Source: Candidatus Methanophagales archaeon
GTDB taxonomy: Archaea; Halobacteriota; Syntropharchaeia; Alkanophagales; Methanospirareceae
Length of the DNA: 49,482 nt
Direction: 5' to 3'
Assembly (NCBI GenBank): GCA_025966525.1
Contig: JAPDIG010000004.1
Coordinates: forward strand, 1 to 49,482
Position numbers and translations under genes: made by a program. The notes under the pieces were generated by a model. The model did no database searches. It saw nothing but the letters and a program-made list of their open reading frames with translations, and was not told the DNA's origin. Below, one piece after another: positions 1 through 49,482 of this stretch (position 1 is its first letter; each line of letters opens with the position of its first letter).

Positions 1-123
1 TATTTTGACGTTATCATCCGCTCCATGTGCATTGCAAAATGATGATCTAAGGAATCACATGCTTGCAGTTTACAAGGGCATTGATTGCCACTGATGCCAT
101 TTCTGATTTAATCGTGCCATTGT

Positions 124-1542
124 TCACGACACAGTTTCCGGCGGCCAATTCTTCTCCATCCAGCCCGGAATCCTTCCACTGTCTCTTGGTCCCACAAGCA
201 CGGTCCATCCAGTAACATCCTCAGTCTCACCAGAAAGTCTCGCTGCAAGACCCGGAATCACCATCGTTTTATGCTTTACCTTATCCTCCACTTTAAACGA
301 TTCCAAGGCATCTTTAAAGCTCTCTGCATTGAGCTGCCCGCCTGCAACTGCTGATTCTACTCCTATCCCTTCACTATCCACCACCATCAAATAGGAATCA
401 ATCTTGTTAGAAGATATATCGCTCTCCACCGTGTAATAAGTCAAAGCGAAATTAGTAGTAACAAAAAGAGGTGATCTCTCTGTTGGATTTCCTATCTCCC
501 TCAATCCTGGCTCTACGCTTACCGGGCGTCTTGGGTCAGTATATATATTTGCGACCAGCGTCCGCACAGGTATCAACGAATGCGGCTCTATCGAGTGCAA
601 AATCATTATGTCCGCATATTTTATGATGAACAAGTCTGCGATAATCGCTTCCCAATAAGAAGCTGCCAATGCATTTTCAGCTTTACTTCCGTGAACCATC
701 CATGCAGTCATAGGCACAGCAATCAAAGGATATGCAATCCCTTTATTCCCATCTGCAATCCCAGCGCGTCTTATCCTCACGAACCGGGAAAAAGTCTGCT
801 CAAGCCCTCCCCCTTCTGGATACGTCCCCGGATCCAATACGATGTCTTCTATTCCCGCAGAGGAGAAAGTCACCGCAAGACTGTTCAGCATATCGAGGTC
901 TGGCGAAAACAATGTAACTGGAACTTTAAACCTCTTTGCAATCCCCAGAAACTCCTTCCAGTTCTCCTTATCTGCCGCGTATATCAGCGGTCTTCTATTT
1001 GAAACTTCTTTCAAACCTTCTTCTATTACCTTCGCATTGAATGAACAAAGCACGAGCGGAAAATCCGTCTCTTCTGCTACCCGCTTCACACACTGCGCAA
1101 ATGTTTTTGCCTCACCGGAGACTGAACGAATTGCAATCGCGTCTACCTTTAAAAATTCGCCAACATAAAATTTCTTCCATTCTGTTATCTTTCTTACCCG
1201 CTCTCTCAACTCCTCTTCCTTCATCGTATCCCATACGTCATAGACAAGTACTGTTCTGTTAAAGAAGGTACGCTCATGTCTGTGCATAACATCTTCGCCA
1301 CCCATTTTCCTCGCTCTCTCTCCTATCCCTATCTCTACCTCGCGTACTTCTGGTGCCAACAATTCCGCTAACTTCTTTCCTTTTTCTGCGTATTTAGGTT
1401 CAAAAAGTGGCGGGCATTCCTCCAATTTCTTCTTCCTCTCCATCAATAGCGAGGCAAAAGCTAAGCATGTTTTCTCACCACATTCTTTGCAATTTGTTCC
1501 TGGGAGATATTTCCATACCTCCATTGGGCTGTTTAGTTTCAT
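124..1542 (-). CDS. cdhE: Acetyl-CoA decarbonylase/synthase gamma subunit (corrinoid Fe-S protein large subunit)
   Basis: N-terminal LPGTNCKECGEKTCLAFA...CP [4Fe-4S] motif; IYTDPRRP and TTNFALTY signatures. Start placed at ATG 1542 (ATGA overlap with the cdhD stop). Confidence 0.96.
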   Translation of the reverse strand: MKLNSPMEVWKYLPGTNCKECGEKTCLAFASLLMERKKKLEECPPLFEPKYAEKGKKLAELLAPEVREVEIGIGERARKMGGEDVMHRHERTFFNRTVLVYDVWDTMKEEELRERVRKITEWKKFYVGEFLKVDAIAIRSVSGEAKTFAQCVKRVAEETDFPLVLCSFNAKVIEEGLKEVSNRRPLIYAADKENWKEFLGIAKRFKVPVTLFSPDLDMLNSLAVTFSSAGIEDIVLDPGTYPEGGGLEQTFSRFVRIRRAGIADGNKGIAYPLIAVPMTAWMVHGSKAENALAASYWEAIIADLFIIKYADIMILHSIEPHSLIPVRTLVANIYTDPRRPVSVEPGLREIGNPTERSPLFVTTNFALTYYTVESDISSNKIDSYLMVVDSEGIGVESAVAGGQLNAESFKDALESFKVEDKVKHKTMVIPGLAARLSGETEDVTGWTVLVGPRDSGRIPGWMEKNWPPETVS

Positions 1543-2795
1543 TTCCACGTCACCCAATCCTCTATCCTGACTTTTTTACCTTCATCCTCAGCCTCTTTCG
1601 CTCCAAACAGCATTTGCGTTACGCGCTTAACTGCACCCGCTGCCTTCGGATGCATCATCATGAACATATCACCACCTGCTATCCCTAACGTCAATCCAGT
1701 CATAATCTCATACAAAGGACCTCTATACACCGAAGGACCCCAATCGGAATCCTCTTTGATGGGCGAATCCTTCATCCACGCTTCCCGCGCACCCCACGCA
1801 TTGGTTATACCGCATGAGATAGGAAACGCCAAATCCGTATCCCCTTTTAGTGCCGAGATCCTCATCCTTTCTATATTTGTGAATGCATAATCCAGACCAT
1901 ACCCCAGCGCAGCCGTGGTAGGGTCTATCACTATATCCTCCCTCGGCACACCTAATTTGAATAAATACCGGTTCAACGTCTTTTGTGCGTTGATATCAAG
2001 CTGAGTCCACGAAAGAATAACATGCCCGTGTTCCAGTGCCGCTTTTGCTATTCGCTCATAGTCCATGTTCAAGTTTGCAGATGCAATCAAACATCTCTCG
2101 CCCTCTGCTACCTCCGCCGCAGCCTCCAGCACCTCCGGATCTTTATCCGGATTGCCAGACCCCCCGATGACAATAGGAACTTTTACAGCTTGCAGCACTT
2201 CCTCCACCGTCTTTGCCGCTTCTCGCGCTGGCGTATCTTTTATCGTTGGGTCCGTGCTTATCAGATGAATCGTGACCATGTCGGCACCGAATTCACGCAC
2301 GTTCTTCTTCGCCCATTCACCCGGGTCTTCCATCACATCCTCATAATGTTCTCTCACTGCCTTCGCCAGCGAAATAGGCATGTCAAAGCAATCCACTGAA
2401 ATCACCGGTGGATGTGGCGTTTGATGGTCAAAATTATAGAAAGGCAACGCCTTTTCACCCCCTATCGTTACCGTCGCTTCTCTCGTACCGCCATCAGCCG
2501 ATGTAGCGCCAATTGTAACTTCTTCTATCTGTCCATTCCATTCCGTTTTTGCAACTTCAAATTTCGTGGGTATTAACTCCAGCTCCTCTATCCCTTTCTC
2601 TTCGGAAACCACCGATATCCCTTCTTTTTGCACGCCCATCATAGACTGCAGTGCTTGAACTACCGAAGGAGGAATCGCCACACCCGTTGATAATTCCAGT
2701 TCTACATCGCCTTTTATCTTTACATCCTCCAACTCCACCACGTCGTATCGATCCAGTATCCTTGCAATGTCCTCTAAGGTTATTTTCTTCTCCAT
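1539..2795 (-). CDS. cdhD: ACDS delta subunit (corrinoid Fe-S protein small subunit)
   Basis: IGGEKALPFY, DPTTAALGYGLDY and NAWGAREAW motifs; lies between cdhC and cdhE. Confidence 0.96.
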   Translation of the reverse strand: MEKKITLEDIARILDRYDVVELEDVKIKGDVELELSTGVAIPPSVVQALQSMMGVQKEGISVVSEEKGIEELELIPTKFEVAKTEWNGQIEEVTIGATSADGGTREATVTIGGEKALPFYNFDHQTPHPPVISVDCFDMPISLAKAVREHYEDVMEDPGEWAKKNVREFGADMVTIHLISTDPTIKDTPAREAAKTVEEVLQAVKVPIVIGGSGNPDKDPEVLEAAAEVAEGERCLIASANLNMDYERIAKAALEHGHVILSWTQLDINAQKTLNRYLFKLGVPREDIVIDPTTAALGYGLDYAFTNIERMRISALKGDTDLAFPISCGITNAWGAREAWMKDSPIKEDSDWGPSVYRGPLYEIMTGLTLGIAGGDMFMMMHPKAAGAVKRVTQMLFGAKEAEDEGKKVRIEDWVTWK

Positions 2796-2805
2796 CTCTC
2801 CTCCT

Positions 2806-4257
2806 CTACTTCCCTTCTTTTCGCTTCACTATTATCTTCCCGATACTGATGTCTGCATCCTTCAATATTATCCTTACGGGCGTATTAGCACCAGATGCCA
2901 CTAATGGTACAGATGCAAGAGGAACTTGAGCTTCTGATGGAACTTCCTCTTCCACCTCTGCGGGAGCAGCTACTGCTTCTGCCTCCACTGCCCATCCTTC
3001 AGTTATCCGTTCTCCGTCAACTTCCCGGATAACCCCTTTCACAACTGGATGGTCCACGCGCTGCAAGAATTCTCTGAGCTCCTCTATGGTCTTCACTTCC
3101 TTCTCTGTCGCTATCTTATCCTTCATCTCCGCAGGAATAGCCTCTGCCACTCGAGCTTTTAAATCCGATGCCATCCACACTACACGACGCCAGCCACCGT
3201 CATACTGTATAAATTTAGGACTGTAGAAATATTGTACTCCTATTCCAAGGAACCCTTTTACTTGCTTCCCTCCTCCTACTGAGCCTGCGATGGTTGAAAA
3301 GGGCAAACCAATAGGGGTATCGGTAACTTTCGAGCCGCGATGCACCCAACCTATTCCTTCGACCTCCGGTATATAAAATCCCGCTACTTCAAAACAGCCA
3401 CAGCTCGTATGCGGCTTCTCAAGAAATGAATGTAATTTTATGGAATCGTATTCACCACTCGAGAGTCTTACTGCAGCTTCATTTACACCCGTATATTCTC
3501 CCCCTATGGGGTCTATACAATCCCCTTTTGGAATAGGGGCATTGGGTCCTTCAGGGTCAATCCTTGCTGCCGCCCTCGAATCAAACCAGCTCATCGCACC
3601 ACAAAGCGCTATCCTATCTGGTGAAACCACGCAAACATTGGTGGGAGCGAAGGACTGACAAAGCGTGCATTGATAGAATTCATCCACATCTTCATCGTGC
3701 AGTCCTCTCGTTTTCACATCCCTCGCTTCGTATATCCTGTTCGCCTCTTCTAACCCCTTTTTTACCTCCTCTTCGTCTGTAATAAACGTGGCATCCATTT
3801 TTTCGATGAACGGTAGTTCCGCCTTGAAAAGCATTATCGTTGCCTTTCCTATCTGCTTCAGCGATTTTAGTCCTTTCTTCACTGCTTCCTTGCTTATCCT
3901 CACCCATATCTCCGCCCTCTGGTTGAGATGCATATACCCCTGAATATAAGACTGGTATTCGTGATTCCTTCGCTCTATAACCGCCTCAAGGTCTTTTTCT
4001 ATCTGTTCCCCATATACCCTGTATATCATTGCATACGCATAGTTACCGCCCTCTTCCATATCTTCCAGGTCTGGTCCTATTAGATCAACCTCACCGTCTT
4101 TTATCTGCTCTGGGTCAGGCTCAAAGAGAACAAGCTCGTACCCAGGCTTACCTTGCCCCCCTAACTCCACATACATCCCTGCTTTTCTTACCCTTTCGCC
4201 CTCATACATAGGATTTATATCGAAAGGGAACTTCTCCTCTTCTTCTGTCTCTGCCAT
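2806..4257 (-). CDS. cdhC: ACDS beta subunit (acetyl-CoA synthase, A-cluster)
   Basis: CTLCQSFAPTNVCVVSPDR..LCG and HTSCGCFE A-cluster ligands; YMHLNQR motif. Confidence 0.96.
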   Translation of the reverse strand: MAETEEEEKFPFDINPMYEGERVRKAGMYVELGGQGKPGYELVLFEPDPEQIKDGEVDLIGPDLEDMEEGGNYAYAMIYRVYGEQIEKDLEAVIERRNHEYQSYIQGYMHLNQRAEIWVRISKEAVKKGLKSLKQIGKATIMLFKAELPFIEKMDATFITDEEEVKKGLEEANRIYEARDVKTRGLHDEDVDEFYQCTLCQSFAPTNVCVVSPDRIALCGAMSWFDSRAAARIDPEGPNAPIPKGDCIDPIGGEYTGVNEAAVRLSSGEYDSIKLHSFLEKPHTSCGCFEVAGFYIPEVEGIGWVHRGSKVTDTPIGLPFSTIAGSVGGGKQVKGFLGIGVQYFYSPKFIQYDGGWRRVVWMASDLKARVAEAIPAEMKDKIATEKEVKTIEELREFLQRVDHPVVKGVIREVDGERITEGWAVEAEAVAAPAEVEEEVPSEAQVPLASVPLVASGANTPVRIILKDADISIGKIIVKRKEGK

Positions 4258-4304
4258 TTTTCCTTATACCCATCTCTGATACTTCATAAAGATTAGAGAG
4301 TGGT

Positions 4305-4320
4305 CTTTAAAATGATTTTC
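4305..4320 (-). promoter_or_regulatory. Candidate BRE/TATA promoter of cdhCDE
   Basis: Minus strand reads GAAAA-TCAT-TTTAAAG about 50 nt upstream of the cdhC ATG. Confidence 0.4.
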
Positions 4321-4373
4321 TAAAAAGTTCTAAAAGAGCCCGGGAAAATGTGCAATTGTCAATATTTAGTGGT

Positions 4374-5282
4374 TCAATATTTTAACAATTTTAACAATAG
4401 CGCCTTTTGCGCATGAAGCCGGTTCTCTGCTTGCTCAAATATCACAGAGTTAGCGCTGTTCATCACCTCCTCCGTTATTTCTTCCCCTATATGCACCGGC
4501 ATGCAGTGCATTATTATGGCATCTTCCTTCGCCTCATGCACCAAATTCTCGCTTAGCTGATACTTTTTTAAATCCATCTTTCTTTTTTCACTCTCTCCTT
4601 CTTCTCCCATTGATACCCACACATCAGTGTATAAGACATCGGCATCAACGGCGATTTCTTCTGCATTATTCCCTATTACCACTTCACAACCCATTTCCTT
4701 CGCTTTTTCTACTACCCCCTTAGCCGGCTCATATCCTTTTGGGCACGCAACGTGGATATTCATGCCTGTCATCGCAGCGCCACCAATCAACGAGTTGCAC
4801 ACATTATTTCCATCTCCGACCCACACTACTTTTACACCTGCTAATTTATTCTTATGCTCCTCAATCGTCATTAAGTCTGCTAACGTCTGGCAGGGGTGTT
4901 CCAGATCACTCAATCCGTTTATTACTGGCGTGGAAGCATACTTCGCAAACTCCTCTATCGTGCTATGTGAGTATGCTCTTATCATAACTGCGTCAACGTA
5001 GGCGGAAAAGACCTTCGCTGTTTCGCTTATTCTTTCCCCTCTTCCCAACTGTAACTCGTTCCAATTTAGACTTATCACATCCCCCCCCAATTCACGCATC
5101 GCAACTTCAAAGGAAACACGAGTGCGAGTAGAAGGCTTTTCGAAAATCTGTGCTAATGTCTTACCTTCCAGGTCTCTTCTCACTCTCTTGCTTTCCCTTC
5201 GCTCCTTTTTCAGTTCTTTCGCCTTTTCTATTATCGCTTCTATTTCCGCAAGTGAGAGGTCAAATATCGAAATGAGATTCAT
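4374..5282 (-). CDS. argF: Ornithine carbamoyltransferase
   Basis: KPSTRTRVSF, HPCQTLAD, YTDVWVSMG, HCMP and QAENRLH motifs. Start at 5282 gives an ATGA overlap with the upstream stop. Confidence 0.96.
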   Translation of the reverse strand: MNLISIFDLSLAEIEAIIEKAKELKKERRESKRVRRDLEGKTLAQIFEKPSTRTRVSFEVAMRELGGDVISLNWNELQLGRGERISETAKVFSAYVDAVMIRAYSHSTIEEFAKYASTPVINGLSDLEHPCQTLADLMTIEEHKNKLAGVKVVWVGDGNNVCNSLIGGAAMTGMNIHVACPKGYEPAKGVVEKAKEMGCEVVIGNNAEEIAVDADVLYTDVWVSMGEEGESEKRKMDLKKYQLSENLVHEAKEDAIIMHCMPVHIGEEITEEVMNSANSVIFEQAENRLHAQKALLLKLLKY

Positions 5283-6373
5283 GATAAACATGTCCAGTAA
5301 TCCTTTAATTCCTCTTTAACCTTCCTTATTACCTCTTCAGTATCCTTTGACGCCCAATCCCTTTCGTCGATTGGTTCACGCTCTTCTATGGCTATCTCCA
5401 AGCCTGCCAGACCTGAGATTAAGGCAAGCCATGCATAGGGCAAAATGTCTTCATTGTAACCAGAAGCGATTAAATCTATCTCCTTCCCCTGACAAATTTC
5501 CGCAATCGCGCTCGTGCGCTTTCCAATCATTCTGAATCCACTTATCGGCAGTCCCAACTGCGTTAACTGATCATTTAGATACGGGTCAGAGCCACCATAT
5601 CTGACAACCAGCTCAGGCTCGAATTCGCCTGCCACAGGTTCGATTATCTCCTCAAACACCGACTCGTAGGAGTCATAGCCGGCGCCAATTGGCATTGGAA
5701 CGTTTATTGTATATCCTTTTCCCGCTCCTTCTCCGATTTGATATACAAATCCCGTGCCGGGGTATAGCGTTCTGGGGTCTTGATGCAAATCAATGAACAG
5801 CACGCCAGGGTCGTGGTAAAAGTATTCAGAAGTTCCGTTTCCTGCATGGGCATCGGTATCTAAAATCAATATTCTTTTTAAACCGTATTTATGCTTCAAA
5901 TATTTCGCTGCAAATGCCACGTCATTATAAATACAAAAACCTTCGCCAAAACCGGATTTTGCATGGTGCATCCCACCGCCTAATGAAACAGCCTTCTCAA
6001 ATTCCCCACTTTCAACTATATCAACTGCACGCTTCGCCTGACCCACGATCAACCTCGCAGCTTCTTCCAGTTTCCCTGGTCTTCCAACAGGTCTATTGTC
6101 CGCACTGTGAAACAGATAAAATCTTTCATCGTAATCAGAACTCAAATTCGCTGCCCGATAAAACTCCCTTGTGAAGTCAATATATTCTCGGTTGCAGATT
6201 AAAAGCAGGTCTGCATCCTCCGCAGGCTCTGCACTGATGATGCGGTAATTCTCATCGCTCAAATTATCCTTTAAGAAACGGTAAAAGTTCGTATATCTCG
6301 CTCCACTGAATGGATGCCCTGCACCAAAGTCATATTCCTTCAATTCCTCCCTGTACAAAATTGCTAATTGCAT
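5279..6373 (-). CDS. Zn-dependent histone deacetylase family protein (AcuC-like deacylase)
   Basis: YDFGAGHPF, GGGMHHA, GFCIYND, DTDAHAGNG and LYPGTG motifs. Confidence 0.92.
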   Translation of the reverse strand: MQLAILYREELKEYDFGAGHPFSGARYTNFYRFLKDNLSDENYRIISAEPAEDADLLLICNREYIDFTREFYRAANLSSDYDERFYLFHSADNRPVGRPGKLEEAARLIVGQAKRAVDIVESGEFEKAVSLGGGMHHAKSGFGEGFCIYNDVAFAAKYLKHKYGLKRILILDTDAHAGNGTSEYFYHDPGVLFIDLHQDPRTLYPGTGFVYQIGEGAGKGYTINVPMPIGAGYDSYESVFEEIIEPVAGEFEPELVVRYGGSDPYLNDQLTQLGLPISGFRMIGKRTSAIAEICQGKEIDLIASGYNEDILPYAWLALISGLAGLEIAIEEREPIDERDWASKDTEEVIRKVKEELKDYWTCLS

Positions 6374-6415
6374 GGTTTTATAAAATAAGGTTTATTCACC
6401 CCTTCTATATCTTTT

Positions 6416-6490
6416 TTAATTTTTGAACTCGAATGCTTTCAGACCTTCTCTCGCATCCTTTGTCGCTTTCTCGAAAATTGGCTCCTTCAC
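6416..6490 (-). pseudogene. Remnant second copy of an enoyl-CoA hydratase C-terminus
   Basis: Reads (V)KEPIFEKATKDAREGLKAFEFKN*, paralleling TEDAREGLKGFLERRK* of the adjacent gene. Degenerate direct repeat at about 6437-6462 vs 6511-6537. Confidence 0.55.
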
Positions 6491-7263
6491 TTCCGCCGCT
6501 CCAAAAAACCTTTTAGCCCTTCTCTTGCATCCTCAGTTCCAAGTGCCTGCCCGAAGCATTCCGCTTCATACTGCAATGCATGCTCCATGTCCATCTCTAT
6601 ACCCTTATTCACTACATCTTTTATTATTCCAAGCGTAACAGCACTTTTTGAAAACAGCTTTTTGATAAGTTCATCCACCTCGTGATCAAGTTTATCCACA
6701 GGAACTACTTTATTCACAAGCGCTACGCGAAAAGCTTCTTCTGCATCTATCTGCTCTCCGCACATCAGCATCTCCATCGCTTTTGTCTTCCCTACCAACC
6801 TCGTTAACCTTTGAGTGCCACCGCCACCCGGAATAATTGCCAGGTTTATCTCTGGCAGACCAAATATCGCTTTTTCGGATGCAATCCTGAAATCGCACGC
6901 CATCACAAGCTCCAAACCACCACCCAAACAGAAGCCATTTATCTTTGCTATTATCGGCTTCTTCATCTTTTCCATGTAGGTGGTTATCCCCTGAACCCAT
7001 CTCGACCACTCACTTGCTTCCGTTGAACTTTTCTCAAGTAACTCTCCTATGTCCGCACCTGCACAGAAAGCTCTTTCTCCCGCTCCTGTTATTACGATTG
7101 CATGCACCCCGGCATTAGCTTCTGAATCTACCAGCGCAGCTCGTAATTCGGTTAATAAAGCCGTGTTCAACGCGTTCAGCGATTTCGGTCGGTTGAGTGT
7201 TATCGTTGCGGCTTTTTCTTTCTTCTCATACAGGATGTTTTCGTATTTCGTTTCGTCGGACAT
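6487..7263 (-). CDS. Enoyl-CoA hydratase (crotonase)
   Basis: AFCAGADI, GGGLELVMACD and LPEINL (both catalytic Glu present), PGGGGTQRL. Confidence 0.94.
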   Translation of the reverse strand: MSDETKYENILYEKKEKAATITLNRPKSLNALNTALLTELRAALVDSEANAGVHAIVITGAGERAFCAGADIGELLEKSSTEASEWSRWVQGITTYMEKMKKPIIAKINGFCLGGGLELVMACDFRIASEKAIFGLPEINLAIIPGGGGTQRLTRLVGKTKAMEMLMCGEQIDAEEAFRVALVNKVVPVDKLDHEVDELIKKLFSKSAVTLGIIKDVVNKGIEMDMEHALQYEAECFGQALGTEDAREGLKGFLERRK

Positions 7264-7371
7264 TTTTTAATCTATCTTTTTCAGCATCACGAATTTCTCT
7301 TCAATTTTTCTGTTAACTTCTCTGCATCTCTTGAGATTTTGGATTTTTCAGCACGGAATGACCATAATTGC

Positions 7372-8232
7372 CTACGTATATTCGTAGAACCCCTTCCCTG
7401 CCTTTCTCCCGGTCCATCCAGCCCGCACCATCTGCGTCATAAGAACGGCAGGTTTGAATCTTTCCCATCCGGTCTCATTGTATATCGTATTGAGCACCGC
7501 TACCACAATGTCTATTCCTATCAAATCCAGAAGTTGAAAAGGACCCAGAGGCCAGTTGAAAGAAAGCCTTAATATCTTATCTATATCCTCTACGGACGCC
7601 AGCTCATTTTCTCGCATCTTTACCGCCTCATTCAAGATGAGACACATCATCCGACTTGTAACGAACCCTGGAGAATCCTTAACTGTAACCGTCTCCTTAC
7701 CCAGCGAATGCACAAACTCCAGCGTTTTACTTAATGTATCTTCAGAGGTCATCAGCGATTTTATTACCTCCACACCCTTCATTAGAGGCACGGGATTCAT
7801 GAAATGGACTCCAATTACCTTATCAGGTCTTTTTGTTACCGCGGCTAAAGAAGTAATAGGAAATGTAGAGGTATTACTCCCGAGAATAGCATGCTCAGGA
7901 CATATCTTATCCAATTCTCTGAATATTTCCTGCTTCAGCTCCATATCCTCATACACCGCTTCAATCACAAAATCCGCTCCTTTCGCACCATCTCCCAAGC
8001 TCGCTGTTGCATTTGCGGTTATCGCATCCACCATCACATCCACCTCATCTTGTTTTAGCTGCCCTTTCTTCGTAAGTCGCAAGAGGTCGCTTTTTATCTT
8101 TTCAAGCCCCTTTTTCAAAGATTCTTCACTCCTGCTTACAACCGACACATCGTAACCCGCTTGAGCACAGACTTGCACTATCCCGCTCCCCATCACACCC
8201 ATTCCTATAACACATACTTTCTTTCCGTTCAT
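7372..8232 (-). CDS. 3-hydroxyacyl-CoA (3-hydroxybutyryl-CoA) dehydrogenase
   Basis: GMGVMGSG Rossmann motif, SNTS, GVHFMNP, GRKAGKGFYEY. Confidence 0.94.
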   Translation of the reverse strand: MNGKKVCVIGMGVMGSGIVQVCAQAGYDVSVVSRSEESLKKGLEKIKSDLLRLTKKGQLKQDEVDVMVDAITANATASLGDGAKGADFVIEAVYEDMELKQEIFRELDKICPEHAILGSNTSTFPITSLAAVTKRPDKVIGVHFMNPVPLMKGVEVIKSLMTSEDTLSKTLEFVHSLGKETVTVKDSPGFVTSRMMCLILNEAVKMRENELASVEDIDKILRLSFNWPLGPFQLLDLIGIDIVVAVLNTIYNETGWERFKPAVLMTQMVRAGWTGRKAGKGFYEYT

Positions 8233-8288
8233 GTTTTTTTTTCTTTTCTCCTTTTATACAATTTTACTTTTTATTATTATTAAGGTGC

Positions 8289-8831
8289 ATGATAGAGAAG
8301 TGGAGGGGTAAAAGAGGAGAAGAGAAGAAAGAAGAAGGTGAAAACACGGCAGATTTAATCTACCATAAAAAAGTAATAGAACCGCCGTTCCTCATCCGCA
8401 AGTTCGGAGTCAGTGAGGAGGAGTACGACCAGCTCACCGACGAGGACACCAAAGCGGACCTCTTTGACGGCACGCTTATTATCCATTCGTCAGCTTCCAT
8501 CCGGCATGAGAGTATCTTTATGTTTATGGCATTTTTAATGCACGGATACGTAGAACATCTTTCCGGGTGGACACGAGATTACGAACTGCGTGAGAAAAGG
8601 CAGGTGTATCATGAGGCGGGGATAGACGAAATCTGGTTCATTGATGCAGAAGAACAGGTAATCACGGCAGACCGAAGACGAAGTGAAGAGAAGAGATACG
8701 CCATAACCACTACAACTTCGGGTAGACTCGAGAGCGATGCGATGCAAGGCTTCTTTGTGCAGGCGGAGTGGCTCTGGCAAGAGATTCTACCTGACCCTTT
8801 CTTGTGTTTGCAAGAGATTTTAATTAAATAG
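8289..8831 (+). pseudogene. Uma2/DUF820 family endonuclease with in-frame internal deletion
   Basis: DLFDGTLI..S..HE N-terminal half and TRDYELREKRQVY..AGIDEIWFID C-terminal half are joined at GYVE|HLS. The usual central EPD...PDLVVEI segment is absent. Confidence 0.65.
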
Positions 8832-8846
8832 CCGCGATATCTTCTC

Positions 8847-9284
8847 TTACTTCACAACTTCAAATACCGGGCATGTGTGTGCCCCACCAGAGTACTTGTC
8901 GCCTTTATAGGTGTATGAACCATTCATTCTCACTCGCTTACCAATCAGTTCTTGCGTAGCTTGCTCAGCATCGTAATCAAGCCTCCCTGCAACACAAGGT
9001 CCCTCTTTCGTTTTCACCAAGCAGGGGATATAAGGTGCATCATCCTCAAATCCCTCTGGTGGCACACGGATTACCGTAAACGTCGCCAACTCGCCTTCCC
9101 CACTCAATTCCATTCTCTCAAGGCTCCTTCCTCCGCACCACTGGCAAACAGGCATTGGATGACAGGTTATCCCACCACAAGATGCACATCTCAGCCCTAA
9201 CAATTTCCCATTTCTCAAGCCTTCTTCATATTCTGCGAAGGTTAAAACCGTGTATTCCTTCTCTATTTCTTCTTGCTCCTTCAT
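8847..9284 (-). CDS. DUF35 Zn-ribbon/OB-fold protein (thiolase partner)
   Basis: CASCG...PVCQWC zinc ribbon followed by an OB fold (FTVIRVPPEGF); directly downstream of the thiolase. Confidence 0.92.
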   Translation of the reverse strand: MKEQEEIEKEYTVLTFAEYEEGLRNGKLLGLRCASCGGITCHPMPVCQWCGGRSLERMELSGEGELATFTVIRVPPEGFEDDAPYIPCLVKTKEGPCVAGRLDYDAEQATQELIGKRVRMNGSYTYKGDKYSGGAHTCPVFEVVK

Positions 9285-9392
9285 TTTTTCGTTAAATACC
9301 TCTTTTGTTCTTCAAGAAGTGTATTTAGTTTCCATCTTTAACCCTCCATTGCTTTAATTACGATTAATTTCTTAAATCTTTTTCTGGACTGC

Positions 9393-10580
9393 CTACTTCT
9401 TCGTCCTTCCAAGTATAATATGGCAGAGTGTCCCGAAATCACCTCCAAGCGTATCGGTCATTCCATACTCCGGAACAGGGTCGATCTGGTTCCCTTTTGG
9501 TGCTTCTCCCCTCATTTGCTTAACGAGCCAGTAAACCTGAGATGCCCCTGTCGCCCCTATCGGGTGCCCCTTCCCTATCAACCCTCCAGACATATTTGTA
9601 GGTATCTTCCCTCCTAAATCCGTTTGCCCTTCCACAGTTGCATCCGCTGCTTCTCCCCAATCGAAGAAGCCCATACACTCAAGTGCAATCAATTCCGCAA
9701 TCGTAAAGCAATCATGAAGTTCAAGTATATCTATATCTGAAGGACCGAGACCTGCATGCTTAAACGCCATTCTCGCTGAGTTTATTCTTGAAACTGGCTT
9801 AGTCAGATCAGCCATCTTTGATAATGAACCTCCTGAACCCTGCCCTGTTCCCAATATGTAAACTGGGTCGTCCGTATATTTTCTCGCCTTCTCCGCTGCG
9901 CAGAGCACGATAGCCGCGGCACCATCGGAAAAAGGGCAGCAATCCAGAAGCGTTAGCGGGTCTGCTACCAATCTCGAATTTATTACATCCTCTACCTTCA
10001 GGTCGCCTAACTTCTTATAGAACTGTGCCAGCGGATTTAAAGCACCGTGCCTATGATTCTTTACCGAAACATGTGCCATTTTTTCACGTAGTTTTTCTAT
10101 TCTTATCTCATAATTCCTGGAGTACTGCCTTGCTGCCATTGCGAAAACCCCTGGAAAGGTGAGTCCCACAGGTCCCTCTGTTGGTGCATGACAAGCCATC
10201 GCAAATGTCCTTGTTGCAAATAGTGTCCCCATCAACAATGCTTTTTCCACTCCTCCGGCAATTACCATGTCATATACCCCGGAGGCAACCCACATCGCTG
10301 CTTCACGTATTGCTATCGAAGCGGACGCACATGCACCCTCGTATCTCGTTGCTGGTATAGGACACAAATTCAGCTCGGCAGCAGAGAATCCTGGAGGCGT
10401 TACCTGTCCCTCTTCAAAACCCGGGAGAGCCGCACCTTGAAATAACGCTTCTATATCCTTCAAATCCACACCGGCATCGTCAATTGATTGCAGTGCCGCT
10501 TCTGAGAACAACTCCAGCGACGTCTTTGATGCTCTCCCAAACTTCGTATGTCCAATTCCTATTATTGCTATATCCCTCAT
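9393..10580 (-). CDS. Thiolase (archaeal/SCP-x type acetyl-CoA C-acyltransferase)
   Basis: EGACAS, LLDCCPFSDGAAA, ELHDCFTIAE and GGLIGKGHPIGATG motifs. Confidence 0.93.
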   Translation of the reverse strand: MRDIAIIGIGHTKFGRASKTSLELFSEAALQSIDDAGVDLKDIEALFQGAALPGFEEGQVTPPGFSAAELNLCPIPATRYEGACASASIAIREAAMWVASGVYDMVIAGGVEKALLMGTLFATRTFAMACHAPTEGPVGLTFPGVFAMAARQYSRNYEIRIEKLREKMAHVSVKNHRHGALNPLAQFYKKLGDLKVEDVINSRLVADPLTLLDCCPFSDGAAAIVLCAAEKARKYTDDPVYILGTGQGSGGSLSKMADLTKPVSRINSARMAFKHAGLGPSDIDILELHDCFTIAELIALECMGFFDWGEAADATVEGQTDLGGKIPTNMSGGLIGKGHPIGATGASQVYWLVKQMRGEAPKGNQIDPVPEYGMTDTLGGDFGTLCHIILGRTKK

Positions 10581-10614
10581 ACTCTCCTGCTCCTATTTCT
10601 CATCCTATTTATGG

Positions 10615-11325
10615 TTATGTATATCGGGACAAAAAGCTTTTCATCTTTTCTATTATCATTCCTTCGCTCTTCACTTTAACTTCTTCTGCCATTAATACAT
10701 AGCGGTTTTTCCCCACTATGACCACGTTTCCTCTTGCCGTAACTGGCGTTCCAAATGAAATACTCGCTTCCTTTTCTTTTTCTTTTAATTCTACAAATAC
10801 TGCACCCGTACCGTCATCTAATATTACTTTCCTTCTTCCTTCTTTCCACGACAGTGGTGTTGATACTACATCCCCTTCTAATATCACATCAAAAGCACCT
10901 TCGCAACTGACAATTTCTCCTATCGTCCTCTCTTTAGGCTTCATCAATTCAGCCCAACCGGGAAAATCAATATCTTCATCAATTATGCTCACTGTCGCGT
11001 TTTTACCTATATACAAAGTTGCTATTCCCTTCCATCTCTTCACATATGCGTTCTCTATTTGCACTACCTTATCCCTTACAAGCTGAGTTCGCTCTTCTAA
11101 CGAAACAAACGGGATTTTGGCGGTGTAGTCAGCAATTACTCCGTTAAGAACGACTTTTTCCACTCCCACTTTCGTCTTTATCCCCTTTCTCGATACCTCT
11201 AAAACCCTGCACATGCAGTTCATTCCTGATTCCCCCTGCTTCAAGCACCAAAGTTCTCTATTTCTGCTGTCTGAAGGTGAAGGGACAAAACTGAAGAAAC
11301 CATGTTTTTTATATTCTCTTTGCAT
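10615..11325 (-). CDS. OB-fold single-stranded DNA-binding protein (RPA-like); start uncertain
   Basis: Two OB-like segments (GVIADYTAKIPF..VQIENAYVKRWKG; ILDDGTGAV); directly downstream of rfcL. Confidence 0.65.
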   Translation of the reverse strand: MQREYKKHGFFSFVPSPSDSRNRELWCLKQGESGMNCMCRVLEVSRKGIKTKVGVEKVVLNGVIADYTAKIPFVSLEERTQLVRDKVVQIENAYVKRWKGIATLYIGKNATVSIIDEDIDFPGWAELMKPKERTIGEIVSCEGAFDVILEGDVVSTPLSWKEGRRKVILDDGTGAVFVELKEKEKEASISFGTPVTARGNVVIVGKNRYVLMAEEVKVKSEGMIIEKMKSFLSRYT

Positions 11326-11355
11326 AACACTTTTTCTTTTTGGTGAAAGAAGCAA

Positions 11356-12804
11356 TTAAAAGAAATCCACTAAGGTCTTTTGGGTTTTCGCTTCATCCTC
11401 TTCCCTTGTTTTTATTATTTCTTCTTTAGCTTCGGCTTTAATCACACCCTCCTTTCCCGTTACTCCCTTCTTCCCTTTTATCACTGTTTTAGGCATTGCA
11501 TACGCATCCTGGTATATCCTCTTCGCTTTCTCTTCCCTATCTTCATCGGTATCACTAACTAAAAAGGCTATTTGGGGAACGTCCAGGCGCAGCGATGCTG
11601 TAATATCCACCGCCTTTCTTTCGTCAAGGAAAAAAAACTCCAAAAAAGGAACGACAAAGAGTCGTGCATAGCTTAGTGGCACTTTGCAATATTCCGCTAT
11701 TTTCTTCGCTATCGCTTCTCTTATCGGTATTGATTTCTTGTCTCCCACGGCTTGCCATCGGTTTCGTTGCCACGGCGAACGGAAATATCGTTGCCTTTGC
11801 CAGCCATATCTCCCCTGCATCTCTTTTGCAGAAAGCACGCCGCAAACCATTAAACTGGATGCATAGCGCCAGAACTTGTAATTCTCCCTGCGTTTTACTC
11901 TGCCTAAAAACGTATCCGCCCTGCTCAGGTAATGCAACCCGTGCAAAAAACTTTCTTCGTCATTTTCATACGCGAAATTCCGGTATATCCATTGTATGCT
12001 CTCTTCTGGCGTCTTGTCAAGACTGTAAAGAGAAGAAAGAGCTTCTTGCATCTCGTATCCCTCTACACCGAAAATCTTCTTCATTACCTCAAAAATATCT
12101 GTCTCTCTGTCTCGTTCCCCAGTCGCTATATCACCCTCATCTATTTTACCAAATTTTGATATAGAAATCGCATGCAAGTCGTTTATTGCAGACCTCAAAT
12201 CACCATTAGCGTTCTCCGCCAAAGCATGCAGTGCTTTATCTTCCACTTCTATTCCCTCAACACGACTTATTTTTTTGAGCACTTGAGAAACCATCTTATC
12301 TCCTATTCGGTCGAACTTAATTACCTTACAATTCCGTTGCAATGCCGGACCCATCTTGTGTTTATCATTGGCGATGAGGATTATTGGCTGTGTGCTTCTC
12401 TTCACTATTTCTGTTATCGCCTTCGTTCCACCACGGTCTTCGTTGCCATGTAGATTGTCAGCCTCGTCTAAAATGATTAATCTCGTCGTCTTGCTAAATG
12501 TATTGCTCGTAGAAGCAGGTCCCACAATGCTTTTTATCATTCCTGCACTTCTTTTGTCTGATGCGTTAAGCTCTATGACTTCCCATCCGCGCTCAGAAGC
12601 AAGTGCATAGGCTGCTGATGTCTTCCCACAGCCCGGTGGTCCATGAAGAATAGCAGCTTTCTTCGACTTTGTCTTATATACATTCTCAGCCCACTCTTTT
12701 AACTCTTCTATCGCTTTTTCGTTGCCCACAACTTTTCTTAACCTCTTTGGTCGGTATTTCTCTGTCCATTCCTTGCTATTCCCTTGCATTGTCATTAATA
12801 TCAT
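11356..12804 (-). CDS. rfcL: Replication factor C large subunit
   Basis: WTEKYRPK, GPPGCGKTS, ELNASD, LDEADN, GDLRSAINDL; C-terminal PIP box QKTLVDFF. Confidence 0.96.
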   Translation of the reverse strand: MILMTMQGNSKEWTEKYRPKRLRKVVGNEKAIEELKEWAENVYKTKSKKAAILHGPPGCGKTSAAYALASERGWEVIELNASDKRSAGMIKSIVGPASTSNTFSKTTRLIILDEADNLHGNEDRGGTKAITEIVKRSTQPIILIANDKHKMGPALQRNCKVIKFDRIGDKMVSQVLKKISRVEGIEVEDKALHALAENANGDLRSAINDLHAISISKFGKIDEGDIATGERDRETDIFEVMKKIFGVEGYEMQEALSSLYSLDKTPEESIQWIYRNFAYENDEESFLHGLHYLSRADTFLGRVKRRENYKFWRYASSLMVCGVLSAKEMQGRYGWQRQRYFRSPWQRNRWQAVGDKKSIPIREAIAKKIAEYCKVPLSYARLFVVPFLEFFFLDERKAVDITASLRLDVPQIAFLVSDTDEDREEKAKRIYQDAYAMPKTVIKGKKGVTGKEGVIKAEAKEEIIKTREEDEAKTQKTLVDFF

Positions 12805-12890
12805 AGACGTGCATCCTTGATATATTTTTGAAAAAGAAAAATAGAAAAGTTCTTATTTGAGAAGTGAAAAACACCAAATAGAGCAGATAA

Positions 12891-13577
12891 ATGAACGAGG
12901 ATAAAAGGAGAAAGAAAAAGGAAAAAGCGGCAGAATCCGCAGCTTCTCTGATAATAGATGGTATGGTCGTGGGACTTGGTTCGGGTTCTGCGGCAGAATT
13001 TGTGATAAGGAGGATAGGGGAGAGGATAAAGGAGGAGGGGCTCGAACTTTTGGGCGTTCCTACTTCACTTAGAACCGAGATGTTGGCAATAGAATGTGGA
13101 ATTCCCATCACTTCTCTTTCGGAGCATCCTTACCTGCATATATGCATAGACGGTGCAGACCAAGTAGATTCTCAACTGAATTTAATCAAGGGTGGATGGG
13201 GCTCCCATACAAGGGAGAAAATAGTGTCTTACGCAACGAAAAAGCTTGTTATCTGTGTTGAAGATGAAAAAATGGTAGAAATGCTGAATAAGCCTGTTCC
13301 TTTAGAAGTGTTACCTTATGCCGTGAAAATAGTGGAGAACCAGGTGAAAGAGCTTGGTGGGGTGCCAGTTTTAAGGAAAGAAGGAAACAGAGGAGGATAT
13401 TTTGTAACGGAGAACGGGAATCTAATAATAGATGCGGATTTTGGCATTATAAAGAATCCTGTGGAGATGAGCATTGCTCTTTCTTCTGTTGTCGGCTCTG
13501 TTGAGCATGGGATATTTACGAATGCTACTGAGGTGCATGTAGGGGATGAAAAAGGAGTTAGGATATTAAAAAAATAA
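12891..13577 (+). CDS. rpiA: Ribose-5-phosphate isomerase A
   Basis: GLGSGSA, IDGADQVD, IKGGWG..REKIV and VEHGIF motifs. Confidence 0.95.
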   Translation: MNEDKRRKKKEKAAESAASLIIDGMVVGLGSGSAAEFVIRRIGERIKEEGLELLGVPTSLRTEMLAIECGIPITSLSEHPYLHICIDGADQVDSQLNLIKGGWGSHTREKIVSYATKKLVICVEDEKMVEMLNKPVPLEVLPYAVKIVENQVKELGGVPVLRKEGNRGGYFVTENGNLIIDADFGIIKNPVEMSIALSSVVGSVEHGIFTNATEVHVGDEKGVRILKK

Positions 13578-13606
13578 ATGATATATCTTTATATACTTGT
13601 AATACA

Positions 13607-13960
13607 ATGCTACATAACATGGTGCAAACACTGACCGGAAAAGCAAGAATGATTCCAATCAGACTGCCTGAGGCCCGGGTTAATAAAATAGACGAAATAG
13701 TGGATACTCTCGGCTTTAAGTCACGAACTGATTTTATCAGGGAAGCCATTGAGCATTACGTTAAAGAAGTAGAGTTGGTAAAGGTAATTAAACTCAGAGA
13801 GATATCAAGAGAAGAGGCTAAAAACGAGATAAGGGACTACCTGAAGAGCAGAGATAAAGCTTGGTTAGATGAGATTGCTGATGACCTGAGACTCGATTTC
13901 GCATTCGTTGTGGATATAATAGAGGAATTGGAGAAAGATGGTTTTGTAAAGGAGGTTTGA
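13607..13960 (+). CDS. CopG/ribbon-helix-helix protein with C-terminal winged-helix-like domain
   Basis: IPIRLPE..VNKIDEIV..GFKSRTDFIREAI RHH pattern; C-terminal WLDEIADDLRLD..VVDIIEEL..G HTH-like segment. Confidence 0.75.
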   Translation: MLHNMVQTLTGKARMIPIRLPEARVNKIDEIVDTLGFKSRTDFIREAIEHYVKEVELVKVIKLREISREEAKNEIRDYLKSRDKAWLDEIADDLRLDFAFVVDIIEELEKDGFVKEV

Positions 13961-14163
13961 GATGAAATGACAATTCTTTATAAAAAGGGTGATGGTGTGG
14001 AGGGAGAAGTCTTAGTTGCTTTCTTCCGTAAAATGAAGGGACTCAGTGTTATAGTTGGTTCGGGAAGACATAGACAACAGAAGGTTATATTAATTGGCAC
14101 GCCAGCGGGATGTTTTATAAACAAAGAGATTAGAAGCATGGAGAGAAGGGAGATTAGAGAAAA

Positions 14164-14880
14164 ATGAAATTGTTGGTAAGTCCGAAGGATATAGAGGAAG
14201 CGAAGGCGGTGATTCGTGGAAATGCGGATATTATAGATGTGAAGAATCCAAAAGAGGGTTCCTTAGGTGCTAATTTCCCATGGATTATAAAGTCAATACG
14301 GGAATTGGTGGAAAAGGAGAAAGGAAATGGGGCGAAAATAAGTGCTGCGATAGGGGATTTTGATTATAAACCAGGAACTGCTTCTTTAGCCGCGTTAGGT
14401 GCTGCCGCCGCAGGTGCGGAATACATAAAAGTTGGATTACACAAAATAAAAACGAAGGAAGAGGCGATAGATTTGCTTACCGGCGTTGTTAAAGCGGTAA
14501 AGAATTTCGATCCGACCAGGAAAGTCGTTTCTGCTTTCTATGCCGATTATAAACGAATAAAATCGATTTCGCCTTTTGAAATCGCAGCGATAGGAGAAGA
14601 AGTGAATATAGACGTGGCAATGATAGATACCGGCATAAAGGACGGGAGGTCAACACTGGATTTTCTAAGCGAAGAAGAACTTAAGAGGTTTATCTCAGAA
14701 TCGAAAGCACTTGAACTTGAGACTGCTCTTGCAGGCTCGCTAAAATTTGAAGATGTTCCCACAATAAAGGAGATAGAACCAGATATAATAGGTGTTAGGG
14801 GGATGGTATGTGGTGGTAACAGAGAAGACAGCATAAAAGCGGAGTTGGTGAGTGAGTTGAAAAGGATGGTAGGAGAATAA
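14164..14880 (+). CDS. mfnB: (5-formylfuran-3-yl)methyl phosphate synthase (methanofuran biosynthesis)
   Basis: MKLLVSP, DIIDVKNPKEGSLGANFPW, MIDTGIKDG, ALAGSL and GVRG motifs. Confidence 0.93.
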   Translation: MKLLVSPKDIEEAKAVIRGNADIIDVKNPKEGSLGANFPWIIKSIRELVEKEKGNGAKISAAIGDFDYKPGTASLAALGAAAAGAEYIKVGLHKIKTKEEAIDLLTGVVKAVKNFDPTRKVVSAFYADYKRIKSISPFEIAAIGEEVNIDVAMIDTGIKDGRSTLDFLSEEELKRFISESKALELETALAGSLKFEDVPTIKEIEPDIIGVRGMVCGGNREDSIKAELVSELKRMVGE

Positions 14881-14884
14881 TTCA

Positions 14885-14970
14885 AAATCTTTCGCTCCCT
14901 TGGTGGAATATCCGTGATGTCCTGCTCGTCAAGGAATATCTTGCCACCCGTGGGACCCAGCACCATAAAA
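14885..14970 (-). pseudogene. Collapsed fragment of an ABC-transporter ATPase (WtpC/ModC-like)
   Basis: Reads FMVLGPTG|GKIFLDEQDITDIPPRERKI. Aligns by eye to the intact WtpC (FVILGPTG-[18 aa]-GEVWIDGHDVTNLPPERRRI) with most of the Walker A helix missing. Confidence 0.65.
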
Positions 14971-15011
14971 GACGTGTGAAAAGCCTGAACTAAGTTTTCA
15001 CATAAGCCTTG

Positions 15012-16196
15012 TTATTTCATCCATATTTGCCGCACCTGATATCCAATTGCTAATATTCCAGCAACGGCAAATACGGCTACAAAACCCGGTGTTTTCGGTG
15101 TCGGCGTTGGTGCTGAGGTTGGCTTTGGACTTGGACTTGGTGTAGGTTTCGGCTTTGCGGACTCAACATATACTAAACTTTTCAGTTCTTCCGGCAAATT
15201 ACCGCTCCCTTCTGGTGGCACAATTGGTGACTGTCCCTTATCGCTAAAAATTTTCTGCCCGGCATCTCCTATAACGAATTTAACGAACTCCAATCCAAGT
15301 TCTGGATTTTCCGCATTTGTCGGAACGGTGATACCATACACAATTGGCTTTCCTATTTTTGTCTTACCATCGGCAGTTTCCAATTTGACCTTTTTGTAAA
15401 AATCCGCGTACCCCACCTTGCTCAGATCTATTGGCTCAGGCAAATCGACAAACGCTAAATTGTGCTGAACGGCAACGCTTCTGTACTCAAACGCGTAGTC
15501 CAGCCCACCTTCTTCGACTAATGCTACGAGTTCAACCGATTTTGGTCTTATATCTACCTTCTCTGTGTTTGGCTTTAGGACTTCTGGCGTTTTTATTAAA
15601 TACGTCCCCTTCCTTTCCTCGGTTATCGTAATTCCCGTGTTGTCAAGAATCAAATCGTCAAATATCTTCTCATCACCGTAATGTAACTCTGCGAGCTGAA
15701 AGACCATTACTGCCCGGTATCCGCAAGGATCGAGATTCGGATTTGAAAAAGCGAAGGTGACACCATCTCTGCGAAGAATCTCATACCAGTTCTCCGGTGT
15801 GATTTCATCCGCATACATGCTCAACTCTGGATTATATGCAATAACTAGATCATTCGTTGCAAATCTCACATACCAATCGGCATACTTCGGGTACATCATG
15901 CCTGGTATAAGTGTGTAATCCGCAGATGCAAGCACATCTCCATTCTTCCCCACATCCGTTATCTGTCTCACTGCTGAGATACTACCCATTGATTCACGTT
16001 GCACATCTATGTTCGGATTCAAAGCCTCAAATTGGCTCTCCGCCTCCGCCAAAGGAACAGCTAAGCTCCCGGCGTGGAAAACTTTGACCGTTTTGGCTTG
16101 TTCTACTTCCACAGGCGAGGTGTAAAAAGCCACTACCGATACGCATGCAATTACTGCAATCACTATACCCCCCACCAAAATTTTTCTTTTTTCCAT
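15012..16196 (-). CDS. wtpA: Tungstate/molybdate ABC substrate-binding protein with Pro/Thr linker and PGF-CTERM-like tail
   Basis: FHAGSL, SADY, SNPNLDPCGYR, FEYRSVA and IVYGITVP motifs; tail KPTPSPSPKPTSAPTPTPKTPGFVAVFAVAGILAIGY. Start at 16196 follows a GGGGTGA RBS. Confidence 0.92.
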   Translation of the reverse strand: MEKRKILVGGIVIAVIACVSVVAFYTSPVEVEQAKTVKVFHAGSLAVPLAEAESQFEALNPNIDVQRESMGSISAVRQITDVGKNGDVLASADYTLIPGMMYPKYADWYVRFATNDLVIAYNPELSMYADEITPENWYEILRRDGVTFAFSNPNLDPCGYRAVMVFQLAELHYGDEKIFDDLILDNTGITITEERKGTYLIKTPEVLKPNTEKVDIRPKSVELVALVEEGGLDYAFEYRSVAVQHNLAFVDLPEPIDLSKVGYADFYKKVKLETADGKTKIGKPIVYGITVPTNAENPELGLEFVKFVIGDAGQKIFSDKGQSPIVPPEGSGNLPEELKSLVYVESAKPKPTPSPSPKPTSAPTPTPKTPGFVAVFAVAGILAIGYQVRQIWMK

Positions 16197-16271
16197 TTTA
16201 TTTTCACCCCGATATGCAAATATGGACAACTCGAAATAAATGCTCTTCGGTTTTTTTGAAATAAAACTTTC

Positions 16272-17318
16272 TCACCTCACCACGTGTACCGAAGTAGCTT
16301 TAAAGGTCGCATAGATCTCATCCCCTTTTCGCAGTCCGAGACTTTCTCGTGATTGTTTCGTAATAAGAGCTACAAGCGAATTATTCATTCTTACACGTGT
16401 TAAAGGACCCATATCGCTCATCTCTTCTATTTTTGCGCTAATAACGTTCCTTGCACTGCTTTCTTCCCTCTTTTCAGACAGAATTATGTCTTCGGGTCTT
16501 ATGAATGCTTTTACCGTTCCAGCATGGTAGTCTGAAACTGCAAATATGTTATAGCCCATATCAACTTCAATCTCTGCAATGCCATTCTTATTATTCCGAA
16601 CGATGCCACTCAATATATTCTCAACACCAACGAAGTCCGCTATCTCCTCGTTTTGCGGTTTGTTGAATATCTCATAGGGAGTTCCTGCCTGCATTATTTG
16701 ACCGCGCATCATCACTGCTATTCTATCTGCTAAAACCATCGCTTCTGTCTGGTCATGCGTTACGTGAACCATTGTAATTCCCAATTCGAGTTTTACCCTC
16801 TTCAGTTCTTCTCTCAGGTAATCTCTCGTTCTGAGGTCTAATGCGGATAAAGGCTCGTCCAGAAGTAATACAGAAGGTTCAATAGCAATTGCTCTCGCAA
16901 TAGCTACCTTTTGCTGTTCCCCACCGCTTAGCGTACCGGGATAGCGATGTGCAAGATGAACTATACTTAGCCAGTCCATTATTTCTTTCATTCTCTTCCT
17001 GTTCGTATCTGAGGATTTCCTCAACTTTAATCCGAATTCTATGTTCTCCTCAACAGTCAAATGTGGGAATAGTGAATAATCCTGATAAATGAAACCAATT
17101 CTCCTTCTCTCTGGCGGTAGATTCGTTACATCATGCCCATCTATCCAAACTTCTCCGCTGTCAGGAAAATAAAAACCGGCGATTGTTTCGAGTAGCAAAG
17201 TCTTTCCCGCACCAGTAGGACCCAGAATAACGAAATATTCGCCTTTTTTCACTTCTAAATTTATATCTTTGAGACAGAAATCTTTCCAATCTTTGTATAC
17301 GCTTTTGATTTTTATCAT
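16272..17318 (-). CDS. wtpC: Tungstate/molybdate ABC transporter ATPase with C-terminal TOBE domain
   Basis: GPTGAGKT, LSGGEQQ, LLLDEP, HVTHD; SARNVI..ATFKA TOBE segment. Confidence 0.92.
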   Translation of the reverse strand: MIKIKSVYKDWKDFCLKDINLEVKKGEYFVILGPTGAGKTLLLETIAGFYFPDSGEVWIDGHDVTNLPPERRRIGFIYQDYSLFPHLTVEENIEFGLKLRKSSDTNRKRMKEIMDWLSIVHLAHRYPGTLSGGEQQKVAIARAIAIEPSVLLLDEPLSALDLRTRDYLREELKRVKLELGITMVHVTHDQTEAMVLADRIAVMMRGQIMQAGTPYEIFNKPQNEEIADFVGVENILSGIVRNNKNGIAEIEVDMGYNIFAVSDYHAGTVKAFIRPEDIILSEKREESSARNVISAKIEEMSDMGPLTRVRMNNSLVALITKQSRESLGLRKGDEIYATFKATSVHVVR

Positions 17319-17417
17319 CTTGTTTACGCTCTATATCAGTAATGCCAATGGCGTTGATTTCTGGTTTTATGACAGCAAATCGTATTATTGAGAAGGGTAA
17401 AAAAAAGTGGTACCTTT

Positions 17418-18233
17418 TTATCCTCTCCTTCTTTTCCCAACTATCCTCAACACTATAAATATAACCAAACAAATCGAAATCAGCAAAACCGCAATCGGTC
17501 TTGATGCCGGTAATCCAAAAGATGTAAACTTCTCATATATTAAAATCGGTGCGGATATCGGATGGTACGCGATGATCAAAACAGCAGAGAACTCGCTTAT
17601 CGCACGCCCCCAGCTCAGAATCGCACCACTAAATATGGAAGGAAAAGCAAGAGGAAAAGTTATTTCTTTGAACGTTCTCCAATGCGACGCACCCAATGAG
17701 CGTGCAACATTTTCTAACCGCGGGTCAACCTCCTTGAAACCCTCTCTTGCTGTGTCTATTAAATATGGAAGGCTCATGAAAAGCATTGCAATTACTATTC
17801 CAGGGTACGCATCTGTAATTGCAATTCCTAACCTTTTTAGTGGTGCTCCAATCACTCCATACCGCATGAAGACGCCATATAAAGCAATCCCGGCAACAAT
17901 GTGTGGAATCATTAAGGGAATGTCCACAATGCCTTCTATAATGCTCTTACCCGGGAAATCCTTCCTCGCGAGGAGATAAGCTAACGGAACGCCGAAAAGG
18001 AAAGCAATTAGTGTGGACACCATAGCCATAGAAATGCTTATCCCTATCGCTTTTAGAACTACGGGGTCCTTTGCAGCATCAATTAACCCGGAGAAGTCTT
18101 CTGTCTGCTTGTAAAACATGTTTCCAAGCGTAATACAGACGAAAGCGATGAGAAAGAGGCCTAAAAAAAGAAAAAGGATAAATAGCTTCTCCCTCTTTAG
18201 TTTTTCCATTTCCCATCTCGAAAGAGACTTCAT
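17418..18233 (-). CDS. wtpB: Tungstate/molybdate ABC transporter permease
   Basis: GVPLAYLLAR..FPGK, DIPLMIPHIVAG, EAA-type loop ENVARSLGAS, WGRAISEF. Confidence 0.92.
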   Translation of the reverse strand: MKSLSRWEMEKLKREKLFILFLFLGLFLIAFVCITLGNMFYKQTEDFSGLIDAAKDPVVLKAIGISISMAMVSTLIAFLFGVPLAYLLARKDFPGKSIIEGIVDIPLMIPHIVAGIALYGVFMRYGVIGAPLKRLGIAITDAYPGIVIAMLFMSLPYLIDTAREGFKEVDPRLENVARSLGASHWRTFKEITFPLAFPSIFSGAILSWGRAISEFSAVLIIAYHPISAPILIYEKFTSFGLPASRPIAVLLISICLVIFIVLRIVGKRRRG

Positions 18234-18316
18234 CGCTATTTCTCCTTCCTACTTATATCTTTTATTCGCAAAGCACTTAAAGATGGAGGAGAACATATAA
18301 ACCCGAGGAACTAAAA

Positions 18317-18467
18317 ATGCTACTAAGCGCAAGGAACAGGGTTGAAGGTGTTGTAAAAGCATTATTAAAATCTTTAAGCCCATGACCATAACAGCGATGA
18401 TAACAAAGAAGGCGATAAAGTAGAAGCGGTGATAAAAGCGACTGAGGTGCTGGTGTCAAAGGAATAA
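18317..18467 (+). pseudogene. Molybdate/tungstate-binding Mop (TOBE) protein, frameshifted by two deletions
   Basis: Three consecutive frames read MLLSARNRVEGVVK / IKIFKPMTITAMITK / EGDKVEAVIKATEVLVSKE*, matching the Mop pattern (SARN..G.V; ITS.IT; EG..V.A.IKA..V). GAGG RBS upstream; divergent from wtpB. Confidence 0.8.
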
Positions 18468-18490
18468 AGAAAAATAATAAAAACAACCTT

Positions 18491-18498
18491 TTTAAGTA
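18491..18498 (+). promoter_or_regulatory. TATA box of the 5S rRNA gene
   Basis: TTTAAGTA ending about 21 nt before the 5S 5' end; the same 8-mer precedes the H/ACA RNA. Confidence 0.65.
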
Positions 18499-18519
18499 AG
18501 CAATAGAAATATTGTAAAT

Positions 18520-18646
18520 GGGCATAGCGGCCATAGCGGCGGGGAAACTCCCGGTCTCATTCCGAACCCGGCAGATAAGCCCGTCAGCGTTCCTTACTGT
18601 ACTGAGTTGCGCGAGCACTCGGGAACTAAGGATCGCTGCTATGCCC
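18520..18646 (+). rRNA. rrf: 5S rRNA (stand-alone)
   Basis: GCGGCCATAGCGG..CTCATTCCGAACCCGG.AGATAAGCC..GTACTG..GCGCGAG..GGGAA archaeal 5S signature; termini GGGCATAGC/GCTATGCCC pair. Confidence 0.97.
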
Positions 18647-18663
18647 ATAAATCATTCATAACT

Positions 18664-19965
18664 ATGCCTTTCTGGGATAAAAAAATTGAAACGCTGCCTC
18701 GCGATGAACTTGAGGAATTGCAGGTTAAGCGGCTGAAGGATACAGTTGCCCGATGCAGAAAATCCCGTTTCTACCGAAAACGTCTGAAGGACGTAGATGA
18801 ATCCCTGTTCACTTCGCCCATGGATGTATCCATCATCCCGTTCACCACAAAGGATGACCTGCGTGCTAATTATGACTTCGGTCTTGTAACCGTACCAAAG
18901 GAAGAAATCGTTCGTATGCATTCCTCTTCAGGCACCACCGGAAAGGCTACCGTCATCTTCCATACAAGGAAGGACATCGAGACCTGGTCTGACCTCGTTG
19001 CCCGATGCATTGTTATGACAGGGGCATGTAAGACGGACGTCTTCCAGAATATAATCAGCTACGGCATGTTTACCGGCGGTCTGGGACTCCATTACGGCGC
19101 TGAGAAGGTTGGTATGCTGATTATCCCTTCGGGTGTCGGCAATACTAAGCGTCAGATACAGTTGATGAAGGATTTCAATACAACGGTCTTCCATGCAACG
19201 CCTTCTTACATACTGTATGTTTCCGAAGTAATGGTTCACGAAGGCTTAGATCCGAAGGAGTTCGATTTGCGTATCGGTTTTGTAGGTGCTGAGCCTCATT
19301 CAGAGCAGACCAGACAGAGGATTGAAGACATATATGATATAAGTGTGTTTAATTCATACGGTATGTCCGAGCTTAACGGTCCGGGAGTAGCGTTTGAGTG
19401 TGAAGAAAAAAGCGGTATGCACCTCTGGGAAGACAGTTATCTTCTCGAAGTCGTGGACCCGAATACCGGAGAAGCGCTTGCCCCAGGCGAAGAAGGAGAG
19501 CTTGTTGTTACTACATTAAGCAGGGAAGCCATGCCCCTCCTCCGGTATCGGACCGGAGATCTTGCCAGAATCATTGATGATGGCGATAAATGCTCTTGTG
19601 GCAGGAGACATGTGCGGATTTCACGTATAAAAGGGCGATGTGATGATATGCTCATTGTTAAAGGTGTCAATCTCTATCCTAGCCAGATAGAGGATGTATT
19701 GATGCGTTTTCCCGAAGTCGCAACGAACTATCAAATCATTCTGGAGCGTGTGAGCAGTCTTGATTCATTGACTGTGAGGGTTGAATTGTATCCTAAAATG
19801 TTTAACGGTGACCTGAGGAAGCTGAAGAAACTTGAAGTTGATATTACTAAAAGTATCCAGGACGAGATTGCAGTAAGACCAAGAATAGAGTTTCTCGAGC
19901 CCGGAAGCTTGCCGAGGAGTGAAGGCAAGGCGGTGCGGGTTGTTGATACGAGGGGAGAGATTTAG
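18664..19965 (+). CDS. Phenylacetate-CoA ligase family (PaaK/F390-synthetase-like) acyl-CoA ligase
   Basis: HSSSGTTGK, YGMFTGGLG, YGMSE, RYRTGD and GRCDDM..KGVN motifs. True start is ATG 18664; the ORF-track extension overlaps the 5S gene. Confidence 0.9.
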   Translation: MPFWDKKIETLPRDELEELQVKRLKDTVARCRKSRFYRKRLKDVDESLFTSPMDVSIIPFTTKDDLRANYDFGLVTVPKEEIVRMHSSSGTTGKATVIFHTRKDIETWSDLVARCIVMTGACKTDVFQNIISYGMFTGGLGLHYGAEKVGMLIIPSGVGNTKRQIQLMKDFNTTVFHATPSYILYVSEVMVHEGLDPKEFDLRIGFVGAEPHSEQTRQRIEDIYDISVFNSYGMSELNGPGVAFECEEKSGMHLWEDSYLLEVVDPNTGEALAPGEEGELVVTTLSREAMPLLRYRTGDLARIIDDGDKCSCGRRHVRISRIKGRCDDMLIVKGVNLYPSQIEDVLMRFPEVATNYQIILERVSSLDSLTVRVELYPKMFNGDLRKLKKLEVDITKSIQDEIAVRPRIEFLEPGSLPRSEGKAVRVVDTRGEI

Positions 19966-19970
19966 TTTCT

Positions 19971-20465
19971 TTAACCCCACCTTTTATCAATGGCTCTTTT
20001 AAACAGGGTAGCGAAATGATAGAGCCTCTCTTCTATGTCTTTTTCTATTTCTCCTAAGTCTTGTCTTGCTTTCTCCACAACTTCATCGAAAACCTCTGGA
20101 TTACGTATGTCTTTACCCATTCCGTCATAGAAGATCAAAAGAGTTTTTAAATGGATTTCTGGATATTTTCTACGTCCAACATAATATGCTGTATATCTAA
20201 CCACTAAGCAATTAGAAGAAGGGTCGATGTTAATCACTTCTAAATTTTCGTAACCTCGTTTTTGGAGTTGTTTACTTAATTCTTCTTTATATTTCTGCCT
20301 AAAATATCTATCAGTTTTTATTTTTTCTATGATATCCTCTGTTAATTCAGACAGGTCATAATAGAGTTTACATTCTACTTTTACTCCTTTGTAAACTTCC
20401 TTAATTATTATCTCGTCTAATATTTCATTAAGTTGCATTTGCATCTTCCTCATCTGCTTTCCCAT
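19971..20465 (-). CDS. Hypothetical protein (about 160 aa)
   Basis: AT-rich ORF with protein-like composition that fills the gap. The upstream ORF extension is antisense to xseB and was discarded. Confidence 0.7.
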   Translation of the reverse strand: MGKQMRKMQMQLNEILDEIIIKEVYKGVKVECKLYYDLSELTEDIIEKIKTDRYFRQKYKEELSKQLQKRGYENLEVINIDPSSNCLVVRYTAYYVGRRKYPEIHLKTLLIFYDGMGKDIRNPEVFDEVVEKARQDLGEIEKDIEERLYHFATLFKRAIDKRWG

Positions 20466-20523
20466 ATATATATTATACCTTTTTACATAAGAGTTTTTAC
20501 GAACTAAAAAGGGATGAGGAAGC

Positions 20524-20766
20524 ATGGAAGAAAAAGAAGGAGAAGGAATAACGTTTGAGGAAGCGATGAAAAAGTTGGAGAGCATAGTAGAAACACTGGG
20601 AGAAGGAAATCTTCCCTTAGACGACTCACTGAAGATGTTCGAGGAGGGAATGGAGCTGTGCAAGTTTTGCAATAAGAAGTTAGACGAGGCGGAATATAAA
20701 GTGGAGAAGTTGATGGAGCGCGAAGGAGGGGAGATAAGCGTGGAGAAATTCGAGATGGAGGAGTGA
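20524..20766 (+). CDS. xseB: Exodeoxyribonuclease VII small subunit
   Basis: TFEEAMKKLESIVETL..GNLPLDDSLKMFEEGMEL..C.KKL..AE signature. Confidence 0.94.
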   Translation: MEEKEGEGITFEEAMKKLESIVETLGEGNLPLDDSLKMFEEGMELCKFCNKKLDEAEYKVEKLMEREGGEISVEKFEMEE

Positions 20767-20792
20767 GATTTGTAATTGCAAAAACGCGGTTT

Positions 20793-21680
20793 TTATACAT
20801 ATTCCACTTCACCATTAGAATATATCATTGCAGACGCTTTACGAGCTGCCCAGCACTGGAAATTTATCGCTACGGGCAAACTTGTTATGTGCGTATCTGC
20901 AGTTTCTATATGCAGGTCAAGCGCAGTTGTTTTTCCTCCTAAGCCCATAGGACCTATACCGGTGTTGTTCACCGTGTCGAGTAGTTTCGCCTCAATTCTC
21001 GCTATCCTCGCATCTTTGTGCCTCTTGCCTACGGGTCGAAGCAACGCCGCTTTTGCGAGACTCATCGCCATATCGGCTGAGCCACCTATACCAACACCAA
21101 TGATGGTAGGAGGGCAAGGTTTCCCGGCTGCGCGGAGCACCGCATCGAGAACAAAATCCGTTATCTCTTTTAATGCTTCTTCTTCTGGCTTAGGAGAGAG
21201 CATAGTAAAAGCACTTACGTTCTCTGAGCCACCGCCTTTTGGAAACGCGATTATCTTAAGTCCATCAATATCCACGATTTTATAATTTATATGCGGCATT
21301 CTATCACCTATGTTCGCTTCCCCGCCCTCTCTTGTTATTGCATTCACCACATTTGGACGCAAAGGGATTATTTTCGTTGCTTCTTTCACGCCCTCTCTTA
21401 TGCCGCTTTCGATTTCAGTAAGGTTAAAATTCACGTTTACGCTGCCACTTCCGAGCGTCACGTAAAAAAGTGGGATGCCCGTATCCTGACATAAGGGTCT
21501 TTGCATTTCCTCCGCAAGCTTTACATTTTCGAGCATCGCCTTCAACTGCACCTTTGCTATTTCATTCTCTTCGCACTCGTATGCACGAGCCAGCGCCTCT
21601 TTCACATCGCTCGGGAGTGTGGTTTCAGCCCTTCTTAAAATAGTTATCGTTACTTCCTTAATCAGTTCTTTCGTGATCAT
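20793..21680 (-). CDS. Class I fumarate hydratase / tartrate dehydratase alpha subunit
   Basis: PLCQDTG, PKGGGSEN, PCPP..GVGIGG, GIGPMGLGG and QCWAAR motifs. Confidence 0.92.
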   Translation of the reverse strand: MITKELIKEVTITILRRAETTLPSDVKEALARAYECEENEIAKVQLKAMLENVKLAEEMQRPLCQDTGIPLFYVTLGSGSVNVNFNLTEIESGIREGVKEATKIIPLRPNVVNAITREGGEANIGDRMPHINYKIVDIDGLKIIAFPKGGGSENVSAFTMLSPKPEEEALKEITDFVLDAVLRAAGKPCPPTIIGVGIGGSADMAMSLAKAALLRPVGKRHKDARIARIEAKLLDTVNNTGIGPMGLGGKTTALDLHIETADTHITSLPVAINFQCWAARKASAMIYSNGEVEYV

Positions 21681-21728
21681 TGTGAAGAATATTTGATGAT
21701 ACAACGTATTTCTATTAAGTAAAGGTTT

Positions 21729-22460
21729 ATGGAAATAAGAACAATCCTGGTGGAACCAAAGCTTGAAGAGAACATAGGAGCAGTCGCAAGGGTGCTAAAA
21801 AACTTCGGCTTCTCGGAGCTTTATTTAGTAAAACCACCGGATATAGGAGAAAAAGCGAAGGCTGTTGCTTCTCACGCTTACGATGTGCTAAGGGCATGCG
21901 AAAATGTAGATTCAGTAGAAGAAGCAATTACAAACTCTACCATTGTTGCTGGCACTACTTCCAAGTACGGCATTTCCGCTAACAAACATCTCAGAATGCC
22001 CTTTTTCTCGCCACGGCAATTAAAAGATAAAGTTAAAGGAATCGGAAAGAGTGGCATCTTGTCCATTCTGTTTGGCAGCGAGGATAGAGGGCTGAAGCGC
22101 GAAGAGCTTATGCTTTGTGACATGATTGTATGCATTCCCACGAGTCCCGGCTATCCGGTGATGAACCTCTCACATGCTGTTGCAGTGGTTCTGTACGAAC
22201 TAAGCGGAGTGGATATTGGAACGGCTGCCGAAACGGCAAAATTAGCGCGTGTAGAGGATAAAGAACGTTTGTTCATGCACTTGAAAACGTTTTTGGATGA
22301 GATTGACTATAAGGAGCACAAAAAGGATAAGACCTTGCTTATGCTCCGAAGGATTCTCGGTAGAGCGGAACTTACCGGAAGAGAAGCGCAAACGCTGAGA
22401 GGGATATTGAGGAAGGCGGAATGGAAGATTGGGACAAATAAAGGCAGAAGAATATCTTAG
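21729..22460 (+). CDS. TrmJ/LasT family SPOUT RNA methyltransferase
   Basis: LVEP..EENIGAVAR..KNFG, FGSEDRGL and YPVMNLSHAV motifs. Confidence 0.92.
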   Translation: MEIRTILVEPKLEENIGAVARVLKNFGFSELYLVKPPDIGEKAKAVASHAYDVLRACENVDSVEEAITNSTIVAGTTSKYGISANKHLRMPFFSPRQLKDKVKGIGKSGILSILFGSEDRGLKREELMLCDMIVCIPTSPGYPVMNLSHAVAVVLYELSGVDIGTAAETAKLARVEDKERLFMHLKTFLDEIDYKEHKKDKTLLMLRRILGRAELTGREAQTLRGILRKAEWKIGTNKGRRIS

Positions 22461-22471
22461 TGAAAAAGTTT

Positions 22472-22807
22472 TCACTCCACCTTAACTTTTTCCTTCTTCC
22501 CCTCTTCTTCCTTACCTTCGAGCTCCTCCTTATACTTCTCCAGAAGCCCTATCTCCTTCTCAACCACCTTATTTATCGCTTTTAACGCGCTTATTCTCAC
22601 TTCTATAAGGTCTGATGCGAGCTTCGAAGGTCCAGGAAGATAGTCCTCAAGAGATTCTGCTAAGCCTCCAACTACGTCAACCGCCACCCGTAGAGGAATA
22701 AGAGCAGTTCCAGCAAGAACCTTCACCGCCTTGACCAATTCTTCTTCCTTATCCTCTCTCATTTTCACTCCCAGCTTATCCGCGTCAATAATTCTTTTTC
22801 TTGTCAA
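22472..22807 (-). CDS. Small helical hypothetical protein coupled to the Get3/ArsA ATPase
   Basis: TTG start overlaps the ATPase stop (alternative ATG 22762 with GGGAGTGA RBS). Amphipathic helices; ends KKEKVKVE. Confidence 0.8.
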   Translation of the reverse strand: MTRKRIIDADKLGVKMREDKEEELVKAVKVLAGTALIPLRVAVDVVGGLAESLEDYLPGPSKLASDLIEVRISALKAINKVVEKEIGLLEKYKEELEGKEEEGKKEKVKVE

Positions 22808-23994
22808 TGAATGAAATATATGTGAAGTTCATCATTTAAAAGTTTCGCATGGTCCAACTTCATTATATGTGCGATGGTTGGGAGAGGAATGAAGTTTCTA
22901 ACTTCTCCTATATCCGTTGAAATAACCACTGAAAGGTCCTCTCCCGCTCTTTCCACCTCACACAGCTCTTTATACTTGCTTGCAAAGGGTAAGGGTAGGG
23001 GAACTACCACTTCTAAACCAAGATCCGACTCTGTTACTTTGATTGCCTTACCTACAAAGTAAACCCTGGCAGGGTCTTCATCCCTGAACAATTCATCCCC
23101 AAGCTCGGATAGAAGCTTCAAACCCTTTACTTCAGACTGAAACAGCCGCAGTCTTTTTACCGGCAGCGGATGAAATGCCGCTTCTGCTTCCGCTAAATAT
23201 TTCTCCTGCGCATCTTTCCACCCTTTGAAATAAGAATCGCGGACCTTTTCAGGAATCACCTTGTTCATGATCCCAAGGTCAACGTTTATGTCGTAGAGGT
23301 TTGCAAGTAGGTGCGTTCTTCTCAGGTTCTGTATGCTGAATGCATCGGGATTTGCAATCAACCTCAAACTTGTGACTTCCCGGTTTACTATTATGTTCTT
23401 AAGCCTTCCAAGAATCTCCAATAACTTGATGTCTTCACTTATAACTTCCTTGCTTGGCGTTGGAACGCCGACTATCGGCTCTACTACTTTAGCGATATTC
23501 GCAAGTGGTGCCATCATTTTAATCAGTTTCGCAGCAGTGGAACCGAGGAGAGAGGGTAGGTAGATATTTTTAAGCGCTTCTCCTGATGGCACGGTGTCAA
23601 GCACGATCACATCGTAGTTATTCGATTCGACAAACTCAACCACCTTTAACAGCGATACGAATTCAGTCATGTTTGGCAGTGCGGCTATTTCGTATGCCAG
23701 CACCTCATCCAGTCCTTTTGACTTGAAGAGAGACACAATGTATTCCTGTATAACACCGTATTTCTCTCTGACTTCTCTCAGTGGGTCCACCTGGATAGCC
23801 CACAGCTTATCTCTGTCCTCGATTTTTGTTGGGATATATTGAACCTGCATTTCAAATGCATCGGAAATCGTGTGCGCGGGGTCTGACGAAATAACCAGTG
23901 TCTCGTAGCCCAACTCAGACAGTTTTAAGGCGGTAGCACATGAGATAACCGATTTGCCGGACCCGCCTTTACCCGTGTAGAAGATAATACGCAT
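22804..23994 (-). CDS. Get3/TRC40/ArsA-family ATPase with probable C-terminal HSP20/alpha-crystallin-like domain
   Basis: GKGGSGKS, SSDPAHT, DTVPSGE and NKV motifs; about 80-aa beta-rich tail (EVVVPLPLPF..EVERAGEDLSV..RNFIPLP..AKLLNDELHIYF). Confidence 0.88.
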   Translation of the reverse strand: MRIIFYTGKGGSGKSVISCATALKLSELGYETLVISSDPAHTISDAFEMQVQYIPTKIEDRDKLWAIQVDPLREVREKYGVIQEYIVSLFKSKGLDEVLAYEIAALPNMTEFVSLLKVVEFVESNNYDVIVLDTVPSGEALKNIYLPSLLGSTAAKLIKMMAPLANIAKVVEPIVGVPTPSKEVISEDIKLLEILGRLKNIIVNREVTSLRLIANPDAFSIQNLRRTHLLANLYDINVDLGIMNKVIPEKVRDSYFKGWKDAQEKYLAEAEAAFHPLPVKRLRLFQSEVKGLKLLSELGDELFRDEDPARVYFVGKAIKVTESDLGLEVVVPLPLPFASKYKELCEVERAGEDLSVVISTDIGEVRNFIPLPTIAHIMKLDHAKLLNDELHIYFIH

Positions 23995-24016
23995 TTTTTT
24001 TTCGCCCTATGCAAGG

Positions 24017-24751
24017 TTAAGTTTTTATTTTTATTAAAAAATGCCGCAACTTTATAATCTTATAGAACATTGTGAGCCCATCCTTAAAAGCGTTCACTTT
24101 TGTTCCCGCACCTCCTTTGTCCTCCCACCTCACCGGGATTTCTTTTATTTTGTATGAGTTCCTTTGTGCTCGCACAAGCATTTCTGTATCCCAAAACCAG
24201 TGTTCATCTGTTATTTCGTTCAAAAGAGGGATTAAGGTTTCTTTCCGGAAGGACTTGAACCCGCATTGATGGTCGCTTATCTTAGACCGCAGGATTTTTC
24301 GCACGAGGAAATTAAAAACTTTGCTCAGCGCAGCTCGCTTAAAAGACCTCTTCACTTCGCTCCCTTTTAACATTCTCGAGCCGGTTGCGAAGTCGTAGTG
24401 CTCTTCTTTTATCGCGTTTATTAGCTCTTTTAAGTGTTTCATATCAGTGGAGAGGTCAACGTCGAGGTAAGCCAATATTTCACCGGTAGCGAGTTTAAAA
24501 GCGCGGCTAAGCGCTTTTCCTCTGCCTAATCGCTCTTCGCTGTGTATGTGCTTAACGAAAGAATTTTCAGCTTCTATTCTGCTTGCTATTTCAGCCGTGC
24601 CGTCTGTACTTCCGTCTTCTGCGATGATTATCTCAAAAGACGAAGCAAATTCAGCTAAAGCCTTTCTTGTCTGATTCACTGCATCCTCTATCCGTTCTGC
24701 TTCGTTATGCGCTGGAAGCACAACCGAGATTTCTATTTCTTCACCTCTCAT
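24017..24751 (-). CDS. GT2 dolichol-phosphate glycosyltransferase (DPG-synthase/AglD-like)
   Basis: VVLPAHNE, EDGSTDGT, YLDVDLS, DHQCGFK and WFWDTE motifs. Confidence 0.9.
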   Translation of the reverse strand: MRGEEIEISVVLPAHNEAERIEDAVNQTRKALAEFASSFEIIIAEDGSTDGTAEIASRIEAENSFVKHIHSEERLGRGKALSRAFKLATGEILAYLDVDLSTDMKHLKELINAIKEEHYDFATGSRMLKGSEVKRSFKRAALSKVFNFLVRKILRSKISDHQCGFKSFRKETLIPLLNEITDEHWFWDTEMLVRAQRNSYKIKEIPVRWEDKGGAGTKVNAFKDGLTMFYKIIKLRHFLIKIKT

Positions 24752-24793
24752 AAATTTTCTCTTCTGTGTTAATCCTGTGTAATCTCGTGTTTT

Positions 24794-25993
24794 CTATTGT
24801 TTTTTCCTTGCTGCTTCTTCCACGAGCTTTATCACTTCTTTTAGAGGCATTTTCAGCTCCGTCGCAACTCGCTTCGCATCCTCAAATTCCGCTGCCACGT
24901 TTAGCAAATTACCTTTTGCATCCCTACCTATTTTCACGCCTACTTCTTTTTCTATACCTTTTACAGCCACCTTCACCTTTCTCTGCTCTCTATTTGCAAT
25001 GAACCGGTGTTTTACTTGCATAACGCGAACGCCTAACGAGCCGGTCTCTTCCATTATTCGATGTGCTATTCGAGAGGTGTCCTGAGGAGCGATGATTACT
25101 TTGATAATGTGTCCGCTTCTGCCTTTTTTCATCTGCGCTGGCACGATGGACACATCTTTTGCACCTTCTGCCATGAGAACTTCTATCAGATTACCCAGCA
25201 CCTCACCGGTAACATTGTCAACATTTGTTTCCAGTACTTCCACCTCATCTCTTAGCAAGAATACCGATTCCTCGATTTCTCCTATGCTTGCTCTTAGCAC
25301 ATTAGGCGAGGGTAAGTCCTTTGACCCCGCACCATATCCCGTTTTTTCGATGCGCATCTGAGGTAAAAAGGGCTCAGAATGCTGAACAAAATGAGCAAAT
25401 ATCGCTGCACCTGTCGGCGTGAGGAGTTCAGTTGCAACAGGACCGCCTTGATATAACAAAGTACTATTTCTCAATATTTCTACCGTTGCAGGTGCAGGGA
25501 CCGGCAAAAGCCCATGCTCCGTGTCCACAAATCCACTGCCTACTGAAATTGGCGTGCTTATAATAGCATCAGCATGAATGTCCAAAAAAGCAATACTGCT
25601 CCCTACCAGATCGCCTATTGTGTCCAGAGCGCCTAATTCATGAAAAAATAAGCTCTCCTTCGGTTCTCCATGCACTTTCGACTCTGCATTCGCTATTCTT
25701 TCAAGTACGCTCAATGAGTTCTGTATTACCACTTTGCTCAATCCACTGCCTTCTATTGTGCTTATTATATCTTTGTATGACCCCACACTTTTCTTTCTTC
25801 TCGCATTCATACTCACGAATTCCACTTTTTTAGCTACTATCCCCCGCTTCTTCACTTCTTTTACTGCCAGCTCGAGGTCAAAATCAGAAATCGCATCTCT
25901 TATCTTCGATTCATCAGCACCCAAATCGAGTAGACTGCCGATGACCATGTCGCCAGAAGCGCCTGAGAAAGGTTCAAATACTAATGCTTTCAT
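24794..25993 (-). CDS. larC: Nickel-pincer cofactor nickel insertase LarC
   Basis: SGASGDM, FHELGALD, HGLLPVPAPAT, TPTGAA, ETNVDN, MKKGRSG, ETGSLGVR and EFED motifs. Confidence 0.94.
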   Translation of the reverse strand: MKALVFEPFSGASGDMVIGSLLDLGADESKIRDAISDFDLELAVKEVKKRGIVAKKVEFVSMNARRKKSVGSYKDIISTIEGSGLSKVVIQNSLSVLERIANAESKVHGEPKESLFFHELGALDTIGDLVGSSIAFLDIHADAIISTPISVGSGFVDTEHGLLPVPAPATVEILRNSTLLYQGGPVATELLTPTGAAIFAHFVQHSEPFLPQMRIEKTGYGAGSKDLPSPNVLRASIGEIEESVFLLRDEVEVLETNVDNVTGEVLGNLIEVLMAEGAKDVSIVPAQMKKGRSGHIIKVIIAPQDTSRIAHRIMEETGSLGVRVMQVKHRFIANREQRKVKVAVKGIEKEVGVKIGRDAKGNLLNVAAEFEDAKRVATELKMPLKEVIKLVEEAARKKQ

Positions 25994-26001
25994 CTTTGCA
26001 T

Positions 26002-27093
26002 TTACTTTGACCTGTACCTTAATATAGCGGCAACGCCGCCAAATGCACGTTTTAATTGTGCGCCTTCCTCAAAATCCGTTGATATGACTTCCACATCTGC
26101 TCCTATCTCCTCTGCCAGCTCCACCAAATCATGCATGACCTCAGTATTGAGCTCCTCAGAAAATAAAAGCGTGTCGACCGCGCCAATTTCCAATTTCCTT
26201 CTCACTTCTTCTTCTCCGTATGCAACCATTCTCTCGTCATTTGCCAATAGCTTCATGAACCGCTCCATGAGCCTCTTCTCACTCATCAAATCCATACCTT
26301 CCAGGACATCCTCTGCCTTGTCAATGAGCTCATAAAGTCCTGATTCATCTGTATAGGCGACATCAAAAGCGCCGAGAATCTTATTCTGCAACTCGTAATG
26401 CAAGTAAGACCCCTTAATAAAATCCTCTTTCGTTGGGCTTGGTCCTCCTATCAAGATGCCACGCATGTCCTTGATTTGAAGCAAAATTCGTGTTGCATGC
26501 TCGCCTATTCGCTTATAAAAATCTTCTGTTGCAATCTCACGCAACCTTTGAAATCTTGGTGCCGACTGCCCTCCTTTTCTTATCTTTCCAGGAACCGCGG
26601 AAGTCAAGTGCTTCATCGTCTCCACCACTTTCCCTGTTAAGATGCCTATGGTCGCTTCTCTTTTATCAAGCACGATTAAACCATACTTTTCATGCTCCTC
26701 CACCATCTCTTCCAGCGGCTGGAGGAAGAAGCTCGAATCGCAATGGTAGATGTAAGACAGTATCTTCTCCGGTGGCTCCAGGATGAAAGTTTCTATATCG
26801 GTCTTGTCTCCACCCTTCTCTACCGCACCACAGAATATAACCACACCATTTTCTCCTACCTGCACATACTTCAGCTTGGATAAAATGGAATCTAAGGAAC
26901 TTTGAACGTTGGTACGAGTGGATTTGCTTTTTATGTTCATCGCTTGTCCATATTCCTCTCTGAGATGAGAAGTAACATCAGATATTTGCTTATCTGGTGG
27001 AATATAAACTGATACCAGCTCTGTTCCTCTGCCCGTCTTCTTTCTCAGCTCTTCCAATACCTTCCTGAATTCATATTTTTTTATTCGTTCCAT
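26002..27093 (-). CDS. prf1: Peptide chain release factor aRF1
   Basis: GRGTELVSVY, NIKS, YHCD, KGGQS and FGGVAAILRY motifs. Confidence 0.96.
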   Translation of the reverse strand: MERIKKYEFRKVLEELRKKTGRGTELVSVYIPPDKQISDVTSHLREEYGQAMNIKSKSTRTNVQSSLDSILSKLKYVQVGENGVVIFCGAVEKGGDKTDIETFILEPPEKILSYIYHCDSSFFLQPLEEMVEEHEKYGLIVLDKREATIGILTGKVVETMKHLTSAVPGKIRKGGQSAPRFQRLREIATEDFYKRIGEHATRILLQIKDMRGILIGGPSPTKEDFIKGSYLHYELQNKILGAFDVAYTDESGLYELIDKAEDVLEGMDLMSEKRLMERFMKLLANDERMVAYGEEEVRRKLEIGAVDTLLFSEELNTEVMHDLVELAEEIGADVEVISTDFEEGAQLKRAFGGVAAILRYRSK

Positions 27094-27126
27094 GTTTCAT
27101 ATCCGTATTCGCTTTTCTCTTTGATG

Positions 27127-27148
27127 TCAAACTTTTTAAAAAGTTTGA
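27127..27148. repeat. Perfect 22-bp palindrome immediately 3' of tRNA-Gly
   Basis: TCAAACTTTTTAAAAAGTTTGA equals its own reverse complement. Confidence 0.9.
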
Positions 27149-27219
27149 TGCGGCAACCGGGATTCGAACCCGGGTTACAGGCTTGGGAAGCCCGTGTCCT
27201 ACCGCTAGACTATTGCCGC
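27149..27219 (-). tRNA. tRNA-Gly(CCC), no intron, CCA not encoded
   Basis: GCGGCAA/TTGCCGC acceptor stem, CGGGC-TTCCCAA-GCCTG anticodon arm, GTTCGAATC T-loop. Confidence 0.97.
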
Positions 27220-27516
27220 TTTCGCTTTTTTATACAGCATCCCAAACTCTTTAAATTCTAACGCCAGCGAAGCAGCAGCTGATTTCACCGCCTCTATCGG
27301 GTCTCCCTCCTTCATCTTTACGTACAAAACAGGGTTGCTCATCAGCGTATGTTTGATGTTATAGGTTGCAATGTAAACTTTTTCATTCTCTAACAGCTTT
27401 GATGTGAGAGGAGCTAAAAGTGTATGGTCTTCACCTTCTATCTCTATCTTTACCTCTTTCGCCTTCTTCTCCAGCACCTTTAGCTTCGCATTTACCCTTT
27501 CCATGCTCATACCCAC
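27205..27516 (-). CDS. rpoL: RNA polymerase subunit L (Rpo11)
   Basis: IEGEDHTL..L...L..NEKV..ATYNIKH.L motif; follows csl4 as in the conserved archaeal context. Start could be 27510. Confidence 0.93.
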   Translation of the reverse strand: MGMSMERVNAKLKVLEKKAKEVKIEIEGEDHTLLAPLTSKLLENEKVYIATYNIKHTLMSNPVLYVKMKEGDPIEAVKSAAASLALEFKEFGMLYKKAKAAIV

Positions 27517-27518
27517 AC

Positions 27519-28082
27519 CTAAATCATGCCTTTACCATAATCCTCAGATATTTTTCGCGTTTCCACTCTTTTGCATCTCTCACATCTCAGTACATTCCCT
27601 TTCCTCTCCAGATCGCCTTTACACTTCATACAAATCGCTTTTATCACGCCCAAATCCCGCTCTTCTGTGCTAAGTCTCAATGTCTTTACGTCTAACACTT
27701 TCGCTTTTATCACGTCAAGATAACCAAATTCCTGCTTCAATTCACTTACATACCCCTTTTTTATGTTTGATATATGAATAATCCCCTGAGTAGGGGCAGC
27801 AATTTCGCGCTTCTCCTTCCCTTTCACGCACGCTATACTCACAATGGCAACAGTGTCTTTTATATCCTCTATTCTACCTAAAACCACATCTCCTTCTTCG
27901 AGTATTGGCGGTGTTTCCACTACGGGGAGGACATTTATGACCCTTTTATCACTTATGCTGATTTCCCCTATCTGAGAGGCATATAAATTCCCTTCTTCAT
28001 CATACACGCCCATTCCTGACGTAAATTCCTCGGTAGTACCCAAAAAATCCCCTGGAACCACAATTCCTTTATTTCTTCCCAT
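27519..28082 (-). CDS. csl4: Exosome complex RNA-binding subunit Csl4
   Basis: VVPGDFLGTTEEF, S1 domain IHISNI, LGVIKAICMKC..CERC..ETRKIS zinc ribbon. Confidence 0.94.
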   Translation of the reverse strand: MGRNKGIVVPGDFLGTTEEFTSGMGVYDEEGNLYASQIGEISISDKRVINVLPVVETPPILEEGDVVLGRIEDIKDTVAIVSIACVKGKEKREIAAPTQGIIHISNIKKGYVSELKQEFGYLDVIKAKVLDVKTLRLSTEERDLGVIKAICMKCKGDLERKGNVLRCERCKRVETRKISEDYGKGMI

Positions 28083-28174
28083 TGAAATTACTCCTCTCCT
28101 TTCGTCTTCTCCCTTCCTCTTCTTTTATCTTATTTTATTATTAGTTTGCTTCTTCTCTATTTATTATATCATTT

Positions 28175-28669
28175 ATGCGTGTAATCGGAATAGACCCGGG
28201 AACTGCTCGTACTGGATGGGGTGTTGTTGAGTTCAACAACGGACTGTTAAAATTAATTGATTTTGGATATATAAAGACGACTCCAAGTCAATCAAAAGAA
28301 GAGAGATTAAAAAAGATATATGAAGATTTGCTTGCAGTGATAAAAAGCAAGATGCCTGATGATATGGCAATCGAGAAGATATTTTTTAATATTAACGTGA
28401 AAACAGCGTTAAGCGTTGGTCAAGCGCGTGGAGTTTGCCTCTTGGCTGCTGCAATTGCCGATATACCTGCATACGAATATAACACCTCAGAGGTGAAAAG
28501 TATTATAACCGGATATGGTAGAGCGACGAAAGATGAGGTGGCGAGCAGAGTAAAGGAGCTACTTCAGTTAGAGGAAACGCCAAAGCCCAATGATATCACC
28601 GATGCCCTTGCTATTGCTGCCACGCATATAATCCAGAGAGGGGACTTTTTAGAAGAGGATCATCAATAA
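28175..28669 (+). CDS. ruvC: Bacterial-type Holliday junction resolvase RuvC
   Basis: IGIDPG..TGWGVV, AIEKIFF..N, VGQARGV, VK..ITGYGRATK and P.DITDALAIA; catalytic D/E/D/D retained. Confidence 0.93.
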   Translation: MRVIGIDPGTARTGWGVVEFNNGLLKLIDFGYIKTTPSQSKEERLKKIYEDLLAVIKSKMPDDMAIEKIFFNINVKTALSVGQARGVCLLAAAIADIPAYEYNTSEVKSIITGYGRATKDEVASRVKELLQLEETPKPNDITDALAIAATHIIQRGDFLEEDHQ

Positions 28670-29194
28670 TAAGGTGAAGAAGATAAACCAGCAGAAAAGG
28701 GTCATAAACGAGATATAAATCCAATCCTTTGCTCCTTTTATACTTGTATGCAAGAAGGGATACACGAATTTCTGTACCAGGATCAGAAGTATGGCGATGA
28801 GCAACCAATTGTCCGATTTGGGGGGTGAGTAAATATTTAGCGTTTCTGCATCTTTCCTGATTATGTAGCTCTTTTTATTTTCTGCATCATTTATCAGCCA
28901 TTTGTCATTTTCTTCCTTCATAATGGTGACATTTTCAGAAAGTGGGCTACCTTTTGTTTCAAACATATATATCAAATTTTCTGGAATGATGCCCTTATCC
29001 AGGTCCTCTTTTATCCCACTATTCGTACTGACCAAATACGGGGTAGATACAAATATTGAAAAGCATATAACACCCGCGAGGATGCCAAATAGAAAAGGGG
29101 TTAATGTCTTTTTCAACCCTTCAGTGTATTCTGCTTTCTCCTTCTCCTTCTCCTTTTTATCCCCCGCTTTTTTATCGTTCTCCATGGTATTCAT
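28649..29194 (-). CDS. EMC6-like archaeal membrane protein with a soluble inserted domain
   Basis: GLKKTL.PFLFG..AG (TM1), LVQKFVYP and KDWIYISFMT..WF..FTLLL (TM2/3); about 70 polar residues between TM1 and TM2. Confidence 0.65.
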   Translation of the reverse strand: MNTMENDKKAGDKKEKEKEKAEYTEGLKKTLTPFLFGILAGVICFSIFVSTPYLVSTNSGIKEDLDKGIIPENLIYMFETKGSPLSENVTIMKEENDKWLINDAENKKSYIIRKDAETLNIYSPPKSDNWLLIAILLILVQKFVYPFLHTSIKGAKDWIYISFMTLFCWFIFFTLLLMILF

Positions 29195-29273
29195 CTCAGC
29201 CCAACTTAATTATATCCGCCATATAAAATAAGAGAAAGCGTTATCAAAGAAACTATTATATTATTTTCAAAAA

Positions 29274-30494
29274 GTGTGTCCACAAGATTTTGAGCAATTA
29301 CGGCTTGTTCACTCCAAAAAGGAGATACACGGCTGGTGGAATAGCATAGAGCCACATGGAAACAGAGAGTGCACCTCGGAGAGACTGCTGATAAACCCTT
29401 ACAATGGGTGCAGTCATGATTGCTTCTTTTGCTACGCACATGCATTCCCGGGTTATTTCAGCTTATTTCGTAAGCATGGCGTGATTACAGTGTTCGAGGA
29501 CTTTGATAAGGTAGTAGCAAAGCAACTGGACTCGATAAGAGTTGCGAGCTGTGGCTATTTGTCCCCTGTAACCGACCCTTTTCAGCCGATAAATGAGCGG
29601 TATCAACTTACAGAGAAAATCATGGCGGTATTTGTGCGTAGGAACATTCCTGTGGAGGTGGTAACAAAAGGTGTGATAAGCGATAAGGCGATGAGGTTGC
29701 TTGCGGAGCAGGAGCATTCCTTCGGGCAGGTCAGCATTTTAACCCTGGATGAAGAAAAGAGAAGAAGAATGATGGCGCGGGGAGCGAGTACCGAGGAGCT
29801 AATAAAAAACATAGAACGGCTTTCTAATCGTGGCATTTTCGCTGTTTGCCGGATAGACCCTATTTTGCCATTTATAACAAGTCAGAAAGAGGAACTTGAG
29901 GCATTGATCAATGCGGTGGTTGATGCGGGTGCATCGCATATAATATCAAGCTGCCTGGACATACCGAAGACGATGGAGCACGAGATTTACGAGCATATAG
30001 AGCACGAGTTCGGGAGAGAAACGAGGAAAAGATATGAAGGATTGTACGTGGAGGAGATGAGTGGCAGGAAGCATGCGAGGATAGAATACCGGCGAAAGCT
30101 GTTCGAGATGGTTAAAGGGATTTGCGATAAAAAGGGCGTGACGATGAGTTTATGTATGGAATTTGAACGGATACAATCGCAAAAGGGGCATGAAATGCAA
30201 AAATCACGATTTGAGTTTAGAGGGCTTAATCAGGAGTTTATGACCTCCAGGAACTGCGAAGGGATTGACATACCCATTTATGTCAGACACGTGGGAGAAG
30301 GTAAATTTTCGCCTGTTGAAGGCTGCGATGGTAATTGTCTGAGGTGTTATTATCTTGGTAAGGAAAGGGAAAGAGAGAGGAATAAATGCGGGATAGAAGA
30401 CCTTGGAAAGGCAGGAGCATGGAAATTGAGGGATTATAAGAGATGGAGTAAACAAGTTTTACACCTGCGTTTCAAAAAAGAACTCGCTGCATAA
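29274..30494 (+). CDS. Radical SAM protein, spore-photoproduct-lyase-like family; start uncertain
   Basis: INPYNGCSHDCFFCYA, LSPVTDPFQP.N.RY..T and RIDPILP motifs; extra C-terminal Cys cluster (CDGNCLRC..CG). Confidence 0.85.
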   Translation: MCPQDFEQLRLVHSKKEIHGWWNSIEPHGNRECTSERLLINPYNGCSHDCFFCYAHAFPGYFSLFRKHGVITVFEDFDKVVAKQLDSIRVASCGYLSPVTDPFQPINERYQLTEKIMAVFVRRNIPVEVVTKGVISDKAMRLLAEQEHSFGQVSILTLDEEKRRRMMARGASTEELIKNIERLSNRGIFAVCRIDPILPFITSQKEELEALINAVVDAGASHIISSCLDIPKTMEHEIYEHIEHEFGRETRKRYEGLYVEEMSGRKHARIEYRRKLFEMVKGICDKKGVTMSLCMEFERIQSQKGHEMQKSRFEFRGLNQEFMTSRNCEGIDIPIYVRHVGEGKFSPVEGCDGNCLRCYYLGKERERERNKCGIEDLGKAGAWKLRDYKRWSKQVLHLRFKKELAA

Positions 30495-31490
30495 AGGGTC
30501 TTCTGCCATATAATCGCCACTATGGAGATATGCCCTTACACGGCACCCACCACAAATATCCTTATATCTGCACTCTGCACACTTGCCTTTCACCTCACGA
30601 TTTCTCAGTTCAACAAAGACTTTCGAGTCGAGTATCTCACGAAGAGTCATTTCACGGACATTCCCTGCTTTCACCTCTAACAGCGGACACGGCACGACAT
30701 CGCCATTCGGCTTGATAGAAAGCATGCCGGTAGCTGCACGACAGCCGGGAATCTCAGTATAAAAGAAATCTGGAACGAAAGAACCTTCTCCTTCCTTTCT
30801 CTTCAGTACCACCCAATACTGCGATGCCTGTGTCGTGCAGATTTCGAGCTCTCTTCTCTTGTTCTGTTCTTCATATAGCAGCATCAGGTTTTCTGCATAC
30901 TGAACACTGCCGAGTTCACTATCTGGCATCACCTCCCTTCCCCTGCCCATTGAAACGTAGTGGAAAAACCTGCACTGCCTCGCACCCAGCTTGACAGCTA
31001 TGTCAATAATCTTTGTGGTCTCTTTTTCGTTTTGCTTCATGATACAGGGGTCAATCACCAGACTTAATCCCGCTTCTTTGCATGCTCTTGCACCCTTTAC
31101 CGCCTTTTCAAATGTATTTTCACCCCTTATGGAATCATGTGTCTTTTGAGTGCCGTCAATAGGAATTATAACTTCTTCGAGTCCGGATTTCTTCAAACGA
31201 GCAGCAACTTCTTCGCTGAGCAATATTCCATTTGAAGCGAGCACGAGGTGCAAACCCTGCCCTTTACCATAAGAAATGAGGTCAAATATGTCCCTTCTCA
31301 GTAGGGGCTCTCCACCGCCAAAGGTGATGTTTGCTTTATCGCCAAATACGCTTGCTATTTCATCAATGAGTGCAAATGATTCCTCTGTGCTTAGTTCATC
31401 TTCTAATTGCGCACCCGCGTCATAATAGCAGTGCTTGCATCTCAGGTTGCACTCGCGCGTGATGTTCCAGTTGATGTTGAATTTGGGCAT
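30459..31490 (-). CDS. Radical SAM/SPASM protein (NirJ/AhbC/AhbD-like)
   Basis: WNITRECNLRCKHCY, GGEPLLR, GCRAA..G.V.PCP, GKCAEC....CGGCRVRAY..GDYMAEDPLC. Start at ATG 31490. Confidence 0.88.
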   Translation of the reverse strand: MPKFNINWNITRECNLRCKHCYYDAGAQLEDELSTEESFALIDEIASVFGDKANITFGGGEPLLRRDIFDLISYGKGQGLHLVLASNGILLSEEVAARLKKSGLEEVIIPIDGTQKTHDSIRGENTFEKAVKGARACKEAGLSLVIDPCIMKQNEKETTKIIDIAVKLGARQCRFFHYVSMGRGREVMPDSELGSVQYAENLMLLYEEQNKRRELEICTTQASQYWVVLKRKEGEGSFVPDFFYTEIPGCRAATGMLSIKPNGDVVPCPLLEVKAGNVREMTLREILDSKVFVELRNREVKGKCAECRYKDICGGCRVRAYLHSGDYMAEDPLCSEFFFETQV

Positions 31491-31578
31491 CCTATCTCTT
31501 CTCTGTGCATTCCATTTTCTTTCAATACCTTCTCTACATACCTCTTTTTTATTCCTCCATATATATATTCGTAATACT

Positions 31579-32670
31579 ATGACGGACTGGTGTGCGGAAC
31601 CTGTGCATTTATGTCTGTATCCCTTTTTATCCGCGGCATCGGAATATGTAGAAGAGTCAGGAATCACGCTGGATGATTTGATTCACAGCGGCACTTATAG
31701 ATATGCAAGATCAAGGGGGAAAGAGAGGGTAATAGAAGCGATAAAAGATGGAAAAGTCCGAAAGCAAGCTATAATCAGCAATGCTCAGGCTGAGACGGAA
31801 TTATTATCTTATCCTTTTGCTCGTATCCTCGTGTCGTGCATCGAGGACGAGCGTCTTGTCCGTAGATATGCGATATCTGAGGCGAAAGGGGCATACGAAA
31901 CATTATTGGAGGATTCCAGCACCGGTTCCAGCTTGGACACAGATATTATATACGAAATGAGTGAGGAGTTTGGCATACGGGTGGATTTCCTGCCCGGGGA
32001 GCGAGAACAAGTTCAGATGCCTTTCGTTGATTATCTGCGATTCACTGCTAATCTGCGAGATAAAAGATGGAAACTGGTAAATCGGGAGTTGGAGAAAGGG
32101 AAGGTAAAACTAAGAAAGAGCGAATTTATACGTATCATTCAAGAGGCGATGTATGAAAGAATAAAGAAAGACCTGCCATTGGATGTCCCCGCTGATATAT
32201 GCAAGGCGATAAGTGGATATACAGAGAGCATAAAGAAGGAATTGGAAGAAACGCGAAAAAAGTTTGGTGATGCTGGTTTTGATTTTGAGTCAGGCTATCG
32301 CGTGAAGGACCCAGGCTGTTTTCCGCCTTGTATGTCTCATATTCTGAACAACTTAAAAGAAGGTGTAAATGTTCCACACAGTGCAAGATTTGCGGTTACT
32401 GCTTTCTTGTTGAACGTAGGTTTAACCGAAGACGAGATAATAGAGATCTACAAGAACTCACCTGATTTTGATGCGGATCGAACGAGATATCAGGTGGAGC
32501 ATATTGCAGGAGATAAAGGAGGTGTCCGTTATACAGCGCCGTCATGCGCCACAATGCGCACTTACGGGAACTGTGTTGGAAATGATGAAGTTTGTGAGAA
32601 GGTTTCCCATCCCCTGAGCTACTACAAACTGAAGCTAAAGAAGAAGCGAAAGAAAGTAGAGTATAAGTAA
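31579..32670 (+). CDS. priL: DNA primase large subunit
   Basis: LYPFL, LLSYPFAR, WKLVNR..G.V, FPPCM, H.ARF, YQVEHI and Y..PSC.TM.TYG.C motifs. Confidence 0.95.
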   Translation: MTDWCAEPVHLCLYPFLSAASEYVEESGITLDDLIHSGTYRYARSRGKERVIEAIKDGKVRKQAIISNAQAETELLSYPFARILVSCIEDERLVRRYAISEAKGAYETLLEDSSTGSSLDTDIIYEMSEEFGIRVDFLPGEREQVQMPFVDYLRFTANLRDKRWKLVNRELEKGKVKLRKSEFIRIIQEAMYERIKKDLPLDVPADICKAISGYTESIKKELEETRKKFGDAGFDFESGYRVKDPGCFPPCMSHILNNLKEGVNVPHSARFAVTAFLLNVGLTEDEIIEIYKNSPDFDADRTRYQVEHIAGDKGGVRYTAPSCATMRTYGNCVGNDEVCEKVSHPLSYYKLKLKKKRKKVEYK

Positions 32671-32680
32671 AGTATCCAAC

Positions 32681-33895
32681 CTACCAGCCCTCCGCGAGCC
32701 GCTTTGTTACCTCCTCTATAAACTCTTCTGTATATACAACACGCTTTGCAGGCGGTTCAGCCAGTTTTGCTAAGTCACCAGTCATTATTCCCTCTTCTAT
32801 TGTTCTTATGACCGATGCTTCTAATTTGTCTGCGAAGATTACAAGCTCAGGTGTACCGTCCAGTTCTCCACGCTTCCTCAACGCACCACTCCAGGCAAAT
32901 ATGAGTGCAACGGGGTTGGTCGAAGTGGGCTCGCCCCTGAGGTATCTCTGATAGTGCTTCTGCACCGTGCCGTGAGCTGACTCATACTCGAAGTAACCGT
33001 GAGGAGATACTAAGACCGAGGTCATCATAGCCAGGCTCCCATAAGCAGAGGCAAGCATATCTGACATCACATCGCCATCATAGTTCTTCAGCGCCCAGAC
33101 CATACCTCCTTCTGACCTGATTATCCGGGCTACGGCATCGTCTATCAACGTATAGAAGTATGTTATCCCCGCATCCTCAAACTTACCCCTGTACTTCTCT
33201 TCATATATCTGCTCGAATATCTCCCGAAAATTACTGTCGTAGATCTTGGATATGGTGTCCTTTGTAGAGAACCACAGGTCCACGCGCTGGTCGAGAGCAT
33301 AAGAGAAGCAAGCTTCGGCAAAGCTACTTATTGAAGCGTCAAGATTGTGTATGCTCTGTACTACCCCGGGTTTACTGAACTCATGTATGGTGTGCCTGAC
33401 TTCTTCCTCACCGTTCTCGGGTGTGAACACCAGCTCTACCCTTCCTGGACCGTTAATCCGGTACTCGACATTCTTGTAAACATCGCCGTAAGCATGCCTG
33501 CCCAATATGATTGGTTTTTTCCAGTTTCTTACCGCGGGTTTTATATTCCGCACCATTATAGGTTTCCTGAAGATAGTACCATCCAGTATGGCTCTTATTG
33601 TGCCATTCGGACTTTTCCACTGCTGTTTCAAGTTGTACTCCTTGACTCTTGCTGCGTTTGGTGTTATTGTGGCGCACTTAACACCCACGCTATACTTCTT
33701 TATCGCCACAGCCGCATCTATGGTTATCTGGTCATCGGTCTCATCCCTGTGCTCGAGAGCAAGGTCATAGTACTTGGTTTTGAGGTCAATGTAAGGAAGA
33801 AGAAGTTTCTCTTTTATCATCCCCCACATTACCCTGGTCATCTCGTCTCCGTCTATTTCCACCAAGGGTGTCTTCATCTGGATTTTTTCTGTCAT
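32681..33895 (-). CDS. icd: NADP-dependent isocitrate dehydrogenase (type II, dimeric)
   Basis: [39 protein letters not shown] and E.AHGTV motifs. Confidence 0.95.
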
Positions 33896-33935
33896 TTTTT
33901 AAAACTAAGCAAGTTAATAGTAAATTAGATGGAAC

Positions 33936-35198
33936 CTATAATAATGCTCTTTCATATCGTTCCTCCTTCCCCAACTCCTTCGTCGCATCTATCCCGAGCT
34001 TTGTTGTGAGCCCGTTTTCCGCAGAAGGGTCAAGTGACGAACCCTTCGCACCTGGTATGAATACCGCATCCTCATTCCAGCGCACTCTCGTGGCTATTGC
34101 ATACTCCACTTCATTAGACCTAAATAGGTCTATATCAGTGTCAACAACGACAACCGATTTAAGGCTGGGATGTGCAGCGAAAGCCGCAATAATTGCGTTT
34201 TTCGCCTCCCCCTCTCTCTCTTTCTTTATCTGTACCACGGCATGCAAATAACAACAGCCACCTTCTGTCAAAAACACGTTCTTCACACGTGCCACATGCT
34301 CCACTGCTCTTAATATCAACGGTTCGTAAGGCACACCCATAAGCAACTTGTGCTCCCTCCCTGATGGGAGAATAGCATGGTAAATCGGGTCTTTTCGATG
34401 ATACATCTTCGTAAGCGTGATCACAGGCTCTTCACGTATGTGGTCATAAGTGCCGGTAATATCCAAAAAGGGACCTTCTTTTGCTCGTTCCGCGCCAATC
34501 AAACCCTCAAGAGCGATTTCGGCATGTGGAATTGCTACGCCATTATTCAGTTTGAAGAGCTCTATCGGCTCTTTTTTCAAAGCTGCGGCATAGTCGAACT
34601 CCTTACCAGGAGGAACCCTTGTTGAAGCTGCTAAAAGAACCAACGGGTCTACTCCTATGGCAATTCCCACTTTTAATTCCTCTCCTCGTTCTATCGCTTC
34701 ACGATGCATCTTATACAGGTGACGAGGAGGAACAAGCCTTGCTGCTAATCTTTTATCATCTAAGACCATTAACCGGTGAATGGATGCATTCCTCACGCCG
34801 TCCAATTCCGCAACAACCACGCCCCCAGTGATATATGCGCCACCATCTCCACGAAAATAGGTTAATATTGGCAACTCGCTTAAATCGGGCTCTTTTACCA
34901 CTTCTTTTGTCGGTGAATCCTCAATTATCTTTACCACTCCCTTGTTAGGTATTTTCGCCAGAAGAGGTGCGAGTTCGGATGATGAGGTGCCAAGCAACTC
35001 CGCCAGTATTTCTCTTCCGCCTAAGACGTTCATTATGACTTTATGCTTGCCGTCAACAGCGTGAAAGAGAATAGGCTTTTTGTTGCCTCTTCGTTCAAAC
35101 TCGGCACAAATAGATGCAACCTCGTATTTTGACCCCACGCTCCGCTCTATCTCTATTAACTTCCCTTCCTTCGCCAGCTTATCTTTTAATTCGCGCAT
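33936..35198 (-). CDS. UbiD-family prFMN decarboxylase (probably anhydromevalonate-phosphate decarboxylase)
   Basis: DGGAYIT, NASIHRL, EGPFLDITGTYD, GGCCYLH and GSSLDPS motifs. The specific function is inference. Confidence 0.88.
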   Translation of the reverse strand: MRELKDKLAKEGKLIEIERSVGSKYEVASICAEFERRGNKKPILFHAVDGKHKVIMNVLGGREILAELLGTSSSELAPLLAKIPNKGVVKIIEDSPTKEVVKEPDLSELPILTYFRGDGGAYITGGVVVAELDGVRNASIHRLMVLDDKRLAARLVPPRHLYKMHREAIERGEELKVGIAIGVDPLVLLAASTRVPPGKEFDYAAALKKEPIELFKLNNGVAIPHAEIALEGLIGAERAKEGPFLDITGTYDHIREEPVITLTKMYHRKDPIYHAILPSGREHKLLMGVPYEPLILRAVEHVARVKNVFLTEGGCCYLHAVVQIKKEREGEAKNAIIAAFAAHPSLKSVVVVDTDIDLFRSNEVEYAIATRVRWNEDAVFIPGAKGSSLDPSAENGLTTKLGIDATKELGKEERYERALL

Positions 35199-35557
35199 TT
35201 GATTAATTAAATATAAGGTGCTTCTTTTTCAGTAATTTTTTGGTTTATTAAAGTTAGGATTAAAGCTTTTTTAATGATTATGCAACCAATATACCAATTG
35301 GGATATTCAGTAAGGGATCAGGAGATTTGTCAACATCCTGTTCAGGATGAGCATAATTGAAGCAATAGTAATCGAGATCCTCAAAGAGGAGGATATTTTT
35401 TGCTTTTTCTGTCGCTTCATTCGATAAGTATGCCAGCGTCTATGAATTTTAGGGCTGAATATGCTTGATTTTATTTGTTAGAAACGCTCGGAATATGTTC
35501 TTTTGTTATAAAAAATTGGGGTGCACTCTCCTCCATGTCTGGAGATTATTGCGATAT

Positions 35558-35674
35558 ATACTATACTTCTCTATCGATCAACTTGATTATGAAGAAGACG
35601 CTTTTGATGTGATGGACCAGATTAAAGATTTCAGAGGGATAGATTTAGCAAAGCGTCCCGGAATTCTATTTTGA
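35558..35674 (+). pseudogene. Possible fragment of an AAA-family ATP-binding protein in a degenerate gap
   Basis: ILYFSIDQLD..GIDL resembles the ILYFSFD strand of archaeal AAA_14 ATPases; no intact gene in 35200-35665. Confidence 0.3.
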
Positions 35675-36256
35675 GAGAAGGACATTTCTAAATACGATAT
35701 TACCCGAACTCGTGATAGTAGCATTCAACACTGACTTTATATGCCTCAGCCCGTATTCATGCTCGTAATCACTCAATGCTGCCACGCAATCCTCCGGCAC
35801 TATTAGCTCATACCCTCTAAGGGAAGCGTCTATTGCAGTATGCATTACGCATATATTTGTAGCAACGCCGACGATTATCAATGTTTTTATCCCTTTTTCT
35901 TTTAGATGTAAGTCGAGATCAGTGCCAAAGAAGTCGCTATATTTCCGCTTTTTCACTACATAAGCTTCTTTCGAAAAAGGCGCAAGCTCATCTATTATCT
36001 CCGCTCCTCTGGTGTCCCGAACGCAATGCTGACCCCAGATTGCAAACTCTTCATCATCGTGCGAATGCCAATCCAGTGCGAATATCAAAAGCACCTTTTT
36101 TTGTATTGTTTTTTCTATTAATCCGCGTATCTTGGGTATTATCTCTCTCGCTCCCTCGCCCATAAACAAAGCGCCATCTTCGTAGCAGAAGTCCTTCTGC
36201 ATATCTTCAACAACTAATGCCGTTTTTTCAGGATTTATAAATGCTTTTTCGGTCAT
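35666..36256 (-). CDS. Isochorismatase-family cysteine hydrolase (nicotinamidase-like)
   Basis: VEDMQKDF, D.H...D.EF..WG.HC, KRKYS and GVATNICV (D-K-C triad). Confidence 0.92.
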   Translation of the reverse strand: MTEKAFINPEKTALVVEDMQKDFCYEDGALFMGEGAREIIPKIRGLIEKTIQKKVLLIFALDWHSHDDEEFAIWGQHCVRDTRGAEIIDELAPFSKEAYVVKKRKYSDFFGTDLDLHLKEKGIKTLIIVGVATNICVMHTAIDASLRGYELIVPEDCVAALSDYEHEYGLRHIKSVLNATITSSGNIVFRNVLLSK

Positions 36257-36366
36257 AAGCTCCTCTCCTCGTTACGCACGGATATTTATTTATTTATTAT
36301 GCAGAAAATGCATTTAAATATCTCTTCCCATCAATATAGTTGTTAAGTGAAAGTTATAAATAAAAG

Positions 36367-36439
36367 GGGGCAGTAGGGTAGCCAGGTATCCTCGTGGCTT
36401 TGGGAGCCATGGACCCCAGTTCAAATCTGGGCTGCCCCA
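36367..36439 (+). tRNA. tRNA-Pro(UGG), no intron, CCA not encoded
   Basis: GGGGCAG/CTGCCCC acceptor stem, GTGGC-TTTGGGA-GCCAT anticodon arm, GTTCAAATC T-loop. Confidence 0.97.
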
Positions 36440-37774
36440 TCAAACTTTCTCTTCTTTCTGCAATTTCGCCTTCACTTCCGAAACTGCTTCCCCATCACCA
36501 AATAATATTTTTAATGCATCCCCAACCGAAATATCCTCCACACTCCTTACTACCTTGCCTTCCGGCAATCGCGAACATATACAGTATCCTCTGTCGAGGA
36601 TTGCCAAAGGACTCAAAGCATCCAGTTTGCCAGTAAGAACCTGCAAGCTTTTCTTATGCAATGCTACGAGATGTGAAATTTCGGCGAGCATACTCCTCTT
36701 TATTTCATCTACTGTCTGCCGGTATTGGTTTATCCTCTCCGTAGGCTTCCTAAATAGGATGTTCTTTTCCATGCTCTCTAACTTCCTTCTATGGAATTCA
36801 ACCGCTTTAAACACATTCTGTCGCATCCTCAGCTCTAAAGAACTCAAATTTCGCTCTATCTCTCGATTATCCGGTACAACTAACTCAGCCGCTTCTGAAG
36901 GTGTCGCAGCTCGCTTGTCTGCAACAAAATCCGCGATAGTAAAGTCTGTCTCATGCCCCACTGCGGAGATTACAGGAATTTCAGATGAGAAAATCTCCCT
37001 TGCGACCATTTCTTCATTAAAAGCCCACAATTCTTCGATCGAACCCCCTCCTCTTCCCACCACCAGCACGTCTATCTTCATAAGCTCCGCATTCACCCGG
37101 TTCATCACACGAATGGCGTTTACTATCTGCCAGGGTGCTTCCTCTCCCTGGACTGCAACTGGCGCCAGCAGAATATGCACATGCGGAAATCTTCTCTTTG
37201 TAATGTTCAGAATGTCTCTGATGGCAGCACCGGTAGGTGACGTGATAATGCCTATTCGACGTGGGAAGCTCGGTATAGGCTTCTTATATGCGATATCAAA
37301 CAAACCTTCTTCCCTTAATTTCTTCTTTAACTGCTCAAATGCACGGTATAGAGCACCTATCCCCTCCTCCTGTATCTCCTCCACATATAACTGATAGTTT
37401 CCCCGCTTCTCATACACGCTTATATGACCCCTTACTATTACACTCATCCCGTCTTCTGGTGTGAATCTCAATCCAATGTTCTTTTCCCTGAACATCACGC
37501 ATCGTAACTCCGAAAAATTATCCTTTAGCGTGAAGTATAAATGGCCGGAAGTAGGCTGTGAGAGGTTAGAAAGTTCTCCCTTTACATAAACGTCGCTCAG
37601 TATTTCATCCTCGTCCAATCTCTCTCTTATATGTCTTGTGATCTCCTGGACGGTGAATATGCGGGGTGTTTCTTTCTCTTCCATCTCCTCTTCTGCCGTG
37701 ACATGCTCTTCCCTCTCATCTGTTTTCAAGTGTAAGAAATCCGTTAATGTGATTCCCTTTCTTAGCTTCCCCAT
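36440..37774 (-). CDS. xseA: Exodeoxyribonuclease VII large subunit
   Basis: GELSN..SGHLYFTLKD, ITSPTGAAIRD, GRGGGSIEELWAFNEE, SAVGHETD, TPSEAAE and L.RGY motifs. Confidence 0.96.
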   Translation of the reverse strand: MGKLRKGITLTDFLHLKTDEREEHVTAEEEMEEKETPRIFTVQEITRHIRERLDEDEILSDVYVKGELSNLSQPTSGHLYFTLKDNFSELRCVMFREKNIGLRFTPEDGMSVIVRGHISVYEKRGNYQLYVEEIQEEGIGALYRAFEQLKKKLREEGLFDIAYKKPIPSFPRRIGIITSPTGAAIRDILNITKRRFPHVHILLAPVAVQGEEAPWQIVNAIRVMNRVNAELMKIDVLVVGRGGGSIEELWAFNEEMVAREIFSSEIPVISAVGHETDFTIADFVADKRAATPSEAAELVVPDNREIERNLSSLELRMRQNVFKAVEFHRRKLESMEKNILFRKPTERINQYRQTVDEIKRSMLAEISHLVALHKKSLQVLTGKLDALSPLAILDRGYCICSRLPEGKVVRSVEDISVGDALKILFGDGEAVSEVKAKLQKEEKV

Positions 37775-37776
37775 TC

Positions 37777-38373
37777 CTATTCTCCCAATCTCTTCACATA
37801 CACATCCTCATAAATAGGTCCTTTAGGCGTAAGCGTGCTGTGCTTTAATTTTATTTCATTCACGTGCATCTCCCCCACTTCTACCTCTCTCAACTCAGCT
37901 ATCTTCTTCAACAGCCGTCCTATTTCATCCTGTGTCCTTGCTCGTGACCCCATTTTTACCCTGCACAACGTAACGTGTGAACTGAACCGTTTTTCAAGCG
38001 GGAATCCCAGCGCATGCATCTTGGATTCCACTCCCCTCTGCAACGCTTTCAACTCTTCCACGCCCTTTTCCATACCTACCCATATAACCCTTATGTTTCT
38101 CACTTTTTCCGGCGAAGCCGCTGGGAAGAAGCCCACACCTCTCAACACTATATCAAATGGCTGTTGACTTATCTCCTCTAATGCTCTTTTAACCTCCTCT
38201 ATTCGATCCTTTGGAATGTCACCCAAAAATTTCACTGTTTGATGTGCCTGCTCAGGCTTCACAAATTTTAATTTTAGCTTTTCTTGTATATCCAAATCTA
38301 AAAACAGCCTTTGTATTTCCTTTATCTTCGCTCTTATCTCCTCAGACAGGTCCACCGCGATAAATGCCCTCAT
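37777..38373 (-). CDS. thpR: RNA 2',3'-cyclic phosphodiesterase (2H phosphoesterase)
   Basis: MRAFIAVD, H.T motifs (HQTVKFLG, HVTLCR), STLTPKGPIY. Confidence 0.92.
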   Translation of the reverse strand: MRAFIAVDLSEEIRAKIKEIQRLFLDLDIQEKLKLKFVKPEQAHQTVKFLGDIPKDRIEEVKRALEEISQQPFDIVLRGVGFFPAASPEKVRNIRVIWVGMEKGVEELKALQRGVESKMHALGFPLEKRFSSHVTLCRVKMGSRARTQDEIGRLLKKIAELREVEVGEMHVNEIKLKHSTLTPKGPIYEDVYVKRLGE

Positions 38374-39362
38374 GAATCTTTCCCTTTATTACAAAACACT
38401 TTCTTTCTAAATTTCTTTTCCAAAGAAAGGTTGTTTGGTAAAGCTATTCTTTCTAAGAAAAGGTTTAATTTTAACATTCTTGAGAGTGTGCGTTGCCGCT
38501 TCTCCTCCTCACGCTCTTGATACGTCCTTATCGCCCTGAGAAGGTCTATTCTTCTGAATTCGGGCCAGAAAGGAGCGCAGAAATAAGCTGCACATTCGTT
38601 CCCCAACGCTTGCCAGGGCACGAAATTGCTCACTCTCTGCTCACCTCCGGTCCTTATTAACAAATCTACACTCGTTTTTGCTCCAGAAGCAGAAGCCGAA
38701 GAACCATTTTCTATCTCACTTATGTACAAATGCCTTGATATCGTCTCCTCATTTATGTCCTCTACTGATAGCAAGCCTCTTTTTATCATATTCGCGATTA
38801 TGTACACCGAATCAACTATCTCCATCTTGCCACTATATGCCACCGCGATGAACAATTTGAATTTGTTATAATTCCCGGTTGCGTTTTCAGCTTTTTTTAT
38901 CGCCTCTTTTACTGATTCGGGTAGCAAATTGATATTCCCTATCGCTTTTACCCGCACCCCTCTCTTATGGACTCGTTCATCCCTGCTTATCTTCTCGAAC
39001 TCCCTGCGCATCAGTGCAAATAGCTGCTCTTTCTCTTCATCCGTCCTGTAAAAGTTCTCAATAGAAAAAGCATAAATCGTGAGTTGTTTCACTCCTATAT
39101 CAAAGCACCACTCGATCACTTCCTCCGTTATCTCCGCTCCATAGAGATAACCTTCCTCTGTGGAAACTCCCATCTTCTCCGCATATCTTCTATTGCCGTC
39201 CATGATTATTGCTACATGTTCGGGCAGGGGCTTCTCCAATATCTCTTTCTCCAGTAATTCCTCGTATTCTCGATAAACATTATCTCGCAACCAACTGCGT
39301 ATCCCCACAGCTTTACGGAGTGCAAAGAACTTCATTCCGTTATTTTTTATCCTTGTCGTCAT
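38370..39362 (-). CDS. uppS: cis-Prenyltransferase (undecaprenyl diphosphate synthase family)
   Basis: HVAIIMDGNRRY, YAFSIENF, IRTGGEQRVSNF and WPEF motifs. Confidence 0.95.
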   Translation of the reverse strand: MTTRIKNNGMKFFALRKAVGIRSWLRDNVYREYEELLEKEILEKPLPEHVAIIMDGNRRYAEKMGVSTEEGYLYGAEITEEVIEWCFDIGVKQLTIYAFSIENFYRTDEEKEQLFALMRREFEKISRDERVHKRGVRVKAIGNINLLPESVKEAIKKAENATGNYNKFKLFIAVAYSGKMEIVDSVYIIANMIKRGLLSVEDINEETISRHLYISEIENGSSASASGAKTSVDLLIRTGGEQRVSNFVPWQALGNECAAYFCAPFWPEFRRIDLLRAIRTYQEREEEKRQRTLSRMLKLNLFLERIALPNNLSLEKKFRKKVFCNKGKDS

Positions 39363-39387
39363 TTATCTCTTCATGCCCTTACTTTAG

Positions 39388-40938
39388 TCAGCTTCCAAAG
39401 TCCATCACCTTCGCCTTCATATCGGAAAGCTCTACAAGCGTTGCACACCCCGGAACAGGGGTTATATCCCTCTTTTTCTGATATGGTGTTTGTGATTGCC
39501 ACGCTCCGGAATTTATAAGTAATACATTCCGATATTTAGAAATACCAACGGTATGAGTATGCCCGCAATGGAATATGTCAGGAACGGGGTCAATTACTCC
39601 ATAATCGTGCCCGTCAGGAACAATAGAGACCATATTCCCGTATATTGGGGCAATATGTCGCCTTCTAAGCATCTCAACCATCGTTTCATCGGGATTTGAG
39701 TAATTCAGCCGCGATACCGAGTTAACAAAATCATCGTATGATTGCCCATGATATATCAAGACAAGCTTGCCTCCAATCTTTATGTATGCGGGATTGCTCA
39801 CAAAGTACGTATTATTAGGGAAGAGCTTCCTGAGGTTCTCTGGTAAGGGAGGTTGTGGCTCTGCACTTCGAACGGCATCATGATTTCCAGGTGCTACCAC
39901 CACGTGTATATGAGAGGGGAAATCGTGAAAATATCCTGCCGCTGTTTTATATTGCTCTTCTATATCCATAATTGACAAATCGTCCTCCTGACCCGGATAT
40001 ACACCTATTCCATCCACGATATCGCCAGCAACAATTAGATACGCAATTCCCATGCTTTTGGCTTCGTCTTTCAACCACTGCACGAAACTACCCCACGATT
40101 CTTCCAAAAATGTGTTGCTTCCAACATGCATATCAGAGATGAATACCGCATATACGGGTCTTTGCTCCTCATGCCCTTCTTTTTTCTCGTCAGAACTATA
40201 TCCATAATTGGTATCGGAGTTGTGATTGGAATTGGATTTGAATGAAAAAGGTAAAGGTGATTGAGAAGTTGAAGATGGGAAAGGCACATCAGGGTGTACT
40301 ACCCTATTTGCAAACAAAAAACCCCCGTCAGATAAAGAACCGGTAACGCCTATTACCTCATCAGGTATTATTTCCTCTTGACGTGGCAAGATAATCACGA
40401 AATTCCCCGTAGGGTCTTCCAATTCCACGCGGAGATTCCCTTTTGCCGTTTTGTTTATCGAAGAAACCATTCCCACCACCGATACCTCTTCGCTTCTCCT
40501 TCCATTTTTAATAAATCTTATCTGTCCGCAGTTCATCCTCCGTTTTATTATCCCGCTTATCCGTTCATATCTATCGAGGAAATGCGGTAAAAAATCTTTG
40601 CGGTTCACACCACTTCGGCTATCCACGAACGATTTAATTATAGCTGGTTCAGGTACGGATGCTTGCGGTTGTTTTTGGAAGCCGTTGTTTTCTCCCTTTT
40701 TTTCTCCATTTTCCGCCCGGCTATTTTTGAGAAATTCGGCTATATGCCCGGTAGAAATCACAAAAATCGAGGGGTCTAACGAATTAGTCATGCTTTTCAC
40801 TATTTCGTTTACATCGAGGTGACTTTCGGCTTCAGATTGATTCAATAGTTCAATCGCTTCTGGCTGGACTTGAAATCCCAAATCGGCAAACCTCTTTACT
40901 ATTTCTATCCCATTCTTTTTGCCATTTCTCACAGCCAT
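39388..40938 (-). CDS. polB: DNA polymerase D small (proofreading) subunit DP1
   Basis: ISDMHVGS, AGDIVDGIGVYP, PGNHD, YHG.S, RRHIAP and GHTH motifs. Confidence 0.95.
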   Translation of the reverse strand: MAVRNGKKNGIEIVKRFADLGFQVQPEAIELLNQSEAESHLDVNEIVKSMTNSLDPSIFVISTGHIAEFLKNSRAENGEKKGENNGFQKQPQASVPEPAIIKSFVDSRSGVNRKDFLPHFLDRYERISGIIKRRMNCGQIRFIKNGRRSEEVSVVGMVSSINKTAKGNLRVELEDPTGNFVIILPRQEEIIPDEVIGVTGSLSDGGFLFANRVVHPDVPFPSSTSQSPLPFSFKSNSNHNSDTNYGYSSDEKKEGHEEQRPVYAVFISDMHVGSNTFLEESWGSFVQWLKDEAKSMGIAYLIVAGDIVDGIGVYPGQEDDLSIMDIEEQYKTAAGYFHDFPSHIHVVVAPGNHDAVRSAEPQPPLPENLRKLFPNNTYFVSNPAYIKIGGKLVLIYHGQSYDDFVNSVSRLNYSNPDETMVEMLRRRHIAPIYGNMVSIVPDGHDYGVIDPVPDIFHCGHTHTVGISKYRNVLLINSGAWQSQTPYQKKRDITPVPGCATLVELSDMKAKVMDFGS

Positions 40939-41390
40939 TCCTTTACCTTCGCTTCTAAATATTGCTTTGGCAGCGCTCCTTGTATGACGTCCACAGGCTC
41001 ACCATTTTTAAAGATGAACAAGGTGGGTATAGCCATTATCGCAAATTCAGTAGCTACTCGCGGGTTCTCATCCACATTAAGTTTTCCAAATACGACTTTA
41101 CCGGCATATTCTTTTGACAATTCCTCTATTACCGGCGCAACCATTCTGCAAGGAGCACACCAGGGAGCCCAACAATCCACAACGACCAGTGGATATTTCC
41201 TTACAGTTTCTACAAAGCTATCGTCATCTATCGTCAGAGGATGGTCTATTATCCCCTCTTCTTTCTTTCTACCTTCTTTCATTGCTTTTATCTCCGCTTC
41301 CATCTCTCGCATCTTTCGCTCCTTTATTCTCTCTATCTCCATCTCCTCTTCCGTATAATTTATACGATTTTTTCCTCTTTCTTCTCTCAT
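40929..41390 (-). CDS. trxA: Thioredoxin with N-terminal charged helix
   Basis: WAPWCAPC, LNVDEN and IPT motifs. Confidence 0.93.
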   Translation of the reverse strand: MREERGKNRINYTEEEMEIERIKERKMREMEAEIKAMKEGRKKEEGIIDHPLTIDDDSFVETVRKYPLVVVDCWAPWCAPCRMVAPVIEELSKEYAGKVVFGKLNVDENPRVATEFAIMAIPTLFIFKNGEPVDVIQGALPKQYLEAKVKEWL

Positions 41391-41469
41391 ATCTCTTCCT
41401 CGGTATTTGTTGATTTTTAAGGTATAGTATTGAATTTGATAAAACTTGTGCTTTATACATAAGAAAGTT

Positions 41470-41628
41470 TTTTGTGCCGTATTGTGGTTGCCTCTAAACG
41501 GTCATTGCCATCTTTCGAAGGAGGCGTACCGCAGGGACCGTGCAATACGGCGAGGTTTGTAGCCCTTCGTTTGCCATAGTGATCATCCTTCGCTTTTCCG
41601 CGAGGTCACACTACTCTTCGAAAAGGGC
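41470..41628 (-). ncRNA. Two-hairpin box H/ACA pseudouridylation guide RNA
   Basis: Hairpin 1 GCCCTTT/GAAGGGC with a K-turn-like TGA/ATGA pair and ACA (41558-41560). Hairpin 2 GCCGTATTG/CAATACGGC with ACA (41473-41475). TATA box upstream; GC-rich island in an AT-rich gap. Confidence 0.85.
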
Positions 41629-41650
41629 ATTTTTATATCTATTCTTCTTA

Positions 41651-41658
41651 TACTTAAA
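41651..41658 (-). promoter_or_regulatory. TATA box of the H/ACA RNA
   Basis: TTTAAGTA on the minus strand, 22 nt before the first hairpin. Confidence 0.6.
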
Positions 41659-41659
41659 T

Positions 41660-43138
41660 CTAAAGATAATTCGATTTGGTGCTATGAAGGGGCACAGAAA
41701 AAGCTTTTTCCACTGATGGTCGATGGATAGCATTGTAAGAGCAGAAAGGAATTATTCGATGGTCAGGCGTGGCATAATGGATGCCGCATCTCTTAACCCT
41801 TTCCAGATCGAAATTATAGGCGTCCTGGAAGTGCATTGCACCGATAAAAAGCGCTTTGCGATGAAACTCCGCAAGAGCTTCTCGATTGCCTATTCCCAGT
41901 ATACTCGATAGTGAAGTCACAGAATCAATACCCTTTGGCGCCTTGTCCTTATCTATAAACCTCCTTAACGCAGATGCCAGTCCTGCTATTGCTCTTATTT
42001 TACCAATCCGCGATTTGCTTATCTCTTCTGCAGTATCCAGCAGGAACTCCATAAACCCTTCAACATCTATAAATTCGGTTATTGGTGTGAACCTCCCGTT
42101 TTCTACAAATACATACGTTGCGGCGCCGCAATGTGGGTGTACCGTGAATTCCAACTGTGGCACTTTCTTCCACGCTTCTACAAAATAAGAGACCGGCAGA
42201 ACAAAAGGTACGGGATAAAAGCTCTCTTTGGGTATTTCTCCGTCCGTTTGCTCTTCCAGAAGGTTTATGAAATCAGGAATTGTTATTCTTCCCTTTTTTC
42301 TCTCTGATTCATCTACTCTTCCTTCAAAAGCGATGGGTTGCGCATTCACACCCTTTACAATATCCAGGTTCTCGGCGGCAAATCGCACGATGTCCCCCAT
42401 CTGGTCGTCATTCACACCGCGCATAAGCGTGGGCACAAGCACTACACTTTTTAATCCGCCCCTCCTACAACTCTCTATTGCTTTTAACTTTGTTTTTAAC
42501 GCTGGTATCCCTCTTAATTTCTTATATGGCTCTTCAGTCACACCATCGAACTGCAAATAAACTGTATGCAAACCCGCTTCTTTTAGACGACTACAAAACG
42601 CTTCGCTCTTTGCCAGCGCTATTCCATTCGTTGCCACTTGAATATGCGAAAAACCAAGCTCACGTGCCATTTTTACTATATCTTCAAATCCCGCTCTTAT
42701 TGTCGGTTCACCACCCGCAAACTGTACCGCGGGGCAAGGGGGCATTTCACTCCTCAGTAGTTCCATCATTTCCCTCAACTGTTCCATCGTTGGCTCATAG
42801 ACGTAGCCTGTGACAGCAGCATTTGCAAAACACGTGGGGCATCTCTGATTGCACCTGTTCGTGAGGTCAATAAGTGCAAGTGCGGTAGAACTCTTATGCT
42901 CCGGGCAGAGACCACAATCAAAAGGGCAGCCCGTATCAGTTTTTGTGAGCGTGATCCCCGCCTTGCCCTCGTAGCGCCATTTTGAGAATTTGTTATATAA
43001 TGCAGCATCCGACCAGTATACGTCATCAAACTCACCATGCTTCTCACATTTCTTCTTTATCAGTATCCTGCCCTCGGATTCGTACACCTCCGCGTCTATA
43101 ACTTCGAGACATTCCGGACATAATGATTTCGTTTTCAT
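41660..43138 (-). CDS. tes: Tetraether lipid synthase (Tes / GDGT-MAS radical SAM)
   Basis: SLCPEC..C.KHG N-terminal metal site, GCPFDCGLC..H, TNRCNQRCPTCFANA, HPHCG, MHFQDAYNFDLERVKRCGIHY and PFCSYN motifs. Confidence 0.9.
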   Translation of the reverse strand: MKTKSLCPECLEVIDAEVYESEGRILIKKKCEKHGEFDDVYWSDAALYNKFSKWRYEGKAGITLTKTDTGCPFDCGLCPEHKSSTALALIDLTNRCNQRCPTCFANAAVTGYVYEPTMEQLREMMELLRSEMPPCPAVQFAGGEPTIRAGFEDIVKMARELGFSHIQVATNGIALAKSEAFCSRLKEAGLHTVYLQFDGVTEEPYKKLRGIPALKTKLKAIESCRRGGLKSVVLVPTLMRGVNDDQMGDIVRFAAENLDIVKGVNAQPIAFEGRVDESERKKGRITIPDFINLLEEQTDGEIPKESFYPVPFVLPVSYFVEAWKKVPQLEFTVHPHCGAATYVFVENGRFTPITEFIDVEGFMEFLLDTAEEISKSRIGKIRAIAGLASALRRFIDKDKAPKGIDSVTSLSSILGIGNREALAEFHRKALFIGAMHFQDAYNFDLERVKRCGIHYATPDHRIIPFCSYNAIHRPSVEKAFSVPLHSTKSNYL

Positions 43139-43228
43139 TATTCTCGTTTAACCGTTACGCAAGGTTTATTGAAAAGAGGGTAAATCATTGGAATATATAA
43201 AGTTAACTAAACATATTGGATATTAAAA

Positions 43229-43961
43229 ATGAAAGCACAAGTTTATGCAGATATTCTGCTCGTAATTGCTGCAGAGATATACGAGAGCGTATCTAAAAAT
43301 AAAAAACTAAGCAAGGAGTTGGAGGATTACCTTGATAAATGGTCGGAAAAGATTGTGGAACAAGTGAAGGAGAAACAAGGGGGGGTGGAATTTGGAATAG
43401 GATTCAGAGCAATTGTGAAGCTTGCAGGAAAGGTAAAGACGGAGGTAACTACCAGAGAAGTAACGAGAGAAGTCATGAGACCGAGATTAAACGATTTGAT
43501 TTCACAATATAAAAGTGAAGCACAGAAATGGGGAAGTTGACGATGGCGGTTACAATGTTATGAAAGAAATGGCATTGAAGCGAATGGAAAAGGATTTGAT
43601 AACTGAAGAAGCGATGGCGGAAGCGATAAAATCATCAGGGGGTATTCTTACAGAATTTGTGCGACTATTAAGGGATGCAGCAAACATTGCGAATATGGAA
43701 GACAGGAGCAGGATAAAAGAAGGCGATATGAAGCGCGTGGTTGCCGGGATAAGGAACGACTACATAAGGATTCTGGCTAAGGAAGACCTCGAGATACTGA
43801 ACGAGGTGAAGAGGACAAAAAGAAAAGAGGGGGACGAGGATAGATTTCAAGACTTGCTCTTCAGACTTGCTGTTCTTGAATATGCAAATAATGAGGTATG
43901 GTATGACGTACACCCGACAATTGAAGGAATTATTGAACGAGTTGAAGCTGGCGAGGGGTAA
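43229..43961 (+). pseudogene. Fragmented P-loop ATPase (SGG..R / LEY.N..WYDVHP type)
   Basis: Two frames joined near 43505 (..RPRLNDLISQ | NIKVKHRNG..SGGILTEFVRL..LEYANNEVWYDVHP). No Walker A or Walker B segment remains. Confidence 0.7.
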
Positions 43962-45294
43962 GAACTGCCTGATTTTCATTATTTCGAGGCGCCCTGCAAG
44001 GCTGAAGGAGTTGATAGCGTCAAAAGGCTTTGATGTTCGAGAAATATACTTGAGAGGAAGGGATAATCTGCTGGCGATGCTGCTGACATGGAATGAGACC
44101 ACTGAAAATACCTTATATTTGGTCCATGGGATTGGGAATCAATTCCCGTGGGTATTGCCATACTTGAATCTCCATCGTGATTTGTTCTTTGACATTAAAA
44201 GACCCATAGTAGTTGTGGGGAATGAATACGAGATAAAAGAGATACAAAAACATGCCCCTGACTGGTTCAGGTTCAGGAGCAGAACATACGAACTCAAAGA
44301 AGGGGAAGAAGAAGCGGAGCAGGGAGAAGACCTGGCAGGACTCGCGGAACTCTATTATCCACTGCCGGTTTTTGTGGCGGAAGAGAGCGAAGAAGAGATA
44401 AAGGAACGGATAAAGATAGACGAGTACTTGCTCAGTTCTGTGCACGATGATTATAAACTTGCGGAATTGTATATGAGCCTTTCGTTATCCTATTTTAAAT
44501 TGCGCGATTTTGAACACGGCGAGAAATATCTGCAGAAATCAAATGCGATAAGAGAGGAATTAAAAGACGATAAGGGTATTTTATTGAATTATACACGGCT
44601 TTCTTATATCTTCATCGCGTTAAGCGAGTTTGAAAAAGCAGTAGAGGCTTGCAATCATGCATTAAAGCTAAACTCTAATCTTACTGAGGCTTACTACAAT
44701 CGTGGTCTCGCATATGGAAATTTGAAGCAGTATGAGAGCGCAATCGCGGATTTCAGCAAGGCAATAGAGTTGAATCCGGAAGATACAGCGGCTTACTACA
44801 ATCGTGGCGTCGCTTATGCAGATTTAAAGCAGTATGAGAGTGCGATTGAGGATTATAGCAAGGCAATAGAATTGAATCCGAATCTTGCTGAGGCTTACAT
44901 GAACAGAGGTTTAACATATTCAAGAATCGGGCGATACGAAGAATCATCACGCGACTTAAAACATGCAGGTATTTTATTCTTCTATTCCGGAAGAGTGGAA
45001 GACTCTGCTGAGGCTTTTTCCTCTTGTTTCAAGTTGCCCCGTGATAAAATAGCAAGTGAAGATGTAATTTACAGTGGTCTTGCACTTTTGCTCATAACCA
45101 AAAATAGAGATATTGGAGATGAGTTAAAGCGAATGCGAATGCAAGCCGAACCAATGAGAAAAATATTTGAACTTGCGCTTATGAAGTTGCAAGGTGAAGA
45201 TATTTCCAGACAGATAGCGCTTCTTGAAGAGAAGGAGAAGAAAGCGAAAACAGATGAAATGATGCTTCTTTTTGATTTGTTAAAACAGTATTGA
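43903..45294 (+). CDS. TPR-repeat protein with N-terminal degenerate NTPase-like domain
   Basis: LNLHRDLF..PIVVVG..APDWFRFRS N-terminal domain; AYYNRG TPR units. Start ATG 43903 after GAGGT, overlapping the ATPase end. Confidence 0.85.
   Translation: MTYTRQLKELLNELKLARGKNCLIFIISRRPARLKELIASKGFDVREIYLRGRDNLLAMLLTWNETTENTLYLVHGIGNQFPWVLPYLNLHRDLFFDIKRPIVVVGNEYEIKEIQKHAPDWFRFRSRTYELKEGEEEAEQGEDLAGLAELYYPLPVFVAEESEEEIKERIKIDEYLLSSVHDDYKLAELYMSLSLSYFKLRDFEHGEKYLQKSNAIREELKDDKGILLNYTRLSYIFIALSEFEKAVEACNHALKLNSNLTEAYYNRGLAYGNLKQYESAIADFSKAIELNPEDTAAYYNRGVAYADLKQYESAIEDYSKAIELNPNLAEAYMNRGLTYSRIGRYEESSRDLKHAGILFFYSGRVEDSAEAFSSCFKLPRDKIASEDVIYSGLALLLITKNRDIGDELKRMRMQAEPMRKIFELALMKLQGEDISRQIALLEEKEKKAKTDEMMLLFDLLKQY
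44689..44898 (+). repeat. 102-bp tandem TPR-coding repeats
   Basis: GCTTAC recurs at 44689, 44791 and 44893; the first two units are highly similar at DNA level. Confidence 0.85.
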
Positions 45295-45301
45295 GGAGAA
45301 G

Positions 45302-46756
45302 ATGAATAAAGAGAAGTTAACCGCAACAGAAGTGGTAGAGGGGATAAAGAGTGGAAATATCTCATGTGAAGAGTTAGTGTGTGAAATCTACGAGAGAATA
45401 GAAAGAAGCGAATTAAATGCTTTTATCACGTTAAACAAAGAGGACGCGATTGAAAATGCGATAGAAGTGGATAAGAATAGGGATAAAGAGGAATACAAGC
45501 GTAAAAAGCTCCTTGGCGTGCCCATAGCCATTAAAGATAGCATCTCTACTAAGGGTATTCAAACTACATGTGCATCCAGAATTCTCACGGGCTATATCCC
45601 TCCCTACGATGCCGCGGTAATAGAAGCGCTGAAACGAGAAGGGGCGATAATTATTGGGAAGACAAACATGGACGAGTTCTGCATGGGATCCTCTACGGAA
45701 ACAAGTTATTTCGGACCCACGAGAAACCCTTATGACCACAGCAGGGTGCCGGGTGGTTCTTCAGGCGGCAGTGCCGCGGCAATATCCGCAGCCGAGACCG
45801 TTCTCGCTCTTGGTTCTGACACCGGTGGCTCTATCCGATGTCCTGCTTCTTTCTGTGGCGTAGTTGGGTTGAAGCCCACTTACGGGCTTGTATCGAGATA
45901 TGGGCTCATTGCATATGCAAATTCACTTGAACAAATAGGACCGATGGCGTCTAACGTAACAGATACCGCATTGCTCTTAGAAGTGATTTCCGCAAAGGAT
46001 GCGCGGGACAGCACGCAGGCAAAGATAAAGAATAACGCTCCATCGAACTACCTCGCCGCTTCGCTAAACGGCATAGATATAGATAAAGAGGCACGGAACT
46101 TGAAGATAGGAGTTCCAAAGGAGTTTATAGAGGGCGTCTCGCAGGCAGTTGAAAGGTCGGTTTGGAATGCAGTGCACAAATTTGAGGATTCTGGTGCAAC
46201 CATCGCGGAAATAAGCATGCGAGGCTTGAACCTGAAATACGCACTCGCTTCCTATTACATTATTGCGATGTCTGAAGCATCGTCAAATCTTGCGAGGTTT
46301 GACGGGTTGCGATATGGTCTTCGTCCGGTAAAGGATGAGGATTGGCATACAACGTTTTCAAGGATAAGAGGCGAGGGTTTTGGCGAAGAAGTGAAAAGGC
46401 GGATTATTCTTGGCACGTACGCGCTCTCTGCTGGTTATTATGGTAGATATTATTTAAAGGCGCTAAAGGTGCGCACCTTAATAAAAAACGAATTTGTAAA
46501 TGCGTTAAAAAAGCATGATATATTAGTGATGCCAACGATGCCTTTTGTTGCTTTTAAGCTCGGAGAGAGAATAAAAGACCCCCTCTCTTTGTATCTTGCG
46601 GATGTTAATACGGTGCCTGTTAATTTAGCTGGTGTTCCTTCTATATCCATTCCCTGCGGATTTTCAAATGGGCTACCAATAGGCTTACAGCTTGTCGGCA
46701 GGCATTTTGAAGAAGCGGAAATATTGAAAGCCGCTTTTATTCTCGAACAGGTATAA
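45302..46756 (+). CDS. gatA: Asp/Glu-tRNA amidotransferase subunit A
   Basis: GKTNMDEF, PGGSSGGSAA, GSDTGGSIR, SNLARFDG and KRRIILGTY motifs. Confidence 0.96.
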   Translation: MNKEKLTATEVVEGIKSGNISCEELVCEIYERIERSELNAFITLNKEDAIENAIEVDKNRDKEEYKRKKLLGVPIAIKDSISTKGIQTTCASRILTGYIPPYDAAVIEALKREGAIIIGKTNMDEFCMGSSTETSYFGPTRNPYDHSRVPGGSSGGSAAAISAAETVLALGSDTGGSIRCPASFCGVVGLKPTYGLVSRYGLIAYANSLEQIGPMASNVTDTALLLEVISAKDARDSTQAKIKNNAPSNYLAASLNGIDIDKEARNLKIGVPKEFIEGVSQAVERSVWNAVHKFEDSGATIAEISMRGLNLKYALASYYIIAMSEASSNLARFDGLRYGLRPVKDEDWHTTFSRIRGEGFGEEVKRRIILGTYALSAGYYGRYYLKALKVRTLIKNEFVNALKKHDILVMPTMPFVAFKLGERIKDPLSLYLADVNTVPVNLAGVPSISIPCGFSNGLPIGLQLVGRHFEEAEILKAAFILEQV

Positions 46757-46760
46757 TGAA

Positions 46761-48149
46761 ATGAGAGAGGAAGACGGGATAAAAAAGATATGCGAGGAGG
46801 TCATAGAGAGAATAAGACCTGATGAAAGAGAGAAAAATAAAGTACATGCAGTAATTGACTTTATAATCGCAAAGATAAATAAGAAAGCATCAGAGATGGG
46901 TATAGAGGCTCATGCAATCTCCGTAGGGTCAACCGCAAGAAATACATGGGTAAGTGGCGAGGCGGACATAGACATATTCATCATGTTTCCCGCGGGCATC
47001 TCAGAGAAGGACTTAAAAGAAAAAGGTCTTGCTCTCGCGAAAAGCATTTCAGATAGGTATGAGGAAAGATATGCCTCGCATCCGTATATTCACGCTTATT
47101 TTTATGATGCCGAAGGAAGAGAGCACGAGGCGGATTTAGTGCCCTGTTTTGCGGTAAAAGACGCATCGGAATTGAAATCCGCAGTTGACAGGACTCCTTT
47201 TCATAATGAATACATTGTAAGGAGAATACCAGGGCTGGAAGAAGAAGTGCTGCTGTTAAAACAATTTTTAAAATCTGCGGGAATTTATGGCTCTGAGCAA
47301 AGACGAAAGGGTTTCTCTGGTTATCTTTGCGAACTCCTCATCCTTAGATATTCCTCTTTCGTCGAGCTATTGCGAAACGCATCGAATTGGAAATACGGTG
47401 AAAAAATAGATATCGAAGGACGAGGAAAATACAAAGGGGAAGGAAAAGACCCACTTATTGTTATAGACCCTGTTGACCCGAACAGAAATGTAGCGGCAGC
47501 AGTATCGTTGGATTCTTTTTGCAAGTTAATAGATGCGGCGAGGGATTTTCTGGCGTGTCCCGATGCGAGTTTCTTCTTCCCTGCGAGGAAAAAAGAGATG
47601 AGCGAAGCAGAATTTGTAAAACTTGTGAAGGAAAGAGGAACAGAGTTCGTAATGGTGCTGTTTGAAGCGCCAGAGGTGGTGGAAGACATATTATTTCCAC
47701 AATTGAGAAAAGCAGAAGCATCTGTCTCAAATCTGATAGAACGGAATGAATTCAGGATATATCGGAGTGATGTTTCGGTGGAAGGGAGCAAAGCATTTTT
47801 GATATTCGAGTTGCTCGTTTGGAATCTCCCCCCGGTGAAAAAGCATATAGGTCCTCCAGTTACTTCAAAATACCATTCTGAGCAGTTTAAACGGAAATAT
47901 GCTTCGCAATCTTTACTTATTGAAAACGGCAGGTATGTCGTGGAAGTAAAGAGGAAATATACAGATGTAGTGGGATTGCTGAAAAACGAGCTGAGGTCAT
48001 GTAGTTTGGGAAAAGACGTATCAGCATCAATAGATAGGGGGTATGAGGTGTTAAGAACCGAGGAGATAAGTTTTTTTGACGGGCTTGGCTCTTTCTTCAG
48101 GGACTATTTTGATTTTTGCTTTAGCACGGTTCGGTTGGAATGTTCCTAA
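46761..48149 (+). CDS. cca: Archaeal (class I) CCA-adding enzyme
   Basis: GSTARNTW...DIDIF, YASHPY, SAVDRTPFH, GFSGYLCELL and DPVDPNRNVAAA motifs. Confidence 0.96.
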   Translation: MREEDGIKKICEEVIERIRPDEREKNKVHAVIDFIIAKINKKASEMGIEAHAISVGSTARNTWVSGEADIDIFIMFPAGISEKDLKEKGLALAKSISDRYEERYASHPYIHAYFYDAEGREHEADLVPCFAVKDASELKSAVDRTPFHNEYIVRRIPGLEEEVLLLKQFLKSAGIYGSEQRRKGFSGYLCELLILRYSSFVELLRNASNWKYGEKIDIEGRGKYKGEGKDPLIVIDPVDPNRNVAAAVSLDSFCKLIDAARDFLACPDASFFFPARKKEMSEAEFVKLVKERGTEFVMVLFEAPEVVEDILFPQLRKAEASVSNLIERNEFRIYRSDVSVEGSKAFLIFELLVWNLPPVKKHIGPPVTSKYHSEQFKRKYASQSLLIENGRYVVEVKRKYTDVVGLLKNELRSCSLGKDVSASIDRGYEVLRTEEISFFDGLGSFFRDYFDFCFSTVRLECS

Positions 48150-48389
48150 AACTTCAACGGAATCGCCCAAGTATACCTCCTCTTTTATGTCAATCACAAT
48201 CCATAGGTGTAATCACACTCCGGAGATAAAGGTATCCGAAACCAAGCTCTTTGTTTTAAATATCCCTTATCCATGTACCAAACAATAGTGGACAAAAATA
48301 ATACCAATAATTCGAATCGTTTTTCGTATGCATCGAGCATGTTATCTTATTTATATTTGTGATTTTTTCATCGAGCAGTACTCCATGAT

Positions 48390-49427
48390 TTATCCTTCAA
48401 TCAAAACGTCATCGAGTGGACGCCGTGGCATGGCGCGTTTTTGCGGCTCGGCGTAGCCGATACGAAACAAGAGTTGAGGCAAATCCGCAAGCCCCAAAAT
48501 TGCCCGCAGTCTTGTCCTCAGATCCTGCACTTCCACTGGCTGGTTCAGGAAAGCATACTGCAGACCCATTGAAGTAGCGGTCAGGACAAAGCGCTCGAAC
48601 ATTTCTCCGACTTCCAGCAGGCTTTCTTTGGTGTCCTCGCCATGTACAATGACAAGTGCGGCAGCTTCTTTTGCGAATTGATAGTCCTTTTTCGCCTGAG
48701 GTTTCCCCAGGTCGAAAGTTCGCATAAACCAGGGTCCCAGCCACGAGATGATTCCCGGAATTCCAAAACCGTACGCTGCAATGCCATCGCCTCGTCGGGT
48801 CCAATTGGAACGAACCCAGGACGCTAATTCCTGGCGAAATGCGGGATCAGACATCTGAATGTAATCGCCCTCGGAGACCAGTTCAGCAATGCTGGTTTGT
48901 ATCGCTTTGTCTGTAACGATACGAATGGCGGCTTTTTTACCGGCAGTGAGCTTCTGAAGTCTTTTCAGTTCGTCTTCGGCTAAAGACCGCACTTCGTATG
49001 CATTGCGGTTGGTGCGTCGTTGAACGATAGCGTGAAAAAGCTTTTTCAGCTCATGGTCAGTTTGACTACTTTCGGATAACCTGGCAAACGCCAACAATTC
49101 CGGTGTATTCGCTTTCGGCTGATATTGCACGGTACAGGCATAGCCAAAATACGCTGCGGCGACCCGTAGATTCATAATCGCTGCACCGATGCTGATGACC
49201 AGTTCGCGGTTGTCGGGGTCCACAACATGAAGACGTCTGGTGTAATCAGCGTAAATGAACACACCGTCAGGCTGAAGCTTAAATTTCCAGGGTTGGGTAT
49301 TGTGTCCCGAAGGGGCGAGGATCGCATACCTGAGCAAGAATTTGAACTTCTCCTCTAAGGCACCATCCTTTGGGAAATCCTGTTCTGCCACCTGCCAGGG
49401 TGTAAACATGGGATTAAATTTCAACAT
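48390..49427 (-). CDS. Acg-family FMN-binding nitroreductase-like protein
   Basis: AILAPSGHNTQPW, DPDNREL.IS.GAA..N, RRTNR, NQPVEV, PQLLFRIGY and PRRPL motifs. Confidence 0.9.
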   Translation of the reverse strand: MLKFNPMFTPWQVAEQDFPKDGALEEKFKFLLRYAILAPSGHNTQPWKFKLQPDGVFIYADYTRRLHVVDPDNRELVISIGAAIMNLRVAAAYFGYACTVQYQPKANTPELLAFARLSESSQTDHELKKLFHAIVQRRTNRNAYEVRSLAEDELKRLQKLTAGKKAAIRIVTDKAIQTSIAELVSEGDYIQMSDPAFRQELASWVRSNWTRRGDGIAAYGFGIPGIISWLGPWFMRTFDLGKPQAKKDYQFAKEAAALVIVHGEDTKESLLEVGEMFERFVLTATSMGLQYAFLNQPVEVQDLRTRLRAILGLADLPQLLFRIGYAEPQKRAMPRRPLDDVLIEG

Positions 49428-49482
49428 CTCTTCAACCGCATAGAACTTTTTGCTCGCTCCATATTATCTGCCGGCATTTTTA

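Follow-up and report, generated by a model that had tools for sequence, protein, structure and literature searches.

A conserved box H/ACA sRNA gene of ANME-1 archaea: a predicted ortholog of HgcG hairpins 1 and 2 with two putative targets in 23S rRNA

What is encoded in the 269-nt gap between the radical-SAM gene (41660-43138) and the thioredoxin gene (40929-41390) of a Candidatus Methanophagales archaeon, and on which RNA would the product act? Both neighbours are located on the minus strand, as is a DNA polymerase II small-subunit gene farther on. An Rfam search at gathering thresholds over the whole window (the 49,482-nt stretch of DNA that was analysed, contig JAPDIG010000004.1) revealed only a 5S rRNA and two tRNAs. 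The initial annotation had placed in this gap, also on the minus strand, a two-hairpin H/ACA guide RNA gene that standard annotation would overlook, and at the gathering threshold the locus indeed has no match. The analysis presented here indicates that minus 41628-41473 is a real, unannotated and conserved box H/ACA sRNA gene (Table 1). On the basis of anatomy, complementarity, covariation and homology, we consider it quite likely that this is an ANME-1 guide RNA, orthologous to hairpins 1 and 2 of HgcG, which targets two uridines of 23S rRNA.

Table 1. Features of the H/ACA sRNA locus (positions in the window).
Feature	Positions	Strand	Description
Whole two-hairpin H/ACA sRNA, 156 nt	41473..41628	minus	covariance model R1, 186.3 bits over exactly these coordinates; RF00064, 33.3 bits; fold z = -3.7
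Hairpin 1 including ACA box (41560-41558)	41558..41628	minus	7-bp lower stem, pocket, 6-bp upper stem, K-turn, apical stem-loop
Hairpin 1 5' guide UCGAAG	41616..41621	minus	predicted to pair with 23S CUUCGA (Ec2498-2503); at least 90% conserved or invariant in alignment A1
Hairpin 1 3' guide GCAAAC	41569..41574	minus	predicted to pair with 23S GUUUGC (Ec2490-2495)
Hairpin 1 K-turn	41582..41608	minus	UGA (41608-41606) opposite AUGAU (41586-41582), C-stem and loop in between; assigned by eye
Hairpin 2 including ACA box (41475-41473)	41473..41551	minus	9-bp lower stem, pocket, irregular upper stem, K-turn-like element
Hairpin 2 5' guide ACGGUC	41536..41541	minus	predicted to pair with 23S GACCGU (Ec2588-2593)
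Hairpin 2 3' guide AACC	41486..41489	minus	predicted to pair with 23S GGUU (Ec2582-2585)
Hairpin 2 K-turn-like element	41502..41528	minus	UA (41528-41527) opposite AAUGA (41506-41502); assigned by eye
TATA-like box TTTAAGTA	41651..41658	minus	sequence; 22 nt upstream of the first G of hairpin 1; putative promoter
T-rich tract TTTCTT	41461..41466	minus	sequence; 7 nt past the second ACA; putative terminator

The RNA consists of two units, each with the archaeal H/ACA layout of hairpin, pocket, hairpin and then ACA, and this arrangement, together with its alignment to an Rfam H/ACA family (RF00064), bears out the proposed two-hairpin guide. The lower stem of hairpin 1, GCCCUUU/GAAGGGC, is followed by one base and the ACA box; its pocket strands are UCGAAGA (5') and GGCAAAC (3'). 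Above the upper stem lie a U.U pair and tandem G.A pairs (UGA opposite GGAUGAU), so that inspection supports the K-turn that had been suspected here; its bases A23, T44, G45 and A46 are invariant in alignment A1, and L7Ae would be expected to bind at this element. Hairpin 2 has the lower stem GCCGUAUUG/CAAUACGGC and the pocket strands CACGGUC (5') and CAACCA (3'). In both hairpins, the distance from the upper stem to ACA is 15 nt, and the distance from the first pairing base of the 3' guide to ACA is 14 nt, exactly as first described for GCAAAC and AACC. For archaeal H/ACA RNAs, 14-15 nt between the target position and ACA and 5-6 bp between the pocket and the K-turn have been given as rules (PMC2377435); the helix between the pocket and the K-turn or K-loop is also expected to have at most one bulged base. 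The 15-nt spacing of both hairpins and the 6 bp between the pocket and the K-turn of hairpin 1 fit the two rules on distance. The minus-strand RNA folds with a minimum free energy (MFE) of -55.5 kcal/mol (z = -3.7), and none of 200 dinucleotide shuffles was equally stable.

The TATA box reported upstream is present as TTTAAGTA, which begins 2 nt beyond the TAG stop (41662-41660) of the radical-SAM gene, and the descriptive details of the initial annotation proved accurate wherever they could be checked. Most of the homologues listed have a TTTAAATA-type box with unchanged spacing, and most have T-runs in the matching position downstream; the TTTCTT tract of the locus is probably an archaeal oligo-T terminator. 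A scan for sigma-70 promoters and intrinsic terminators, which does not cover archaeal signals, returned no sites. Contigs of two metatranscriptome runs (X14 and X16) aligned to 40900-42400 cover parts of the two flanking protein genes (thioredoxin and radical-SAM), with no contig over 41410-41868; as these are tiny libraries (~10 million letters) represented by contigs only, the gap speaks neither for nor against transcription.

In E-value mode, the locus matches RF00064, HgcG (Pab40), with 33.3 bits and an E-value of 1.3e-7, against a gathering threshold of 77 bits; thus, an Rfam search of the kind proposed at the outset identifies the family, although not at the gathering score. Over its first two hairpins, the model aligns collinearly with the locus; in place of its third hairpin (65 positions) there are 8 nt. 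The locus has two consecutive hairpins, not the three of the family, the first of them predicted to be directed, as in the family, at the Ec2496-equivalent U (Ec, E. coli-equivalent numbering). The same model also detects full three-hairpin homologues: four genomes from other families of the class score 30-49 bits, and genome G040 of the same phylum scores 90 bits. In the family of G040, 30 of 31 genomes match, 24 of which exceed the cut-off. The collinear alignment and the intermediate-scoring relatives indicate that the RNA is homologous to a known H/ACA RNA, though diverged from it and shorter. Judged by sequence and predicted structure, this RNA represents the ANME-1 ortholog of the first two hairpins of HgcG/Pf7/Pab40/Afu4.

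Among 24 further genomes of the host family, BLASTN detected the RNA in 21; among 16 genomes outside the family, it detected none. The covariance model R1, built from 24 copies (alignment A1), matches 60 of 66 genomes of the family, the host included (12 of 14 genera), and one of 13 other genomes of the class. Even at E<=10, R1 has no match in the host-family genomes G012, G014 and G024, or in G025 and G026 of family f2. Family f2 carries a hairpin 2-like unit, so the model or the first-look filter misses diverged copies. An exact 24-nt hairpin 2 pattern retrieved 50 loci from a collection of species-representative genomes; 23 of these are titled Methanophagales, Methanophagaceae, ANME-1 or Methanospirareceae, and the remainder bear coarse or odd labels. 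The host family presumably corresponds to ANME-1/Methanophagales.

Pairing the pockets with the organism's own 23S rRNA, as was originally suggested, is hindered by the assembly: searches with RF02540 and RF01959 gave neither a 23S nor a 16S rRNA in the host genome (94.8% complete). For this reason, the targets were tested on species of the same genus. GUUUGC-U-A-CUUCGA and GGUU-U-A-GACCGU are present exactly in the 23S rRNA of both same-genus genomes that have one, which match both pockets, and both targets are exact and 90 nt apart in all 12 family genomes with the sRNA and an assembled domain V. The target uridines align to C2496 and U2586 of E. coli rrlH, with the landmarks A2451, U2585 and A2602 in register. 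When all uridines in 16S and 23S rRNA from the same genus were scored (23S positions as in genome G001), the top site of hairpin 1 was U2562 (Ec2496), with 6+6 bp against 7 bp for the next best, and none of 300 shuffled guides scored as well. The top site of hairpin 2 was U2652 (Ec2586), with 4+6 bp against 9 bp for the next best, U1361, which has just 2 bp on the 3' guide; five of 300 shuffled guides were as good. The two targets predicted from the pockets in the initial annotation are thus both exact and top-ranked. For the peptidyl-transferase centre, this yields two pseudouridine predictions that are precise and can be tested.

Structure-consistent pairing was observed in 97% of cells, both for the 24 sequences and for 50 distinct sequences, whereas slid controls gave 35-54%. 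None of 500 shuffles reached the covariation score, a level of support that is overstated, since the kin compared are not independent. Among the 50 distinct sequences, double compensatory changes affect two of the seven lower-stem pairs, two of the six upper-stem pairs and one apical pair of hairpin 1. The stems of hairpin 2 are invariant within the family and hence show no covariation there, and the covariation across relatives that had been proposed as a check is seen for hairpin 1, not for hairpin 2. Part of the invariance of hairpin 2 in alignment A3 arises by construction, because the loci added to it had been retrieved with the exact hairpin 2 pattern. Compared with the homologous stems of families f2, f3 and f9, the hairpin 2 lower stem differs compensatorily.

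Within the family, each guide base is either invariant or conserved to 90% or more. The junction base at the top of the 3' pocket strand, which precedes the 3' guide and faces the target U, takes four values across the homologues in hairpin 1 (41575: G/U/C/A) and three in hairpin 2 (41490: C/A/U). Where the 23S rRNA itself changes between lineages, the hairpin 1 guide changes with it. The target/guide pair at Ec2499 is U/A in f1 (the host family), C/G in family f4 and genome G100, and A/U in genome G110, and the pair at Ec2491 is U/A or C/G. Three base-pair states at one position make this an unusually clear in-silico case of guide-target co-evolution. In a matrix of guides by targets, six of seven hairpin 1 guides score highest, alone or in a tie, on the target from their own lineage; the exception is the guide of G095, for which its own target scores 0.5 below that of another lineage. 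The guide of G032 was judged on a target from another genus of its family, and in the window-based comparison its hairpin 1 forms 5+5 bp on the family f4 target. This covariation of guide and target is the strongest in-silico sign that hairpin 1 acts as a guide. It is very likely that hairpin 1 directs modification of the Ec2496-equivalent U.

The assignment of hairpin 2 needs more caution, and we hold with moderate confidence that it acts on the Ec2586-equivalent U. The alternative is a genuine H/ACA sRNA in which only hairpin 1 guides as predicted, while hairpin 2 is inactive at U2586, retargeted, or serves mainly as a structural or assembly module; this appears doubtful, although several features speak for it. 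The 5' guide ACGGUC is also complementary to an internal GACCGU (41503-41498), part of the K-turn strand, and both MFE and RNAalifold favour the fold in which these two segments pair, so that the guide would be sequestered. The upper stem that an H/ACA fold would use is weak, with 3 bp, then a 1x5 internal loop and another 3-4 bp, and, as noted, the stems do not covary within the family. On the non-bulged K-turn strand, UA replaces the GA that is found in the listed relatives outside the family and in the Rfam consensus; against this, K-turns can also fold with a base other than G at this position. The competing fold and the non-standard K-turn, which make the target of hairpin 2 less certain, were overlooked when this hairpin was first described, whereas its pocket, ACA spacing and Ec2586 target have stood. 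There is also a precedent in P. abyssi, where a G-to-U change in the K-turn of motif 2, possibly at the position of the ANME-1 U, is described as abolishing modification of 2678 and redirecting the motif to 1932 (PMC2377435). The 3' strand, described in the same paper as the more important of the two guide strands (PMC2377435), pairs over only 4 bp in hairpin 2, and U1361 reaches 9 bp. However, that site has only 2 bp of its pairing on the 3' guide, U2652 scores highest, and the ACA spacing is correct. Both pocket strands and the UA are invariant family-wide, while the adjacent 3'-strand bulge varies in sequence and length and the junction base varies as well; this is the pattern of a working guide and argues for a selected function. 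Finally, the homologous hairpins of Haloferax, Pf7 and Afu4 have been assigned the same U in the accounts available (PMC2584109, PMC4652768, PMC2377435). We therefore retain the reading in which both hairpins guide.

Two further explanations dispense with a guide altogether. The RNA might be a cis element of its neighbours, acting either for the radical-SAM gene (as terminator or 3' UTR) or for the thioredoxin gene (as 5' leader), which would be in keeping with its position in a 269-nt gap between same-strand genes and with the thioredoxin-like start that comes after the RNA in several of the homologues listed. This is very improbable: the RNA is retained while the upstream flank varies between homologues, it has its own TATA-like box and T-tract, it aligns to the H/ACA family RF00064, and its bipartite complementarity to 23S rRNA covaries with the target across families; the intrinsic-terminator scan mentioned above, limited to non-archaeal signals, also gave no site. 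Still less probable is a conserved RNA of some other function that matches rRNA by chance. The complementarity of hairpin 2 taken alone is only moderately unusual, as the five equal shuffled guides indicate, but no shuffled guide reaches the score of hairpin 1, both sites coincide exactly with the ones that the homologous hairpins of other archaea have been assigned, and the 1.49 Mb host genome has no exact copy of either target pattern. The two-hairpin guide RNA is thus the reading followed below.

The machinery that such a guide would need is encoded in the host genome, with Cbf5 (441 bits), Nop10 (80), Gar1 (47) and L7Ae (93) each scoring above the curated cut-off. By analogy with the family, the RNA would have its own promoter in the TATA box, and each hairpin would bind L7Ae at its K-turn and Cbf5-Nop10-Gar1 at its lower stem and ACA box. 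The pocket strands would pair with the 23S rRNA on both sides of an unpaired U-N, and Cbf5 would isomerise the unpaired U; hairpin 1 would present the Ec2496-equivalent U, and hairpin 2 most likely U2586.

The numberings of P. abyssi and E. coli can be related through the E. coli sites of RluE, RluB and RluC, which we take to be 2457, 2605 and 2580 and which then give an offset of 92. Pab35 is described as making the three pseudouridines made by these enzymes in E. coli, at 2549, 2697 and 2672 (PMC2377435), and the same offset ties P. abyssi 2678 to H. marismortui 2621, that is Ec2586 (PMC2584109). With this constant offset, P. abyssi 2588 is Ec2496 and 2678 is Ec2586, precisely the two targets proposed here. 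According to Muller et al. (2008), motif 1 of Pab40 guides Ψ2588 of P. abyssi 23S rRNA, which was detected with CMCT and formed in vitro, and in the large rRNAs of eukarya the pseudouridine at this position is highly conserved (PMC2377435). An archaeal guide for Ec2496, which the initial annotation had expected to be noteworthy, is consequently not new, and the alignment to HgcG/Pab40 contradicts that expectation too. For motif 2 of Afu4, Pf7 and Pho40, the predicted target is the equivalent of P. abyssi 2678, a Ψ in H. marismortui, H. halobium, Drosophila and mouse (PMC2377435). Among haloarchaea, HP1 is described as homologous to stem II of Pf7 and directed at Ψ2621, with no stem I homologue found in that account (Grosjean et al. 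2008, PMC2584109), and Hvo1, targeting L2621, is given among the validated motifs by Toffano-Nioche et al. (2015, PMC4652768). There is no new mechanism or modification site here; work on Pyrococcus, Archaeoglobus and haloarchaea has already described both positions together with their guides. The literature searched contained nothing that joins ANME-1 with H/ACA RNAs or Methanophagales with pseudouridine.

When compared with HgcG/Pab40/Pf7 (RF00064; Pyrococcus, Thermococcus) and Afu4 (Archaeoglobus fulgidus), the ANME-1 RNA has the same predicted target U for hairpin 1 (P. abyssi Ψ2588 = Ec2496), and its hairpin 2 shares with them an AACC(C) 3' guide and a GGUC-type 5' guide, its predicted target being the one given for motif 2 of Afu4, Pf7 and Pho40 (2678 = Ec2586). 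Motif 2 of HgcG/Pab40 is fold-ambiguous like hairpin 2, two competing folds having been reported for it (PMC2377435). The ANME-1 RNA differs in lacking the third hairpin (the guide for helix 69, P. abyssi 2016), in scoring below the Rfam cut-off, in the guide bases, which differ where the 23S rRNA differs, and in the UA of the hairpin 2 K-turn. As for the haloarchaeal HP1/HP2 (Hvo1/Hvo2 of Haloferax volcanii), HP1 has been assigned the Ec2586 target that is predicted for hairpin 2 (PMC2584109; PMC4652768). Going by the descriptions in these papers, haloarchaea keep stems II and III without I, whereas ANME-1 keeps I and II without III. Eukaryotic H/ACA snoRNAs act at the equivalent 25S/28S positions, but, as outlined in PMC2377435, they carry both an H and an ACA box, have a 16-nt spacing and lack a K-turn.

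The fate of the third hairpin was followed with a model, R2, built from five relatives (alignment A2). At E<=1, it found no hairpin 3 in five genomes of the family (G000, G001, G002, G005 and G011), while it matches four of the five genomes of the class outside the family. A motif scan for a helix 69 guide recovered hairpin 1, missed hairpin 2 and otherwise produced only long, coding-looking candidates, which makes it a weak negative. The helix 69 loop reads ACUCUGAC in the same-genus 23S rRNA and ACUAUAAC in genome G028. In the sister family f2 of the same order, two loci (L146 and L147) have a hairpin 2-like unit and hairpin 3, without hairpin 1. The f2 gene resembles hairpin 2 in its related lower stem (GCCGUACU/AGUACGGC), in the 15 nt to ACA and in a TATA-like sequence upstream; it differs in the pocket strands (GAGGUC / AUACCCA), and the scan does not rank Ec2586 first for it.

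These patterns, with hairpins 1+2, 2+3 or 1+2+3, point to modular evolution of multi-hairpin guides. A much bolder and rather unlikely scenario would be that ANME-1 dropped the hairpin targeting helix 69 without replacement, leaving a ribosome without the near-universal helix 69 pseudouridine, that the hairpins behave as independent modules throughout the phylum, and that the UA K-turn still recruits L7Ae. If so, hairpins 1+2 would have been kept in ANME-1, 2+3 in the sister family and haloarchaea, and all three in the other relatives. The family-wide UA K-turn would then be a natural L7Ae-recruiting variant, with an outcome opposite to that of the G-to-U change in P. abyssi.

With this locus, an RNA gene missed by annotation is added to the genomes of an uncultured, ecologically important lineage of methane oxidisers. 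The sequencing runs that contain the stretch are labelled mostly as hydrothermal vent or sediment metagenomes.

The 23S rRNA of a genome from the same genus as the host (G001, L034) has GUAACUCUGACCC in the helix 69 loop (E. coli-equivalent positions 1911–1920), whereas the comparison genome G028 and E. coli both have GUAACUAUAACCC. Thus, in the family without the hairpin that guides helix 69 modification, the loop of helix 69 is altered as well.

In one genome of the family, G014 (genus g12), the sRNA was not detected even with the cut-off relaxed to E ≤ 10, and the 23S rRNA of this genome (L046) is one base off the rest of the family in each of the two targets. The first target reads GCUUGC instead of GUUUGC, and the second reads GAACGU instead of GACCGU.

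A two-hairpin gene was also found in the sister family f2 of the same order (loci L146 and L147 of genomes G025 and G026, respectively). It is composed of a hairpin 2-like unit followed by a helix 69-type hairpin 3, and hairpin 1 is absent. The pocket of the hairpin 2-like unit is GAGGUC / AUACCCA or ACACCCA. Its 3' guide is displaced by one base compared with the AACC of hairpin 2; therefore, the U presented by this unit may differ.

The features located in the window and the homologues carrying an insertion are listed in the table. A second A/T-rich box, ATATAAAA, is also kept in the homologues of the sRNA. If hairpin 1 is the transcription start, its spacing is too short for the TATA box of the sRNA. 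Neither 16S nor 23S rRNA genes are present near the 5S rRNA and tRNA genes of the window, and none were matched in the whole assembly.

Coordinates of the window features and of sRNA copies with an enlarged hairpin 1
Feature	Location	Strand	Remark
A/T-rich box ATATAAAA	window 41631-41638	-	immediately precedes hairpin 1
5S rRNA gene	window 18523-18644	+	98.9 bits
tRNA gene	window 27149-27219	-	
tRNA gene	window 36367-36439	+	
sRNA with hairpin 1 insertion	L024:1421-1615		G003, second copy
sRNA with hairpin 1 insertion	L020:1394-1614		G011

The insertions lie within hairpin 1, in its apical loop; they are G+C-rich, 40–65 nt in length, and consist of imperfect repeats with units like CGACGAACGCGAG. 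Stems and pockets remain intact in both copies. Two genomes contain two sRNA copies each on different contigs, G015 (L009 and L023) and G003 (L011 and L024), which may reflect either true duplication or a mixture of strains in the bins. Additionally, full ANME-1-type sRNAs (158–171 bits) are encoded by three contigs (L099, L133, and L142) whose bins bear the names Bathyarchaeia, Desulfobacteria, and Nitrosotalea; these are probably mis-binned ANME-1 contigs.
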